This document shows positions 1-64,000 of a stretch of DNA of 64,000 nucleotides, piece after piece (position 1 is the first letter of the stretch; each line of letters opens with the position of its first letter). The DNA comes from a bacterium (GTDB taxonomy: Bacteria; Armatimonadota; UBA5829), in contig JAJFUS010000011.1 of the NCBI GenBank assembly GCA_021372295.1, positions 19,442-83,441 of the forward strand, read 5' to 3'. Below the pieces are notes generated by a model. That model worked only from the letters and a program-made list of their open reading frames with translations, did not search any database and was not told the origin of the DNA. The translations under genes and the position numbers were made by a program.

Positions 1-583
1 TGCCAAAGAGCGCCGCCGTCTGCTGATAGTTATGTGTAATTCCAAGCGTGCCGTCTACAAACCGTCCGGTATCCTCGCGATAGACCAGCCGCTTGGTCGC
101 AAGAAGATAAAACATCCTGCCGTTGTTGACATCCGTCAGCGGATCGATATCCTGCAGATCGGCAAAAATGTCTCTGACAGCCAGCGCAACCGACGGCTTT
201 TTAGCAGTCTCATCCACAAATCGCCACTTGACAGCCCACGTATTAAAGCTGTGGTTAGACAGCACTGGCGTAAAATGATCGCCGGACGTAGCTAGATCCC
301 TCACATAATTGCCCGAAACCTCGATTCGATCCGTAACTCCATAAGTGAGGGTCGCTCTGACCTGTCGATCCAAAAATCTTCCATCACCGATAAACTCGGC
401 ATGCCTGGACTCGTTGTAACCCATCGCCAGGTTGCCCTGGCCAATCGTCCTAGCGGTGGGAACCACATACAGCCCCGAAAGACCATGCCAGGATGTCGTA
501 GTTATCTGATAAGCTTCCGGCTCGGCACAGCACACGCCGCACGCAAGCAAAAGCGCCATTGCGCAAACAAAAAAACTTCGCAT
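1..583 (-). CDS. secreted protein, N-terminal part only (gene runs past window start); possibly a YjbH/DUF940-like outer-membrane beta-barrel
   Basis: Missing from the ORF track because it has no stop in the window. ATG at 583-581 follows GGGGAAGAG. Signal peptide MRSFFVCAMALLLACGVCCA. My hand translation stays open to base 2 (...GLSGLYVVPTARTIGQGNLAMGYNESRHAEF...). It starts 12 nt after the nuoK stop on the same strand. The family call is weak recall. Confidence 0.6.
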   Translation of the reverse strand, partial: MRSFFVCAMALLLACGVCCAEPEAYQITTTSWHGLSGLYVVPTARTIGQGNLAMGYNESRHAEFIGDGRFLDRQVRATLTYGVTDRIEVSGNYVRDLATSGDHFTPVLSNHSFNTWAVKWRFVDETAKKPSVALAVRDIFADLQDIDPLTDVNNGRMFYLLATKRLVYREDTGRFVDGTLGITHNYQQTAALFG

Positions 584-595
584 CTCTTCCCCAAT

Positions 596-919
596 CTAGA
601 GCTTCATCACGCTGATTTTGTCTGCGTCGATGTGCTGTTCGTTTCGATAGATATTGATTACTATCGCAAGCCCGACTGCAGCCTCGGCGGCGGCAAGCGT
701 TATCACAAACACGGCAAAAACCTGACCAGCTATTACCGGCAGTTTCAGATACGAACCAAACGCCACCAGGTTGATATTCGCGGCGTTGAGCATAAGCTCT
801 ATCGAAAGCAGCATACCAATCGCGCTGCGCCTGACCATCATCCCAAACAATCCGATGCAAAAGAGCATCGCGCCAAGCGTCAAAAACCAGCTGATCGGGA
901 TTCCATACGCGCTATGCAT
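596..919 (-). CDS. nuoK: NADH-quinone oxidoreductase subunit K
   Basis: 107 aa with three hydrophobic helices. SIELMLNAANINLVAF is typical of NuoK/ND4L. Overlaps nuoJ by 8 nt. Confidence 0.9.
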   Translation of the reverse strand: MHSAYGIPISWFLTLGAMLFCIGLFGMMVRRSAIGMLLSIELMLNAANINLVAFGSYLKLPVIAGQVFAVFVITLAAAEAAVGLAIVINIYRNEQHIDADKISVMKL

Positions 920-1448
920 CTTCCGCGTCCTCCTTGGCGATTACCACCGCTCCGACCAGCACCGCCAGCAATATCACGGAAGCAAGCTCGAACGGAAACA
1001 CATAAGGCTGCAGCAGAGCTCTGGCAATGGCGTCTGTTCCGACGTCCGAGTTTGCAGGCCCTTTCGCAACGATCCGTTGCACCCAAACTGAGTTCGCGAC
1101 AGTCACCAGCAGGAACAAAAACGTCACACCCGCGGCGGCCGCAGCTAGAAGAGGGTTATAAATGGCCTGCGAGAACCCGATCTTCATAACCCTGCTCGAC
1201 AGGAATATCGCCAGGATTATCATAGTGGTAATTGCGCCGACGTAAATCATCACCTGCACGGCCGCCAGAAACGGCGCGTTCATCAGGGCGTATATCCCAG
1301 CCACGCCGAAGAGCATCAGCCCTAGGCACAGCGCCGCGCGCAATATATTCGGCACAAGCACCACGCCCAACGCGGCAAGTACCGTTATACCGGCCACGGC
1401 AATAAACGCGAGCTGATATCCTGTTATGAAAAATCCATAGATGTGCAT
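912..1448 (-). CDS. nuoJ: NADH-quinone oxidoreductase subunit J
   Basis: 178 aa, hydrophobic. FLAAVQVMIYVGAITTMIILAIFL is the NuoJ/ND6 core. Lies between nuoI and nuoK. Confidence 0.85.
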   Translation of the reverse strand: MHIYGFFITGYQLAFIAVAGITVLAALGVVLVPNILRAALCLGLMLFGVAGIYALMNAPFLAAVQVMIYVGAITTMIILAIFLSSRVMKIGFSQAIYNPLLAAAAAGVTFLFLLVTVANSVWVQRIVAKGPANSDVGTDAIARALLQPYVFPFELASVILLAVLVGAVVIAKEDAEDA

Positions 1449-1456
1449 AATTGTAT

Positions 1457-1945
1457 TTAAGGTTGGCTTTCCGACTCCTGCGCTTCAGGTTCTTTGGGCA
1501 ATTCGCCGCCCAGCTCGTTCAACTTATTCATATTATAGACCATCTGCTCGCGACTATAGCAGGCAAGCTCGAATGTGCGCGCGGGCTTCAGACAATTCTT
1601 CGGACAGACCTCCATGCACAGCCCGCAAAACATGCACCGGGAAATATCTATCGAAAACTCCGAGGGTTTGCGATCTTTGGGATCAGTTTTGTCGAGCACG
1701 ACCGTGATTACCTGCTCCGGGCACATCCGAGCGCACGCGCCACACGCTATGCACTCGGAACGATGAGTTTCGAAATCCACCGGCAGCGCCGGCATCCCGC
1801 GGTAAGCCTCAGGCAAAACGGGCTTCTGCTCGGGGTAGAGCTCGGTCACGCACGGCCTGGTGAAACTCCAGTTGATTGCCGTAATTCTCAAGCCCTTTAT
1901 GATACTCACAAACGAGTTTTGTATATCTTTCAAAATAGTGGACAT
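1457..1945 (-). CDS. nuoI: NADH-quinone oxidoreductase subunit I (2x[4Fe-4S])
   Basis: Two ferredoxin motifs, CIACGACARMCP and CMFCGLCMEVCP. Position in the nuo order fits. Confidence 0.9.
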   Translation of the reverse strand: MSTILKDIQNSFVSIIKGLRITAINWSFTRPCVTELYPEQKPVLPEAYRGMPALPVDFETHRSECIACGACARMCPEQVITVVLDKTDPKDRKPSEFSIDISRCMFCGLCMEVCPKNCLKPARTFELACYSREQMVYNMNKLNELGGELPKEPEAQESESQP

Positions 1946-2988
1946 TACTTAGGCATCCAAAAAACTACGTACGCGCCGGTCACCAGCAAGTTGGCCAGCC
2001 CCGTCGGGATAAGAGCTTTCCATGACAGGTTCATCAGTTGGTCGATCCTCACGCGGGGCAGGGTCGAGCGAACCCACATTATAAACACAACCAGCAGCCA
2101 GCACTTAATCATAAACCACACGAGCGATACCGCCGAGAACGCGAGTCCCGAGAGCTGACCACCCAGTATATGAAGCGGCGGTTGATATCCGCCCAGGAAG
2201 AGAGTCACGATAATCGCCGATAGAGTAAATGCCTCGGCAAACTCCGCCAGGAAAAACAGAGCGAACTTCATCCCCGAAAATTCTGTGTTGAACCCCGCCA
2301 CAAGTTCCGATTCGGCTTCCATGATATCGAATGGAGTTGTGTTGATCTCGGCAAGCCCGGCTATAACAAGCATTAGAAACGCGATCGGAGCCATAAACCA
2401 GCCGGTGAACAGGTTCCAATGCCAGAACCCACCGGCCTGGCTCACCACTATCTTGTCCAAATCGAGCGAACCGCATATCAGCACCGGCACAATCACCGCC
2501 AGTATGATCGGAACTTCGTAAGCGACCAACTGAGCCGCTCCTCGAAACGCGCCCAGGAGTGACCACTTGTTGTTGGACGCCCATCCTGCAACCACTATGC
2601 CGATTATACTCACCGATGAGATCGCGGTAATATACATAATCCCGACATTCATGCTGCGTGCCGTAAGCCCCTCGCCGAACGGTATCACCACATATACCAG
2701 ATAAGCGGGGATAAACACGAGCGCCGGAGCGATTGTAAACAGCCATCTGTCGGCTGCGCGGGGGATTACGTCTTCTTTTTGAAAGAGTTTTAGGGCGTCG
2801 GCCACAGTCTGAAACACGCCCCAGGGGCCGGTGCGGTTGGGGCCCAGCCGCGACTGTATTCGCCCGATGACCCATCTGAGCTTGAGAACCAGGTACAGAA
2901 CCGCCACTAGCATAAATACAAGTACGACAACCGCAATCGCTATCAGCTTGCCCAGTTCAAGCGCCAGATCAATGAGAATATGGTTCAT
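1945..2988 (-). CDS. nuoH: NADH-quinone oxidoreductase subunit H
   Basis: QSRLGPNRTGPWGVFQTVADALKLFQKED is the NuoH/ND1 signature. Multi-pass membrane protein. Confidence 0.92.
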   Translation of the reverse strand: MNHILIDLALELGKLIAIAVVVLVFMLVAVLYLVLKLRWVIGRIQSRLGPNRTGPWGVFQTVADALKLFQKEDVIPRAADRWLFTIAPALVFIPAYLVYVVIPFGEGLTARSMNVGIMYITAISSVSIIGIVVAGWASNNKWSLLGAFRGAAQLVAYEVPIILAVIVPVLICGSLDLDKIVVSQAGGFWHWNLFTGWFMAPIAFLMLVIAGLAEINTTPFDIMEAESELVAGFNTEFSGMKFALFFLAEFAEAFTLSAIIVTLFLGGYQPPLHILGGQLSGLAFSAVSLVWFMIKCWLLVVFIMWVRSTLPRVRIDQLMNLSWKALIPTGLANLLVTGAYVVFWMPK

Positions 2989-3018
2989 ATTGCCCCTACT
3001 GCGTTAAATATCACCGGC

Positions 3019-3228
3019 TTAATTATATGAACCAAGAGGTGCAGTGTCAAGGACATGCGCTATTAGCCTGTTTTTGAGGGAAAAGTATATATTTGCTGAC
3101 GCGATCATCTGTTGGCAGGCATCAATGGCATTTCGTCCCTGCAGATTCCACGCTTCAAATAGCGTCCTGAGCACGCTGCAAGTTTTAAGACCTTTGAATG
3201 ACTGACTTCCCCCACTAATCTCTCTCAC
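3019..3228 (-). pseudogene. possible 3' remnant of an IS66-type transposase gene
   Basis: The 69-aa ORF REISGGSQSFKGLKTCSVLRTLFEAWNLQGRNAIDACQQMI resembles the RK-SGG-S-G...T...QG C-terminal tail of IS66-family transposases. A shifted frame just upstream (about 3290-3400) reads ...SAAERILAE.... No intact DDE domain. Locally AT-richer. Recognition from memory only. Confidence 0.3.
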
Positions 3229-3456
3229 AACAACCGCCGGTCTACAACTCTCTGTGGCATTATTCTCAGAGGGATCTCAGGATTGCCCACAAAGAAAAAA
3301 GCTCGCCGATGAACTTAGTCATACGCTCGGCAAGAATCCGTTCCGCCGCAGATTTCGCGCCAATATAAGGTGGCAAACCACTAGAAGCTCACATTCAAAA
3401 CCCACCTTTAGACGACGGGTGTCGGAGAGTCTCATCCCCGACACCCGTTTGTCGCA

Positions 3457-4152
3457 TCAGCGGTGATCGCCGACCCACCTATCCAGGCGGAATACCCAGT
3501 TCGCATCTTTCGAAGCCAGGAACTGAGCCTGTTGTCTCATTGCCGGTGTGGCTGCCCGAGTCGCGCCGAGTGTGTCGGCCGCGCGGGACTGTTGAAGCAG
3601 CTGAGAGAGTGTGCTTGCGTAAACCGCATCAAAGCAGTCGCAGGGCTGACTCTCGAGATCGGCTATTATAGCTTGCGCTCTGCCACAATCTGGCGAAACC
3701 TGAGCGCACGCCATGTTTCCGTACCACCTCTGCAGCTTGGCGTTTGCGCTGGTGAGATAACCATTGATCTCACCAGAAATGTTGCGCAGGTTGCCATTGG
3801 TAGTTCGCTGCATTCCGTATTCGGTAACAGCGATAATCACGCTGTTTTGCTCATACATTCTGCTCGCGTAAGCAGGATCGAAGTTAGGGCATTCAAGACA
3901 CTCCAAGCCTGCCGCTGGTCCGGCTCCGGTCGCCGCGGGGACTGCAGCCGGGCATGGACATCCGCAAGGCTGCGGGCAGACCTGACAAGGCTCTGCGCAC
4001 GGCTTAGGACAGACCTGACAAGGCTGCGGACACTGCGTCTGAACTTGAACAGGTGCAGTTCGCACGCATGTTGGGCACTGAGCCCAGACAACCGACGCGG
4101 CAAGTATGAACATCAACATCACCAGCGTCCATCTTGCGTATTTCATCTTCAT
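3457..4152 (-). CDS. secreted protein with a Cys-Pro repeat region and a DUF305/DUF4142-like helical domain
   Basis: ATG at 4152 sits 7 nt after AGGAGGC. Signal peptide MKMKYARWTLVMLMFILAASVVWA. Then CPTC..CPQPCQVCPKPCAEPCQVCPQPCGCPCP. The C-terminal two-fold helical repeat ends in ...RLDRW. The longer track ORF start at 4284 has no RBS. Confidence 0.75.
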   Translation of the reverse strand: MKMKYARWTLVMLMFILAASVVWAQCPTCVRTAPVQVQTQCPQPCQVCPKPCAEPCQVCPQPCGCPCPAAVPAATGAGPAAGLECLECPNFDPAYASRMYEQNSVIIAVTEYGMQRTTNGNLRNISGEINGYLTSANAKLQRWYGNMACAQVSPDCGRAQAIIADLESQPCDCFDAVYASTLSQLLQQSRAADTLGATRAATPAMRQQAQFLASKDANWVFRLDRWVGDHR

Positions 4153-4255
4153 GCCTCCTGAGAAGCCAGTGAACGTCCCCCACTGGGGATTCTTGAAAAG
4201 CACGAATGCTTTCTCAGTAATATTATTCCTGCGCAGGAGGCGAATGAATCGTGTT

Positions 4256-4738
4256 TTATATATGATGATTTGTTGAATGCACACCGATGGCCGGTATGCC
4301 GTGCACGGACTTGGTCATCTTGATCTTGGTGCCCTCATCGGGTTTGGAGATGTAGTTAACCGTATCCATAAGACACTTTATCAAAACTATACCATAGCCG
4401 CCTTCTCTGTCGAAATCTATATCGGCGTTTGGAATCACGCCATCGGCGGGCGCGCAAAACCCTCGACCTCTATCCGTGACTTCAACCAGCAGGCCGTGTT
4501 TACGACGCGCGCATCTGATATGCATTCGCGGCATTCTTGAGCAGTCTACGTATGCGTGCCGGACTATATTGGTAGCAGCCTCCGACGCGGCTATTTCTAT
4601 CTCTTCGATAGTTGCTTTAGGCATATCGGACGATTCCGCGAAGTCTGCGATAACCCGCCTGATCGTCCGAACATATTCGGGTTTGCACGGCACTCTCAGC
4701 TCGATTACGTCGGCGCCTGGTCTATTTGTCGAGATCAT
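4256..4738 (-). CDS. anti-sigma-factor serine kinase (RsbW/SpoIIAB-like, HATPase_c_2)
   Basis: IEIAASEAATNIVRHAY ... EVTDRGRGF ... GGYGIVLIKCLMD are GHKL ATPase N, G1 and G2-type motifs at RsbW size. Start placed at internal ATG 4738 (MISTNRPG). Confidence 0.75.
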   Translation of the reverse strand: MISTNRPGADVIELRVPCKPEYVRTIRRVIADFAESSDMPKATIEEIEIAASEAATNIVRHAYVDCSRMPRMHIRCARRKHGLLVEVTDRGRGFCAPADGVIPNADIDFDREGGYGIVLIKCLMDTVNYISKPDEGTKIKMTKSVHGIPAIGVHSTNHHI

Positions 4739-5151
4739 ATCCGTATACCTCGATAAGTCATAGTACGACTGATTCCTTTGTACCCCGTACGCTTGCCGCC
4801 GAAACAGGGTGCTTGTCAGATATACGGAAACTTTCTGAAAATAGAATGCTGCTGGCATGATATTAGGTGGTCCACGCCAAATTCATTTGTGAAAGCAAAA
4901 GAAGGAGGCGAGCCGCAATCATGTTGAGGCCAGTGAAAACTCCCTGGCCCGCAGATTTGGTTTGAAGCTTTGTTACAAGCAGGTGCAGAGAATCGCTCAG
5001 CAACAGGTTCATAGGTTATATTGTCGGCTGATATGGTAAAGGAAATCGTAAATGTGGCCGCTAGTGCGTTAAATTAGGCGTAAGCCAATACTGCAAAATA
5101 CCATGTGTTTGTTTGCATTGGCCAACATTTTGCACTCCGCACGTGCAAGTA

Positions 5152-5180
5152 TTGACCTTATCCTCCAAACGTGGCATACT
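5152..5180 (+). promoter_or_regulatory. candidate sigma-70 promoter
   Basis: TTGACC, 17 nt, CATACT. Lies 32 nt upstream of the TTG start at 5213. Confidence 0.4.
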
Positions 5181-5212
5181 AGGCGCAGCATTAACCCTCG
5201 AGGAGGCGTCTC

Positions 5213-5554
5213 TTGGAAGAAAACGGCAAGACGCAGTTTAAGCTCTCGCGCCTGGTGCGCACGGCTGCTTCGGAGATTTACGTTGTATGGGAAGGCGAAA
5301 CGCGAGTCGGGCAGGTTCATCTGCATTATGCCCACGACACCATCCATGCCTCGCTGCTGCTGGAAGTCGATCTGACCGTCACCGAGGAAGAGGATCTGCT
5401 GGAAGCAATAGACGAAGACATCGTTTCAAGTTATCTTCCAAGTTTCGATAGAGAAGACCTGCTTGTGACGGTCTTTCGTGCGGAGGAGATCAGCTCGTTC
5501 AGTTACGCTCCGGCCGATATGGACGGCTTTGAGCCCGACGACGATGAAGATTAG
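5213..5554 (+). CDS. hypothetical acidic protein
   Basis: TTG start 7 nt after GAGGAGG. A TTGACC-17-CATACT promoter lies upstream. 113 aa, with a D/E-rich C-terminus. No family recognised. Confidence 0.55.
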   Translation: MEENGKTQFKLSRLVRTAASEIYVVWEGETRVGQVHLHYAHDTIHASLLLEVDLTVTEEEDLLEAIDEDIVSSYLPSFDREDLLVTVFRAEEISSFSYAPADMDGFEPDDDED

Positions 5555-6414
5555 CGATCCAGAGCTTTCGCCAACGCGTTCAGTCCGTCTGCAAGCCTTG
5601 GACCTGGGCGGACCAGAAAATCGTTGTTGATGACATAGACGCGCTTGTTCTTCGCTGCAGGCGTTGTTTTCCAGGCGGGACTTGTCAGGAAGAAACGCTC
5701 GTCACCTTTTGAGCCAACCACGATAACATCGGGATTGCGTGAGACGGCCAGTTCTCTGGAAAACGTCACGAATCCAGGTCGGGCATCGCGCGCCACGTTC
5801 TTTGCATGCGCAAGGCCGATCATCTCGTCTATAAACGTATGAGGCCCTGCAGCCCACAGCGGATCGGCTTGAATCACTACAAGCACGTTTTTCTGCTTCT
5901 TCTTCGCGCGGCTCGATTTTACGGCAGCAATTTTGCGCTGCATTTTCTTTACAACCGATTCCGCGGTTTTCGTTCGCGCGGTGATCTTACCCAGAGTGCG
6001 AATGTCGCAGGTCAGTTGACTTATTGTCTTGGGATCCACTGCAAACACCGTAAGCCCCAGCTTTTCAAGCGCCGAAATAACTGAATCGTTAACCAGCGCA
6101 TGCGCAACCACTAAATCCGGCTTCAACGCCACGACAGCCTCGACGCTGATGGCCATATCGCCGATTTTGGCTTTCTTCATCGCTCGGGCAGGGTAGTTGC
6201 AGTATTTCGTCACTCCCACTATTCTCTGATCCAACCCCAGAGCAAATAGTATCTCGGTATTGCTGGGAGTAAGCGATACAATGCGCACGGGCTTGGCCTT
6301 GATTGTGACGGCCTTACCTCTGGCGTCTTTCACTTTCATTGGATAACCGGCGTGCGCCGCAACCGACAGCGCGAACATGCACACCAGTCCAATCGGCAAA
6401 ACCCATTTTTTCAA
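5551..6414 (-). CDS. ABC transporter periplasmic substrate-binding protein (BtuF/FecB-like, cluster A)
   Basis: RIVSLTPSNTEILFALGLDQRIVGVTKYCNYP is the typical BtuF/siderophore-binding N-lobe. Signal peptide KKWVLPIGLVCMFALSVAAHA. The likely start is TTG at 6417 or 6414 after GAGGG. The track start at 6492 is probably too long. Confidence 0.8.
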   Translation of the reverse strand: MKKWVLPIGLVCMFALSVAAHAGYPMKVKDARGKAVTIKAKPVRIVSLTPSNTEILFALGLDQRIVGVTKYCNYPARAMKKAKIGDMAISVEAVVALKPDLVVAHALVNDSVISALEKLGLTVFAVDPKTISQLTCDIRTLGKITARTKTAESVVKKMQRKIAAVKSSRAKKKQKNVLVVIQADPLWAAGPHTFIDEMIGLAHAKNVARDARPGFVTFSRELAVSRNPDVIVVGSKGDERFFLTSPAWKTTPAAKNKRVYVINNDFLVRPGPRLADGLNALAKALDR

Positions 6415-6466
6415 CAATGCACCCTCTGTAATGGTAAATATTAAATATAAAATACTAAATATAAAA

Positions 6467-7207
6467 TCAGGAATCTTGTTTCGGCTGAGCAAGCCTGCGC
6501 AAGCAAGACACTTCTTTTGCAGTCAAAAACCGATACTGCCCCTCGGGCAGGCCTTTAAGATCAAGAGAACCCAGCCGCACGCGGGCGAGCTTTTTGACTC
6601 TGTGGCCCACTGTCAAAAGCATCCGGCGCACCTGTCGCTTGCGACCCTCGTGAATTGTGAGCTCGACCGTACTCGTGTTTGTATCTAGGGAATACGATAT
6701 GAGGCGAGCCTTCGCAGGAGAGGTCATTCCATCGTCAAGTTCGACACCATTCTCGAGCCGGGCCAGCTTTTCGTCAATGACTCTGCCGACAACTTCGGCA
6801 ACGTAAACCTTGTCGATCTCATGCGAAGGATGAGTCATAAGATGCGCGAAATCGCCGTCGTTTGTGAGGATCATCAGACCCGACGTATCGACATCCAACC
6901 GGCCCACCGGGTAGAGATATGCGTCTATCGCACTCACAAGTTCGACCACGGTATTTTTCGCGAACCGGTCGAACCGGGTGCTCGTATAACCGACGGGTTT
7001 GTTGAGGAGAATATAAAGTTTGTCCTGCATTGGGTCGATTGGTTTGCCGTCCAGGCTGATTTCGTCTCTATCGGGATCGGCTTTCGCCCCAAGTTGACCG
7101 ATCACACGCCCATTGACCGAAACTCTACCTGTAGCGATCAATCCCTCGCAGTGACGTCGTGAACCTACGCCGGCGGCGGCGAGAATTTTCTGCAATCGCT
7201 GCTCCAC
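6467..7207 (-). CDS. rluB: 23S rRNA pseudouridine synthase (RsuA/RluB family)
   Basis: S4 domain LQKILAAAGVGSRRHCEGLIATGRVSVNG and catalytic GRLDVDTSGLMILTNDG. GTG at 7207 follows GGGAGGAA. Confidence 0.88.
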   Translation of the reverse strand: MEQRLQKILAAAGVGSRRHCEGLIATGRVSVNGRVIGQLGAKADPDRDEISLDGKPIDPMQDKLYILLNKPVGYTSTRFDRFAKNTVVELVSAIDAYLYPVGRLDVDTSGLMILTNDGDFAHLMTHPSHEIDKVYVAEVVGRVIDEKLARLENGVELDDGMTSPAKARLISYSLDTNTSTVELTIHEGRKRQVRRMLLTVGHRVKKLARVRLGSLDLKGLPEGQYRFLTAKEVSCLRRLAQPKQDS

Positions 7208-8432
7208 ATTTTCCTCCCACCACCAGGCACGCAAGGATTAGCCCACTCATTCCGGCAAACCTTAAAAACTTGCGCGTAGCGCTGATTTCCATATTTTGTG
7301 CCGCGCGAAGCTCCACGCTTCCAGCATCGCGACCGTTTACATAAGCAGTCATAACGCCCATCTTTGTGCCTCGAACAATCGGGGCTTCAACAGGCTCGGC
7401 TTCGATTTTTGTCACGATTTTTCCGCCGGTCTTGGGCACGATTACTCTGAAATCGCGAATGGGCGTAAGCGCGATATTGTCTTGGGCTCCGCCGCGAACC
7501 TCAAGACGCCCGCATACATCGTCCTTCTTTGCGACTTCCACAGGTATAAACCCCGCAAAAGCGTAGTCCATCATAGCGGCGGTGTCGCGTCCCGCGTTGT
7601 CGCTTCTCAAAACAGCCGAGATCAGCCGCCAGCCGTTCCTGGTCGCGCTGCCCACATAGCAATAGCCCGCCTGCTTTATATATCCCGATTTGATTCCGTC
7701 AGCGCCATAGTAGTCCCTCATAAACCTGGATCGACAGAAAACGATCATGTCTTCCTTGTTTTTAGTCCTGGACGAGAGCGTATATCTACGCGTATTGACC
7801 ACTTCGTTAAATATCTCATACTTCGAGGCGTATCTGGCCATCAGGCACAGATCGTAGGCCGACGAGTAATGCCCCTTGGCGTAAAGTCCGTTCGGAGTAA
7901 CAAAATGCGTGTCCCTGCAGCCGATCTCTTTTGCCTTTTTGTTCATCATCGCAGCGAATTTGGCCGTGCTTCCCGCTATATGCTCAGCGGCGGCAACCGC
8001 GGCGTCATTTGCGGAACGGATCATCATGCCATAGAGCAGATCGCGGACGGTTATCTTCTCGCCAGGTTTTAGATGGATCGACGTAAACTGAGTCTCACTG
8101 GCGTTTTTGGACGCGGTAACGATGTCGTTCATCCCACAGTTTTCAATCAGCAGAATGGCAGTCATGATCTTTGTGGTGCTGGCCATCGGCCTATGCAGAT
8201 GGGCGTTTCTTTCATACAGGACAACACCCGTCTGAGGATCCATTAACACGGCACAAGCTGCATTCACGCATGGCTGTGCCGGAAGAGCCGACTTCACTCG
8301 GGGCACATCTATAACGCGCCCGGCATCCGCACCCGCGCCTACAGCCGGGCCGCACAAAACCGAAATCACCAACAACACCGCCGAAACAGCGCCCCGACGG
8401 CTTAATACAGAAAGCCTCATGCTCAGTCGCAT
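7125..8432 (-). CDS. D-alanyl-D-alanine carboxypeptidase (PBP5/6 class, S11)
   Basis: Signal peptide, SxxK (ASTTKIM), SxN (RSANDAA) and KxG-like motifs, and a C-terminal hydrophobic anchor. The 3' end overlaps rluB by 83 nt. Confidence 0.88.
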   Translation of the reverse strand: MRLSMRLSVLSRRGAVSAVLLVISVLCGPAVGAGADAGRVIDVPRVKSALPAQPCVNAACAVLMDPQTGVVLYERNAHLHRPMASTTKIMTAILLIENCGMNDIVTASKNASETQFTSIHLKPGEKITVRDLLYGMMIRSANDAAVAAAEHIAGSTAKFAAMMNKKAKEIGCRDTHFVTPNGLYAKGHYSSAYDLCLMARYASKYEIFNEVVNTRRYTLSSRTKNKEDMIVFCRSRFMRDYYGADGIKSGYIKQAGYCYVGSATRNGWRLISAVLRSDNAGRDTAAMMDYAFAGFIPVEVAKKDDVCGRLEVRGGAQDNIALTPIRDFRVIVPKTGGKIVTKIEAEPVEAPIVRGTKMGVMTAYVNGRDAGSVELRAAQNMEISATRKFLRFAGMSGLILACLVVGGKCGAAIAENSRRRRRRFTTSLRGIDRYR

Positions 8433-8446
8433 TCTCCGTTACTGTA

Positions 8447-8647
8447 TTGAGGGTTTCACCCTCAAGCTCCCGACCAAGGGCCTCCGCCCTTGGAACCCGC
8501 TGGGGCCGCAGGCCCCAGACCCCTAGTGCAGAGTTATATGCTCCCTTAAGGGAGCATATAACTCTGAGTCAGAAGGTCCAGGAAACTGGGTTTCCTGGCA
8601 GAGTCCAGAGACAGAGTCTCTGGCAGGGCTTGGGGCGGAGCCCCAAA
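8447..8647 (+). repeat. seven-hairpin mosaic repeat, copy 1 (full, modules M1-M7)
   Basis: TTGAGGGTTTCACCCTCAA ... CCAAGGGC/GCCCTTGG ... CTGGGGCC/GGCCCCAG ... 17-bp hairpin at 8529-8566 ... CCAGGAAAC/GTTTCCTGG ... CCAGAGAC/GTCTCTGG ... TTGGGGCGGAGCCCCAA. Abuts the scpB stop (8648) with no spacer. Confidence 0.9.
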
Positions 8648-9568
8648 CTAATCAGCGTCTGTTGACGCCTCTTTGTTGAACAAATCTCTCTGAGCTTCGA
8701 GGGCTTTAACTTCCTCGACCGCCAACAGATCAATGTCAGGCAGCTCAGTAATATCGTTGAGCCCGAAATACTCCAAAAACTCCGGCGTGGTCGCATAGAG
8801 TATCGGCCTGCCGGGCGTCTGCTTTCGACCCGCCTCTTTTACAAGCCCGCGCTCCGCCAGTGTTTTCATTACCCCGTCGACCGCAACTCCACGCACCGCT
8901 TCGACCTCGGGCATCGTGCATGGCTGTCGATACGCCACCACCGCGAGAGTTTCCAGCGCGGCCTTTGAGAGTTTTCGCTTGGCAGGCTGAAGGATCAGCG
9001 CACAGTAATCGGCATACTCGGGTTTAGTGCAGAGCTGATAGCCTCCCGCAACCCGCATAAGCTGCAGGCCACGACTGCCGAGATCGGACTCAAGCGCCTT
9101 TATCGCGTCCTCGATCCTGTTTTCATCGAGATCGAGCGCCGAGGCCAACTGCTTGCATCCCAATGGCTCGCTCGCAACAAAAAGCATGCACTCGATCACG
9201 CTGGCAAGCTTGCCATTTTTGTGTGGAGAAGCGTCCTCACCGGATTCTTCTTCCACAATGTCGGCAGCAGGCGTTGAATCCTGCACGGACGCGGACTCCA
9301 TAAGAGCCGCCGCGGATTCGATGTCGGCCTGGGTCTCTTCCGGTTCGTTGCGCCTCTTGCGGGGCTTTCGCGAGAAAAGCGCAGCCAGCCCACGGCCTTT
9401 CCTGGGTTCGTCGGTCCCACGGACTACGGCGACGCCCGTCGCGACTTGTGCCACATCGGCAACCGTCACCTCGGCGACCGGCTGAATCGAAACAACCTCC
9501 ACCACCTCTGGTTCCTGTGCTTCCAAGGCTCCCTCTCTACTTTCCATTAGGCTCCATAATCGGTACAA
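8648..9568 (-). CDS. scpB: segregation and condensation protein B with a long acidic N-terminal extension
   Basis: The C-terminal 185 aa (ECMLFVASEPL...LSKAALETLAVVAYRQP...GRPILYATT) form the two winged-helix ScpB domains. It follows scpA. The roughly 120-aa N-terminal extension is low-complexity, so the true start is uncertain. Confidence 0.85.
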   Translation of the reverse strand: MYRLWSLMESREGALEAQEPEVVEVVSIQPVAEVTVADVAQVATGVAVVRGTDEPRKGRGLAALFSRKPRKRRNEPEETQADIESAAALMESASVQDSTPAADIVEEESGEDASPHKNGKLASVIECMLFVASEPLGCKQLASALDLDENRIEDAIKALESDLGSRGLQLMRVAGGYQLCTKPEYADYCALILQPAKRKLSKAALETLAVVAYRQPCTMPEVEAVRGVAVDGVMKTLAERGLVKEAGRKQTPGRPILYATTPEFLEYFGLNDITELPDIDLLAVEEVKALEAQRDLFNKEASTDAD

Positions 9569-10325
9569 TCTCTATCGACGCAAACGCTTTCTTCTGCCTG
9601 ACCTTTACACTGCGGGACTTCAATAGTTCCAACAGCGCCAGGAACGTAATTACCACTTCGATACGGTTTACGTCTTCATCGAATAATTCTTCAAATTTGA
9701 CTGGGCCCGCCGCGTCGGTAAGCTTTCGGTGAATCTCCCGCATACGCATGCGCACGGTTACTTTGCGCCGCTGAATGCTTGTGACTTCTTCCTCGCCCAC
9801 GTCGGAAAGGATTTGCTGCAAGACCGCCAGCAGATCGACGGCCGTGATGTCTTCAAGGTCGAAAGTGGGCTTTAGATCGAACGCGAGTTCCGCAGCTCCC
9901 CTCACGAACACCATTGCGCGCTGCTGCTCGCGCTCCTTAAAGATCTCCGCCGCGCCTTTGAACTTTTCGTACTCGATCAGCCGCTCGACAAGTTCCAGTC
10001 TGGGATCTATCTGCTCTTCTTCCGAGTCTTCGCTGGTCTTGGGATCTTCAGGCAGGAGCATTCTGGACTTGATCTCCAGAAGCGTCGCCGCCATTACCAG
10101 CCACTCGCCTGCAACCTCAAGGTCAAGTGACTCCATTATATATAAATACGCCAGATACTGCTCGCATACCTTCGCAATGGGGATGTCGTATATGTCGATT
10201 TCGTGCTCGCGGATGAGGTGCAAAAGCAGGTCGAGCGGGCCCTCGAAGACAGGCAGCGTTACTTTATACGGGCTTTGTTCGGTAAGTATCAGGTTCACCG
10301 TCGGTCTCCAGCGACAATCGAGCAC
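9537..10325 (-). CDS. scpA: segregation and condensation protein A
   Basis: FEGPLDLLLHLIREHEIDIYDIPIAKVCEQYL is the ScpA N-terminal signature. An alternative GTG start lies at 10298. Confidence 0.9.
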   Translation of the reverse strand: MLDCRWRPTVNLILTEQSPYKVTLPVFEGPLDLLLHLIREHEIDIYDIPIAKVCEQYLAYLYIMESLDLEVAGEWLVMAATLLEIKSRMLLPEDPKTSEDSEEEQIDPRLELVERLIEYEKFKGAAEIFKEREQQRAMVFVRGAAELAFDLKPTFDLEDITAVDLLAVLQQILSDVGEEEVTSIQRRKVTVRMRMREIHRKLTDAAGPVKFEELFDEDVNRIEVVITFLALLELLKSRSVKVRQKKAFASIEIVPIMEPNGK

Positions 10326-10387
10326 TATCTAATAGAATACCGCATTATCGTGATAAGCTCAAGGGCATCGGCAAACCATGTTTATGG

Positions 10388-11074
10388 CTATTCCATTCCA
10401 AACTTGTATCCTACGCCCCTGACGGTCAACACATATCTCGGGCTGCCCGGATCTTCCTCAATCTTCTCGCGGAGTCGACGAATGTGGACATCTATAGTGC
10501 CCCGGTCGATATATTCGTCTTCGCCCCACACCTTTTCAAGGAGTGAATCTCTGTCCAGAACGCGGCCCTTGTTGGCGAGCAGTATTTCCAGCAGCGAAAA
10601 CTCCTTTGGACGAAGATCGACAACTCTCCCGGCGACTCTTGCCTCGTGACGGGCTCTATCAAGAACAATGTTGCCTGCCCGCAGTATTTCATCTTTGCCT
10701 CTGGCTTCTCCGGCGGCCCTTCTGAGAGCCGAGCGCACTCGCGCAACCAGTTCCAGTATGCTGAATGGCTTAGTGATGTAATCGTCGGCACCCATTTCCA
10801 GGCCGATGACTTTGTCCACTTCACCGGAGCGCGCGCTGACCATAATAATGGGGAAATCATAATCGCGTCGGATGGCCCGGCAGACTTCCTTGCCGTCCAC
10901 CCTGGGCAGCATTACGTCGAGAAGCATCAGGTCGCAAACCTCGCGGCGGACGGCATCCAGCGCCATTACTCCGTCTTCACAAACCTCGACGCTGTAGCCC
11001 TCGGCCAGCAGATTGTGCTTCATCAGCGTGGCTATGTCTTCCTCGTCCTCAACAACGATTACTCGCGCGGACAT
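10388..11074 (-). CDS. OmpR/PhoB-family response regulator (no adjacent kinase)
   Basis: Receiver domain (VVEDEEDI...LLDVMLP...) and winged-helix output (LSLLEILLANKGRVLDRDSLLEKVWG...VHIRRLREKIE). Confidence 0.9.
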   Translation of the reverse strand: MSARVIVVEDEEDIATLMKHNLLAEGYSVEVCEDGVMALDAVRREVCDLMLLDVMLPRVDGKEVCRAIRRDYDFPIIMVSARSGEVDKVIGLEMGADDYITKPFSILELVARVRSALRRAAGEARGKDEILRAGNIVLDRARHEARVAGRVVDLRPKEFSLLEILLANKGRVLDRDSLLEKVWGEDEYIDRGTIDVHIRRLREKIEEDPGSPRYVLTVRGVGYKFGME

Positions 11075-11309
11075 GTCTGTTTCCTTTCGTAGTCCAAGTT
11101 GTGTTAATATGATCCAACTGTATCTTAGAAGCCGATTGTTAGGGTTTTGTTGCGCTGCCGTTAGAACGGCGCGAATTTGGTTTTCAAGCTATAAAGTTAA
11201 TTGCCCGGCAACTATTCTGTTAGATCACTGTAAGGATGCGCCTGTATTCTGTTGACATTACGGGCGCAGTATACGCCGCCCGGATCGAGACATAGAAAGG
11301 GGTATTAAC

Positions 11310-12764
11310 GTGAAGAAGTTTCTGGCAATTATGCTGATCCTGGGCTGCACCGCATTGGTGAGCGCCCAGGCTCCAAATGACGTGCCGCAGGGCCACTGGG
11401 CGTACGAAGCCGTCAATGAGCTGATGGGTAAGGGCTACATGATCGGCTATCCCAATGGCGATTTCCTGGGGGACAGAACCCTGACCCGCTATGAGTTCGC
11501 AACTATCGTGGCGCGAATTCTCGAAGGTGTGAACGAAAAGCTGGCTGCGGCAAAGTCTCAAGGCGGCAAGACGCCTGCCGGCAGCGAAGCGACCGTTATG
11601 CCGACAAATCCAGCTGCGGAAGTATCATCACAGGATTTGGACAATATCGCGAAGCTCGCCGAGGAGTTTAAGGTGGAACTGACAGTCATCGGCACAAGAC
11701 TCGACAGCGTGGAAGCTGCTGTAGAAGCGCTGAGATCGACCGTCGAAACCCACGACGGTATAGTCAAGTCCACTGCGTCCGATATCGCAAAACTCAACAA
11801 AATAAAGGTGAGCGGTTATGTTCAGAGCCGTTATCAGAACCTCGATTACACCAAGGACACAACATCCGAAGACAGCAACTATGACACATTTCTCGTGCGC
11901 CGCGCAAGAATAAAGATCACGGCAACACCGACTGTCCGAAGCACAGCGGTTCTGCAGCTGGATATGGGCAAAAACACAGCCAGCGTTAAAGACGCTTATT
12001 TCAACTATGCGTTCGGCGACGGCTGCGCTGTCGCTCCCAGCTTCCAAATCGGCCAGCAGAACTGGTGGTTCGGCTATGAAGTGCCTTACTCTTCTTCAAA
12101 GCGGGAAACTCCTGAAAGGGCGCTCTTTGTTCGCAGATTCTTCCCCGGAGAAAGAGACACCGGCGCTATCATTACAAGCCCGGCCAACTCTAAAATACTT
12201 TGGACTCTCGGCGCATACAATGGCACCGGCATCGAAAACGGCTCTACATCGGCCACGGACAACAACGACGCCAAGGACGTTCTTGCCAACGTGAAGTTCA
12301 GACTTGGAGACCTCAACCTGGGCCTCTCCGGCTATCACGGCTACGGCATTTGGTACAAGAATGCAGCCGGCAATGTTCTTTATGACCCTACAAAGAAGAT
12401 CAGATACGGCGCCGATATGCAGTACTGCATTAATGACCTTACGTTCAAAGGTGAGTACATTCGTGGAAGAGGCTTCGACGACGTCAACCCCAACTCCTAC
12501 GATCAGGATCTGTGGCAAAGCGGCTATTACGCACAGGTCGGCTACAATATCGACACTGCCGATATACTCGTGGCGCGATATTCGACAATGTCCGAAGATC
12601 CTAAAAATCCTCAGTACGGTAGAGTCAGTTCATGGGAACTCGGCGCAATCCGCTGGCTGGACAAAAACAGCAGGCTCAAACTCTTTTATAAGACCACCAG
12701 CGAAGAGTTCAACGAAATCGACGACAACGATGGCTTTGTTGCAGAATGGATCGTGACGTATTAA
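11310..12764 (+). CDS. SLH-domain outer-membrane porin (Porin_O_P-like barrel)
   Basis: GTG start, signal peptide and an SLH motif (DVPQGHWAYEAVNELMGKGYMIGYPNGDF). A coiled-coil linker follows. The barrel has FLVRRARIKITATP and ends in aromatic ...AEWIVTY. Confidence 0.8.
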   Translation: MKKFLAIMLILGCTALVSAQAPNDVPQGHWAYEAVNELMGKGYMIGYPNGDFLGDRTLTRYEFATIVARILEGVNEKLAAAKSQGGKTPAGSEATVMPTNPAAEVSSQDLDNIAKLAEEFKVELTVIGTRLDSVEAAVEALRSTVETHDGIVKSTASDIAKLNKIKVSGYVQSRYQNLDYTKDTTSEDSNYDTFLVRRARIKITATPTVRSTAVLQLDMGKNTASVKDAYFNYAFGDGCAVAPSFQIGQQNWWFGYEVPYSSSKRETPERALFVRRFFPGERDTGAIITSPANSKILWTLGAYNGTGIENGSTSATDNNDAKDVLANVKFRLGDLNLGLSGYHGYGIWYKNAAGNVLYDPTKKIRYGADMQYCINDLTFKGEYIRGRGFDDVNPNSYDQDLWQSGYYAQVGYNIDTADILVARYSTMSEDPKNPQYGRVSSWELGAIRWLDKNSRLKLFYKTTSEEFNEIDDNDGFVAEWIVTY

Positions 12765-12775
12765 ACTAAGCCTCT

Positions 12776-12801
12776 TTGGCCGGGATTCATATCCCGGCCA
12801 A
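12776..12801 (+). terminator. stable hairpin after the porin gene
   Basis: TTGGCCGGGAT-TCAT-ATCCCGGCCAA (11 bp). No clear U-tract. Confidence 0.35.
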
Positions 12802-12895
12802 TCCGCACCTACTCGATTGGGTTGACTGACCCCGTGTGAAGTGGTATTCTACGGTTGCATTACGGCTTGATTTGGCCTGATTCTTGAGGGGAAAA

Positions 12896-13744
12896 ATGAA
12901 ACTCAATAAAGCAACCGCGGAGATCTTTGTCCCGGATGGCTTGCCCGTGACTGAAGCGGTTTCGCGCACCACACACATCGGTATTTCAGCACACCAGGAC
13001 GACATCGAGATAATGGCCACTCACGGTGTGCTCGAGTGTTTCGGCAAAAGCGACAAAGCCTTTATGGGGGTCGTCGTCACCAACGGAGCTGGAAGCCCCA
13101 GAGACGACCTTTACGCGGACTACACCGACGCGCAGATGCAGGTGGTCAGAAGACTTGAGCAAAAGAAGGCCGCGTTCGTCGGCGAGTACAGCGCTCAGGC
13201 GCTGCTGGACTACTCTTCGTCGGAAGTAAAAGATGCGAAAGACACCAACGTGGTTGACGACATCAAACGCATTATCGAAACCGCAAAACCCGAAGTTGTC
13301 TATACGCACAATCTTGCCGACAAGCACGACACTCACGTTGCGACTGCCCTGCGCGTCATTCAAGCCATTCGCAACATGCCCAAAGACGCTCGACCCAAGA
13401 AATTGCTGGGCGGAGAAGTCTGGCGCGACCTTGACTGGATGAACGACATCGACAAAGTGGCTCTCAATGTCGAAGCTCACGAGAACATCGCCGCTGCGCT
13501 GATGGGCGTGTTCGATTCCCAGATCTGCGGAGGCAAGCGCTATGACCTGGCCACCCAGGGACGCCGCCGCGCGCACGCCACCTACTTCGCTTCACACGGC
13601 ACCGACGATGCCGCTCTGCTCAATTTCGCAATGGATCTGACGCCACTGATCGAAGACGATTCGCTTGACCCGGCGGAGTTCCTCAAAGGGTTCATCAGCC
13701 GGTTTGAGAGCGAAGTGGTGGCAAGAGTCGGGAAGTTCGCCTGA
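12896..13744 (+). CDS. PIG-L/LmbE-family deacetylase
   Basis: ISAHQDDIEIMATHG (AHxDDxE motif) and VYTHNLADKHDTHVA. ATG at 12896 follows GAGGGG. Confidence 0.75.
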   Translation: MKLNKATAEIFVPDGLPVTEAVSRTTHIGISAHQDDIEIMATHGVLECFGKSDKAFMGVVVTNGAGSPRDDLYADYTDAQMQVVRRLEQKKAAFVGEYSAQALLDYSSSEVKDAKDTNVVDDIKRIIETAKPEVVYTHNLADKHDTHVATALRVIQAIRNMPKDARPKKLLGGEVWRDLDWMNDIDKVALNVEAHENIAAALMGVFDSQICGGKRYDLATQGRRRAHATYFASHGTDDAALLNFAMDLTPLIEDDSLDPAEFLKGFISRFESEVVARVGKFA

Positions 13745-13745
13745 C

Positions 13746-13784
13746 AAAAATCCTCCGGCCGGCATTCCACCAGCCTGGGGATTT
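13746..13784 (+). repeat. 38-nt conserved-loop hairpin, copy A (terminator-like)
   Basis: AAAAATCCTCCGGCCGGCATTCCACCAGCCTGGGGATTT lies 2 nt after the stop at 13744. T-rich sequence on both sides. Confidence 0.7.
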
Positions 13785-13839
13785 GGTGTTGGTGTTTTGG
13801 TGTTTCGGGACTTCAGTCCCGAAACACGTCAAAACCACT

Positions 13840-14496
13840 CTATTCAGACTCCTTATGCTCTGTGAGAACATGGAGGCAGATACTGTCGTAGAAGAACAAC
13901 CACCAAGCTGTAGTGAATGGACTTTTGTCGGCGAACTGCATAATACACTTGAATGCATCACCACATCCATACGGACCGTTGAATCCAAACTTATGCAACA
14001 AAGGCAAGAATTCATTGAACTCTTGGGGACTCCAACGTGTCAGGGAATAGTTGCAATTCTCGGGAATATGCTGCTGGAATATTCTGTAATATAAGCCGCG
14101 CACGATACGGTAAAGAGCACGTTCGATCCGTTCCCCATCAAGATTGCCTGCGTAAAGGAGAGAAATGCCACCACGGCAGTGCACTAGTGACAAATGCGCG
14201 CTTGGTGCAAAGGAACGCCACAAATCTGATTTGTTTTTACGAACTGAACTCAGCACTTTCGTTGTAAATATTTTTCTTGCTGTTTTATGTTCCGATGCAG
14301 ATGCGTCAGTAACTAGATAGTCACGCAAGTAGCTGTCATCAGCTGATTTTGCATTGTTGCATTGTTCACAAGCTGGCACTTTGACAATATCTAGAGGAAG
14401 TGGCTTAGTGAATAAGCACTGCGGAATGACGTGTTCAATCGTCATCTTGCCAATTTTTCCACAATAGGCGCACTGTTCTTGTGTTTTCTGTTTCAT
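13840..14496 (-). CDS. HNH endonuclease with an uncharacterised C-terminal domain
   Basis: CAYCGK...TIEHVIPQ...ACEQCNNAKS is a CxxC...H...CxxCN HNH finger. Start at ATG 14496 (MKQKTQEQ). Local G+C is about 45%. Confidence 0.7.
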   Translation of the reverse strand: MKQKTQEQCAYCGKIGKMTIEHVIPQCLFTKPLPLDIVKVPACEQCNNAKSADDSYLRDYLVTDASASEHKTARKIFTTKVLSSVRKNKSDLWRSFAPSAHLSLVHCRGGISLLYAGNLDGERIERALYRIVRGLYYRIFQQHIPENCNYSLTRWSPQEFNEFLPLLHKFGFNGPYGCGDAFKCIMQFADKSPFTTAWWLFFYDSICLHVLTEHKESE

Positions 14497-14703
14497 AATA
14501 ATGCAAACTACTTTCAATATGGGTCGTATGACTAGCGAAAGCACCTGGGTGCCATTAGAAATCTTGGGTTCGAGTCCAAAAATGAACAGCCCATCCCATA
14601 ACAAGAAAGCCCGCATGCACTACCAAAAACTGCAAAACGCAGCCCAAAGTACTACACACGGGCATCTGCCTGAAGTATATCACAGCAGGCACACATAATC
14701 AAC

Positions 14704-14740
14704 AGAATCCCCCGGCCAGCTATTGCCAACCGGGGGATTA
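14704..14740 (+). repeat. 38-nt conserved-loop hairpin, copy B
   Basis: AGAATCCCCCGGCCAGCTATTGCCAACCGGGGGATTA has a perfect 10-bp stem. Lies 32 nt downstream of the XRE gene stop on the minus strand. Confidence 0.7.
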
Positions 14741-14771
14741 ACCATTAATCTATTGAACTATACAAAATAAC

Positions 14772-15122
14772 TCAATGCTTCTTAAGGTGTGACATCCAAC
14801 TCACGAACTGAGTTTCCAGGAATTCAGCATTTTCCTCAGTTAGTGTGCTCAACAATTTCCCGATTCTCCTCAAACGCGCTTGTTGTTCGTCTCCAACTGT
14901 ATCACCTAACAGAACCGATGGCGGCACATTGAGCGCTTCTGCCAAATCGGCTATGACATATAGCGATGGGACTTGGTGAGCATTTTCAAGCCGTGACAGA
15001 TATTGCGTTGAAATATCTGCCTTTTCAGACAACTGCTCTTGCGTCATTCCAGCGGCTTTACGTAGTGCTCTTATTCGTGCGGCCACAGCCTCAAGGAGTT
15101 CTATTCTTTGTTGTTCGCTCAT
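14772..15122 (-). CDS. XRE-family helix-turn-helix transcriptional regulator
   Basis: LRKAAGMTQEQLSEKADISTQYLSRLENAHQVPSLYVIADLAEAL is a canonical Cro/C1 HTH. Confidence 0.8.
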   Translation of the reverse strand: MSEQQRIELLEAVAARIRALRKAAGMTQEQLSEKADISTQYLSRLENAHQVPSLYVIADLAEALNVPPSVLLGDTVGDEQQARLRRIGKLLSTLTEENAEFLETQFVSWMSHLKKH

Positions 15123-15260
15123 CGTTAAAGCGTAAAATATGAACGATCATAATACCACAACCGATAGCCAACGACTTGATTCATAGCTAATCTTGTGATA
15201 CAATTCTGTTGTTACCCACTGCAGCGATTTTCTATTTGCTTGTATGGCGGAGGTCTGTGA

Positions 15261-15494
15261 ATGAAATTTGGTCGGGTGCTGGCGGTAATCATCGTGATCT
15301 CGCTGTTGTTAGGAGCGGCGGCTTACTATTTGAGCAGCCGCATTTCTCATGAATACATCGGAAACGTCAAGACGGGTGTCTTTCACCGGCAGGGCTGCAG
15401 CCATTTGCCCTGCGAGAAGAACAGGGCGTATTTCTCATCGAAAGAGGATGCGGTTGATGCCGGATACAGGCGATGTATAGTGTGCTGGCCTTAG
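15261..15494 (+). CDS. membrane-anchored Ada-Zn-binding-like (sunset) domain protein
   Basis: N-terminal TM helix, then VFHRQGCSHL...NRAYFSSKEDAVDAGYRRCIVCWP, the Ada-like metal-binding pattern. Confidence 0.6.
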   Translation: MKFGRVLAVIIVISLLLGAAAYYLSSRISHEYIGNVKTGVFHRQGCSHLPCEKNRAYFSSKEDAVDAGYRRCIVCWP

Positions 15495-15503
15495 TGTGCT
15501 CTT

Positions 15504-15699
15504 ATTTGGGGCTCTGCCCAAAGAAAAGGCTTCGCCTCTGGACTCCACAAGGAAACCCGGTTTCCTTGACCTTCTGACACAGACTTTAATAATCCCATGT
15601 GGGATTATTAAAGTCTGAACTGGGTGTCCAGAGGCCCACGGCCTCTGGCGGGTTCAAAGGGCAGAGCCCTTTGTGGGAGTTTGAGGGTGAAACCCTCAA
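15504..15699 (-). repeat. seven-hairpin mosaic repeat, copy 2 (full, inverted)
   Basis: Same module order read on the minus strand. M4 hairpin at 15580-15617. Starts 10 nt after the stop at 15494. Confidence 0.9.
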
Positions 15700-15729
15700 T
15701 AAGATTGGCGGCAAGACGAGCCCGCCAAT

Positions 15730-15783
15730 AGCGGGGCGGCGTGGGTCGTGGCCAAGGTTGTTACCGCGCCGCTCCGTTTTTTT
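15730..15783 (+). terminator. candidate intrinsic terminator
   Basis: AGCGGGGCG pairs with CGCGCCGCT (one mismatch, large loop), followed by a T7 run. Lies downstream of repeat copy 2. Confidence 0.45.
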
Positions 15784-15791
15784 CGGTTCAT

Positions 15792-15830
15792 AAAAAATCC
15801 CCCGGCCAGCATTCCGCCAACCGAGGGATT
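15792..15830 (-). terminator. 38-nt conserved-loop hairpin, copy C; intrinsic terminator of ppdK
   Basis: AAAAAATCCCCCGGCCAGCATTCCGCCAACCGAGGGATT. On the minus strand the hairpin is followed by TTTTTTAT, 84 nt after the ppdK stop. Matches copy A at 32 of 38 positions. Confidence 0.75.
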
Positions 15831-15913
15831 CTAGAAAGATCCTCACCCCAGCTCTCTCCAAGGGTTGGAAAAGAGTGAGCTGGAGGTGAGAATATTTTGT
15901 CTCTGGAAGCGCC

Positions 15914-18571
15914 TCAGCCCTTCTCTTCAATTGCGGCCTGAGCGGCAGCCAGTCTTGCGACCGGAATGCGCTTGGGCGAGCAGGACACGTAGTTCAAACC
16001 GATTCTGTGGCAGAACTTCACGCTGTCCGGCTCTCCGCCGTGCTCTCCGCAGATTCCGAGTTTGATCTTCGGATTCACGGCCTTAGCGTCCTCGACGCAA
16101 ATCTTCATCAAGCGGCCGATGCCCTTCTGGTCTATGGTTTCGGTAGGGTCGGTCTTGAAGATCTGCTTGTCAACGTAGATGGGTAGGAACTTGCCCGCGT
16201 CGTCGCGGCTGATGCCGTAACCCATCTGGGTGAGGTCGTTTGTGCCGAAGCTGAAGAACTCAGCTTCTTTGGCGATCTCGTCGGCGGTCAGAGCGGCGCG
16301 AGGAATTTCGATCATAGTGCCGATCTTGTAATCGACCTCAACACCCTCGGCCTTCATTGTATCCTCTGCAACCTTCTTGAGCTGGTTCTTAAGGTAAGTA
16401 AGCTCGTTTACGGTGCCGATGAGCGGGATCATGATCTCGGGATGCACGTCGAGACCAGCTTTCTTGGTCTCACATGCGGCTCCGATGATCGCGCCGACCT
16501 GCATATTCACGATTCCAGGGAAGTAGATCGACAATCTGCAGCCTCTGAGACCCAGCATAGGGTTCTGCTCGTGCATATCCACGACTTTGCCGAGGAGTTT
16601 TTCCTTTGCAGGAAGTTCCGGCGAGTTCGGGTTCTTGCAGCGAAGCTCGGTCACTTCGACAAGCAGTTCGCTCATGTTCGGCAGGAACTCATGCAGCGGC
16701 GGGTCGATCAGTCTGATTGTAACCGGCTTACCACCCATTGCCTTGAATATTCCAAGGAAATCCTTGCGCTGCAGAGGCAGGAGCTTGTCCAAAGCGCTCT
16801 GGCGAGTGGTTTCGTCTTCGGCCAAAATCATGTCGGCCACAAGCGGAGCTCGCTCAGAACCGAGGAACATGTGCTCAGTGCGGCACAGTCCGATGCCTTC
16901 GGCTCCGAGGGCAATCGCGTCAGCGGCATGCTCGGGAGTGTCGGCATTGGCTCGAACGCCGAGCTTGCGGACTTCATCCGCCCAGCCCATGAACGTGCCG
17001 AAGTCACCGGTAACGGTGGCAGGCTCGGTCTCGAGTTCCACGTTGTAGACCAGGCCCAGGGTTCCATCGATTGTGATGATATCGCCTTCTTTGAGCACGA
17101 TGTCTCCGACTGTGACGGTCTTCTTGACTTCGTCGATCTTGATGGCGCCGCATCCGCAGACTGTCGGGATGCCGTACTGGCGGGCGATTAGGGCGGCATG
17201 GCTGGTGCGTCCGCCGAGCTGAGTGAGAACGCCCTTCGATGCGAGCATTCCGCCGAGGTCGTCAGGGTTGGTTTCCTTGCGCACTAGGACGACTTTGTCA
17301 CCCTTGGCTGCCATTGCGATGGCGGCCTTGGAGTCCAGAGCGATCTTGCCGCTGGCTCCGCCCGGTCCGGCGTTGAGGCCCTTGGCGATTTCTTTCGCGC
17401 CCTTGGCGTTCTTGATGCGCGGGTGAAGGAGCTGCTCAAGAGCTTCCGGCGGGACTCTGGTCAGAGCCTCTTCCTTGCTGATGCGCTTCTCATTGACCAT
17501 ATCTACGGCGATCTTCACGGCCGCGACACCGGTGCGCTTGCCTGAGCGGCACTGCAGAATGAAGAGCCTGCCCTTTTCAATGGTGAACTCGATGTCCTGC
17601 ATGTCGCGATAATGGTCTTCGAGTTTCTGCGCAATGTCGGTGAACTGCTTGTAGATTGCGGGGAACTCGTTGGCAAGCTGCGAAATCTCTTCAGGAGTTC
17701 GCACGCCCGCGACGACGTCTTCGCCCTGCGCGTTCTTCAGGAACTCGCCGAAGAGCTTGTTCTCGCCGTTTGCGGCGTTACGGGTAAACGCTACGCCCGT
17801 GCCGCAGTCGTCGCCCATATTTCCGAAGACCATCGTCTGCACGTTGACGGCGGTTCCGAGGTCGTGGGAGATCTTCTCGCGGTTGCGGTAAATGATGGCT
17901 CTGTCGTTGTTCCAGCTCTTGAAGACCGCGACGATGGCCAGTTTGAGCTGCTCCATCGGGTCTGTGGGGAAATCTTTGCCCGTGACATCCTTATAGTAAA
18001 CTTTATACTGGGCAACCAGTTCCTTGAGGCCTTCGGCGTCGACTTCGGTATCGACCTTGGCGCCTTTCTTCTCTTTAAGGGCGTCGAAGATCACTTCAAA
18101 GTGATGCTTGGCAAGTTTGGGATAATCGCCCGAGAGAACGATGTCCGAGAACATCATAAGGAACCGGCGATACGCGTCATAAGCGAACCGCTCGTTGCCG
18201 TTGGCGGCGATGATGCCCTTGAGGGTGTTGTCGTTCAAACCCAGGTTCAGAACGGTGTCCATCATACCAGGCATGGAGAACTTCGCGCCTGAGCGAACCG
18301 ATACGAGCAGCGGGTTATTGGCGTCGCCCAGCTTCTTGCCCATGTCTTTTTCGACATCGGCCAGAGCGGCGAGCACGTCTTCCCACAGACCGTCGGGAAG
18401 TTTACCCAGCTTGGTGTAATCGTTGCAGGTCTCGGTGGTGATGGTAAATCCGGGCGGTACCGGCAGACCGATGTTGGTCATCTCCGCCAGGTTAGCGCCC
18501 TTGCCGCCGAGCAGGTCTTTCATAGTAGCGTTACCCTCGCGGAACAGGTACACGCGTTTCTTGTCAGACAT
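15914..18571 (-). CDS. ppdK: pyruvate, phosphate dikinase
   Basis: 885 aa. N-terminus KRVYLFREGNATMKDLLGGKGANLAEM, phospho-histidine loop GGRTSHAALIARQYGIP, C-terminal PEP-utilising domain ...GICGEHGG. Confidence 0.97.
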   Translation of the reverse strand: MSDKKRVYLFREGNATMKDLLGGKGANLAEMTNIGLPVPPGFTITTETCNDYTKLGKLPDGLWEDVLAALADVEKDMGKKLGDANNPLLVSVRSGAKFSMPGMMDTVLNLGLNDNTLKGIIAANGNERFAYDAYRRFLMMFSDIVLSGDYPKLAKHHFEVIFDALKEKKGAKVDTEVDAEGLKELVAQYKVYYKDVTGKDFPTDPMEQLKLAIVAVFKSWNNDRAIIYRNREKISHDLGTAVNVQTMVFGNMGDDCGTGVAFTRNAANGENKLFGEFLKNAQGEDVVAGVRTPEEISQLANEFPAIYKQFTDIAQKLEDHYRDMQDIEFTIEKGRLFILQCRSGKRTGVAAVKIAVDMVNEKRISKEEALTRVPPEALEQLLHPRIKNAKGAKEIAKGLNAGPGGASGKIALDSKAAIAMAAKGDKVVLVRKETNPDDLGGMLASKGVLTQLGGRTSHAALIARQYGIPTVCGCGAIKIDEVKKTVTVGDIVLKEGDIITIDGTLGLVYNVELETEPATVTGDFGTFMGWADEVRKLGVRANADTPEHAADAIALGAEGIGLCRTEHMFLGSERAPLVADMILAEDETTRQSALDKLLPLQRKDFLGIFKAMGGKPVTIRLIDPPLHEFLPNMSELLVEVTELRCKNPNSPELPAKEKLLGKVVDMHEQNPMLGLRGCRLSIYFPGIVNMQVGAIIGAACETKKAGLDVHPEIMIPLIGTVNELTYLKNQLKKVAEDTMKAEGVEVDYKIGTMIEIPRAALTADEIAKEAEFFSFGTNDLTQMGYGISRDDAGKFLPIYVDKQIFKTDPTETIDQKGIGRLMKICVEDAKAVNPKIKLGICGEHGGEPDSVKFCHRIGLNYVSCSPKRIPVARLAAAQAAIEEKG

Positions 18572-18698
18572 TCAGTAGTTCCTCCTATATATCCACATAC
18601 GTGTTGGTGTTGTACCAACCATGATAGTTACTCACAGCCTGGTTGTATTCCTTCTATTGAGAGAAATTCAACGAAGAATTTGCAGATTGCTATTTCGT

Positions 18699-18727
18699 TT
18701 GACCCCAAAGGAGTCGCATGTTATAAT
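18699..18727 (+). promoter_or_regulatory. candidate sigma-70 promoter of the GAF-PAS histidine kinase
   Basis: TTGACC, 17 nt, TATAAT. Implies a 5' UTR of about 150 nt. Confidence 0.55.
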
Positions 18728-18883
18728 GCAAATAGCCCAGCTTTACGTCTGGGTCCGATTTCAGCGATGCGGTGCGGCGTAAAGTCGCGCCATTTTATTT
18801 GACGCCCGATCACGTGCGTGGCGGCGACAGGTATGAAGCTCTTTGCTCTCTGCTCTCCGCTTTTTTCGAGGAGGTAATAGATT

Positions 18884-20686
18884 TTGAACGCCGATCCGAA
18901 CACCCTGCAAGCGCGGCTTGATGAGCTTGAAAGGCAGCTGAAGGAGAAAGACGTAGCCGTCGGCGCGCTCGAACAGGCAAATAAGCGTCTTGAAGACCGT
19001 CTCAAGGAAAACGAGCAGAGCGCGTCCGGCCCGACTCCCCTCACCGAACTCGAAGAAACCCTCAAACGTCTCGTCACAAGGATCAGCATGATCCTGCAGG
19101 CCGAGAAGTGCGTGTTTATGCTCTTCGACCAGGACTCCGGCGAACTGCAGGCCGCAAAGCCAGCCGTCGGCCTCACCGACGAGCAAATTAAGATTTTTAA
19201 AGTTCCCGCCACCGAAGGCGTGGCCGGAGAAGTGTTCAGGGATCAGAAACCCATTATCCTCTACGATGCAGTCAACGACCCGCGCACCGTCAAGGAAAAC
19301 GTCGGCGTACTTGGGATCACTAATGGCGTGTGCGTGCCGCTTGTGATCGAGAAGCGCGACGAGGACACCAACAAAGTCACCGAGCGCAAGGTCATCGGTG
19401 TCATGCATGTCTTCAACAAGCGTTACGGCAACGTATTTATTCAGGAAGACGTAAACCTTCTCGACAGGCTCTCCCGCAATGCCGCTTCGGTTATCGCCAG
19501 CGCGCAGATGTATCGCGAGGTAGTCAAAGAGAAAGAAGAACTCGAGCACGTAATCGAGAGCGTCTACGCTGGAATCATCATGGTTCATAACAGCGGCAGG
19601 CTCATGCAGGTGAACCCGTCCGCCCGGGATATGCTGGGAGTCGATCAGGACGCCAAGCTGATAGGCGACTATCGCGACGCCATCGAAAATGATGTCGTGC
19701 GCGAAGTCATATCGAAGGCTTTCCAGGAAACTTCCGAAGTCCAGGAAGAAATATCTCTGCCGGACTTCAAAAGCGATGAAGAGGGCGCCGAGCGCTTCTT
19801 CCAGGTTCAAACGGCGGCCGTCAAGAGTGAGGATCAGGCAAACATCGGCATAGTCGCCATTTTTAACGATATCACCGACATACGCGCGATCGAACGAATG
19901 AAGACCGCGTTTGTTTCCACCGTCTCGCACGAACTCAGGACGCCGCTCACTTCGATCAAAGGCTTTATATCGACTCTTCTTCAGGATACCGAAGGATTTT
20001 ACGACGCAGATACCATTCACGAGTTCTATACGATCATCGACCAGGAATGCGACCGACTCACCCGCCTCATCAGCGACCTCCTGAACGTTTCCAGGATCGA
20101 AGCCGGGCGCGCGCTTGATCTCAATCCTGTGCCGGTCAACCCCAAAGAAGCAGCCGAGAGAGTGGTTGCCGTGCAGAGATCGTACACCACCAAGCATCAG
20201 ATCGAGTTGGACGTCGATGAAGATATGCCGATGATAGTTGCCGATGAGGACAAGTTCGTCCAGATTCTTACAAACCTCACCAACAACGCCATCAAGTATT
20301 CGCCAAACGGCGGAACCGTTACTGTGAGGGGCAGAAAGCTCGATGGCATGATCCGAATGTCCGTCGACGACCAGGGCATGGGCATACCGAAGGAGCACCT
20401 TTCCAAGGTGTTCGACAGATTTCACCGCATCGACAACCGCGACACGCGGAAAGTCGGCGGAACGGGGATTGGCCTTTATCTGGTGAAGCATTTCGTGGAA
20501 GCTCACGGCGGACGAATTTGGGTCGAGAGCGAAGTTGGAGTAGGTTCGCAGTTCATATTTGAAGTGCCGCTTTGCCCGCCTCAGTTTGTGGAAGAAATGA
20601 AAGCCGAGGGAATTACCGGCCAGCAAAGCAACCAGCCCGGTATGCGCCCGACTGATTTGGAAGAGCAGGCACCCGCTGTAAGTTAA
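18884..20686 (+). CDS. cytoplasmic sensor histidine kinase (coiled coil, GAF, PAS, HisKA, HATPase)
   Basis: H-box FVSTVSHELRTPLTSIKGF and the N/G1/G2 boxes (NLTNNAIKY, DQGMGI, GGTGIGL). No TM segment. TTG start 9 nt after GAGGAGG. Confidence 0.9.
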   Translation: MNADPNTLQARLDELERQLKEKDVAVGALEQANKRLEDRLKENEQSASGPTPLTELEETLKRLVTRISMILQAEKCVFMLFDQDSGELQAAKPAVGLTDEQIKIFKVPATEGVAGEVFRDQKPIILYDAVNDPRTVKENVGVLGITNGVCVPLVIEKRDEDTNKVTERKVIGVMHVFNKRYGNVFIQEDVNLLDRLSRNAASVIASAQMYREVVKEKEELEHVIESVYAGIIMVHNSGRLMQVNPSARDMLGVDQDAKLIGDYRDAIENDVVREVISKAFQETSEVQEEISLPDFKSDEEGAERFFQVQTAAVKSEDQANIGIVAIFNDITDIRAIERMKTAFVSTVSHELRTPLTSIKGFISTLLQDTEGFYDADTIHEFYTIIDQECDRLTRLISDLLNVSRIEAGRALDLNPVPVNPKEAAERVVAVQRSYTTKHQIELDVDEDMPMIVADEDKFVQILTNLTNNAIKYSPNGGTVTVRGRKLDGMIRMSVDDQGMGIPKEHLSKVFDRFHRIDNRDTRKVGGTGIGLYLVKHFVEAHGGRIWVESEVGVGSQFIFEVPLCPPQFVEEMKAEGITGQQSNQPGMRPTDLEEQAPAVS

Positions 20687-20706
20687 TAAGTTCAGATTGG
20701 GGGATA

Positions 20707-20911
20707 ATCTGAGGGTTTCACCCTCAGATTCCTGACCAAGAGCTCTGCCCTTGGATCTCGCCAGGAGCCGATTGGCCTCTGGACCCCCGTATCGAACTTA
20801 ATAATCGCCTTGAGGGGATTATTAAGTTCGGGTCAGAAGGTCAAGGAAACCTGGTTTCCTTGCAGAGTCCAGAGACAGAGTCTCTGGCGGGGTTTGGGGC
20901 GGAGTCCCAAA
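20707..20911 (+). repeat. seven-hairpin mosaic repeat, copy 3 (full)
   Basis: Starts 21 nt after the kinase stop (20686). M4 at 20793-20830, with one mismatch. Confidence 0.9.
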
Positions 20912-20936
20912 TCTTCCCCTTTTTGGAGATTATTAA

Positions 20937-22157
20937 TTGGACAATACAGCCGATTTGAAAAAGAGCCTTTCGATGGGACTGCAAGATGCGCTGGACGCTC
21001 AACTGGTTCCGGGCGAAAGCATCATTATATCGCTGCCGGGAAGTTTCGGCGAGGCGTTTGCGGTCTCGGACAAGCGCGTTTTCGTGATAAGGGACTGCGA
21101 CTCTGCGTCTAATGCCGCGTGTAGAGTGTTCGGGTACGCGCTCCCCGGCGTGAAAAGCGCGCAGGTTGCGTCGTCGGGGACTGGCGGTTATATTGAGCTC
21201 AAGCTCTCGACTCCGCCGGCTGACCCCGAAGAGGCCCGCGTCTATTTCCCTTCGTATGATATAGGCCCGTTTGAGTCTGCAGCGAGTTATGTCACAAAAA
21301 TCTCTTCTCCGCAGGCGGTTCCATCTGCGCCAACTGCTCCGTCAGCCGTATCCTCCGGGGACCGCTGCCCCAAATGTGGCGCGCCAATCGAAGAGTATTC
21401 GGTATTTTGTGGAAACTGTGGCGAACATCTCAGGCAGATATGCGGTGTGTGCTCGTCGTCATCGCCCGTGGGCGCGAAGCACTGCATTCACTGCGGTCGT
21501 GAGATTGCTGCGTTCAACCCGAATTGTCCGAAGTGCGGAGCTCGCGTTCTGAAATGGATGAGATACTGCACAGACTGCGGATCGGTGCTGGAGCAGGTAT
21601 GCGTGGCATGCGGAATGGCGATTCAGCTCGACTGGAAGCATTGCGCCAACTGCGGCCGTCTTCTGGGTTCGGACAGGCTCGACCCACGCGCCGCGATGGC
21701 CGCTCAGCGCAGGCTTCAAGAGATGCGCGATACTGATGTCGAGCGAACGCGTCCCGTCGAACCCGCCGTTCAGCCCGAACCTCAGGCGACGAGCATGGTC
21801 GCGGAAGACTACAACAAGCGCGGCCTCAAGTTCTTTGAAGACGGCGAACTGGAGAAAGCCGTGCGCGAGTTCAAAATGGCCGTCGATCTTGAGCCGGGCA
21901 ACAAATCTTACCACTGCAACCTTGCCGTCGCTTATGATGAAAACGACGAAGACGAAATGGCGTTTGCCGAGTACTTCAAGACTCTCGAGATCGACCCCAA
22001 TGACCTGACAGCGCTGCTCTCGCTCGGTTATATGTACAACGAGCGCGATGAGCAGAATAAGGCCCAGGAGGTCTGGAACAAAGTCCTCTCAATTGCTCCT
22101 GACAGCGCCGAGGCGCAGGAAGTCCGCGAGAACCTCAGGCACCAGGATCAACTGTAA
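20937..22157 (+). CDS. multi-zinc-ribbon / TPR repeat protein
   Basis: Five or more CxxC...CxxC ribbons (CPKCGAPI..CGNCG; CGVC..CIHCG; CPKCGA..CTDCG; CVACG..CANCG), then TPR repeats. The start could be TTG 20937 or ATG 20973. Confidence 0.75.
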   Translation: MDNTADLKKSLSMGLQDALDAQLVPGESIIISLPGSFGEAFAVSDKRVFVIRDCDSASNAACRVFGYALPGVKSAQVASSGTGGYIELKLSTPPADPEEARVYFPSYDIGPFESAASYVTKISSPQAVPSAPTAPSAVSSGDRCPKCGAPIEEYSVFCGNCGEHLRQICGVCSSSSPVGAKHCIHCGREIAAFNPNCPKCGARVLKWMRYCTDCGSVLEQVCVACGMAIQLDWKHCANCGRLLGSDRLDPRAAMAAQRRLQEMRDTDVERTRPVEPAVQPEPQATSMVAEDYNKRGLKFFEDGELEKAVREFKMAVDLEPGNKSYHCNLAVAYDENDEDEMAFAEYFKTLEIDPNDLTALLSLGYMYNERDEQNKAQEVWNKVLSIAPDSAEAQEVRENLRHQDQL

Positions 22158-22176
22158 ATATCCCGTCATCGCGACA

Positions 22177-22210
22177 AGAGCTGTAGCGGACGCTGCAGCT
22201 CTTCTTTTTT
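22177..22210 (+). terminator. intrinsic terminator after the zinc-ribbon/TPR gene
   Basis: AGAGCTGTAGCG-GA-CGCTGCAGCTCT stem with one G.U pair, followed by TCTTTTTT. Confidence 0.75.
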
Positions 22211-22394
22211 CAACCTTCGCAAACCGGTATTCCTCTCAGCACGACCTCTCTTCCTTACAAGGCATAACTGATATGTAAGCAACTACCGACAATAGCAAAC
22301 CCGCCGAAAGGCGGGGACGCAAAGCCATCGGGACTAACCCGGGTAGCGTGAGCGGGGTCGGATGAGTCCGATCAGTTGCCCGCACCGGTATGTC

Positions 22395-22605
22395 AGCCGA
22401 GCCGCCGAAGTAGGAGTTGCTGGCGATCAGACACTGCCGGCGAGTACAAGTCGTCCGGTATGTCCCGGGTTCGTCGCAAGGGCGCAGAGTATGTGTAGTA
22501 CTGCGGAGGGGCGATGTGCGCGGGTCGCGGGCCTGGAATTCGCGGGCCCGGGAGCGCGGCGGTTTCTGATCACCGGCAATTCAGTTCGGCGGCTCGGCTT
22601 TTTTG
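22395..22605 (+). ncRNA. candidate structured RNA or leader (unclassified)
   Basis: AGCCGAGCCGCCGAA (22395-22409) is the exact reverse complement of TTCGGCGGCTCGGCT (22585-22599) and is followed by a T6 run. A nested 15-bp helix pairs 22417-22431 with 22565-22579. The interior is GC-rich with several local hairpins. No credible ORF. Confidence 0.4.
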
Positions 22606-22630
22606 TGCCGCCCGTCCTGGAGGCAATAAA

Positions 22631-22825
22631 ATGATGATCCCTGAAGCGAAGCAATATCTTGGAAGAAACGTAAGCGTCACTTTCCGCGACCGTCATGGTG
22701 ACTTGCATACGAAGACTCTGCATGTGCACGACGTTTCGTTCGTCCCGATGTACGGCGGGTGCATTGTGGGTGACATAGACGATATTTGGCTGGACAGGGT
22801 TACCAGCATCAGCGCCGTCGACTGA
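22631..22825 (+). CDS. small hypothetical protein (64 aa)
   Basis: ATG at 22631 lies 7 nt after GGAGG. MMIPEAKQYLGRNVSVTFRDRHGDLHTKTLHVHDVSF... The longer track ORF from 22514 runs through the structured non-coding region. Confidence 0.5.
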   Translation: MMIPEAKQYLGRNVSVTFRDRHGDLHTKTLHVHDVSFVPMYGGCIVGDIDDIWLDRVTSISAVD

Positions 22826-22953
22826 TGGCCATCCTTGATTGTATATATTTGTTGCGTCCGAAGGGAAGAGAGATTTTGAATTTGCCGGGGAGGTGAATGC
22901 GAAGTTCGTCTGAACCGAAAAAACTTAATAACGGAAAACTTAATAGCGACCTC

Positions 22954-22998
22954 CGGCCCGGCCTATCTACGGGAGAACTGCCAATACAGGCCGGGCCG
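22954..22998 (-). terminator. long-stem hairpin downstream of the 67-aa gene
   Basis: CGGCCCGGCCT pairs with AGGCCGGGCCG (11 bp, 23-nt loop). Lies 22 nt after the stop at 23020, with T-rich sequence following on the minus strand. Confidence 0.4.
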
Positions 22999-23019
22999 AA
23001 CCTTGTACCAAGTCCAGCC

Positions 23020-23223
23020 CTAAGCCGCTTTGCTTTTGTGACTGCGTGTAAAAAGCCGGAGCTGGCTACAGTCTATGCTCTCGCACAACTCCTGCGGCTG
23101 CCAGCCTTTGACTATTAGAGCACACTTCGCCCCATTAGTGTACGGACAGTAAAAATCGGCGCTTTCCTCACAGCCAAACAGAAGATCGTCATCGGTCAAA
23201 TCATCCATCCATTCCGGGTCCAT
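23020..23223 (-). CDS. small acidic Cys-containing hypothetical protein (67 aa)
   Basis: ATG 6 nt after GAGGAGG. A long-stem hairpin follows the stop. No family recognised. Confidence 0.5.
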   Translation of the reverse strand: MDPEWMDDLTDDDLLFGCEESADFYCPYTNGAKCALIVKGWQPQELCESIDCSQLRLFTRSHKSKAA

Positions 23224-23323
23224 GGCGAACCTCCTCGATCAATGTCAATTAGAAGTTGGAAATTCTATACTGCATTTTCGGCAGATGACTTGCCGGAGTT
23301 CAGGGGCAAATTTGAGTGTCGAT

Positions 23324-23355
23324 GCAAATAAAGAACCCCGCCGCAAGCGGCGGGG
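23324..23355 (-). terminator. intrinsic terminator
   Basis: Minus strand: CCCCGCCGC-TT-GCGGCGGGG followed by TTCTTTATTT. Lies 43 nt after the stop at 23398. Confidence 0.7.
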
Positions 23356-23397
23356 AACCAAACTTAACAGCAGAATCTGAGAATGTAGGACTCAACC

Positions 23398-24369
23398 TTA
23401 CAAGATCGTAATACCAAGGTCGGCAAGCCAGTAGTCTTCGGTGGTTATACCTCTGAGCCTTACAGCGCCCCGATTGCCCCCGAAACGCAGTTCGCCCGTG
23501 TACGCGGGTTCACTAATTACGCCAAGAGAACCGAAATCAGTGCGGTATTCCGGAATATAGCCCACCGACAGTGAAAATCTCTTAAACGGTCGTAGCGTGA
23601 TGCCATATTCCATGCCCTTCAGCAAAACTGTTCCCGATTCAATGTTCGACGGTTCCTTATAATCGATGCCATCCAAGCGATCGACAAGTGTGTTCCACCT
23701 CTCGTCGTCGCCGCGGGCTTCGTTCCATCGATACCCTGTATAGACAGCGAAGCCATGCACCAGGTCTATTCTGAGACGGCCGCTGAGGCTCTTAATGAGC
23801 TGGTCGGCGTCAAGACCGTTGCCGCTGTTGCTGTCGACATTGCCCACGCAGGTCACTCCGCCGTCGGCCTCCAACGTAATCCCTTTGTAGAGAGTCACGG
23901 AGCGTTCGTAGCCGAGGCCGAATGCGCCGTATCCGACTGTCTGGCCTGCTGCGTAATAGTAGAGTTTGAGATCCTGGTCAGAAGGCGGTTTGTAGGATGG
24001 AGCCGCTCTTACGGGAGCGATTTGCGGGCTCGAGCTTGGAGCAACGCCCGCGTTCATGGAACTTACGTAAACCTTCTTGCCCGCGGTAACGGCAACGGCA
24101 TCCATCGTGAAGTAAAGCGAACCCGTCACCTCATAAGGCGGGTAGTCGCCGCTGCATCTCTGAGCTATTGCCAGACCCGCCACGGAATCGCCGTCGTCTC
24201 TGAGAATTGACATCAGAGACCTCGGGTAGACCGGAACAGGGAAACTGGCTACTATAACGTCGTTGTTGACTTGCGTGACTTGACCGATGACGCGTTCGGC
24301 AAAAACCGGCTGGCAGAATGCTGCACATACGAAGATTAGACATATTGCAGTCGTGACGCTACGGCGCAT
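23398..24369 (-). CDS. secreted protein, possible C-terminal outer-membrane beta-barrel
   Basis: ATG 24369 follows GGGAGGAAATCACC. Signal peptide MRRSVTTAICLIFVCAAFCQPVFA. A P/S-rich linker is followed by alternating-hydrophobicity strands. An intrinsic terminator lies downstream. Confidence 0.7.
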   Translation of the reverse strand: MRRSVTTAICLIFVCAAFCQPVFAERVIGQVTQVNNDVIVASFPVPVYPRSLMSILRDDGDSVAGLAIAQRCSGDYPPYEVTGSLYFTMDAVAVTAGKKVYVSSMNAGVAPSSSPQIAPVRAAPSYKPPSDQDLKLYYYAAGQTVGYGAFGLGYERSVTLYKGITLEADGGVTCVGNVDSNSGNGLDADQLIKSLSGRLRIDLVHGFAVYTGYRWNEARGDDERWNTLVDRLDGIDYKEPSNIESGTVLLKGMEYGITLRPFKRFSLSVGYIPEYRTDFGSLGVISEPAYTGELRFGGNRGAVRLRGITTEDYWLADLGITIL

Positions 24370-24449
24370 GGTGATTTCCTCCCTAGCTTTTTGTGCGCCC
24401 ACGGTTCGCCCGACGACCTGACCCCGGCGTTTGACTTTTTCCCGCAGCG

Positions 24450-24579
24450 CCTAGGGACTAAACCCTTTGTGCCTGCAAACACTCTTGAAACCAGGTTCTC
24501 TTGACTTTCCGACCCGAACTTAATTATCTCCTTAAGAGGATGATTAACTTTGATGGGAGTCTGAGGGCGAAACCCTCAA
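24450..24579 (-). repeat. seven-hairpin mosaic repeat, copy 4 (degenerate, lacks M2-M3)
   Basis: M1 (TCTGAGGGCGAAACCCTCAAG) at the high-coordinate end, a decayed M4 (24515-24552), and decayed M5-M7. The left boundary is approximate. Confidence 0.7.
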
Positions 24580-25841
24580 GACGATTTCATGTAAAGGGCC
24601 ACCATCGTCATGTCATCAATATGACGAGGCTCTCCGATACGCTGGGTCAGTCGCAATCCCCAGGTCGATATATCACTGCCGTGCACTTCCCTGAGGAATG
24701 CCTCCAGCGATTCCAGGCCGCCGCTCGACTCCAGCGCGTCAGTGATGCCGTCCGAATAGAGAATCAGTACGTCACCCGGCTCCAAATGTATCGTCTGCTC
24801 GGAATAATCGGCAGACTCCATTATTCCCAGAGGAATATCGGAGCGACTATGACAAAGTGTTCGGCCGTCGGCCTTGAGGACGATGGGAGGCATGTGACCG
24901 GCGTTGATGTAGCGAAACTCGCCTGTCTTGATGGTAAGAATTCCATAGGCAAGAGTAACGAAGCTCTCGCTGGTCGTCACGGAGATAAGATGGTGATTGA
25001 TATCGGTTGCCATTTTTGCGAGGTTTTCTGAAAAGTGCTCGTAGAGGCCGTATTTCGCGCTTGAAACCAGCAGGGCCGCTGGAACCCCTTTGCCCGCTAC
25101 ATCGGCCACGGCTATGCCAATGCGGTCTTCGTTGACGGGATAGAAATCGTAGAGGTCTCCGCCGACCTCTTGCGCCGGATTGTACAGTATGGCAATTTCC
25201 ACGCCTTCAATCTTAGGAATTTCCTGCGGAAGCTGGGCCTGTTGCACACGGCGAGCGACTTCCATCTCTCTGTCGGTGGCTGCCCGCTCCGCTCTAAGAA
25301 TTGAGGCGGCCTCGTCAAGGGCCTGAAGGCGGTCTCGGAGCGCGCCTGCGATCAGAGCTATCAGAAACAAATAGGGAAAAGTCTGCACTACATCGTCTAC
25401 CAGGAGCGTATCTGAAAGCGCCCAGCGCTTGAGAGAAGCTTGGACCACAAGCGATATGCTCCCTATTGCCAGAGCGCCAAATACCGCTCCCTTGGTGCCG
25501 TAAATTACTGCCGTGGAAATTAAAGCGATGTAGTACAGAGGGTAAAACGGGCTGGACAGCCCGCCGCTATAATAGACGATTACGCTGACAAAGAGTATGT
25601 CGACTATGGCGTTGACAGCTCTCACAGGCGAGTCTATTCTGCCTCCGGATATCAGGGACAAAACAAGGGTAAGCAAAGCCATGGCCATTACCGTCAGCAG
25701 AATTTGGTGACTGTGAACAACCTCGGTAGTGAACCGCAGTTGGGATATGATGAGCACACCCACGATTGCCAGCCATCTGATTATGTAAAGACCGATCCTT
25801 GTTCGCCTGGGTGGCGCTTCCGGCCTTGCACCCTGTTCCAC
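24576..25841 (-). CDS. membrane-bound PP2C-type serine phosphatase (SpoIIE/RsbU-like)
   Basis: N-terminal polytopic membrane region. PPM domain motifs EVGGDLYDFY and GIAVADVAGKGVPAALL ... DGITD. GTG 25841 follows GGGAGG. The TGA stop lies inside repeat module M1. Confidence 0.85.
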   Translation of the reverse strand: MEQGARPEAPPRRTRIGLYIIRWLAIVGVLIISQLRFTTEVVHSHQILLTVMAMALLTLVLSLISGGRIDSPVRAVNAIVDILFVSVIVYYSGGLSSPFYPLYYIALISTAVIYGTKGAVFGALAIGSISLVVQASLKRWALSDTLLVDDVVQTFPYLFLIALIAGALRDRLQALDEAASILRAERAATDREMEVARRVQQAQLPQEIPKIEGVEIAILYNPAQEVGGDLYDFYPVNEDRIGIAVADVAGKGVPAALLVSSAKYGLYEHFSENLAKMATDINHHLISVTTSESFVTLAYGILTIKTGEFRYINAGHMPPIVLKADGRTLCHSRSDIPLGIMESADYSEQTIHLEPGDVLILYSDGITDALESSGGLESLEAFLREVHGSDISTWGLRLTQRIGEPRHIDDMTMVALYMKSS

Positions 25842-25971
25842 ATGAAACCTCCCTAGAAAAACAGCTGAGAGCAGAAAGAATTTACCCCGGCAAGTTCGGG
25901 CCGACACATTGTCGGAAGTCGCTCATCCGGGAAGTGGGTAATTATTGGCCTGTGAAATTCGGCTCATGGTG

Positions 25972-26001
25972 TTGATAGATTACCCGGTCGGATGCTATAA
26001 T
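25972..26001 (+). promoter_or_regulatory. candidate sigma-70 promoter of dnaA
   Basis: TTGATA, 18 nt, TATAAT. Lies 52 nt upstream of the GTG start. Confidence 0.5.
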
Positions 26002-26053
26002 CTGCGATGCTACTGACCTCGTTTCCTTCTACTATTGCAAACTCACTTGGCAG

Positions 26054-27454
26054 GTGAATGAGTTGGTCGACAAACAGCTTCAACTTGGTGAAGATGATGC
26101 TTTTCTGGCGCTGGGCAACGCATGGAAACATGCGCTTGAAGTGCTGGAAGAGCAGGTCAACAAGCCGTCGTTCGAGAGCTGGATCAAAACGGCCAGGCCG
26201 CTTGCCGTTGAAGGTAACCTCGTAAGAATTGCCACCACAAGCAGTTTCGCCAGGCACTGGCTCGAAAGCAAACATATCGGGCTGATTAAAGAAATCCTGG
26301 AAACCGATATGGGCATGAAGCTCAAAGTAAGAGTGGAGCTTATCGAAGGCGACGAGCCTGTTATTCTCACGGACAAACTTCCTAAGAAACCCAAGCCCCA
26401 GTCCAAGTCCGACGACGAGCCTATATCTTTGCCGCTGAACAGTCAGTACAATTTCGAGACATTTGTCGTTGGGCCCACAAACAGGCTGGCGCACGCGTGC
26501 GCAATGGCTATTGCTGAGAGTCCGGGTCGGACGTACAACCCGCTTTTCGTATACGGCGGCGCGGGGCTGGGGAAAACCCACCTGATGCACGCTGTTGGTC
26601 AGGCGGCTATGGCCAACTTCCCCGGGATGAAGGTTGCTTATGTGTCGGGCGAGGCGTTTACTTACCACTATATTTCGTCTCTGCGAGAGCATCGCACGGC
26701 CGACTTTCGGCGCAAGTATCGCAGCATAGATTTGTGGCTGGTGGACGATATTCAGTTTCTGGTGGGCAAAGAACGCACCGAAGAAGAGTTTTTCCATACG
26801 TACAACGCCATCTATGAGATGGGCAAACAGATAGTGCTCACCAGCGACCGTGCGCCCAAAGATCTCAATCTGGACACCCGGCTGCTCTCGCGGTTTGAGT
26901 GCGGCATGATCGCGGATGTCGCGCCGCCGGACCTTGAGACTCGCATGGCTATTCTTGAAACCAAAGCTGAGTTCGAGCATATAGCTCTCTCTAATGACGT
27001 TATCCTTTACATCGCAAAGCTCATCACTTCCAACGTGAGGCGGCTTGAGAGCGCTCTCATTCAACTTCACGCCTACGCTTCGCTTATGAAGACATCGGTG
27101 ACGCCTACTCTGGCCGAAGAGGTCTTGAGCAAACACTTTGGGGAACAGGCAGCTCCGGTAATTGACGCGCAGAAGGTGCAGTTGGAGGTGGCGAAGAAGT
27201 TTAACGTCGATCTGAGCGACCTGAAGGGAAAGTGCCGCAGCGCAGATATTGTAATGCCGCGTCAGATCGCTATGTATCTGATTCGTGAGCTTACCGATTG
27301 CTCGCTGCCGTCCATTGGAAAAGCCTTTGGAGGAAGAGACCATACCACGGTGATTCACTCCTGCAAGAAGATTGAGGAAAAACTGGAAAACGACAAGTCT
27401 TTCGCCGCGCTTCTGAAGGAACTGGAACGCCAAATTCGCGACACTAAAGTATAA
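26054..27454 (+). CDS. dnaA: chromosomal replication initiator protein DnaA
   Basis: Walker A GGAGLGKTHLMHA, box VII/sensor motifs, and C-terminal DNA-binding domain ...RDHTTVIHSCKKIE. GTG start. Confidence 0.97.
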   Translation: MNELVDKQLQLGEDDAFLALGNAWKHALEVLEEQVNKPSFESWIKTARPLAVEGNLVRIATTSSFARHWLESKHIGLIKEILETDMGMKLKVRVELIEGDEPVILTDKLPKKPKPQSKSDDEPISLPLNSQYNFETFVVGPTNRLAHACAMAIAESPGRTYNPLFVYGGAGLGKTHLMHAVGQAAMANFPGMKVAYVSGEAFTYHYISSLREHRTADFRRKYRSIDLWLVDDIQFLVGKERTEEEFFHTYNAIYEMGKQIVLTSDRAPKDLNLDTRLLSRFECGMIADVAPPDLETRMAILETKAEFEHIALSNDVILYIAKLITSNVRRLESALIQLHAYASLMKTSVTPTLAEEVLSKHFGEQAAPVIDAQKVQLEVAKKFNVDLSDLKGKCRSADIVMPRQIAMYLIRELTDCSLPSIGKAFGGRDHTTVIHSCKKIEEKLENDKSFAALLKELERQIRDTKV

Positions 27455-27466
27455 GCTCAGTATTAT

Positions 27467-27669
27467 CTTGGGGCTCCGCCCCAAACCCTGCCAGAGACTC
27501 TGTCTCTGGACTCTGCAAGGAAACCAAGCTTCCTTGACCTTCTGACTCATAGTTGAATGATCCCTTAAGGGATCATTCAACTATGCAACGGGGGTCCAGG
27601 GGCCACTCGGCTCCTGGCGGGATCCAAGGGCAGCGCCCTTGGTGGGAGTCTGAGGGTTTCACCCTCAGA
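27467..27669 (-). repeat. seven-hairpin mosaic repeat, copy 5 (full, inverted)
   Basis: Starts 12 nt after the dnaA stop. M4 at 27548-27585. Ends about 60 nt before the first DnaA box. Confidence 0.9.
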
Positions 27670-27724
27670 TAATCGCCGCAGAGCTGAACTTTTACATGGT
27701 AAAAGCTGTTGATTTCGCGTTTAA

Positions 27725-27939
27725 ATAAGCTGTGGAAATAGCTGTGGAAAGTTTTGTGGAATTCTCTGCTGTTGGTAAGTAGGCGGTTTTCCGATACTTG
27801 TGAGGCGATAAAATCTGTTTTTCAGAGTTGTTTCCACAGATGCGTTTGAGCGTGGGTCGAACGCGGCGGCAGAGGTTGTCCACAATATCCACAGCCACTA
27901 CTATTACCACTACTATTTTCTTTATATAATAAGATAAAC
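27725..27939. other. chromosomal replication origin (oriC): DnaA-box cluster plus AT-rich unwinding element
   Basis: Six 9-mers share the TCCACA/TGTGGA core. TGTGGAAAT at 27731, TGTGGAAAG at 27743, TGTGGAATT at 27755, GTTTCCACA at 27830, TTGTCCACA at 27876 and ATATCCACA at 27885 match TTATCCACA at 6-8 of 9 positions. Then CCACTACTATTA/CCACTACTATTT in tandem and TTCTTTATATAATAAGATAAAC. Lies between dnaA and recF. Confidence 0.8.
27895..27918 (+). repeat. tandem 12-mer in the putative DNA-unwinding element
   Basis: CCACTACTATTA then CCACTACTATTT, directly after the last DnaA box. Confidence 0.7.
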
Positions 27940-29058
27940 ATGCATATTAAGACGTTGAACCTGACTAACTTTCGGAATTATGAGCATCTGGACATCGAAC
28001 TTGCTGATGGATTGAATGTGCTCGTCGGAAGGAATGCTCAAGGTAAAAGTGGGATATTGGAAGCCGTTTATGTGTTGGCGACGAGTAAGTCTCACAGGAC
28101 TTCCCGCGATATGGACTTGATTCGCATTGGGGAGGGCTTTAGTCGATTATGCGCGGAGGTTGTCAGATCTCAGAGGAATGATACGATCCTGGAACTGGCT
28201 TTGAGTAGGACGGAGCATAAGTCGGTCAAGATCAATAAAGTCAAACATCCCAAGATCGGGGATATTGTCGGGCAGCTCAACGCGGTTATATTCAGTAATT
28301 CGGATATCGATATGGTTCGAGGAGAGCCGTCGGGGCGCAGACGGTTTCTGAACTTGGAAATATCTCAAGTCAGCCCACATTACATTCACGCTTTGGGGCG
28401 ATATAAGCGGGTTCTGGATCAAAGAAACAATCTTTTGCGTGAGATTAAGTCGAGCAGGGTCCAAAGCGGCGATATCGACGCATGGGATATGCAATTAGCT
28501 CAATATGGGGCGACTATCATCTCTCGCAGGGCAAAATTTATAGGGTTTTTGGCAGGCTCGGCGGCTCGGATTTATTCGGATTTGACGGGTGGATCGGAAG
28601 AGCTTGGCGTGTCGTACAAGCCGAGTGTCGATCCGGGCACTGATGCGTCTGAGGACGAGATCGCACAAAGATTTGCTAAGGGACTTGCCGCTAAGAGAGA
28701 GATCGACATTATGCGTGGGACTACTACTTCGGGTCCGCATCGGGACGACGTGTCTTTGAGCGTTAACGGCATTCCGGCGAGGGAATTCGCTTCACAGGGT
28801 CAGCAGAGAAGCGCTGCTATCGCTCTTAAACTGGCTGAGATCGATCTGATGGAAGAATATGTCGGGGAAAGCCCGGTTGTGCTTTTGGACGATGTGATGG
28901 CCGAACTCGACGAGATGCGGCGCGCGCGGGTGCTGGAAGTGACGCTTGGTCGTTGCCAGACGTTTATCACCACCACTTCTTTGGACGAAATAGGTGGGGG
29001 GGTGCTCGACCGGGCGAGTGTGTGGGAAGTCAGATCGGGCAGGGTGGCGAAAAGATGA
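27940..29058 (+). CDS. recF: DNA replication and repair protein RecF
   Basis: NFRNYEHL...GRNAQGKSGILEA Walker A and the signature SQGQQRSAAIALKLAE. Confidence 0.93.
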   Translation: MHIKTLNLTNFRNYEHLDIELADGLNVLVGRNAQGKSGILEAVYVLATSKSHRTSRDMDLIRIGEGFSRLCAEVVRSQRNDTILELALSRTEHKSVKINKVKHPKIGDIVGQLNAVIFSNSDIDMVRGEPSGRRRFLNLEISQVSPHYIHALGRYKRVLDQRNNLLREIKSSRVQSGDIDAWDMQLAQYGATIISRRAKFIGFLAGSAARIYSDLTGGSEELGVSYKPSVDPGTDASEDEIAQRFAKGLAAKREIDIMRGTTTSGPHRDDVSLSVNGIPAREFASQGQQRSAAIALKLAEIDLMEEYVGESPVVLLDDVMAELDEMRRARVLEVTLGRCQTFITTTSLDEIGGGVLDRASVWEVRSGRVAKR

Positions 29059-29564
29059 GACGACCTATGTTTCGAGGAGGCGGTATAAGCCGTCTGGGAG
29101 GCGTTTTAAACGCTTCCTTGGAAGAAATGGGACTAAGACACAAGGTGATGGAATTTCAGGTCGTGGCGAGGTGGCCTGAGGTTGTCGGGTCGAACATAGC
29201 CGGCGCGAGTATGGCCGACAAAATTAGGGACGGAGTGCTATACGTATGCTGCAAGAGCAGCACTTGGGCGAACGAATTGTCTTTCCACAAAGAGCACATT
29301 ATGAAAAAGCTCAACGACTCTGCCGGAAAGAAGATAGTGACTGACATTCGATTCACTTCCCGAGGATATCGAAAAGTGGCGCAGGCCAGGAAAGATCAAG
29401 GCTCGAGCGTGCTGCGTGGGCTCGATAAAATTGAGGTGGGTGAGAATGCATCCAGACTTGCCGAGAAAGTGGCGTCGGTGGCCGCGGCTCCCGAACTGGC
29501 CGCGAAGATTCAAAAAGCCGTGCTCACCAGTAAGAGGTTGGAGATTGTAAAGAACGGGGATTAA
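29055..29564 (+). CDS. DUF721 / DciA-like protein
   Basis: ATG overlaps the recF stop (ATGA). VVARWPEVVGSNIAGASMADKIRDGVLYVCCKSSTWANELSFHKEHIMKKLN matches the DUF721 core. Its position after recF is typical. Confidence 0.8.
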   Translation: MRRPMFRGGGISRLGGVLNASLEEMGLRHKVMEFQVVARWPEVVGSNIAGASMADKIRDGVLYVCCKSSTWANELSFHKEHIMKKLNDSAGKKIVTDIRFTSRGYRKVAQARKDQGSSVLRGLDKIEVGENASRLAEKVASVAAAPELAAKIQKAVLTSKRLEIVKNGD

Positions 29565-29603
29565 TCTCTTACGAGCCGGATTGCTTTTTTTCTGAGGGAT
29601 ATT

Positions 29604-31058
29604 ATGGCTGACAAATGGTCTCAGATTATCCAGAAGATCGATGACTTTCGGTGGAGGATTCCAAAGTCTTACAAGTCTGGAATGCGCACTGAGGGGATAG
29701 TCTATTCGACCGAGAATATGCTTACCGATATGGATGAGTCTCTGGAGCAGGTGGCTAACGTCGCGTTTCTGCCGGGGATAGTGGGTGCGTCGATGGCTAT
29801 GCCGGATATTCACTGGGGTTACGGCTTTCCTATCGGTGGAGTGGCGGCCACGGATTACGAGACCGGCGTGGTGTCGCCGGGAGGTGTCGGGTTCGACATA
29901 AACTGCGGCGTAAGAATGCTTCGCACGGATCTGACGATAAATGATGTCAAGGAAAAGATAGGCGATTTGGTCGACCAACTGTATGTGAACGTGCCCTCAG
30001 GTGTGGGTAGTGAAGGCAATATCAGGGTCGATGAGCAGGAACTCAAGGCCGTGATGACCAAAGGCGCGAAGTGGATGGTGGAACGCGGTTTTGGTTGGGC
30101 TGATGATCTTGAAGTGAGCGAGCAAGGCGGAGTAATGGATATGGCTGATCCGAGCTTCATCAGCAAAGAAGCTATTAAGCGGGGTCGTCCTCAGCTCGGG
30201 ACACTTGGCGCGGGCAATCATTTTCTTGAGATCCAAGTCGTGGACTATATATACGACGAGGCTGTCGCGGAAGTGTTCGGGATCACAAAGCCGGGTCAGA
30301 TTACCGTTATGATCCACACGGGAAGCCGCGGGTTCGGGCATCAGGTCTGTCAGGACAACCTGAATGTGATGCAGCGCGCAATGCTCAAATATGAAATTAA
30401 TGTCCCGGACAGGCAGCTTGCGTGTGCTCCTGTGAAATCGGAGGAGGGCCAGGCTTATCTGGCGGCTATGGCTTGCGCGGCGAACTTCGCGTGGGCTAAC
30501 AGGCAGACGATTGCTCACTGGGTTCGCGAGAGTTTTGAAAAGGTGATGGGCGCAGGCGCGCATAAGCTGGGGATGAACCAAATATATGACGTGGCTCACA
30601 ATATGGCCAAGATCGAGGATCATCCTGTAGACGGCAAGATCAAAAAACTCTGCGTTCATCGTAAAGGCGCGACTCGCGCGTTCGGGCCTGACAATCCGCA
30701 TGTTCCTGAGCAATATCAAAAAGTTGGCCAGCCGGTGATCGTGCCGGGCGATATGGGTCGATACTCGTTCTTGCTGGTGGGCACCCAAACCGCGATGAAA
30801 CAGACTTGGGGATCGACATGTCACGGCGCCGGTCGAGTTATGAGCCGTCATGAGGCCATCAAGAGAATGCGAGGTCGGGCTGTTCAGGACGAACTCGCCG
30901 GGCGCGGGATTCTGGTTCGAGCTAAAGGGCGCGATACTCTCTCGGAAGAAGCGTCTTATGCTTATAAGGATGTGGCGGATGTGGTTGCGACATGTGACGG
31001 CGCGGGGATATCGCGATTGGTCGCGAAGATGAGGCCGCTTGGGGTGGCGAAGGGATAG
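29604..31058 (+). CDS. rtcB: RNA-splicing ligase RtcB
   Basis: 484 aa. PDIHWGYGFPIGGVAA, GAGNHFLE, HTGSRGFGHQ and HGAGR are RtcB metal and GMP-histidine motifs. Confidence 0.95.
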   Translation: MADKWSQIIQKIDDFRWRIPKSYKSGMRTEGIVYSTENMLTDMDESLEQVANVAFLPGIVGASMAMPDIHWGYGFPIGGVAATDYETGVVSPGGVGFDINCGVRMLRTDLTINDVKEKIGDLVDQLYVNVPSGVGSEGNIRVDEQELKAVMTKGAKWMVERGFGWADDLEVSEQGGVMDMADPSFISKEAIKRGRPQLGTLGAGNHFLEIQVVDYIYDEAVAEVFGITKPGQITVMIHTGSRGFGHQVCQDNLNVMQRAMLKYEINVPDRQLACAPVKSEEGQAYLAAMACAANFAWANRQTIAHWVRESFEKVMGAGAHKLGMNQIYDVAHNMAKIEDHPVDGKIKKLCVHRKGATRAFGPDNPHVPEQYQKVGQPVIVPGDMGRYSFLLVGTQTAMKQTWGSTCHGAGRVMSRHEAIKRMRGRAVQDELAGRGILVRAKGRDTLSEEASYAYKDVADVVATCDGAGISRLVAKMRPLGVAKG

Positions 31059-31086
31059 TTCGGACGAGGAAAACTAAGGAGACAGT

Positions 31087-31419
31087 ATGCCGTTTTGCCC
31101 AAAATGCAAATATGAATATCGAACGGGTTTTTCCAAGTGTCCTGACTGTGATGTCGAGCTTGTTGATGAACTTCCCGAGGCGGCGAAACCGTTAGATGAA
31201 TCTTTGGATCTGGTGTGTATCGGGACGTATCCGTTTGATCCTCCGGCTCAGGCTGCGCGTGTAACTCTGGAATCTCAGGGGATTCCCACGGTGTTGCAGA
31301 ATTCTGTTATGTCTCAGACAGATATTATACTGGTGTTTGCGGACGGCGGGGTCAGACTGATGGTTCGCAGTGAAGATGTGCAGCGAGCTAAATCCATATT
31401 GGAAGATAAGGGCGAGTGA
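31087..31419 (+). CDS. zinc-ribbon plus DUF2007-like small protein
   Basis: MPFCPKCKYEY..CPDCDVELV ribbon, followed by a PII-like DUF2007 fold pattern. Confidence 0.6.
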   Translation: MPFCPKCKYEYRTGFSKCPDCDVELVDELPEAAKPLDESLDLVCIGTYPFDPPAQAARVTLESQGIPTVLQNSVMSQTDIILVFADGGVRLMVRSEDVQRAKSILEDKGE

Positions 31420-31448
31420 ATTAACTGTTCATTATTGCACTTTTAATA

Positions 31449-32963
31449 TCACACACCATGCTTTGCATCAATCCGTGCTTTTTCCAGAGGATGCTCGCGT
31501 TCCATTTCGGATTCTGAAAGCTTTCCGGTGAGCCAGCTTTGATTGGACGGGAAATTGTCCGGGTTCAGATGCACGTTGTAGAGGTGCCATACTACTATAG
31601 CTAACATCGCAAGGAGTGCTTCGTCGGAGTGTGCGATCCAGGCAACAGGCTGCGCTATGGACGGGAGCAGGCTGCCGGCTGCGGCTGGAAACCACAGAAC
31701 AAGGCCCGAAGCGACCATTATCGGCATTCCCCAACAGACGGCGAGGTAGTCGAACTTCTGGCGGAAGTGAAAACGGTCATAATGTGGTCGCTCGGGTTGC
31801 AGCGAGAGATTGTATTGGATTGTGTGGATTAGGTCGGTTATGTCCTTTCGGTTCGGCCACATGCTCCAGGATTTGAGTGAAAATCCGGTTTGTTTCCATC
31901 GGAAGATTAGATCGATGCAGTGCCATATCCAGGTGATTATGAGTATGATTGCTCCTACTCGATGAGCAATGCGGGCCCCTTGGAATCCGCCGAAGAGAGT
32001 ATTGAAGTGATGTGTCCAGGAAATGTCAGCGTATCTGAGAGGCATTCCGGTAATTACCAGGAGCGTGAAGCTGCCGGCCAGCAATATGTGCTGGGCGCGC
32101 TGTGCGAGATTAAAGCGTGTGTAATAGCGGTCGGAGCGCTTCTTGACGGCGCTTGGTTGTCGCAATTTATGGATGATATACGCCGATGCGGTCATGATTG
32201 CCCACACGATGCATAAATGTTGGGCGGCGCGTAGGTTAAATGCGGCAATTGCGATTCCTCCGACGAGGCAATAGAAACCCAAAGCGATTAGTATGGCGAT
32301 CAATCTGCATGTTTTATGTGATGGACTTCGGCGAAATAGTCTGCCGTATAGGTCGAAAGTAATCATCATTGCGAGGCAGAGCATGATCGTGAGAGTCAGC
32401 GTTTTGAAGAACAGGCGTTCAATCTTCAGCAGTGGTGAGTCGTTGATTCGCAGTGCGAGATGACTTACGCCAGGCGCGGCGAGTTTGTTTTTTGTTTTGT
32501 GGTGGCACTTAGTGCAGGTGTGACCGGCGTTATTTGGGGCCAGGATGCTGTGCGCACCATGACAGTCTGTGCAGGTGGCAGACTTGGTTTGTCCGAAGTG
32601 AAGGAACGCCCTCCCATGATAGCTGTGTTCGTAGGATGATATCGCGCTGGCGCTGATTCCATATCTCTGCATTCGAGCGTGACCCGAATGGCAGCCGGAG
32701 CAGTTTTTCGTATGGGTTTTACGGAGCGTGCCGGTTTGTGTGTGTGGATCGCCCGGGTGGCAGGTGGCGCAGGTTGGATGGTCGCCTGCATGTTTGTTTG
32801 GACGCGCATGTATGCTGGAGGCGAAGTCGCGGGCTTGTATGGCATGACAGCCGACGCATGCGGGCGGGGTGTTGTGGTGTGACAACGACTCCCCGCTGCG
32901 AGCTGCCACAGGTTGGAGAAGTATCAACTGGATCAGCATTAGCGCGATGTATAGTCGTGTCAA
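31449..32963 (-). CDS. pentaheme cytochrome c fused to a membrane cytochrome b domain (CbcL-like quinol oxidoreductase candidate)
   Basis: Signal peptide, then five CxxCH motifs (CVGCH, CATCH, CSGCH, CTDCH, CTKCH). The C-terminal half has 5-6 TM helices with conserved His, like Ni/Fe-hydrogenase or FdnI-type cytochrome b. Confidence 0.75.
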   Translation of the reverse strand: MTRLYIALMLIQLILLQPVAARSGESLSHHNTPPACVGCHAIQARDFASSIHARPNKHAGDHPTCATCHPGDPHTQTGTLRKTHTKNCSGCHSGHARMQRYGISASAISSYEHSYHGRAFLHFGQTKSATCTDCHGAHSILAPNNAGHTCTKCHHKTKNKLAAPGVSHLALRINDSPLLKIERLFFKTLTLTIMLCLAMMITFDLYGRLFRRSPSHKTCRLIAILIALGFYCLVGGIAIAAFNLRAAQHLCIVWAIMTASAYIIHKLRQPSAVKKRSDRYYTRFNLAQRAQHILLAGSFTLLVITGMPLRYADISWTHHFNTLFGGFQGARIAHRVGAIILIITWIWHCIDLIFRWKQTGFSLKSWSMWPNRKDITDLIHTIQYNLSLQPERPHYDRFHFRQKFDYLAVCWGMPIMVASGLVLWFPAAAGSLLPSIAQPVAWIAHSDEALLAMLAIVVWHLYNVHLNPDNFPSNQSWLTGKLSESEMEREHPLEKARIDAKHGV

Positions 32964-33096
32964 CGTATTTCGATCTCCATGCCTCTACGATACCCAAATT
33001 GTGCAGATATTTCAACCTTTGGAATGGGATACGTTGACGGTGGCAGATGTCTGAACTATAATCACTAGAAATGCTGGATGTTACAGGAGGAGAATT

Positions 33097-34440
33097 GTGC
33101 GCAAGGGAGTCTGTGCGCTATTGATGGCGCTTGTTATGAGTTCGATGGGTGGCATTGTATTTGCGCAAGAGGTGCAGAATTGCGATGCAATAATGCCTAG
33201 TGCGACCAATGGTGTAATGTTATATGACATTCCGCAAATTACTGCCGATACGGAGATCTTCAGGCGAACTCCGATGATTGATGGCGTTATTGAAGATGGA
33301 GAATGGGATACTTACTATACTTTTGAGACTGGCGGATGGTCTGCGACCACATTTGCGGACTGGGATACACAGAATGTTTATGTGGCGGCTAAATCGAACC
33401 GACCTTTGGATTTCTTGACAGTGTTGGATTGCTGTGATGATGGGTGGTTCCATGGTGAAGACAACTATGAGTTTCGCGCAACGCGGGTTTCTGACGGAGC
33501 GTTGAGCTTGTCTGTGAGTCGATATGAGTCCATGAATACTAAAGCTCCTGTGGCAACGCCGGTTTCGCCTCAAGAAATGGCGAGCGTGGAGTTGCGAAGC
33601 GCCAAAGTGGAGGGCGTTTACATGATCGAAATGCGTATTCCTGTGGCGCTTATTCCCGGATTCAAACTGGCTAATGGAAAAAAGATAGGTTTTCAGGTTG
33701 CTCTTAATGCTTCTGGTGGCGATTCTGGTTGGGTTCCAAATAATGAACTTGGCGACACCAAGCAGTGCATTGTGGTAACGAAAAAATTTGCGACACTTAA
33801 GCCGCTGGAATTGGGATTCGATTTGAGGGATACTGTTGTAGCGAAAGGCGATGAGCTAATTGGTAAGTTTCATCTGAAGAATGGCGGCGGCGAAAAGATG
33901 GATGTTGAGAGTTTTGTAATTGCAGGTGAGGGTTTGGCAGGTGAGCACTTAAGCAGCGCCAAGGTTCGGATGGATGGTTTAACGGCAGGGCAGCACGTTA
34001 GTGGGGATTATAGATCTTTGGTGTTGTCGGGTATGCGCGTTGGAAGTTGGGCTTTGGGTGCGGAGGTGAAATCCGCAAATAGCCGGCTTGGTAGCGCGTT
34101 GGTTAGTTTTGATGTGGTCGAACCGTTTGAAATTAAACTGCGGCTTCCTGATAGGGATGTGCGTGCGGATGCGAAGGACGTTACGGTGGGAGTCGTTATT
34201 TCGAATTATAGGCGCAGCAATATTGATGGTGTGGCAAAAGTAATATTTCCGACTGGTTGGGAGCTGTGGCGAGGTTTAGATCAACGCGATTTTCAGATAT
34301 CAGGAAAAAGCAATACAGCTGTATCGTTCAAAGCCAAGCCACCTCTTGGGGCGATAGGGGATATTCCGGTTCGAATTGATGTGATTTGTGGTAATGAGAC
34401 AAAGACTGTTGAGGGGAAGTTCAGGGTTGTAAATCCGTAA
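33097..34440 (+). CDS. secreted protein with a CBM9/DOMON-like N-terminal domain and Ig-like domains
   Basis: GTG follows AGGAGGAGAATT. Signal peptide. IDGVIEDGEWDTYYTF...WDTQNVYVAAKS resembles CBM9/EB_dh-type beta-sandwich domains. The family call is tentative. Confidence 0.65.
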   Translation: MRKGVCALLMALVMSSMGGIVFAQEVQNCDAIMPSATNGVMLYDIPQITADTEIFRRTPMIDGVIEDGEWDTYYTFETGGWSATTFADWDTQNVYVAAKSNRPLDFLTVLDCCDDGWFHGEDNYEFRATRVSDGALSLSVSRYESMNTKAPVATPVSPQEMASVELRSAKVEGVYMIEMRIPVALIPGFKLANGKKIGFQVALNASGGDSGWVPNNELGDTKQCIVVTKKFATLKPLELGFDLRDTVVAKGDELIGKFHLKNGGGEKMDVESFVIAGEGLAGEHLSSAKVRMDGLTAGQHVSGDYRSLVLSGMRVGSWALGAEVKSANSRLGSALVSFDVVEPFEIKLRLPDRDVRADAKDVTVGVVISNYRRSNIDGVAKVIFPTGWELWRGLDQRDFQISGKSNTAVSFKAKPPLGAIGDIPVRIDVICGNETKTVEGKFRVVNP

Positions 34441-34448
34441 TTTGGGAA

Positions 34449-34492
34449 CATAGTTTTCGTGCGGAGCTTTTACTCTCCGCACGAAAACTATG
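34449..34492. terminator. bidirectional terminator hairpin between convergent genes
   Basis: Perfect 18-bp inverted repeat CATAGTTTTCGTGCGGAG / CTCCGCACGAAAACTATG with an 8-nt loop. Confidence 0.6.
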
Positions 34493-34503
34493 TATATGGG
34501 GAA

Positions 34504-35376
34504 TCAGACACCACAGATTAGCATTAAGATACGCTCAAGGTCATCGTCTGTGTAGAACTCGATTTCCAGGCGGCCTCGATCTTTGTTCCTTACGAAATTG
34601 ACCTTCGTGCCAAAAATCTCTCGCAGGCGGGCTTCGATCTCAAGAGCATTTGGGTCTTTTGCAGAGATAGATGTTTCACGTGAAACATTTGCTCTGATGC
34701 TTCTTGATGAGCGAGTTTTAGTCCACTCACGGGCAAGGCGTTCAGCCTCTCGAACCGACAAACCCGATTCAACGATTTGCCTTGCGCAAGTTATCTGATC
34801 ATCTTCCCCATCGACGGACAAAATTGCTCGTGCATGGCCTTCGCTGATCCTGCCGCCTTTGAGATGACTGCACACCTCAGGAGGTAGATTTAGCAGGCGC
34901 ATAGTGTTAGCGACCGTTGATCGGCTCTTTCCTACGCCAAAAGCAATATCTTCTTGCGACAGGCCGAACTCATCGCACAGCCTCTTGTAAGCAATTGCCG
35001 CGTCAATGGCGCTAATATCCTCGCGCTGAATATTTTCAATGAGAGCAACCTCAAGGCTTTGCTCATTGGTCAGCTCCCTAACAATAGCTGGAATGCGCAC
35101 CAGACCCGCCGCAGTTGCAGCGCGAAGACGACGCTCACCAGCGACAAGCTCGTATTCGCCGTCGCCCTTGGATCTAACAACAATCGGCTGCAATACACCG
35201 TGAACTCTGACTGAGTTTACGAGGTCTTGGAACTTCTCGTCGTTCATGGCCTCTCTGGGCTGATATGGATTAAAACTGATCCGTCCAACTTCAATATCCG
35301 TGCCGGATTGTCGATCTTCTCTGTCTGCGCCTGGTATCAGCGCACCAAGACCTTTACCGAGACTCTTTCTCTCCAA
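34504..35376 (-). CDS. parB: chromosome partitioning protein ParB
   Basis: KGLGALIP, ISFNPYQPRE, LVAGERRLRAA and an HTH region. Contains a perfect parS. Confidence 0.95.
   Translation of the reverse strand: MERKSLGKGLGALIPGADREDRQSGTDIEVGRISFNPYQPREAMNDEKFQDLVNSVRVHGVLQPIVVRSKGDGEYELVAGERRLRAATAAGLVRIPAIVRELTNEQSLEVALIENIQREDISAIDAAIAYKRLCDEFGLSQEDIAFGVGKSRSTVANTMRLLNLPPEVCSHLKGGRISEGHARAILSVDGEDDQITCARQIVESGLSVREAERLAREWTKTRSSRSIRANVSRETSISAKDPNALEIEARLREIFGTKVNFVRNKDRGRLEIEFYTDDDLERILMLICGV
34672..34687. other. parS centromere-like site
   Basis: TGTTTCACGTGAAACA is a perfect match to the 16-bp parS consensus. It lies inside the 3' part of parB. Confidence 0.9.
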
Positions 35377-36130
35377 AATCTATTACCTCCGCAGCAAACT
35401 TGGTATAGGCCTCAGCGCCTCTCGACTTTGCATCATAACTGATAATCGGTTTTCCGTGGCTGGGGGCCTCACTCAGCCTGACGTTTCTCGGAACAACCAC
35501 CGATGATACCTTGTCCCCAAAGAATCGCTTGACTTCGTCCACCACCTGCATGGACAAATTAGTGCGATAATCAAACATGGTCAACAGTACCTTTGCGATG
35601 TCTAGGTGCGGGTTAAGATGCTGTCGAACCAATTCAACGGTTCTCAGAAGCTGGCTGATGCCTTCCAATGCGTAATACTCACACTGAATCGGAAGCACTA
35701 CATGCCCTGCAGCAGCTAATACGTTGACAGTAAGCAGGCCCAATGATGGGGGGCAATCAATGATGATGAAGTCGTAATCATCATGAACCTTAGCCAAAGC
35801 CTGTTTCAATTTTGTCTCACGAGACATCGTAGACATCAACTCGATGTCTGCACCCGCCAGATCGAGACGAGCCGGAACGAGGTCTAGCCCCGGCGTATTC
35901 GTATGAACGATCACTTGCTCCACCGGTGCATCATTGATCAATATATCATATATGCACTGGTCCAATTCGGACTTAATTACCCCGACCCCGCTGGTAGCGT
36001 TTCCCTGTGGATCCGTGTCCACAAGCAAAACGCGTTTGCCGGCGACGCCAAGACATGCAGCAAGATTAACTGCCGTGGTAGTCTTGCCGACGCCGCCCTT
36101 CTGGTTTACAACTGCTAGAATCTTTACCAT
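35354..36130 (-). CDS. parA: chromosome partitioning ATPase ParA/Soj
   Basis: Deviant Walker A KGGVGKTTTAVNLAA. Overlaps parB by 23 nt. Confidence 0.95.
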   Translation of the reverse strand: MVKILAVVNQKGGVGKTTTAVNLAACLGVAGKRVLLVDTDPQGNATSGVGVIKSELDQCIYDILINDAPVEQVIVHTNTPGLDLVPARLDLAGADIELMSTMSRETKLKQALAKVHDDYDFIIIDCPPSLGLLTVNVLAAAGHVVLPIQCEYYALEGISQLLRTVELVRQHLNPHLDIAKVLLTMFDYRTNLSMQVVDEVKRFFGDKVSSVVVPRNVRLSEAPSHGKPIISYDAKSRGAEAYTKFAAEVIDFGEKESR

Positions 36131-36197
36131 TATTTCCGCCTATCGTGTATTATCGCATGATTTCGCCAAAGGCTTTCAGAACTCCTCCGAACAGACG

Positions 36198-36232
36198 ACA
36201 AAAAACAGGGTTGCGCCTACCACGCAACCCTG
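36198..36232 (-). terminator. intrinsic terminator after flgM
   Basis: Minus strand: CAGGGTTGCG-TGGTAGG-CGCAACCCTG followed by TTTTTTG. Confidence 0.75.
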
Positions 36233-36246
36233 ATACGATCGCTTAT

Positions 36247-36549
36247 CTACCTGATGCGATCAGCTTCCAACCGCCTTAGCATCATATCTGCAACATCTTT
36301 TCCGTTAACCTTATAACTGCCTTCGTCGATGCGGCGCTTCAGATCGTTGACGATGTCTTCCCTGGTATCAGGGACATCCGCCAAAGCCTCTTCCGCAACC
36401 ACCATTCCCTGCTCCAATGGCGAAAGATGGCGCTCACTGCGTTTTTTAGATGACACAAGCCCTTTCGGCCTGTCTGCTGGCAGAATGTGAGCATCAGACT
36501 CGCTGCCCCTTACCATTGCCCTGTCCGATTCCACCCGAGAGATTTTCAT
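36247..36549 (-). CDS. flgM: anti-sigma-28 factor FlgM-like protein
   Basis: The C-terminus REDIVNDLKRRIDEGSYKVNGKDVADMMLRRL matches the FlgM pattern. ATG 36549 lies 7 nt after GGGGG. An intrinsic terminator lies downstream. Confidence 0.65.
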   Translation of the reverse strand: MKISRVESDRAMVRGSESDAHILPADRPKGLVSSKKRSERHLSPLEQGMVVAEEALADVPDTREDIVNDLKRRIDEGSYKVNGKDVADMMLRRLEADRIR

Positions 36550-36785
36550 CACCATACCCCCTGTAAATGACTTCACGGGTAACTCAGACACAAAAAAGCA
36601 AACCCGCGAAGCTGGAAACGGCAGCCCGGCCAACCTGTTCCGAAAACGGAATGTAGTCCCGAAGGCTTTGCGTCCCCCTCTTTCGAAGAGTTTGCCTTTA
36701 TCATCTATATTGAACTCTATTTTGATTATCGGACACAAACAAAGGGTTCTTTAGACTCTCTCAAGAAAAATCTTAAGATATTTTT

Positions 36786-37427
36786 CTACCCCGCCTCAAT
36801 ACCCGAGATGCATCGAGGCTTTTCCAGTGATTCCAGCTTCGCTACGACGTCCATGTCGTATTTATCTCCCTCATCAATCTTCAGAATTTCCACAGCCTGC
36901 TCCGGATGGAACGCCTTTCTGAATGCACGATCCTCCGTTAATGCAATATAAGCGTCAGCCACTGAGACAATCCTGACCAATTGTGACAACTGCGAACCTC
37001 GAAGCCCAAGCGGATAACCCGTGCCGTCCAGACGTTCGTGGTGACACATAACGCAGTCCTCAACTTCTGGATTGGACGCAAACGCCCGCCCGGCTATCTC
37101 AGCTCCAAGCGCCGGATGTCTTCGCAACGTATCCCATTCTTTTGGCGAAAGCGACTCGCGTTTGTCAAGAATGTCTGAAGGGATACAGAGTTTTCCTATA
37201 TCATGAATCTCGGCGGCAATTGCAAGGGTAGTGAGTTTTTCGCCATCGAGGCCGAAAGCCTGGCCCAGCGATGTGGCACATATCCTGACACGAACACCGT
37301 GGCATGCTGTCGGCATGTGAGCGGCAGCAATAGCGGACTTCAACTGATGATATGACAATTCCCGACTTCTCTGCTGCACTTCGGCGTGCGGAACGACTTG
37401 GCCGTCCTTGGCACATAATACTTCCAT
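36786..37427 (-). CDS. HD-GYP domain phosphohydrolase
   Basis: HDIGKLCIPSDILDK ... HHERLDGTGYPLGL. Confidence 0.85.
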   Translation of the reverse strand: MEVLCAKDGQVVPHAEVQQRSRELSYHQLKSAIAAAHMPTACHGVRVRICATSLGQAFGLDGEKLTTLAIAAEIHDIGKLCIPSDILDKRESLSPKEWDTLRRHPALGAEIAGRAFASNPEVEDCVMCHHERLDGTGYPLGLRGSQLSQLVRIVSVADAYIALTEDRAFRKAFHPEQAVEILKIDEGDKYDMDVVAKLESLEKPRCISGIEAG

Positions 37428-37574
37428 GTAATTCTCCTAACTCCTAAAACACTGCGTATTGCGGATCTATAATAGCTCAGCCATTAATCCGCTGTTTCGA
37501 TATTTGCATTGTAGCAGTGTGAAATCAATTCGGAAACTGGCAATAATGCCCATTTTCAGCATGGGTCAAAAGTA

Positions 37575-38396
37575 TCATCTCTGACCCATCCAGATCGCCA
37601 CCGCACCCGATCTACTGCGCACATCCAGCTTCGACAAGATGCTCTCAACGTGCCGTTTACATGTGGATATGCTGAAAAACAATCTCTCGGCGATCTCTCT
37701 GTTGGTCAAACCCTCCGACATCGCTTGTAGAACCTCCACCTCTCTGGCGGTCAGTTTTGCGATGGGATCACCAGAGTCCCGAATTTCTCGATCCGATAGG
37801 CAAGTTTGACGCCGGGAATTTATTTGATACCATGACCAGTCGAGATTATTTGTGCCACGCAGTAGCTCCAGACCCAGCGTAACCCCAGATAATACAATGT
37901 CAAGAAAAGTGGAATCCTCAGAAATATGAGCCACGCCCACGCAAGCGGTGAGCGTCGATTGACTAATGATCGGCCGAAAAACGCAGCGCACGCACTCGCC
38001 AAAAAGACTCAATTGCCGTATAGGAAAAGTCTCAGCGCTGGAACGAGGCTGTGACTCAATTGTCTCATAGAGACTGGACGTGTGGGGCACAATATCAGGA
38101 AGACATCTGCAGCCATCACCGACTCTGGCCACAGTCCGCAGCGCAGCGCCGTCTACAGTAACTATATACAGCGCGCATTCCTGCGCAGCGCATGGCTCTC
38201 TGAGTGCCGCAAACAACTTGGAAACAAGAACCTCCGCATCGGTAGAGTCGAACATCGCTACAAGCACGCGATTCATCGCAATCAACTCAGTTTGGGAAAG
38301 CGCGTGCATGTCGATGCCGGAGCCGACAGACATATCAGGTTCCCGCACCGGAGCCGAAGCTCCACGATCACAAATCAGCATTGATTCACACTCCAC
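37575..38396 (-). CDS. LuxR-family transcriptional regulator with an N-terminal GAF-like sensor region
   Basis: C-terminal HTH LTAREVEVLQAMSEGLTNREIAERLFFSISTCKRHVESILSKL. Confidence 0.85.
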   Translation of the reverse strand: MECESMLICDRGASAPVREPDMSVGSGIDMHALSQTELIAMNRVLVAMFDSTDAEVLVSKLFAALREPCAAQECALYIVTVDGAALRTVARVGDGCRCLPDIVPHTSSLYETIESQPRSSAETFPIRQLSLFGECVRCVFRPIISQSTLTACVGVAHISEDSTFLDIVLSGVTLGLELLRGTNNLDWSWYQINSRRQTCLSDREIRDSGDPIAKLTAREVEVLQAMSEGLTNREIAERLFFSISTCKRHVESILSKLDVRSRSGAVAIWMGQR

Positions 38397-38883
38397 AATA
38401 TAGCATTACATTTACGGCTGCGTTGCTGCATGCCGCAACATGATTTGTCCAACATAGCACAGGTTGAACTCAGCGTCAAGAGTTATTTCGCACAGCAAAC
38501 AAACTCCAATCAACATCGCCAATATTCAGAGACTGCAACCCAAAGAATTCTCGAATTGTTCATGTTTTAACGGGCGTGCGGCGGAGTAACCATTCGGGAA
38601 AATCTGGTAACGAGATCAACAACGATTGCGCCTGACATACACACAGTTATTGCGACGTCACATGCTATCACCCTTTTGTGTATTGTTACACCATATTGTA
38701 GCGTCTTGTGCCTGTCTGCTGTCACATTTGGTCGCAAGAAACGTCATCAACTAGTACTTTTGAAGCTCTCCGGCATACAGATGTTGTTGACTTGTTGACA
38801 GCGCAACTATATCCTGTCACTAACTGGCTTGACAATATTAAGCTATGGACAGCGATTTTTGCCATATTAGGAGGGCTTCTTAC

Positions 38884-41800
38884 TTGAACAAGCTGATTGT
38901 TATGCTGTTCGCACTTGCCATCTGCGCGTCTGCGGCATTTGGAGGTACTGTATCAGTCACAGCGCCTGAATGCTCGGCGACCTTCCAAGAATCCGACACA
39001 GGTACGCAGATACTTGCGCCGGACTTCTTCGTGTGTTCTTCGTCCGGAAACCCAGCACTTCCAGTCAAGGAACTGCACGTGATCCTTCCGCCGGATGCCG
39101 ATCCTTCATCAGTGTCGGTATCGCTGGAAGAAGCCACGTCGCAGATTCTTGACGGCAATTATGACATCGCTCCCGCTCCGCCGATTGTCACGGTCGTCGA
39201 TGGTAATGAGATTACCGAATGGGGATCGGGCAAAGAAATCGTAGATGGGCGCAATACGTTGGTCTACGAAAACGACAGTTTCTACCCATCAGCGCACGTG
39301 GAACTGGCCGATCAGGGAAATATGCGCGAGTACAAACTGGCTAGGCTTCGATATTATCCATACACATATAATCCGGTCACAGGACGGCTTGAGGAGATAA
39401 CCAGAGGCGAAATAGTTGTCTCCTATGATCTGCTGAAGTCGAGCGCATCCGTCAATCAAATTGCTAATGATCCTTTCGCCGCGGCGCGACTTGCAGACCT
39501 TGCCGAAAACTATGACGAAGCGCAGTCGTGGTACTCTTCGGAAACCGGTATTTCAAGCCTCTCGAATGAAGAGTCCGCTACGACCAACTACGTTATAATC
39601 ACAACTTCCGCAATAGCTTCCGCCAGCACAAAACTGCAGGCGTTTGTGAACCATAAGACCAACCGCGGATACAGCGTCGCGGTGGTGACCGAGAGCACGT
39701 GGGGCGGCGGAACCGGCGATGCCGCCGCTGAAAAAATCCGCGCGTATCTCAAGGCCAACTATCTTACAAAAGGGATTCACTACGTTCTTCTGATTGGCAA
39801 CCCCAATCCGAGCACAGGCACTGTTCCGATGAAAATGCTATGGCCCAGGTACAGCAGCAGCACTTATCGGGAAGCGCCTTCCGACTACTATTTCGCCGAT
39901 CTCACTGGAGACTGGGATCTGGACAACGATGGCTACTACGGTGAGGCCTCACAGGATTTCGGAACGGGTGGGGTGGATCGACTTCCCGACGTCATAGTAG
40001 GCCGAATACCTTACTACGGAACCATTACAGAGCTCGATTCGATCCTTCAAAAAGTAATCGATTACGAATCTGGAACATATGGCGGCACATGGGTCAAAAA
40101 CACGCTGCTGAGCATGAAACCTTCTGATGCCAGCACCCCGGGCTATAATCTCGGCGAGGCGATTCGTGAAGATATAATAGAGCCGGCGGATCTTGAGACC
40201 ACTCGTGTCTATGACGATGACTACGGTCTCAGCCCGGCGCCCGATTATACGTCATGCACCTATGCAAACGTCCTTGCCGCGTGGCAGCAGAAGGCGGGGT
40301 TCCATTTTTGGTGGACACACGGCAGCGCAACTGCCGCCTCAGAGGTAATGACCACTTCCTCGGCGGCGTTACTCAAAGACAATTACCCGTCGTTCGTGTT
40401 CCAGTGCTCATGCCTCAATGGGTATCCTGAACAATCCACCAATCTCGGATACGCTCTTCTGAAAAACGGCGCAATCGCGACCGACTGCGCGACCAGAGTG
40501 TCGTGGTATTATCCGGCCGAAGTCGATTTCACCAAGACGGACTCGAATGCGTCCATGACTTACAGTTATGCATCGAAGTTGATCACCGAAGGCCTGGCTT
40601 GCGGTGACGCCCACTATGCGATGATGGTCAAGGTTCCAAACGACATCTGGATGAATCACTGCGTGTTCAATCTTTACGGCGATCCGTCTGTGGCGTGCGC
40701 TACGGGCCCTACAATTACCCACACGCCTCTTACGGATACGGACGTGACCTCGGCGCCATATCAAGTTAATGCGACCATAGAAGCGCGCAATACGCTGGCA
40801 TCGGGTATGCCGGTCGTTAAGTGGAATACCACGGGCGGTTCCACATTTACTACAGTGCAGATGACTAAGACAGGCACCCTGACTTATACTGCGAGCATTC
40901 CCGCACAGTCAAACGGCACGACGGTTTACTATTACATCCAGGCCATCGACATTACCGGCCAGCAGGCTCTAAGCCCGTCGCTGGCACCCGCGCAACCTTA
41001 CTCGTTCAAAGTTCGAGCCGACTCAGAGTCACCAGTCATCGAGCACATCGGGCTGGACAATACAGGTGACACTGTCGGCCCATATACTGTCAGCGCGACA
41101 GTCACCGACAACACCGGGGTAGGCAGCGTCATTCTCCATTACCACAAGAATACCGGCTCGGATGTCGCACTGACTATGACATCCGCAGGGTCCGGCGTCT
41201 ACACAGCCAGTATACCCGGCGGAACTACTGCTGGCGATACCATCAGCTATTACATTACCGCCATCGATACGTCGCTGTCGAAGAACACAGGGCGCAGCCC
41301 GAGTTCGACCGGCTATTACTCATTTACGATATCGACCAAGAAGACTGTCGCGATCTACAACAGCAGCACGACGCCTTCTTATTTTAACGGCACCAACAGT
41401 AACGTCTATGCAGGGATTAGAGACATTTTGAATGCCGATCCCGCGCAGAGATTCAGTGTGTCGGTGAAGACCAGCCTTACCACATCCGATCTTCAGGGAC
41501 AGGATACCCTCATTCTTCCCGACAACGGCCCCCTCACGTCCGACATGCAGGCCGTTTACGACTGGTTCCAGACCGGCAAGACAATCGTGCTCTATGACAC
41601 TTCGGTATGCTATGGCACATATACCGGCCTGCTGTGGCCGGCAAGCGCGGGCTCGAACGGTTACGCCACGTATTGGGACTACAATGCGGGCGTTGACGAT
41701 CAGTTGATCGTCCTCGCGGACTCTATCACATCAGGCTACAGCGTCGGGGACGTGATACAGTCCAGAGGATATCACGCTCAGTTCTTCGTGGACAAGCTTC

Positions 41801-42903
41801 CGACGGACGCCGTGGTACTCTCCGTGCGAAAGGCCAACACGAACCGAGCCTACGCGGTATATCGAGACGTTCCCGGACATGGAAGAATCGTAGCGCTGGG
41901 ACCGTATATTCCGATAGAGACAACCCACTATTCGATGATTCGCGAGTCGGCAATGGGCCCGACTACGACCAAAACGATTACTATTACTTCGCCTAACGGA
42001 GGCGAGATATACGAAGTCGGCGGTACGGTGACCATCGCGTATAAGACATCGGGCGGCTGGCTGAGTTCCGACAAGGTCAAGCTGGAATATGCCACCGGCC
42101 TGGATACAACATGGCGCACAATCAGCGGCGCGGAATCGCTCGTCTATAGCGCTGGTTCGTATGCCTGGAACACAACAGGTCTACCGGGCAGCAAGACTTA
42201 CAAAGTCCGCGCGACACTTGCGGGTGGATCGGTCAGTGATACGAGCGACGCCACATTCACAATAGTGCGAACTACAAGCGTCGTCAAGGCCAAGTCGATC
42301 AGTGATGGCGAGACAGTTAAAATCACCTCAGCGATTGTGACGTGTGCCGCGGGTTCCTATACTTACATTGAAGACCTCAACCGGCTGGCCGGAATCCGAA
42401 TGACATCCGATCAGACCTGCACGGTTCCGTCGCTGGTGACTGTGGTCGGAACTATGAGCACAGTTAATGGTGAACGGACTCTCGCCGCGGATTCGATCTC
42501 AGCGTCCGGAGTTGCATCTCCGGTGGGCCCATTCGCGATGAAGACGGCCTCGCTGGGCGGAAGCGAGTTGGCAGGACAGCAGGGCGTGGTGGAATACATT
42601 TCCCAAGACGCGACAACGGTTGTCAAGTCCGTGGCAGGTCTAAACAACATCGGGCTTCTGGTGAGAGTGACAGGCAAAGTGACCAGCGTCGGAACTGATT
42701 ACTTTTACATAGATGACGGCTGCGCATGCAACGACGGATCGGGCAACATCGGCGTCAAAGTCTTAAGCGGCACACTGACCAAGCCTACTGCCGGTGCTTA
42801 TGTGGCTCTGACCGGTGTCAGCTCGATCTACAGCAGCGGCGGTAACCTGTTGAGGGCGATTGTCCTGCCGGATCAGGACAGTCTGCAGATCTTGAAGAAG
42901 TAG
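38884..42903 (+). CDS. large secreted C25 (gingipain-like) cysteine peptidase with multiple Ig/FN3-like domains
   Basis: TTG 38884 lies 8 nt after AGGAGGG. Signal peptide LNKLIVMLFALAICASAAFG. C25 core: NYVIITTSAIAS..., HYVLLIGN, DYYFADLTGDWDLDNDGYYGE, catalytic-type WWTHGS and FVFQCSCLNGYP. About 700 aa of beta-sandwich repeats follow. Confidence 0.85.
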   Translation: MNKLIVMLFALAICASAAFGGTVSVTAPECSATFQESDTGTQILAPDFFVCSSSGNPALPVKELHVILPPDADPSSVSVSLEEATSQILDGNYDIAPAPPIVTVVDGNEITEWGSGKEIVDGRNTLVYENDSFYPSAHVELADQGNMREYKLARLRYYPYTYNPVTGRLEEITRGEIVVSYDLLKSSASVNQIANDPFAAARLADLAENYDEAQSWYSSETGISSLSNEESATTNYVIITTSAIASASTKLQAFVNHKTNRGYSVAVVTESTWGGGTGDAAAEKIRAYLKANYLTKGIHYVLLIGNPNPSTGTVPMKMLWPRYSSSTYREAPSDYYFADLTGDWDLDNDGYYGEASQDFGTGGVDRLPDVIVGRIPYYGTITELDSILQKVIDYESGTYGGTWVKNTLLSMKPSDASTPGYNLGEAIREDIIEPADLETTRVYDDDYGLSPAPDYTSCTYANVLAAWQQKAGFHFWWTHGSATAASEVMTTSSAALLKDNYPSFVFQCSCLNGYPEQSTNLGYALLKNGAIATDCATRVSWYYPAEVDFTKTDSNASMTYSYASKLITEGLACGDAHYAMMVKVPNDIWMNHCVFNLYGDPSVACATGPTITHTPLTDTDVTSAPYQVNATIEARNTLASGMPVVKWNTTGGSTFTTVQMTKTGTLTYTASIPAQSNGTTVYYYIQAIDITGQQALSPSLAPAQPYSFKVRADSESPVIEHIGLDNTGDTVGPYTVSATVTDNTGVGSVILHYHKNTGSDVALTMTSAGSGVYTASIPGGTTAGDTISYYITAIDTSLSKNTGRSPSSTGYYSFTISTKKTVAIYNSSTTPSYFNGTNSNVYAGIRDILNADPAQRFSVSVKTSLTTSDLQGQDTLILPDNGPLTSDMQAVYDWFQTGKTIVLYDTSVCYGTYTGLLWPASAGSNGYATYWDYNAGVDDQLIVLADSITSGYSVGDVIQSRGYHAQFFVDKLPTDAVVLSVRKANTNRAYAVYRDVPGHGRIVALGPYIPIETTHYSMIRESAMGPTTTKTITITSPNGGEIYEVGGTVTIAYKTSGGWLSSDKVKLEYATGLDTTWRTISGAESLVYSAGSYAWNTTGLPGSKTYKVRATLAGGSVSDTSDATFTIVRTTSVVKAKSISDGETVKITSAIVTCAAGSYTYIEDLNRLAGIRMTSDQTCTVPSLVTVVGTMSTVNGERTLAADSISASGVASPVGPFAMKTASLGGSELAGQQGVVEYISQDATTVVKSVAGLNNIGLLVRVTGKVTSVGTDYFYIDDGCACNDGSGNIGVKVLSGTLTKPTAGAYVALTGVSSIYSSGGNLLRAIVLPDQDSLQILKK

Positions 42904-42917
42904 GTACAAACAAACAT

Positions 42918-42944
42918 GCCCCCGAGAACTTGCTTCTCGGGGGC
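42918..42944. terminator. hairpin between convergent genes
   Basis: GCCCCCGAGAA-CTTGC-TTCTCGGGGGC. The minus-strand side is followed by ATGTTTGTTTGT. Confidence 0.55.
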
Positions 42945-42949
42945 AAAAT

Positions 42950-43270
42950 TCAATCGGATTCCTGGAATAACGTGGCGAAGCGATCTGCGTACTGAGATTC
43001 TATAGACGAAAACGCGAGATACAGCGACAGCGACCACAGCGCCACTATCGCTTCGTCCGAAGGCATCTCCAGAATCTGAGCGAAGAAGTCGCGTATGACT
43101 TCTTCATAGGTGTTGCACGGCTCATCGAGCACGATGCGGTTCGAGAAATTCTCAGGCAGCAGGTCGGTTTCCATCCGGTCCATAAATTCCCGAACGTTGG
43201 CCGGTGTCGCGTGCTTAAGCCCGCTGCCGAACTCCGAGCGCACGAGTTTTCTGAATTCGTCCAGTTTCAA
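42950..43270 (-). CDS. hypothetical protein
   Basis: 106-aa ORF. TTG start 8 nt after GGAG. A hairpin follows the stop directly. No family recognised. Confidence 0.45.
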   Translation of the reverse strand: MKLDEFRKLVRSEFGSGLKHATPANVREFMDRMETDLLPENFSNRIVLDEPCNTYEEVIRDFFAQILEMPSDEAIVALWSLSLYLAFSSIESQYADRFATLFQESD

Positions 43271-43497
43271 GTCGACCGCTCCATGCAGACTATCCTACCA
43301 TGAAGTAATTTAGCCGCAAGATTGCTATATGTCAATGGGTAGAAGAGTGGCATTTCAAGATTGCAGATTACGATCTTTCTAAAAAACCTGAATAGCACGC
43401 AGGGAACACGCGTATGGCGGGTGTAATATCTATTAATGCCTCTGAGTAAGGTGGCAGAAATTATAGTGTTCTTAAGATTACAAGGAGGACTACAAAA

Positions 43498-43926
43498 GTG
43501 AAAAAGCTGATAGTGACCATTTTAACGATTACATTCCTGGCTTCGTGTTTGCTGCCGGTGTCTGCAAAAAAACCGAAGGCCCCTAAAAAGCCTCCGGTTC
43601 ACGGCGCCAAAGCTATGGCTCCGAAAGAACCACCGAGATCGCCTGCAGCTTCTGGTGCGAAGAAAGCCCCGGTTGCAAAAGCAAAGATTCCGCCTCGCAG
43701 TCCCAGGGCTGTTGCAGCAAAAGAGCAGCCGAAGCCGCCGGCTCCTCCCAAAAAGAAAGCGCCGGTCGTCAAGATGAAGATTCCCGCTCGATGCCCCAAG
43801 GCTGTGGCCGCAAAGAAGTGTCCGAAAATGTCGCCCACTCCGGTCGCAAAGAAGAAACCGGCCGTAAAGGCGAAGGTTCCTGCGCCGCGTTCTAAGGCAG
43901 TGTCTGAAAAGAGACCGCCAAAATAG
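43498..43926 (+). CDS. secreted Lys/Pro/Ala-rich repeat protein
   Basis: GTG follows AAGGAGGA. Signal peptide MKKLIVTILTITFLASCLLPVSA. Three repeats of about 30 aa (KKAPVAKAKIPPRSPRAVAAKE-like). The frame continues with similar composition past the TAG stop. Confidence 0.65.
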   Translation: MKKLIVTILTITFLASCLLPVSAKKPKAPKKPPVHGAKAMAPKEPPRSPAASGAKKAPVAKAKIPPRSPRAVAAKEQPKPPAPPKKKAPVVKMKIPARCPKAVAAKKCPKMSPTPVAKKKPAVKAKVPAPRSKAVSEKRPPK

Positions 43927-44178
43927 TCGTCGGCAATAGCTCCAAGAGACTCGAAGCCCGAGCAAATGAAGGAGCCGGAAAAAGGCAAGAAGACTCCTCT
44001 TGGCAAGGCTAAGGCCGAGCATAGCGAACCGTCTAGAAAGTAAAATGGAAAAAGTCGGCCCCGCACATTTGACAGTGGGGCCGATTCCACATGTATTGGG
44101 TAAGAGCAGAAGCTTGCGGAATCAGATTGTCGCGAGGACGTCCCGACCTTAGGGTATATATATTTCGGGGCAATTGTA

Positions 44179-44964
44179 ATGAAAACCGCGCTTGTTTTGC
44201 TGTATCTGATTGGATCGGCGGAATTTACGGGTTTTGCACAGGAGATATCGCTTGCCGGGCCGAACCGGTCGGCGATGATTGAAGGGCACATATATCCGAT
44301 TACGTGGAAGTCGGACGGCCTGCAAAGCGTAAATATATTAGTCTATGGCACATTGACTCCTCTTGGCAACGAACCCCGTGGAGACTTCGAGATTGTAGTT
44401 GGCGAAGGAGTTCCAGCGTCGGACGGAGAGGTGGGCTGGATCACACCGTGGCTAGATTGCGTTGAGTTCAATGTTAAGATCATGGGATACGACAATTCCG
44501 GGCATGCCGAGGCCTTTGACGAGCGCGTTTACGGTTTTCGACCCGCATCTATGGCGAATCGTATCGCAGACGGCATATATCTCGATCTGCACAAACGCGC
44601 CGATCAGCGGTTGTACGTTCAGCGAGACCATCGGATCGTGCGCGCGTATATATCAAGCTCGTCCAGAAACTACCTCTGGCTGCCCGCAGCTATGCACCCG
44701 AGTATTCCTCACGACCACGCGGGTGTATTCAGGGTGCTGGAAAAAATCCCTGACTACCATTCGCGGCAATTTGATGTGCCCATGCCATACGCGATGCGTT
44801 ATTTGAGAGGGCATTTCATCCACGCGACGAGCCCCGGTCTTTACGATTACCTCGGGGAGCCGGCCTCGTCGGGATGCAACCGCCTGACTCTCCGCGACGC
44901 CAGGGAGCTGTATTATTCGACCCCTATCGGCACGCGGGTGGAAGTAATCGGCCCGAACTCTTAG
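44179..44964 (+). CDS. L,D-transpeptidase (YkuD domain)
   Basis: Signal peptide. HATSPGLYDYLGEPASSGCNRLTLRDARELY holds the H...SxGC(I/N)R catalytic motif. Confidence 0.8.
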   Translation: MKTALVLLYLIGSAEFTGFAQEISLAGPNRSAMIEGHIYPITWKSDGLQSVNILVYGTLTPLGNEPRGDFEIVVGEGVPASDGEVGWITPWLDCVEFNVKIMGYDNSGHAEAFDERVYGFRPASMANRIADGIYLDLHKRADQRLYVQRDHRIVRAYISSSSRNYLWLPAAMHPSIPHDHAGVFRVLEKIPDYHSRQFDVPMPYAMRYLRGHFIHATSPGLYDYLGEPASSGCNRLTLRDARELYYSTPIGTRVEVIGPNS

Positions 44965-44968
44965 CTTT

Positions 44969-45721
44969 CTACTTTCCACTCTCCACTAAAATCTTGACGG
45001 CGAGATTGGCCGCGGCCAGACCGAACATGCCTGTGATGGTGGGCATACTGCCCAGAGTATTCCTGGCGCGCCCGCGATCAAGTATGCGATCCTCAGTAAG
45101 TATGTTCGGCGGAGGGGCTACGGGCAATGGGTTGGGAAGGAGTTCGTCCGAGTATATGCACGGGAAGTCCATAGTTACGCCTCGCCGTTTGAGCCTCTGT
45201 CGAACTACTCGCCCAAGCGGGCAGTGGTGGACATTGTCGATTGTGGCTATGCGGATCATGGTCGGGTCGAGCCTCAGAGCCGCGCCAAGACATGAGATCG
45301 TCGGGATTCCTTTAGCGCGAAGAACCGAAATCAGCTCGACTTTTGGGTTGAGAGCATCTATTGCGTCGATTACGAGGTCGGGGCTTTCTCCAATCATCTC
45401 GATCGCCGTGTCGCCGTCTACAAACCCGTGAATTGCTTCCACTTCGCAGTCCGGGTTGATATCCAGCACACGTTCGCGCGCGACCTCGCACTTTGGCCGG
45501 CCAAGGGTCGACGTGAGAGCATAAAGCTGTCGATTGATATTGCTCGGAGCGACTTTGTCGAAGTCCACCAGCCGAAGTTTGCCTATGCCCGACCGGGCAA
45601 GTCCCTCGATAGCGTAGCTGCCGACCGCGCCCAGACCGACCACGGTCACAGATGCCTCTCGCAACCTTGCGCATGCGTCGGAACCAAGCATCAGTTCTAT
45701 TCTAGTGAAGCGTTCGTTCAA
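44969..45721 (-). CDS. tcdA: tRNA threonylcarbamoyladenosine dehydratase (ThiF/E1-like)
   Basis: RFTRIELMLG...VTVVGLGAVGSYAIEGLARSGIGKLRLVDFDKVAPSNINRQ. Confidence 0.85.
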   Translation of the reverse strand: MNERFTRIELMLGSDACARLREASVTVVGLGAVGSYAIEGLARSGIGKLRLVDFDKVAPSNINRQLYALTSTLGRPKCEVARERVLDINPDCEVEAIHGFVDGDTAIEMIGESPDLVIDAIDALNPKVELISVLRAKGIPTISCLGAALRLDPTMIRIATIDNVHHCPLGRVVRQRLKRRGVTMDFPCIYSDELLPNPLPVAPPPNILTEDRILDRGRARNTLGSMPTITGMFGLAAANLAVKILVESGK

Positions 45722-46500
45722 ATCAAGTCACCCCAAAAATCGCATGAGTTGCGCCAGAGCCGCTCTCGAAACTCTGAACGCGACTCTCCCAGAAGATCGG
45801 CTGCTGCGTCCGCAATTGCCGGAATGTTCGCAGGATAGTTCGGAGCGTCAGTCTCGATCAAAATGCGGTCCGGCGGCGTCGAAGTCAAAGCGCTGCGCGC
45901 GCGTTTGAAATTGTCGTTCAAAATTGTCGCGGAAAACGAGAAATAAGCTCCCATGTCCGCAAGCGGTCGAATAAGATCTACTGATCCGCCATAAGCGTGC
46001 ATCATGAATCGACGCGGGAGCCTGGGCGCGTCTCTAAGGATGTCGACAAGCCGACCCCACGATCGTACACAATGGATAGTGGCAGGCCGATCATACTTTT
46101 GCGCAAGATCGAGTTGAGCGCAAAATGCTTCTTCTTGAGCTAGTAACGACGGCTGCGCCATGCGATCCAGTCCAATTTCACCTACTCCGCACCGGTTCGA
46201 CTCGATCAACTTTTCCAGCGTCCCAAGCCAGTCGCCCGACCGGCTCGATACAAACCACGGATGTAGTCCGAAGCACGGGATTATGCCTTGATTAGCCTGG
46301 GCTATAGCCAATACGGTTGTCCAATCGGACTCGGATGTGCCGTTGCAAGCCATAAAGGCAACCCCCGCGGCGGCTGATTCACGGATCAGTGCGCCTATAT
46401 CCGTGCCCGGATCGAAATCGGTGAGATGAATGTGAGAATCGACGAGTCCCGGCAAATCCATATCAAAATCAAGTATAACCTTTGGGTCGACTGATGGCAA
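45718..46500 (-). CDS. TatD-family metal-dependent hydrolase
   Basis: VDSHIHL, later H and D ligands (HCVRSW, MHAYGG, ETDAP). 4-nt overlap with tcdA. Confidence 0.85.
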   Translation of the reverse strand: MPSVDPKVILDFDMDLPGLVDSHIHLTDFDPGTDIGALIRESAAAGVAFMACNGTSESDWTTVLAIAQANQGIIPCFGLHPWFVSSRSGDWLGTLEKLIESNRCGVGEIGLDRMAQPSLLAQEEAFCAQLDLAQKYDRPATIHCVRSWGRLVDILRDAPRLPRRFMMHAYGGSVDLIRPLADMGAYFSFSATILNDNFKRARSALTSTPPDRILIETDAPNYPANIPAIADAAADLLGESRSEFRERLWRNSCDFWGDLI

Positions 46501-46513
46501 GGTCAGCCTGGCG

Positions 46514-47296
46514 TCAGTTTCGTGGAATACTCTTCGCCAAGTATTTTGTGAACATAACTTCGTAAGCCGCCTTGTTCACATACCACTCATACATTTCCGA
46601 ATATGTGGATAACGAGCTGATAAACCATAGACCGGGAGCGCGGGCGGCTACATGGCCGTCGCAGTATAGGTAGTTATTGAGGCGCTCATGAAACGGCTTG
46701 TCGGATACGGTAGCCAGCCTGGTGTTTTGAGCGTAGCCGCTGACATATTGCCAGTTGGCGCAGCGGTATATATAGTCCAGATTTTTATCGGAGTCGTTTG
46801 CGATATATCGACCTTCGTAGAGTAGAATGGTCTTTCCGGGGCGAGTAAGTTTGCAGATATCCACTCCGCGTATATAACTGGTGCATGTGGGATATTCGAT
46901 GTCCGCGGGAGTGCGAAGATAACTGTTCATAGAATAGCTGCGTGGAGAATACTGACCATTCCAGCCCTTTACCATCGGGCAGCACCACACAGACTTCACT
47001 CCTCTCTGGGGAAGGTATCCCTGCAGTCCGCCGGAACCAGTCTGCGCCCAATATGTGTAATTGCCTTTTAGTCCGCCAGGGCATGGCCAGTAACCGGCCC
47101 AGTCCTGGGAATAAAGAGAGAATGCATGACCGAACTGAAGAAGGTTGCTCACGCACTGCGCTCGATATGTCTGCTTTTTTGCTTCACTAAACAGCGGCAG
47201 CAAAATCCCCGCAAGTATCGCCAACACTGCACAGACAACAAGAATCTCTATGAGAGTGAAGCCGGTTCGGTTCCGTTTGCGCACGGGTTTGAACAC
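46514..47296 (-). CDS. prepilin-type N-terminal cleavage/methylation protein, DUF1559 / H-X9-DG class
   Basis: GFTLIEILVVCAVLAILAGILLP N-terminus and C-terminal HERLNNYLYCDGHV (H-X9-DG). Confidence 0.85.
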   Translation of the reverse strand: MFKPVRKRNRTGFTLIEILVVCAVLAILAGILLPLFSEAKKQTYRAQCVSNLLQFGHAFSLYSQDWAGYWPCPGGLKGNYTYWAQTGSGGLQGYLPQRGVKSVWCCPMVKGWNGQYSPRSYSMNSYLRTPADIEYPTCTSYIRGVDICKLTRPGKTILLYEGRYIANDSDKNLDYIYRCANWQYVSGYAQNTRLATVSDKPFHERLNNYLYCDGHVAARAPGLWFISSLSTYSEMYEWYVNKAAYEVMFTKYLAKSIPRN

Positions 47297-47371
47297 CCGT
47301 CCACCTCCTGTGGAAAATGGTGAACTCCGTTGACATTATATGTCAGTATGGTTGAGCTGTCAATTAATGTC

Positions 47372-47415
47372 AAATGGGGAAAGCGCGAAAAGTAAATTTC
47401 GCGCTTTCCCCATTT
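47372..47415 (-). terminator. terminator-like hairpin after the LolA-like gene
   Basis: AAATGGGGAAAGCGCGAAA pairs with TTTCGCGCTTTCCCCATTT (19-bp stem). Confidence 0.5.
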
Positions 47416-47441
47416 CAGAGTTTCAGGCAGAGAGTCGGATA

Positions 47442-48185
47442 CTATTTCTGGCTCAGCGAAAACAATGATGCTTTGATTTGCGTGTTCACCTTGACGTTTT
47501 TATACTTCACACTGCCGAGTTCCTTACCGCTGCCGTTAAATAGATTGGCGTTCGTTGCGATGGGCAGCTTCGAGGTGAGTTTTTCGTAGTCGCTGTAGAC
47601 AGTGCGGGTGCGCATCTCGCCGCTGCCTCTGTACTTCTCGCGCTTGACAAGTTTGAGGGTGTTCGGGTTTAGCCAGACCATATCATGGCGCTTGTCTTTG
47701 TCGCCAAATTTAGGATCGAATTTCAGTTTTGCAATGCCGGTTTTCTTATCGACGCATACCACTGTGACATTATTGTCGTTCCAGAGTTTGCTCGATACAA
47801 ACCCCAGATCCAGGGAATCGAAACGTTTTCCGGGTGCGTTCTTGACGTTTTCTTTATGCCGTACCATCGTCGCGAGTATGAGCTTTGTGTAACCGTTTTG
47901 CACATACGTGACTTTGATTCCTTCGGCAAAGCCATCGTATCTGATCTGATCCGGGGTTTTATAGAAAACCAGGGCTTTGTCGAGTTTGAGGATGTCACCA
48001 TAGCCATCGCCCATGCCCGAGACGTTTTTCTTGTTCGCCTCGGTGATGACCATATCCGCCTTCCAGTCCGTGAGACCGGCCTCGGCAGCCTTCACTTTGC
48101 CCAGAATGCCGGACGATGTCACTGCCGCGCATACCGGCATGACTATGATTGAAAAAATCGCCGTCAGTAAGATTACTCGTTTCAT
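47442..48185 (-). CDS. periplasmic LolA-like / outer-membrane lipoprotein-sorting fold protein
   Basis: Signal peptide MKRVILLTAIFSIIVMPVCAA. Size and beta-rich pattern resemble LolA/DUF4367-type proteins. The family call is tentative. Confidence 0.6.
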   Translation of the reverse strand: MKRVILLTAIFSIIVMPVCAAVTSSGILGKVKAAEAGLTDWKADMVITEANKKNVSGMGDGYGDILKLDKALVFYKTPDQIRYDGFAEGIKVTYVQNGYTKLILATMVRHKENVKNAPGKRFDSLDLGFVSSKLWNDNNVTVVCVDKKTGIAKLKFDPKFGDKDKRHDMVWLNPNTLKLVKREKYRGSGEMRTRTVYSDYEKLTSKLPIATNANLFNGSGKELGSVKYKNVKVNTQIKASLFSLSQK

Positions 48186-48290
48186 ATCGACTCCCTTGAG
48201 AAAAGCTGATGGCGGGGAGTGGAGAGCGAATAGCCCGCACTCATTGCCTATAATATATACTGACTTACGCGCCGCGGCGTTATCGACCGC

Positions 48291-48324
48291 AAAAATAAAA
48301 GTCCGGGGTTTTAACCCCGGACTT
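48291..48324 (-). terminator. intrinsic terminator after rng
   Basis: Minus strand: AAGTCCGGGGT-TAAA-ACCCCGGACTT followed by TTATTTTT. Confidence 0.8.
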
Positions 48325-48326
48325 GT

Positions 48327-50066
48327 TCAGCCTTTTTTTGAATCGGAGGATTTCCGCGGGTTTGCCCCGCCACCGTCCGAAGACGATACTTCTCCGAAAG
48401 CGTAAGACCTGCGAATGTCAGTCATCCTGGCTTTCACCCTGCGGCCCACGTACTTGCCGCCGTTTTCGAGTTCGACCAGATAACCGTCCAGCCACGCGCT
48501 GGCTTTGGGCAGCATCGAGAATGGATTGCGTACGACACTGCACTCGACTGTCTCACCTTTCTTCCACGGCATCATGTGGCGATCCATGTGCTGAAGATCG
48601 CCTGGAGTGATCTCGTACTTTTCCACATGCAGCGCCTCGCTGGCGCGGACATAGATCGCTCGCTTCAAACGCCGTTCGATCTCGTCGATAACCTCGCCGG
48701 AAGCCCCTACCAGATGCATAACCACCTCCGGGTTCGCCGTGACCATAAACGCTTCTTCATCCGATTTTGAAATCAGATGTCTCAATTCGCGCTCGATCCG
48801 CAGTGATACGGTATCGGCACTTTCGACTGTTCCCTTGCCCTGGCAATACGGGCACGGCTCGGTAACAATTTCGGTAAGCGTCTCTCCGGTGCGTTTCCTG
48901 GTCATCTCGATAAGCCCCAGCGGGCTTATATGGCAGATTTTCGTGCGAGTGCGATCCTTGCGCAGTTCGCGCTCCATCGCCGTCACGACTTTCTGCCGAT
49001 CCTTTACACTGGACATGTCTATAAAGTCCAGCACTATGATGCCGCCGATGTCACGCAGCCGCAGCTGCCTGGCGATCTCGTTCACGGCGTCCAGATTGGT
49101 CTTCAGGATCGTGTCCGAAAGGCTCGCCGAACCTATGAACTTGCCCGTATTTACGTCAATTGCGGTGAGGGCTTCGGTGGAGTCTATTGCCAGGTGACCG
49201 CCCGACTTCAGCCACACTTTGCGGCGAAGCAGACTGTCAATCTCACTTTCAATCGAGTAGTGCTCGAAAATGGGCTCCGGCTCGTCGTATAAGACCAGCC
49301 TCGACCGCATTTTGGGCGAACTAAGTTCGATCAACTCTATAGCCTTCTCGTAGTCTACGGGGGAATCGATTATCATCTTGTTGACATCCGAACCGAAGAC
49401 ATCGCGGATCATCTTGTAGATCAAGCTCAAATCCTGATGCACCAGTCCCGGCGCTGGAACCTTTGCGGCCTTCTCCTGAATCTGGTTCCACATTCTCATA
49501 AGAAAGTCCAGATCGCCGCGCAGTTCGGTTTCGCTGCGTCCTTCGGCCTCGGTTCGCACGATTATGCCGAACCCCAAAGGTCTTATACTCTCGGCAATCT
49601 TCTTGAGACGATCGCGCTCTGCGTCGTTTTCGATTTTTCTCGAAATCCCTGTGTTATCCGATTCCGGCATCAACACCAGATAACGACCCGGCAGCGACAC
49701 TCTTGTTGATACGCGAGCGCCCTTCGTTCCTCGCGGCCCCTTCACAACCTGGACCATCACTTCCTGTCCGGGTTTGACGACATCGCGTATTTTGACATGC
49801 TGGCGCGCGCTTTCTTTTCGAGCGCTGGGGAACTCATCGTCCATTTCCGGCAATACATCAGCCACATAAAGAAACGCGTTGCGCTCCAGTCCGATGTCCA
49901 CAAACGCTGCGTCCATCCCCGAGAGCACATTTGCGACCTTCGCTTTGTATATACTGCCCACGACGCGTTCTTCACGCTCGACATGCAGTTCCACCAGCTT
50001 TCCGGCCTCGATAAGCGCCACGCGGGTCTCACGAGTATCCACATTTACAATAATTTCTTTGGACAT
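48327..50066 (-). CDS. rng: ribonuclease G/E family endoribonuclease with a C-terminal TRAM-like extension
   Basis: S1 domain GSIYKAKVANVLSGMDAAFVDIG. DNase-I-like catalytic region ...AIDVNTGKF... Zn-link CPYCQGKG. About 90 extra C-terminal aa. Strong RBS GGAAAGGAGGTGA. Confidence 0.92.
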   Translation of the reverse strand: MSKEIIVNVDTRETRVALIEAGKLVELHVEREERVVGSIYKAKVANVLSGMDAAFVDIGLERNAFLYVADVLPEMDDEFPSARKESARQHVKIRDVVKPGQEVMVQVVKGPRGTKGARVSTRVSLPGRYLVLMPESDNTGISRKIENDAERDRLKKIAESIRPLGFGIIVRTEAEGRSETELRGDLDFLMRMWNQIQEKAAKVPAPGLVHQDLSLIYKMIRDVFGSDVNKMIIDSPVDYEKAIELIELSSPKMRSRLVLYDEPEPIFEHYSIESEIDSLLRRKVWLKSGGHLAIDSTEALTAIDVNTGKFIGSASLSDTILKTNLDAVNEIARQLRLRDIGGIIVLDFIDMSSVKDRQKVVTAMERELRKDRTRTKICHISPLGLIEMTRKRTGETLTEIVTEPCPYCQGKGTVESADTVSLRIERELRHLISKSDEEAFMVTANPEVVMHLVGASGEVIDEIERRLKRAIYVRASEALHVEKYEITPGDLQHMDRHMMPWKKGETVECSVVRNPFSMLPKASAWLDGYLVELENGGKYVGRRVKARMTDIRRSYAFGEVSSSDGGGANPRKSSDSKKG

Positions 50067-50181
50067 GCATTCACCTCCTTTCCAAGTTGGATTTTATATT
50101 TAACATTTATTGTTTAATATTTGCTGGTAGATTAGGCGTTTTGCTTTCCACCCCAAATATTAAATAATAAATTTACAAATA

Positions 50182-52683
50182 TTAAATCAAGAGCGTCGAC
50201 CTGTGTGTAGACTTTATGGCTATTCCCGGTACCGTTTCGCTCAAAGCCTCGACAATCTCGGCCGGTTTCACCGTAAACTCGAGATGCCGAAGCGTCATGC
50301 GAACACGAGCGATTCCTCCACCGGGCGCATCGACCATCTCAAGCGACGCAATTCCCGGCCTAATGTCAATCGTCCCGCGCTTTCCACGCCAGAGTCTGAT
50401 CTGTTCACGTTTCATCAACTGCTCAACTGCATCGCCGAGCGTCGCGGCTGACTGTTCGTCCGGCAGAGCGATTTCAACTATAAGTTCGCTTCCCGTAACG
50501 ACAGGCCCTTTTTGGTTCTCTGGAAGAATCCGGGCTTCCAGCAGAGAGATACCCTCGGGGAGAGCCTTTTGAAGCCGCAACATAACATCCTTAATATCGA
50601 CCGGGGGCAAAATCTGGATTGTAATAAGTTCTCTGTCCGCGGTCGCTCCAAGTGGCAGAGCCGATGCAATCGACATCTTCGCGCGAGGGTTAAACCCCTG
50701 GCTGTAGGCAATATTTATGCCGGACATTCTCACTGCCCGCTCGAATACGCGCAGCAAGTCCAGATGACCCAGCCAACGGACGCCTTCGCCCTTTCTGAAC
50801 GTTATCATTACGTGGGAGGTTACAGGTGACAGGTTACACGGTACAGGTTCTGTCGCTTCACACTTGGTAATATTGGGCATGGTGTTTGCGGTTGGCGGGG
50901 GACACTGAGCTTTATCGCCCAGAGCCTCTCGAATTCCGCATGTGGAGCATTTGCCAAACCTGCAATCGGGAGTAAGTTCGCCGGTCTGCGCTTTCTCGTC
51001 TTCATGCGCTAGAAACTGCTTCGACACCCCGACGCTTATATGATCCCAAGGCAGCGGTTCGTCTTTGGGAATCTCGCGGTTGGCGATATCGGTTATATCC
51101 AACCCAGCGGTGTCGAACGCCGCCTGCCAGCGGTCGTGGTTGTAATTGTCCTGCTCCAGCTTGCCGCCGTTCTTCCAAACATCATATATAACTCGTCCGA
51201 GACGCCTGTCGCCTTTGGCAAGAGCAGCTTCGACTCGGCTGCATTTTGGATCATGCCAGCTCAGAGATATATTCTTTCCGCGCAAAAGAGGCCTTATCAG
51301 CGCGATCTTGCGATCCAACTCTTCCAGGGGTGCCATTGCTCGCCACTGGAACGGCGTATGTGGCTTCGGGACAAACGGCGAAATTGTAACATTCAATGTG
51401 AGAGGACATCGACGCCTGCGGCCTATGTCGATGACTTTCGTGACCAGCGCGCCTATTCCGGCGAGATCTTCATCGGTCTCAGTGGGCAGCCCGATCATAA
51501 AATAAAGCTTGATTCTTTTCCAGCCGCACTCCACAGCCGCTTCGACCGCGCTTAAAAGGTCGTCTTCAGTCACATTTTTGTTGATTACATCGCGCAGCCG
51601 TTGAGTCCCGGCCTCAGGGGCGAAAGTCAGCCCGCTTTTTCTTACACGTTGAATCTCATCCGCCAAATGCACACACTGCGCGTCGGCTCTCAGGCTCGGC
51701 AGTGAAATTCCGACCTTGTTGGCCTCATGTGTGTCGATGAGCGTATGCACCAGGTCACCAATGCGCGAATAGTCCGCGCTGGAAAGAGACATCAGCGCGA
51801 TTTCTTCGTAGCCTGTATTGTCAAGGAGCGTCTTCGCCTGCTTACAAAGCGTTGACAGAGAGCGTTCCCGCACTGGCCGGGTAATCATACCCGCCTGGCA
51901 GAATCTGCAGCCTCTGCTGCAGCCTCTCATAATTTCTAATGCGACACGGTCATGCACCGTCTCAGTGAACGGCACAACCAGCTTGTCAGGAAACGGTGAT
52001 TTATCAAGGTCACGAACTCGTCGCGCGATGATTTGGGTGTCGGGTAAGCTTATCGACGGCACATATACTCCATCGATTTGAGCGAACGCGCTCAACACTC
52101 TTTTTCTGTCGCCTTTGCATTCCTGATATACGCGAACAATGTCCAGAATGACTTCCTCGCCGTCACCGATTGCAAAAGCGTCTATAAAATCCGCCATAGG
52201 CTCGGGATTGGAAGCGCAATGACCGCCTGCGATGATAATCGGATCATCTTCGCGTCGGTCAGAAACATACTGGGGAATACCGGCAAGATCGAGCATGTTG
52301 AGGACGGTGGTGTAGCTCATCTCATAGGCAAGTGAAAAACCTATAAGATCGAAGTTCTTAAGCGGCAGCGATGATTCCAGCGAAAACAGGGGGATGTCCG
52401 AGCGCCGCATCTCATCTTCCATATCGAATGCGGGCGCAAATACACGCTCGGCGGCCACATACGAGTGTGAGTTGAGGACGTGATACAGTATCCTCAACCC
52501 GAGGTTGGACATGCCGACTTCATAAACATCCGGGAATGCGAGCGCAATCCTTACGCTCACATCATCAGGCGGCTTCACTATCGAATTAAGCTCGCCGCCC
52601 ATATATCTCGCGGGTTTCGCCACTCGGGGAAGAACCTCGTTTATCCGCCCCTTTAAGCTCGACGCCGTAAATGACAATTTCAT
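50182..52683 (-). CDS. B12-binding-domain radical SAM protein fused to DUF2344 (TIGR03960 + TIGR03936 type)
   Basis: EIMRGCSRGCRFCQAG is a CxxxCxxC radical SAM cluster motif. The C-terminal 230 aa look DUF2344-like. Sits upstream of rng, as in many bacteria. Confidence 0.85.
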   Translation of the reverse strand: MKLSFTASSLKGRINEVLPRVAKPARYMGGELNSIVKPPDDVSVRIALAFPDVYEVGMSNLGLRILYHVLNSHSYVAAERVFAPAFDMEDEMRRSDIPLFSLESSLPLKNFDLIGFSLAYEMSYTTVLNMLDLAGIPQYVSDRREDDPIIIAGGHCASNPEPMADFIDAFAIGDGEEVILDIVRVYQECKGDRKRVLSAFAQIDGVYVPSISLPDTQIIARRVRDLDKSPFPDKLVVPFTETVHDRVALEIMRGCSRGCRFCQAGMITRPVRERSLSTLCKQAKTLLDNTGYEEIALMSLSSADYSRIGDLVHTLIDTHEANKVGISLPSLRADAQCVHLADEIQRVRKSGLTFAPEAGTQRLRDVINKNVTEDDLLSAVEAAVECGWKRIKLYFMIGLPTETDEDLAGIGALVTKVIDIGRRRRCPLTLNVTISPFVPKPHTPFQWRAMAPLEELDRKIALIRPLLRGKNISLSWHDPKCSRVEAALAKGDRRLGRVIYDVWKNGGKLEQDNYNHDRWQAAFDTAGLDITDIANREIPKDEPLPWDHISVGVSKQFLAHEDEKAQTGELTPDCRFGKCSTCGIREALGDKAQCPPPTANTMPNITKCEATEPVPCNLSPVTSHVMITFRKGEGVRWLGHLDLLRVFERAVRMSGINIAYSQGFNPRAKMSIASALPLGATADRELITIQILPPVDIKDVMLRLQKALPEGISLLEARILPENQKGPVVTGSELIVEIALPDEQSAATLGDAVEQLMKREQIRLWRGKRGTIDIRPGIASLEMVDAPGGGIARVRMTLRHLEFTVKPAEIVEALSETVPGIAIKSTHRSTLLI

Positions 52684-52802
52684 AATCGTACCGTATTATA
52701 ACACCGGTGCGACTAATCGTCAACGCGATTATTGCGGGGTGAAGTTATGCTGGGTTTCTGCTATACTATGAGCGGGAAAGCCGGAAAGGAGCGAAAGCCG
52801 AC

Positions 52803-54614
52803 ATGATATCAAAAGATCCGAAGCGGGGCCTGCTGCAACTGGTCACAAAACGCGATGTGCTGGATGTCCCGGAGCCTAATTTGCTCAGGGAAATGTTTCC
52901 GTACGCCGAAGTGCCGCGAATAGTCTTCGATGGCCGGATGGTGCCCATGGAGCCTGCAAAAGACTTGTACATCACAGACACCACATTTCGAGACGGTCAG
53001 CAGGCGCGCCCGCCATATAGGGTGGAGGATATCGTTCGGCTATACGATATGATGAGCAGGCTGGGCGGGCCCAACGGCGTAATCCGCGCCACCGAGTTTT
53101 TCCTGTATAGCGAAAAAGACAAGGAAGCGGTCAGAAAATGCCAGGAACTTGGGCACAAATATCCCGAAGTGACCGGCTGGATACGCGCGACCAAAGAAGA
53201 CTTCAAGCTCGTCAAGAGCATGGGGCTCAAGGAAACCGGCATCCTGACCTCCGCGTCCGATTATCATATATTTCTAAAGTTTAAAAAGACCCGCGCGCAG
53301 GTGCTCAATCACTATCTCGATCTAGTGACGACTGCGCTGGAGTCGGGGCTCGACGCGGTGAGATGCCACCTTGAAGACATCACCCGCGCGGACTTTCCTG
53401 GGTTTATCATACCGTTTGTGCAGAAATTGATGGAGATTGCCGAGCAGTCCGGCAAGATCGTCAAAGTCAGGCTCTGCGACACAATGGGCTACGGCTTGCC
53501 TTATGCCGAGGCGGCGCTGCCCAGGAGCATTCCCAAGATGATCCATACAATGATCCACGAGTGCGGCGTGCCCAGTGAGTGGCTGGAGTGGCATGGTCAC
53601 AACGACTTTCATAAAGTGCTTGTCAACGCGACCACTGCCTGGCTTTACGGCTGCTCGGCGTCGAACTGCGCGCTGCTGGGGTTCGGCGAGCGCACCGGCA
53701 ACCCGCCGCTTGAAGGAGCGATAATGGACTATATCTCGCTCAAGGGCGACACAAACGGCATCGACACGCGCGTCATTACCGAGATCGCCGAATTCTTCAG
53801 GAAAGAGGTCGAGGTGGACATTCCGGCCGGCTATCCGTTTATCGGAACACACTTTAACGTCACCAGCGCGGGAATTCACGCTGACGGCATGCTAAAGAGC
53901 GAGGAAATTTACAATATTTTCGACACAGACAAGATACTTAACCGCCCCGCGCGCGTAAATGTCACGGACAAGTCCGGCGTGGCTGGAATTGCGCACTGGG
54001 TCAACAGTTATCTTGGCCTGAAGCCCGAGTCCGCGCTCGATAAACGGCATCCGGGGTTGCTTTCCATGCAGGAATGGGTCAGAGAGCAATACGCGGAGGG
54101 ACGGGTGACGTCCATCTCCGATGACGAAATGCTCATGCAGGCGAGAATGCATCTGCACGAGTACTTCAAGAGCGATTTCGACCGCCTCCGAGATCACGCT
54201 CTGGACATTTCCGAGAAGATCATGCTCAAGCTGGTGGAAGACTCGCGAATCCATACCATGGATTCCAAGGTAATAGCGCCGGTGCTGCAGAAGGCGCTGA
54301 CGCAATTGCCGTTTATCCAGTTTATCTATGTGATAGATATGAAAGGCAACAAGATCACCGAGAACGTCACCCAGCCAATCTATCGCGAACAATACGGCAA
54401 GTTCGGCGTTAAGGAAGACTTCTCGACCAGAGACTGGTTCAAAGGCGCTCTTAGTACGGGATATGGAGAGGTCTTCATCACCGACTTCTACAAGTCTCGA
54501 ATCACCGGAGCGCTGTGCATCACTGTCTCCGCCGCCATTTTCGACGACGAAGACAAGCCGATGGGCGTTATCGGCGCAGACCTCAAGTTCGAGGAACTGG
54601 CTAGAATACTTTAA
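52803..54614 (+). CDS. HMGL-like synthase (isopropylmalate / homocitrate / Re-citrate synthase superfamily) fused to a C-terminal Cache-like sensor domain
   Basis: LYITDTTFRDGQQA, FFLYSEKDKEAV and HGHNDF are aldolase-type DRE-TIM motifs. The C-terminal 150 aa, YVIDMKGNKITENV...TRDWFKGALSTGYGEVFITDFYKSRITGALCITVSAAIFDDEDKPMGVIGADL, follow the Cache/PDC pattern. Confidence 0.8.
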   Translation: MISKDPKRGLLQLVTKRDVLDVPEPNLLREMFPYAEVPRIVFDGRMVPMEPAKDLYITDTTFRDGQQARPPYRVEDIVRLYDMMSRLGGPNGVIRATEFFLYSEKDKEAVRKCQELGHKYPEVTGWIRATKEDFKLVKSMGLKETGILTSASDYHIFLKFKKTRAQVLNHYLDLVTTALESGLDAVRCHLEDITRADFPGFIIPFVQKLMEIAEQSGKIVKVRLCDTMGYGLPYAEAALPRSIPKMIHTMIHECGVPSEWLEWHGHNDFHKVLVNATTAWLYGCSASNCALLGFGERTGNPPLEGAIMDYISLKGDTNGIDTRVITEIAEFFRKEVEVDIPAGYPFIGTHFNVTSAGIHADGMLKSEEIYNIFDTDKILNRPARVNVTDKSGVAGIAHWVNSYLGLKPESALDKRHPGLLSMQEWVREQYAEGRVTSISDDEMLMQARMHLHEYFKSDFDRLRDHALDISEKIMLKLVEDSRIHTMDSKVIAPVLQKALTQLPFIQFIYVIDMKGNKITENVTQPIYREQYGKFGVKEDFSTRDWFKGALSTGYGEVFITDFYKSRITGALCITVSAAIFDDEDKPMGVIGADLKFEELARIL

Positions 54615-54818
54615 CTTGAGGGTTTCACCCTCAAACTCCCGACCAAGGGCTCTGCCCTTGGAACCCGCCAGGAGCCGAGTGGCCCCTGGACTCCCCGTTT
54701 CGAAGTTTGGTTCCCCCAATGGGGGAACCAAACTTCGAGTCAGAAGGTCAAGGAAACCAGGTTTCCTTGCAGAGTCCAGAGGCAAAGCCTTTGGCAGGGA
54801 TTGGGGCAGAGCCCCAAA
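54615..54818 (+). repeat. seven-hairpin mosaic repeat, copy 6 (full)
   Basis: Begins at the base after the TAA stop (54612-54614). M4 at 54701-54737. Confidence 0.9.
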
Positions 54819-54872
54819 TTAAAGATGACAAGGCCCGTTTTCTGTTTCCCAAACTTTTCACAAAAAATGCCA

Positions 54873-54901
54873 TTGCCACCGGCCAAACTCTGAAGTATAA
54901 T
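54873..54901 (+). promoter_or_regulatory. candidate sigma-70 promoter of the sigH-like gene
   Basis: TTGCCA, 17 nt, TATAAT. Lies 47 nt upstream of the ATG. Confidence 0.5.
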
Positions 54902-54948
54902 GCAGCTACAGAGCTTTTTCCTGGACATTGTTCACCTCGGAGGAAATT

Positions 54949-55590
54949 ATGAGGGTCTACAGGGAGATTGCCGGATCCTGCTACGACCGGTTGTCGGACA
55001 ACGTCGTTGTCGAATTGGCGCAGAATGGGGACGTACGCGCTTCCGAGCATTTGTTGTACAAGTACCGCAGCCTGGTTCGCACGAAAACCCGCTCATATTT
55101 TTTGATGGGCGCCGAAAAGGACGACTTGCTGCAGATCGGTATGATAGGGTTGTGGCAGTCGATAATGGACTACGCGCCCGATAAGGAAATATCATTCCTC
55201 TCGTTTGCCAGAATCTGCATTGAACGCCACGTAATCACCGCAATCAAGACCGCCACTCGCCGGAAACAAGCTCCCCTGAACAACGCAATCTCACTGGACT
55301 ACTGTGTCGAAGAAGGCGAATCCGATTTTTGTCTGGAGGAAGTATTGGTCTCGAATGTCGACCTCGATCCTGAAGAAATGCTTTTGCGGACGGAAAGCGC
55401 CAAGATTATCCGCGAGACGCTGAAAAGGGCGCTCTCGAGTTTTGAGTGGGAAGTGTTGAAAAGATACCACATGGGCAAGTCGTATCGCGAAATCGCCCGT
55501 GACCTCGAATGCAACACCAAATCGGTCGATAACGCTCTGGGCAGGATCAAACGAAAAGTTACCGACCATGCTGGAATCGTTGTCGCTTAA
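54949..55590 (+). CDS. sigH: sigma-70 family sigma factor, SigH-like
   Basis: YKYRSLVRTKTRSYFLMGAEKDDLLQIGMIGLWQSIMDYAPDKEISFLSFARICIERHVITAIKTATRRKQAPLN closely parallels Bacillus SigH regions 2.1-2.4. The C-terminus KSVDNALGRIKRK is region 4.2. ATG follows GGAGG, with a TTGCCA-17-TATAAT promoter. Confidence 0.85.
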   Translation: MRVYREIAGSCYDRLSDNVVVELAQNGDVRASEHLLYKYRSLVRTKTRSYFLMGAEKDDLLQIGMIGLWQSIMDYAPDKEISFLSFARICIERHVITAIKTATRRKQAPLNNAISLDYCVEEGESDFCLEEVLVSNVDLDPEEMLLRTESAKIIRETLKRALSSFEWEVLKRYHMGKSYREIARDLECNTKSVDNALGRIKRKVTDHAGIVVA

Positions 55591-55647
55591 TCCTCAGCAA
55601 CATCCGACAGATTGGCTTGCTATGGGTTCCCGAAGAGCGTCCCATAC

Positions 55648-55676
55648 TTGACACCAGCGCTGCCTGGGTTTACAAT
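55648..55676 (+). promoter_or_regulatory. candidate sigma-70 promoter of the ASCH gene
   Basis: TTGACA, 17 nt, TACAAT. Confidence 0.5.
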
Positions 55677-55704
55677 TGCAGCATTGCAGACACGGAGTAA
55701 CATA

Positions 55705-56097
55705 ATGTTCGCCATTAACTTTTACCCCGAGCTTTATGCGGATGCCCTTATGCGCGGGCGCAAGAGCGCCACTATAAGGATCGGCGACAAGTCGGATAAA
55801 TACCAGAGTGGTCAGATAGTGTGGATCACCGTCGGAAGACGCTACCAGGTTCGTCGAAAACTCTTTACGGCCGTCATTGACGATGTGGTGGTCAAAAAGA
55901 TCGGCAACCTCACAAATATGGAAGTCGAGAAAGAAAATCTGGAGTTCCGCAGCGCCGAGGACGTAATGACGCTGCTGTCTCGAATTTACGACCGCATCGT
56001 TACTCCGCTGGATACCGTTACCATAATCACGTTTTCACCGGTCAGAGAGACAGGTAGTAAAGAAGAGTTTGAAGAGATTTTCGACCGCTGGGTCTAG
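55705..56097 (+). CDS. ASCH-domain protein
   Basis: ATG 55705 follows GGAG, with a TTGACA-17-TACAAT promoter upstream. RGRKSATIRIGDKSDKYQSGQIVWI is an ASCH-like beta-barrel pattern. Confidence 0.6.
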   Translation: MFAINFYPELYADALMRGRKSATIRIGDKSDKYQSGQIVWITVGRRYQVRRKLFTAVIDDVVVKKIGNLTNMEVEKENLEFRSAEDVMTLLSRIYDRIVTPLDTVTIITFSPVRETGSKEEFEEIFDRWV

Positions 56098-58079
56098 TCC
56101 GGCCTGCAATCGTAAAGCTCGGACATTCTCATAGGGCCTCCTTCAAACGTTGCGTCGGGAGCCTGCCACAGCGATGAATCGACCGGCTTGCCGTGTTTGA
56201 TCACCCACCCGAAGATGTCGGAATTGCTGTGTCCTCCGGGACCGCCGCCCATACCGGAGACCATTACAAACCTCACCTCACCGTTGGATACCATCTTCGC
56301 GAATTGCTCCACTGTGCTGGAGGGGTCGTTTCCAGACCATCCGCCAATCCCCATTACCGGTTTGCCGCTGTCTATGACAATCTGTGATGCGGCTTGGACG
56401 CCTGTGGTCGCCAGAATATAACGCTCGCCGCCGTGGTTAGATTTCAAAAAACTGATCAGCTTCGGGTTTTCGATGCTGTACATGCCGGGCTGGACGCTTT
56501 GGAACCATCCGCCCATCGAGTTAGGACCCGCGGTTGGCATCGTACCATTGACCGGCGAGAGAAGAGGAGTCACCGACCATCCCGCGGGACACATAAGGAT
56601 CGCCAGCATACCGATCGTAACACAAATTATTTGCCACATGGCCGCACGCTTCTTAGGTAACTTGGCGACAATTAGACCGACCGTTGCGACCAGCGTGCTT
56701 CCCATTAAAATGGGATACAGCGCATCACTCCACTGCGTATAATTCTCAAGGATGGAAGCCTGCCAGGAAGCACTCGCAAGCAGCGCGACAGGCAATAGAT
56801 AACTCCGCCAGCCATCTTTAAGATACTCAGACCACAGCGATACTACGCCTATACCCACCAGCGCCGCCAGCGACGGGCCGAGCGCCACCAGGTAATACTC
56901 ATGGATAATGCCCCGGGCGAAGCTGAATACGATGCAGTGTGTAACCAGCAACCCCGTCCACAAGATCAGCGCCAGTGCCCGAGAGTCTACAGGCCATTTC
57001 CTTCGGATCAGCGACGCCGCACATATAAGACCGACCGCCGCCAGCGGGAACAGCCATGTAATCTGATCGGCCATTTGCTCATTTGCGAGGCGGAAGAGTC
57101 CCGGAGTGCCTCCGAATCCCTGTCGCATTCCGCCGTTTCCCGGAGGATTCCCTCCACCTGCCATTGGAGGAAATCCTCCGGCTGCATTCCGACCGCCGGG
57201 AAAACCGCCCGGCCCGCCGGACCCGCCTGCAAAGTTGCCTTCTTGCCCGGTAATGCGTCCCAGCCCATTGTAACCGAGTATCAGTTCGACCTCAGAACTG
57301 TTTTGAGTTCCACCGACAAACGGCCTCTCGGAAGCTGGAATCATGTCCACGACAACAGCCCACGACATCGACACTACTGCCAATACTAACGCGGCGCCGA
57401 CAAGGTGCGCGAGCCGCTTCTTCCACCCGACGGGCGCGCCGAGTATATACACCAGCGCAAATGTCGGCACTACGATAAAGGCGGCCATCATCTTGATGTT
57501 GAACCCAATTCCCACAAGCGCCGCCGATGCCAGTAACAAGCTCAATCGACCGGTCTCGGCTGCTCTTACCAGCGTCCAGGCCGCAAGGAGGAGGGTCAGC
57601 GCGAGCAGGGTGTCGAGATTGTTGGTGCGGTCCATTGCGACGCTGATCGGTGTGACCGCTAGAACCAGCGCCGCAATGAGTCCCGCACTGGCGACGAAGA
57701 TGCGGCGAACCATTGCATATATGATCGCCACCGACGCCATTCCCGCCAGCGCCTGGGGCAGCAGCAGATTGATCCCCTTGTAGCCCAGGAGCTTGGCAAA
57801 CGCCACCTGCGCCCAAAGCGCGACGGGAGGCTTATCCACCGTGATGTATCCACCGGGATCGAATGATGCAAAGAAGAAATTGTGCCAGCTCTGCATCATG
57901 CTGCGAACCGCAGCGGCATAGTAGGTATTTCCGAAGCCGTTTTGGTCGAGCCGCCAAAGCCTGAGCGCGGAAGCGACGAGCAAAATCAAAACAAACGCTA
58001 TCGGTTCCCACTTCCATCCCGCGGAACTAGCCGGGTTCTTTGCCGGATTGCGCCCGGCCGCTGTGGATCTGCTTTTCAT
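56094..58079 (-). CDS. GT39/GT83-type (ArnT/PMT-like) membrane glycosyltransferase with a C-terminal periplasmic domain
   Basis: LRLWRLDQNGFGNTYYAAAVRSMMQSWHNFFFASFDPGGYITVDKPPVALW and more than 10 TM helices. Start at ATG 58079. The track ORF start at 58235 reads through repeat copy 7. Confidence 0.85.
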   Translation of the reverse strand: MKSRSTAAGRNPAKNPASSAGWKWEPIAFVLILLVASALRLWRLDQNGFGNTYYAAAVRSMMQSWHNFFFASFDPGGYITVDKPPVALWAQVAFAKLLGYKGINLLLPQALAGMASVAIIYAMVRRIFVASAGLIAALVLAVTPISVAMDRTNNLDTLLALTLLLAAWTLVRAAETGRLSLLLASAALVGIGFNIKMMAAFIVVPTFALVYILGAPVGWKKRLAHLVGAALVLAVVSMSWAVVVDMIPASERPFVGGTQNSSEVELILGYNGLGRITGQEGNFAGGSGGPGGFPGGRNAAGGFPPMAGGGNPPGNGGMRQGFGGTPGLFRLANEQMADQITWLFPLAAVGLICAASLIRRKWPVDSRALALILWTGLLVTHCIVFSFARGIIHEYYLVALGPSLAALVGIGVVSLWSEYLKDGWRSYLLPVALLASASWQASILENYTQWSDALYPILMGSTLVATVGLIVAKLPKKRAAMWQIICVTIGMLAILMCPAGWSVTPLLSPVNGTMPTAGPNSMGGWFQSVQPGMYSIENPKLISFLKSNHGGERYILATTGVQAASQIVIDSGKPVMGIGGWSGNDPSSTVEQFAKMVSNGEVRFVMVSGMGGGPGGHSNSDIFGWVIKHGKPVDSSLWQAPDATFEGGPMRMSELYDCRPD

Positions 58080-58104
58080 GCGTTCAAAACCTCTGATATT
58101 TAGT

Positions 58105-58236
58105 TCTGAGGGTTTCACCCTCAGACTCCCACCAAGGGCGCTGCCCTTGGATCCCGCCAGGAGCCGAGTGGCCCCTGGACCCCCTTCCAGAGTCCAGAGG
58201 TAAAGCCTTTTGCATGGTTTGGGGCAGAGCACCAAA
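58105..58236 (+). repeat. seven-hairpin mosaic repeat, copy 7 (short form, lacks M4-M5)
   Basis: M1, M2 and M3 are intact. M6 and M7 are slightly decayed. Lies between the stop at 58249 and the start at 58079. Confidence 0.85.
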
Positions 58237-58248
58237 TATCCCGCCAGA

Positions 58249-59037
58249 CTATTGTGTGTCTGACGTGCTGATCTCGACTCCGCCGGTCAGGTAGTTCTTT
58301 GATACAACCTCAGCGGGGTTATACCACTTGGCGTGGCCGTCCAGAAACGCATAGTTTGAACCCCCTTTGTGTCGCGTCGAAACCGTATTGTAACCGACGT
58401 AAAGATAACCGTCGTCGGTCGAGTTGGTCCTTATATATGACGCGCTTGATCCGCTTTCGCTGCTGGATGCTTCCTCGCCCAGCATTACCCATTTCGACGC
58501 CTGGTAGAAGTCCGATAGCGATCTGCCCTGCGCAAAGCCCGAGGTGGACTTGCTGGCGGTAAACTTTCCTTCCGAATCGTAAGAGCCGAACAAATACGAA
58601 TTTGCCGAGTAAGAATTGCCAGACTGTTTTCCCTGCATGTCCGAAGGACAGATATACACATTCATGCTATTGACATAATGGAATAAACTGCCCTGCTGCG
58701 GGTTAAACGAATTCCTGCTCTCTGTAGTATCATTGGCCGGGTACTTGCTGAAATACATCCAGCCTCCGAGTTGTCCCGCGCCCGTGGTGCCGTCAGTGGA
58801 GTTAGGCAATCTGTTGCCGTTGTCGTCGGTATAGAGCATAAACCCCGATGCCAGCTGTTTGACATTGTTCAGGCAGGACGCGGATCTTCCGCTCTCCAGC
58901 GCTGACTCGAATGCCGGAAACAGCATAGCCGCCAATGTGGCGATCACGGAGATTACCGTAAGCAGCTCGACCAGAGTGAAACCCTGCTCTTGCTTGACGA
59001 TCTTTATTGAATTGTTGCCGAATCTCAAGGTTCTCAT
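58249..59037 (-). CDS. prepilin-type N-terminal cleavage/methylation protein, DUF1559 / H-X9-DG class
   Basis: QGFTLVELLTVISVIATLAAMLFPAF and C-terminal HKGGSNYAFLDGHAKW. Confidence 0.85.
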   Translation of the reverse strand: MRTLRFGNNSIKIVKQEQGFTLVELLTVISVIATLAAMLFPAFESALESGRSASCLNNVKQLASGFMLYTDDNGNRLPNSTDGTTGAGQLGGWMYFSKYPANDTTESRNSFNPQQGSLFHYVNSMNVYICPSDMQGKQSGNSYSANSYLFGSYDSEGKFTASKSTSGFAQGRSLSDFYQASKWVMLGEEASSSESGSSASYIRTNSTDDGYLYVGYNTVSTRHKGGSNYAFLDGHAKWYNPAEVVSKNYLTGGVEISTSDTQ

Positions 59038-59069
59038 GTCCGCAATCTCCTTTCACAGGAGTTAACAAT

Positions 59070-59633
59070 CTACCGGGTTGCGCCGTTGGAGTTTGGCGGG
59101 GCCGGCATATTGGAACCGCCGCCGCCAGGAGGAGGCATCGCTCCACCTTGTCTCGGTCCTTGCCCTGGCCCTTGCCCAGGCCTCTGGCCATTAGACGGCG
59201 GGCGCATGTTTTTCTGCATCTCTTCAAACTTAGTACGCTGCTCGGTGGTCAGCACGGCTTTAATCTTTGCGTCGATTTCCTGTCGAGCCTGCTGCATTTG
59301 CTTCATTTCGTCTGCACTTGGGCGGCTTGGTCGAGATTGATTGCCAACGGGCCTGGGCATCTTTTGAATCATTTCCCGCTCGATCTTCTCTATCTGCGCC
59401 TTTTGGTCGTCGGTCAACTTGAGCTGCTTGGTCATCATCTCAGCCATTCCGCCGCCGCCAGGCCCTCCAGGTCTGCCAGGCCCTCCTGGGCCGCCTCGAT
59501 TCCCCATCTGCTGCTGCAGAGCCTGCCTGTCTGCCGACTGGTGCGAATGCCACTGTATGGCTATTACAAGCACTGCCAGTAATACGGCTGCCAGCGCGAC
59601 ATATTTGTTTTTCGCTGCCGATTTGAGTGTCAT
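59070..59633 (-). CDS. periplasmic Spy/CpxP-family LTxxQ-motif protein
   Basis: Signal-anchor. Two LTxxQ motifs (LKLTDDQKAQIEKIE, VLTTEQRTKFEEM). Gly/Pro-rich flanks. Confidence 0.75.
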   Translation of the reverse strand: MTLKSAAKNKYVALAAVLLAVLVIAIQWHSHQSADRQALQQQMGNRGGPGGPGRPGGPGGGGMAEMMTKQLKLTDDQKAQIEKIEREMIQKMPRPVGNQSRPSRPSADEMKQMQQARQEIDAKIKAVLTTEQRTKFEEMQKNMRPPSNGQRPGQGPGQGPRQGGAMPPPGGGGSNMPAPPNSNGATR

Positions 59634-59822
59634 AGTCGTCTCCCATGAAAACAGTTTAGAGCGGAGGAGGGATAGTAGGTAGCCTTGCTCACAACCGCTC
59701 AGGCAGATGCAAAGTCTGATGTTTCCATAGGCATCTTAGCATTAGAGGATGAACAAGTTATGAATGTGAGAAAATTGCTTGCATTATTTATGCGGCTAAG
59801 GCGAGGGCAGTATGAGGAAAAA

Positions 59823-61259
59823 TCAGGCGATGGGCAAGGCGATGTGGACAGTCAGTCCGCTGCCCTCGACGCTTTGAAAAGTCATGCTGCCGGAGTGGGC
59901 TTCCACGATGCTCTTGCTGATAGCAAGTCCAAGCCCAGTGCCGCCGTACTTGCGGTTTCGCGATTCGTCCACGCGATAGAACCGCTCACACAGATGCGGT
60001 AGGTGTTCCGGCGCGACTCCCGGCCCGGTGTCCGACACACATGCGCGCACCATATGCCTGTCGCACTCGGCGCTGATAGTGATTCGCCCGTTCAAAGGAG
60101 TATGACGAGCGGCATTGTCGATGAGGTTAGTGAAAAGTCGAATTAAATGATCTGGGTCGCCCATCGTCATCGGCGAAGGATCGTCAATTTTCAGCTCGAT
60201 TTGGGCATGTTGTGAAACGCGCAGCATTCTAGTTGCCGCTTCGATCACTTCGCGGACGGCCACCGGGCGAGTGTCCATCTTGAGTTGTCCGGCATCGGAT
60301 CGAACCAGCATGAGCAGATCCTCGACAATCCTGCTCATTGCCGTAGCCGCCTGGTCGCAGCTTTGCATGGTGCGTTTGAAATCGCTGGGGGTGATGTCGT
60401 CATGCAGGGCAAAACTGGTGTGAGCCTTGATAACGGTAAGCGGTGTCCTGAGTTCGTGCGAAGCGTCGGCGGTAAACCGGCGCAGTTGTTCGAATGAGCG
60501 TTCGATGCGCTCGAGCATGGTGTTGAACGTTGAAGAGAGCTGCGCGAACTCGTCCCTGCCGACGATTTTCAGGCGCTGCGAGAGGTTGGTCCCGCCGATT
60601 TGCGAAGCTGTTTGAGTGATTTGCCGCAGGGGGATCAGCAGGCGCTCGGTAAGATAAAACGCGCTGATGGTGGCGAATATCAGGGCTACAGGGATGAGCG
60701 TGAGAAGCATGCTCGTCAGCCAGGCCATATCTCCTCTCACTTCCGAAAGCGGGTAGGCGATCTGCGCGACGCCCACAATGTTGCGGCCGCCGTGAATGGG
60801 AGTGGACACAATGCGTACCGGCTGGCCGCTTCGCGTGATTGTTTTGTATATCCGCTGACCGCGCAGCGATCCGGCAAACGCTTTGGCATCCCATGGGCCT
60901 TCGGTATCCTGCCCGAACATGGAATGCCCCTGCAGATCGAAAAGCCTCGGGCGCAGCCGTGTGAGGTTATCCCCGTCATGATGATCGTCGCCGGGAGGAG
61001 GCCCAGGCTGTCCCAGACGAAACCACCCCGGAGGAGGTTGAGGCATATCAGGGGCGGGCAGGTCGTCCATTCGTTCCGACATCCGCTCCAACACCACGCT
61101 TCTGGCATCCAACTCTCGATCCACCGATCTTATCAAAGCCGACTCGACCGAGTATCTGAGCAAGGCTCCCATAACGATCATCACGAAAGCCATAGTGCCG
61201 ACGATCCACAAAATCATGTGCGTTCTGATGGATTTGGCTTCCGGCAAGCGCAGTTTCAT
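59823..61259 (-). CDS. membrane sensor histidine kinase (HAMP-HisKA-HATPase, CpxA/BaeS-like)
   Basis: Two TM helices, a HAMP domain, H-box FTADASHELRTPLTVIKA and G-boxes DTGPGV, GGTGLGLAI. 4-nt overlap with the regulator gene. Confidence 0.92.
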   Translation of the reverse strand: MKLRLPEAKSIRTHMILWIVGTMAFVMIVMGALLRYSVESALIRSVDRELDARSVVLERMSERMDDLPAPDMPQPPPGWFRLGQPGPPPGDDHHDGDNLTRLRPRLFDLQGHSMFGQDTEGPWDAKAFAGSLRGQRIYKTITRSGQPVRIVSTPIHGGRNIVGVAQIAYPLSEVRGDMAWLTSMLLTLIPVALIFATISAFYLTERLLIPLRQITQTASQIGGTNLSQRLKIVGRDEFAQLSSTFNTMLERIERSFEQLRRFTADASHELRTPLTVIKAHTSFALHDDITPSDFKRTMQSCDQAATAMSRIVEDLLMLVRSDAGQLKMDTRPVAVREVIEAATRMLRVSQHAQIELKIDDPSPMTMGDPDHLIRLFTNLIDNAARHTPLNGRITISAECDRHMVRACVSDTGPGVAPEHLPHLCERFYRVDESRNRKYGGTGLGLAISKSIVEAHSGSMTFQSVEGSGLTVHIALPIA

Positions 61260-61930
61260 TGGTCGGGCCCCTTAAGCATATACCCCAGCCGGTGAACAGT
61301 GCGAATGAGCTTTACATCGTGCTCGGCGTCGATCTTTTTGCGCAGTTGTGCGATGTAGACATCCACCGTGTTCGAGTAGCTGTCCAGATCCATCCAGACC
61401 TGTTCCTGAATGACGTCTCTGCTCATTACCATTCCCTCATGCGCGGCGAGGGCTTCCAGCAGTTCGTACTCGCGAGGCGTAAGCAGTATTTCTTTTCCCG
61501 ACCGGATTACCCTGCGGCGCACGGTGTCGATCTCGAGGTCGGCGACTTTTACTGTACGGGACCGGTGGACTTTATCGCGCCTGATGAGCGCTCTTACGCG
61601 AGCCAACAATTCGGGGAACTCGAACGGCTTGGAAAGATAATCATCTGCGCCGATCTCAAGACCCCGCACGCGGTCTTCCAGGGTATCTCGCGCGGTCAGC
61701 ATCAAGATGGGCACCTGGCTGCGAGCCGCCCGAAGCGACTCGCAGACTGCCCAGCCGTTCATTCCGGGCAGCATTATGTCGAGGATCACAAGTGAATAAG
61801 AACCGTCTTTTGCCTTGGCAAGCCCGGCCGTTCCATCCCCTGCGATATCCACATCGTAATAGGCCGTCTCCAAACCCCGTTTTATGACTTCTGCGATCGC
61901 CTCGTCATCCTCAACAAGCAGAATTTTCAC
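61256..61930 (-). CDS. OmpR-family response regulator
   Basis: MKILLVEDDEAIAEV...LDIMLPGMNGW receiver and a winged-helix output (LTPREYELLEALAAHEG...VYIAQLRKKID). Confidence 0.93.
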   Translation of the reverse strand: MKILLVEDDEAIAEVIKRGLETAYYDVDIAGDGTAGLAKAKDGSYSLVILDIMLPGMNGWAVCESLRAARSQVPILMLTARDTLEDRVRGLEIGADDYLSKPFEFPELLARVRALIRRDKVHRSRTVKVADLEIDTVRRRVIRSGKEILLTPREYELLEALAAHEGMVMSRDVIQEQVWMDLDSYSNTVDVYIAQLRKKIDAEHDVKLIRTVHRLGYMLKGPDQ

Positions 61931-61947
61931 TTCATTTCCTCGTTTGG

Positions 61948-64000
61948 TTAAGGCGCCGGAAGCATGAGGAAGCAGTCCTGCACAGCCTTAATCCAGTAAG
62001 CCTTCCAAGGAGCCATGTCGGCTGTTGCGCCATCCAGCTTTGATGGGTCGCCGACCAGATAGTAAGCATAGGCGTCAGGATCCCAGCCCCATGCATAGCT
62101 GCGCACGTACGCCCCAGCGTCTTTCAGCGCATACTCCGTGCCGTTGCCTGATACCGCCTTAATTGCCGACAAATCCCAATTCACTGACGTCAAAAATGGC
62201 TGCCCGATCAGGTTCCAGCCTTTATAAAGCGCAATGCTGACATTCTCACTCTGGTCCGGCACTTCACCGCAAGGCACGTCGGGCGTGCCGGAAAATTTTG
62301 CCCAGAAGCCTCGTCCCGGAGTTGCGCTGGTCGGCATGAACCATGAGTCGAGGTCGGAGTCGCCGGTATAAGTGGCATACTCTCCATCAGTGGTGACCCA
62401 GGCGCACCAGCCTGCACCGGAGAAATCCACCACATCCGCCGGGTCATTGTAATCGGGGATGATTGGCAGGGAGACCATTGCCATGCCATGCCATGCGTCG
62501 GCTACCGACACATCCTCGCAAGTTATCTCAATTGAATCTGACGCGGTTTTGCCGCCGATATCCGATGCGGTCACAGTAATTTCATTGAGCCCGATCTCAA
62601 GCGGGATGTTCGACACGCTCCAAGATTTAGCTCCGGCAACAGAACCCGTGTCTCCGGTTGTGGAGTTTGCCCATGTTATTGCGGTTGTGTCGCTCGAGGC
62701 GGTTCCACCCAATTTGACGGCCGCGCCAGTGCGATTCGTCGTGGCATCGCTGGTTGGGCTGCTGATCGCTATTGTCGGTGCTGGGTCGATGACCTTTATT
62801 GTCACAGAACCGGATGCATTCACACCCGACATCAGTATGCAGCTTGCCTTGCAAATCAATTTTACGGACAAATCTTTTCCGGTGCTGTTTGTGGGCGCGG
62901 TGTATGTGGTGATCCGGTTCGAACTGGAACTGAACGACCCACCAGCGCCACCGTCCGACCACGAATAAGTAACGCTGTGCCTGGCTCCGTCCTCCGCCGT
63001 AATCGAGCACGAGACCGTTTTTCCGGCGTTGACTTCACTGGGAGTGGCTGTTGGGCCACTGGTTATCGTGATTTCGTGATTGCCCAGCACCCTCAGCCTT
63101 GCGGTCGCGGAACCTGACACAACGGGATTCACGGAAGACGCCGCAGTGCAGGTTATGATTATGGTAATGTCGCCATTGTCGGCGACTGTAGGAGCCGTAT
63201 AAGTGGTTGCAGCGGTGTCGGAAGAAGAGAAAGTCCCGCCCACGCCGCCGTCCGACCACTTATATGTCACGTTATAGCCCAGCGAATCGGTAGCCGAGGC
63301 AGTGCATCTCGAGGTTCCCTGTGTGCCCACTATGCTTGGCGAAAGCGTTATACTTGAAAGAGTTACAACGTCCCGATTGACCGTTATTGTGTCCGAGGCA
63401 GTGTTGCCGCCGATATCGGTGGCTGTGATGACTATGGCGTTTTTTCCCGCGCGCAGAGCAATATCCGATGCCGTCCAGGTTTCAGTCCCGCTGCAAGTTC
63501 CTTCGTCACCTGTGTCTGTGTTCTCCCATGACAGGCAAGACAATCCTGTATCATCGCTTGCCGCGCCCGAAAGAGTGATGGAGCTTGACGTAGTCTCGTA
63601 GGTGTCATTGCTGGTCGGGCTGGTGATTGAGATTGTAGGAGGCATGGTGTCGTCAGTTTCCAGAGTTGCGTATGCTTTCAGGCATACGTTTGTTTTTGTA
63701 CCATCATAACCATAACCATCGCCTTTACTGTCATAGCTACTAAGTGTCGTGGTGTCTGCCCAATTGGAGCCATCGAAGCTGTAATAACTCTGCCCTGCGC
63801 TGGCTGTAGCTCCTGTGCTGTAAGGCTCCTTATTGCCATCTTTATCATAGTACCAGGTTGACTGCTCTATTGGGATGGGATAATAATTGTCCGGAGTTTT
63901 CAGCTTCACGACGACCGAAAAAGTCTGCCCCTGTGTTAAAGGCACGGGAGTGTCGAGCTTGACGGTCGCGTACCCAGGCATAGAAACCGTCCCGGTTTGT
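61948..64000 (-). CDS. large secreted Ig-like-repeat protein, C-terminal part (5' end beyond window)
   Basis: The frame stays open upstream of the track ATG (63981) to the window edge (..QTGTVSMPGY..). Repeated modules of about 90 aa (PTISITSPTS...GTETWTASDIALRAGKNAIVITATDIGGNTASDTITV; PTIAISSPTS...AKSWSVSNIPLEIGLNEITVTASDIGGKTASDSIEI). Confidence 0.8.
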   Translation of the reverse strand, partial: QTGTVSMPGYATVKLDTPVPLTQGQTFSVVVKLKTPDNYYPIPIEQSTWYYDKDGNKEPYSTGATASAGQSYYSFDGSNWADTTTLSSYDSKGDGYGYDGTKTNVCLKAYATLETDDTMPPTISITSPTSNDTYETTSSSITLSGAASDDTGLSCLSWENTDTGDEGTCSGTETWTASDIALRAGKNAIVITATDIGGNTASDTITVNRDVVTLSSITLSPSIVGTQGTSRCTASATDSLGYNVTYKWSDGGVGGTFSSSDTAATTYTAPTVADNGDITIIITCTAASSVNPVVSGSATARLRVLGNHEITITSGPTATPSEVNAGKTVSCSITAEDGARHSVTYSWSDGGAGGSFSSSSNRITTYTAPTNSTGKDLSVKLICKASCILMSGVNASGSVTIKVIDPAPTIAISSPTSDATTNRTGAAVKLGGTASSDTTAITWANSTTGDTGSVAGAKSWSVSNIPLEIGLNEITVTASDIGGKTASDSIEITCEDVSVADAWHGMAMVSLPIIPDYNDPADVVDFSGAGWCAWVTTDGEYATYTGDSDLDSWFMPTSATPGRGFWAKFSGTPDVPCGEVPDQSENVSIALYKGWNLIGQPFLTSVNWDLSAIKAVSGNGTEYALKDAGAYVRSYAWGWDPDAYAYYLVGDPSKLDGATADMAPWKAYWIKAVQDCFLMLPAP

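Follow-up and report, generated by a model that had tools for sequence, protein, structure and literature searches.

The prototype of the c-di-GMP-I, or GEMM-I, riboswitches (RF01051) is Vc2 of Vibrio cholerae, in which position 20 is the specificity position. The substitution G20A is the defining change of the cGAMP riboswitches and confers cGAMP binding on Vc2, the G20A form of which binds c-di-GMP at 53 nM and cGAMP at 120 nM (PMC6140456). RNAs with A20 stay classed as GEMM-I, with specificity altered or relaxed (PMC6140456), and GEMM-Ib switches known so far come mostly from Geobacter (PMC8835794). In the pilM cGAMP ON switch of Geobacter, a terminator strand was shown experimentally to sequester the ligand-pairing C (PMC9262584). 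The pilM RNA allows about 25 nt, or 1.2 s, for ligand binding and as a consequence is leaky and sensitive to transcription speed; a longer platform buys ligand-binding time (PMC9262584).

Here, we analyze a stretch of 64,000 nucleotides (the window) from a member of the Armatimonadota, a phylum known almost only from metagenomes and in which second-messenger biology is unexplored. None of the papers searched reports a c-di-GMP riboswitch from the Armatimonadetes. When the whole window was scanned with Rfam, two matches exceeded the curated thresholds, and both were to RF01051 (22284-22409 on the plus strand and 36617-36706 on the minus strand). The structured stretch around the first match very probably leads into a small gene as its 5' leader, in which a cyclic-dinucleotide aptamer precedes a terminator carrying an unusually large inserted hairpin domain. 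The leader is a further example of a known riboswitch class rather than a new kind of RNA, and it is the platform that is atypical.

Limits of the leader and its aptamer

The strong pairing potential that drew attention to the region in a preliminary description was borne out, and every feature listed there was found at its given position. The minimum free energy of 22284-22645 was -189.9 kcal/mol, compared with -150.2 +/- 6.0 kcal/mol in dinucleotide shuffles (z = -6.6), and none of 100 shuffles folded as well. The region is also richer in G+C (64%) than the window as a whole (53%). The preliminary description recognized no Rfam family, and on this point it is superseded by the RF01051 match. 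Besides RF01051, Rfam at gathering thresholds gave nothing, and at E<=10 only chance-level matches to eukaryotic lncRNAs and miRNAs appeared. Moreover, the element begins at 22283/22284, about 12 nt before the start of 22295 first proposed, which cuts into the aptamer.

The 5' limit of the unit is the intrinsic terminator of an upstream zinc-ribbon/TPR gene (20937-22157, plus strand; Pfam DZR and TPR domains). That terminator, already pointed out in the preliminary description, occupies 22176-22210 and consists of a 12-bp stem (22176-22203) followed by CTTTTTT. Between it and the aptamer lies a DNA motif (22222-22275) made up of AACCGGTATT (22222-22231), CAGC (22237-22240), GGCATAA (22261-22267), and TG (22274-22275). 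The motif precedes 49 distinct homologous genes, with or without an aptamer, and has the consensus AACnGGTAWT, 5 nt, CAGC, 20 nt, GGCATAA, about 6 nt, TG. The search pattern permitted spacers of 4 to 6 and 8 to 32 nt, and the spacers were exactly 5 and 20 nt in all 49 cases. The motif was also considered as part of the RNA structure and rejected as such: RNAalifold predicted 0 pairs in 46 sequences, and it is the length of the spacers, not their sequence, that is conserved. We infer that 22222-22275 is a promoter/operator specific to the gene family and that transcription starts at about G22275. To our knowledge, the motif has no convincing match to the sigma-70, sigma-54, sigma-28, or ECF consensus.

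By covariance-model match and covariation, 22283-22413 (plus strand) is identified as a c-di-GMP-I aptamer. The RF01051 match at 22284-22409 scored 66.2 bits, nearly twice the gathering score of 35 (E = 1.4e-12), and covered the full model (positions 1 to 87 of 87). The whole sensor comprises the match and an outer helix, P1 (22283-22288 paired with 22406-22413), that lies outside the Rfam model and covaries among relatives (CUAC/GUAG, CCAC/GUGG, AUAC/GUAU, and AAAC/GUUU). Inside P1, the two-hairpin architecture is complete. P1a (22300-22315), one of the local hairpins listed earlier as CCCGCC-GAAA-GGCGGG, is capped by a GAAA tetraloop of the GNRA type (22306-22309) and is followed by the conserved junction GACGCAAAGC (22316-22325). 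P1b/P2 pairs 22324-22342 with 22385-22403 and contains a receptor-like CUAAC...UAUG. It carries an apical extension of 40 nt (about 22344-22384) that includes the second hairpin of the earlier list (22358-22371). C22405 is the equivalent of the ligand-pairing C92 of Vc2, and the equivalent of G20 is replaced by A22294, within AAUAGCAAA. The lower P2 stem contains two noncanonical A.C pairs, which count against our preferred explanation. When the nascent RNA was folded to 22414 or to 22584, the unconstrained minimum free energy fold was of the aptamer type, with P1, P1a, and lower P2, and departed from the aptamer solely in the apical P2 extension.

A repeated 10-mer, CCGGTATGTC, is present at 22385 and 22455, as the preliminary description had it. 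The first copy is the 3' half of the aptamer receptor region. The second was considered as a mimic of the P2 3' strand, but relatives do not conserve the 10-mer, and we take the second copy to be incidental.

Because the specificity position is A rather than G, either c-di-GMP or 3',3'-cGAMP, or both, is predicted to be the ligand; the sequence by itself does not discriminate between these possibilities. That the leader responds to cGAMP in the manner of GEMM-Ib, selectively or alongside c-di-GMP and by an otherwise identical mechanism, is possible but somewhat doubtful. A22294 replaces the G by which one c-di-GMP guanine is recognized, the same A is found in 11 relatives, and the replacement is the one that marks cGAMP riboswitches and gives Vc2 its cGAMP binding (PMC6140456). 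Moreover, the second GEMM-I element of the window keeps G20, such that the two switches could read different signals. Orthologous leaders, however, flip between the two nucleotides (A in 12 and G in 44 of 56), even where they are otherwise very similar, which suggests a tolerated change rather than a change of signal. RNAs with A20 still bind c-di-GMP at nanomolar affinity (PMC6140456), and the concentration of GEMM-Ib in Geobacter (PMC8835794) also speaks against cGAMP here. Finally, no GGDEF motif or cGAMP synthase was found in any open reading frame (ORF) of the 64-kb window. That search turned up only an HD-GYP-type HD_5 protein, the gene of which adjoins the second riboswitch.

The shared strand and a distant terminator

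The 3' part of the aptamer has a second partner. As first described, 22395-22409 is complementary at 15 of 15 positions to 22585-22599, with 175 nt between the arms and a run of T residues behind. Eleven of the 15 pairs are G-C, and the 3' strand and its U-tract (22585-22605) include five U residues (T22600-22604), or in six when T22599, the last position of the stem, is counted (T-run 22599-22604). From the coordinates, 22395-22409 also supplies the aptamer with its P2 3' strand, with C22405, and with the opening pairs of P1. Because this strand is common to both, the aptamer and the terminator are mutually exclusive, and the leader would therefore be a ligand-dependent ON switch. The terminator's competitor, in what would be the antiterminator role, is the aptamer itself, as read from the shared strand. 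The earlier proposal of a structured leader acting in cis, with the long-range stem and U-tract as the terminator of a switch, thus gains from the aptamer match, the shared strand, and covariation.

How the two arms meet is suggested by folding snapshots. When the RNA was folded to 22584, the aptamer was accompanied by a separate domain, here called the rod (22414-22582), that abutted P1 and brought the terminator strands together. When the RNA was folded to 22599, the terminator fold was favored over the aptamer fold by 32 kcal/mol. Ligand-binding energy cannot offset a difference of about 32 kcal/mol, and thus control must be kinetic. The usual form of an intrinsic terminator, a compact hairpin with a short loop, was not seen at this stem, the strands of which are 175 nt apart, and a simple scan for consensus terminators does not flag the pairing of 22395-22409 with 22585-22599. 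A terminator hairpin with a 175-nt branched insert is atypical, which likewise weighs against our preferred explanation.

Relatives of the gene downstream were used to ask how far this arrangement extends. Among 122 loci (42 genomic and 80 metagenomic) that encode relatives of its 64-amino-acid product, a motif search placed a GEMM-I core upstream of the gene in about 55, and RF01051 was matched in 17 of the 17 relatives tested with Rfam (58 to 75 bits). The element always lies directly upstream of the same gene. In the leaders that bear GEMM-I, the aptamer 3' strand always finds its complement in a segment far downstream, behind which a U-run usually lies. The two are separated by 55 to 245 nt, and never by a short distance. 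The stem was examined in a gapless alignment of 48 distinct leaders that had been anchored by sequence and not by complementarity. Across the 15 pairs, 89.7% of cells were paired, compared with 21 to 49% when the partner was slid, and that level was reached by 0 of 500 shuffles. Six pairs showed compensatory changes (68 cells), e.g., G-C and A-U at 24:24. Covariation among relatives was seen in the terminator stem, the rod base, and aptamer P1, and both P1 and the terminator covary with the strand that they share. About 50 Armatimonadota leaders thus conserve the aptamer, the long-range stem, and the base of the rod, with substitutions that preserve pairing, and vary in the apex of the rod. 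In several homologues the U-tract is interrupted, e.g., UUCUUG, and in them termination may be inefficient or give way to a different mechanism, a further point against our preferred explanation.

Conservation also bears on two other ways of reading the region. One is that the terminated leader of about 330 nt (about 22275-22604) is a stable RNA that acts in trans, 6S-like or otherwise, as the preliminary description had entertained. Such an RNA would be very stable, closed, and ended by a terminator, and terminated riboswitch leaders that act in trans are known in other bacteria. Neither 6S nor any other RNA-gene family was matched at E<=10, however, and the length of the element and the sequence of its unconserved apex vary widely among relatives. 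The element keeps a constant position immediately upstream of one gene, a cis switch accounts for all conserved features, and we consider a trans-acting RNA very unlikely.

The other reading is that the region codes for protein, either through an ORF of 40 to 100 amino acids or through an N-terminal extension of the 64-amino-acid ORF from ATG 22514. Mechanical ORFs of 40 to 100 amino acids do overlap the region, such that the earlier statement that it contains no credible ORF does not hold to the letter, and a few database gene calls give the 64-amino-acid protein N-terminal extensions. The homologous proteins begin, however, at the Met encoded at 22631, the inserts are unrelated, and the substitutions are of the kind that compensate for base pairing, G.U included. 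Because length varies by tens to hundreds of nucleotides among homologues (55 to 245 nt between the terminator strands) and because the changes are compensatory, coding is effectively excluded, and the earlier statement stands in its substance.

The rod, the proposed switch, and the regulated gene

The rod is inserted in the terminator hairpin and folds independently in both states. Its base is a 26-nt interrupted helix (22414-22439 paired with 22557-22582; 81% complementary) that unites two helices that the preliminary description listed separately as P2 and P3. In 22 leaders of closer relatives, pairing of the base helix reached 88%, and 10 of its pairs covaried. By contrast, the branched apex (22440-22556) is lineage specific and is missing or unrelated in close relatives, which carry a comparably built three-way junction; others have a simple hairpin of 55 to 60 nt in its place. 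A second aptamer or other known RNA within the rod, as in a tandem riboswitch, was considered and set aside, as 22410-22600 gave no Rfam match at E<=10 and the apex is not conserved.

Sequence and folding together suggest how the leader could work. Transcription would probably start near 22275, just past the family-specific promoter-like motif, and the first 130 nt or so of the transcript would fold into the GEMM-I cyclic-dinucleotide aptamer. Polymerase would next make the 169-nt rod, which would fold on itself directly beside the closing helix of the aptamer and thereby place 22585-22599 alongside the aptamer 3' strand. If no ligand were bound, 22585-22599 would invade the aptamer by strand displacement, unzip P1, and capture C22405 and the P2 3' strand. 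The 15-bp stem would then be completed, stacked on the rod, and transcription would terminate at the U-tract (OFF). If ligand were bound, the aptamer would withstand invasion until polymerase had cleared the U-tract (ON). We regard this explanation, in which a GEMM-I leader acts as a terminator-based ON switch under kinetic control, as highly probable. Most plausibly, the rod serves as a spacer that delays the decision and widens the window for ligand binding from roughly 25 nt, as in compact ON switches, to about 170 nt. The rod may also be the preformed upper part of the terminator.

The gene under control would be the small ORF already noted downstream, which encodes a conserved protein of 64 amino acids (ATG at 22631, stop at 22823-22825, plus strand; ribosome binding site GGAGG at 22619-22623). 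As part of the same explanation, the mRNA that issues from the leader is in all likelihood monocistronic. The protein was found only in Armatimonadota (67 protein clusters, 61 to 95% identity) and matched no Pfam family. An AlphaFold2 model (pLDDT 90.9) is a small beta-barrel, the best PDB matches of which are the WYL domains of BrxR, PafBC, CapW, and DriD, with TM-scores to the query of 0.7 to 0.8 and weak Foldseek E values of about 0.04 to 0.1. The predicted fold is thus a WYL-like beta-barrel. We note that a convergent ORF for a Cys-rich protein of 67 amino acids (23020-23223, minus strand) is kept beside the gene in about 20 loci. A 73-amino-acid ORF (22897-23118, plus strand) is not conserved beside the gene.

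Between the U-tract and the ribosome binding site, GCCGCC (22607-22612) can pair with GGCGGC (22588-22593) in the 3' strand of the terminator. The preliminary description had read this pairing as giving the layout of a terminator/antiterminator switch. The pairing does exist and recurs: 78% of cells were paired in 22 leaders, many of the pairs were G.U, the central pair was U-A in 14, C-G in 3, and U-G in 1, and distant leaders have complementary segments in other registers. The many G.U pairs indicate that the pairing is strand specific. GCCGCC cannot be an antiterminator, however, because it is transcribed only after the U-tract. A translational relay, in which 22607-22612 would hide the ribosome binding site when the terminator forms and free it when the aptamer persists, was not supported by partition-function modeling of 50 leaders. 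The mean unpaired probability was 0.38 in the ON state and 0.42 in the OFF state, ON was higher in 20 of the 50 (p = 0.11), and the values for the window were 0.21 (ON) and 0.20 (OFF).

A pure spacer role leaves something unexplained: not only the pairing but also the sequence of the rod base is conserved, and the base reappears in paralogous leaders without an aptamer core. In those leaders, which gave no Rfam match even at E<=10, the closing helix and the rod were recovered with 9 covarying pairs and a near-invariant apex, CCUCACGGUGACACCGAUAGG. They keep the alternative pairings and also carry an anti-Shine-Dalgarno-like CUCCUC. Perhaps, then, the closing helix and rod form an autonomous conserved RNA module of the gene family, shared with paralogues that lost the c-di-GMP core, and are regulatory in their own right, as a site for protein binding, for the action of RNase III, or for sensing a second signal. 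Such a leader would integrate two inputs, and the bound protein might be the encoded WYL-like one. Besides the covarying pairs and apex of the paralogues, the rod-base sequence GUUGCCnnUGAUCAG...CUGAUCAnnGGCAAU is common to this leader class and the paralogous leaders, the terminator strands are never less than 55 nt apart in about 45 leaders, and the encoded protein resembles WYL domains that bind nucleic acids. On the other hand, in more distant members of the gene family the GEMM-I leaders carry rods unrelated in sequence, the apex in the window is not kept even in close relatives, the rod drew no match to a known RNA family at E<=10, and RNA binding by the 64-amino-acid protein is conjecture. 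We conclude that an autonomous module is unlikely and that the rod more plausibly acts as a delay. Were the module real, it would sense a second input, such as the encoded WYL-like protein (autoregulation) or another ligand, and the aptamer-less paralogous leaders would represent a riboswitch-like class, of GEMM-I descent, that has yet to be described.

Comparison with known cyclic-dinucleotide riboswitches

The leader extends riboswitches of the c-di-GMP-I type to the Armatimonadota, where some are A20 variants that may respond to cGAMP, and it ties their signal to a conserved, uncharacterized family of 64-amino-acid WYL-like proteins. The picture of how such riboswitches work is unchanged by these findings. 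With Vc2, the leader shares its position 5' of a gene, a full match to the model, the GAAA loop of P1a, the GACGCAAAGC junction, the CUAAC/UAUG receptor, and the equivalent of C92. It differs from Vc2 in the A at position 20, the 40-nt apical extension of P1b, the two A.C pairs in lower P2, the host phylum, and the regulated gene, which encodes the uncharacterized 64-amino-acid protein. The second GEMM-I riboswitch of the window (36617-36706, minus strand; 72.7 bits) precedes flgM (PF04316). It likewise belongs to RF01051 and has terminator strands that lie far apart and are followed by a U-run, but it keeps G20 and has no rod, and the partner of its terminator 3' strand is the 5' portion of the aptamer.

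The closest parallels in mechanism are the GEMM-Ib switches of Geobacter (Gm0970/pilM and Gs1761), which have A at the specificity position as well (PMC6140456). The transcriptional ON logic, in which aptamer and terminator exclude each other and the terminator captures the ligand-pairing C (PMC9262584), is predicted here from the shared strand. The Geobacter switches differ in genomic setting, as the window contains no cGAMP synthase and the gene context is not one of pili or cytochromes. The Cd1 riboswitch of Clostridioides difficile shares with the leader the aptamer class, an intrinsic terminator, and a longer platform that widens the binding window (PMC9262584). Cd1, however, works as an OFF switch and has a distinct antiterminator, whereas here the aptamer would itself be the antiterminator of an ON switch. 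Finally, the pilM decision falls about 25 nt past the aptamer, and here it would fall about 175 nt past the aptamer, after the inserted rod. The delay between aptamer and decision is a parameter that proved important in published modeling of pilM and Cd1, and the Armatimonadota platform, as a natural ON switch with a very long delay from aptamer to termination, would be a convenient test case for kinetic control.

Leaders lacking the GEMM-I core

Leaders related to that of the 64-aa gene are found without the c-di-GMP aptamer. Paralogous leaders from the 64-aa gene family (L013, L016, L018-L020, L025, L026, L062-L067, L072, L085 and L093; roughly 250-300 nt upstream of the match) have no GEMM-I binding core, as both the P1a hairpin and ACGCAAAGC are absent, and an Rfam search of them returned no match even at E<=10. 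A 5' hairpin, GCGCCCGG...CCGGGCUGCCGA, is retained in them. So are the closing helix, which spans a long range, and the base of the independently folding rod, which is the one seen in the window leader. Moreover, their apex, CCUCACGGUGACACCGAUAGG, is near-invariant and resembles a tetraloop receptor, a CUCCUC run resembling an anti-Shine-Dalgarno sequence is present, and the U-tract is missing. These leaders may constitute a riboswitch-like class that arose from GEMM-I and has not yet been described.

In the window leader, the second copy of the 10-mer CCGGTATGTC with its flank (22455-22483) is complementary to the 5' strand of aptamer helix P2 (22324-22343; 80% over 20 nt) and could serve as a decoy pairing partner for that strand. 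Relatives do not conserve the 10-mer, and thus the complementarity is probably incidental.

Immediately 5' of the aptamer lies a conserved DNA motif, AACnGGTAWT-N5-CAGC-N20-GGCATAA-N~6-TG (22222-22275), with invariant spacer lengths and no predicted RNA structure. The motif also precedes riboswitch-less paralogous 64-aa genes, sometimes with the ATG just 70-150 nt away. The motif is not known to match a sigma-factor consensus, and its probable role is that of a promoter or activator site dedicated to these genes.

A second riboswitch upstream of flgM

A second c-di-GMP-I riboswitch (36575-36720(-); 72.7 bits), with G at the ligand-specificity position 20 (Vc2 numbering), precedes a flgM homologue (36250-36552(-); PF04316, E = 3e-13). 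The 3' strand of its terminator (GCGGGUUUGC followed by U6) is complementary to the 5' part of the aptamer. The arrangement is consistent with c-di-GMP repression of flagellar genes via the anti-sigma-28 factor. Adjoining the riboswitch on its upstream side, a protein with an HD_5 (HD-GYP-type) domain (36786-37427(-)) is likely a cyclic-dinucleotide phosphodiesterase.

The 64-aa protein and its neighbors

Signaling genes flank the 64-aa gene and its riboswitch on both sides, namely, a GAF-PAS histidine kinase (18884-20686(+)) and a membrane phosphatase of the PP2C/SpoIIE type whose transmembrane domain is PilS-like (24576-25907(-)). Convergent to the 64-aa gene is an ORF for an acidic, Cys-rich protein of 67 aa (23020-23223(-)), for which no Pfam family was found. 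The ORF is kept at the same position in ~20 related loci (tblastn, 42-62% identity), and this positional conservation suggests that the 64-aa and 67-aa small proteins form a functional pair. The 64-aa protein itself (22631-22825(+)), with two or three paralogues per genome, is predicted to be a stand-alone Sm/SH3-like barrel (pLDDT 91), and the predicted fold comes closest to the WYL domains of BrxR, PafBC, CapW and DriD.
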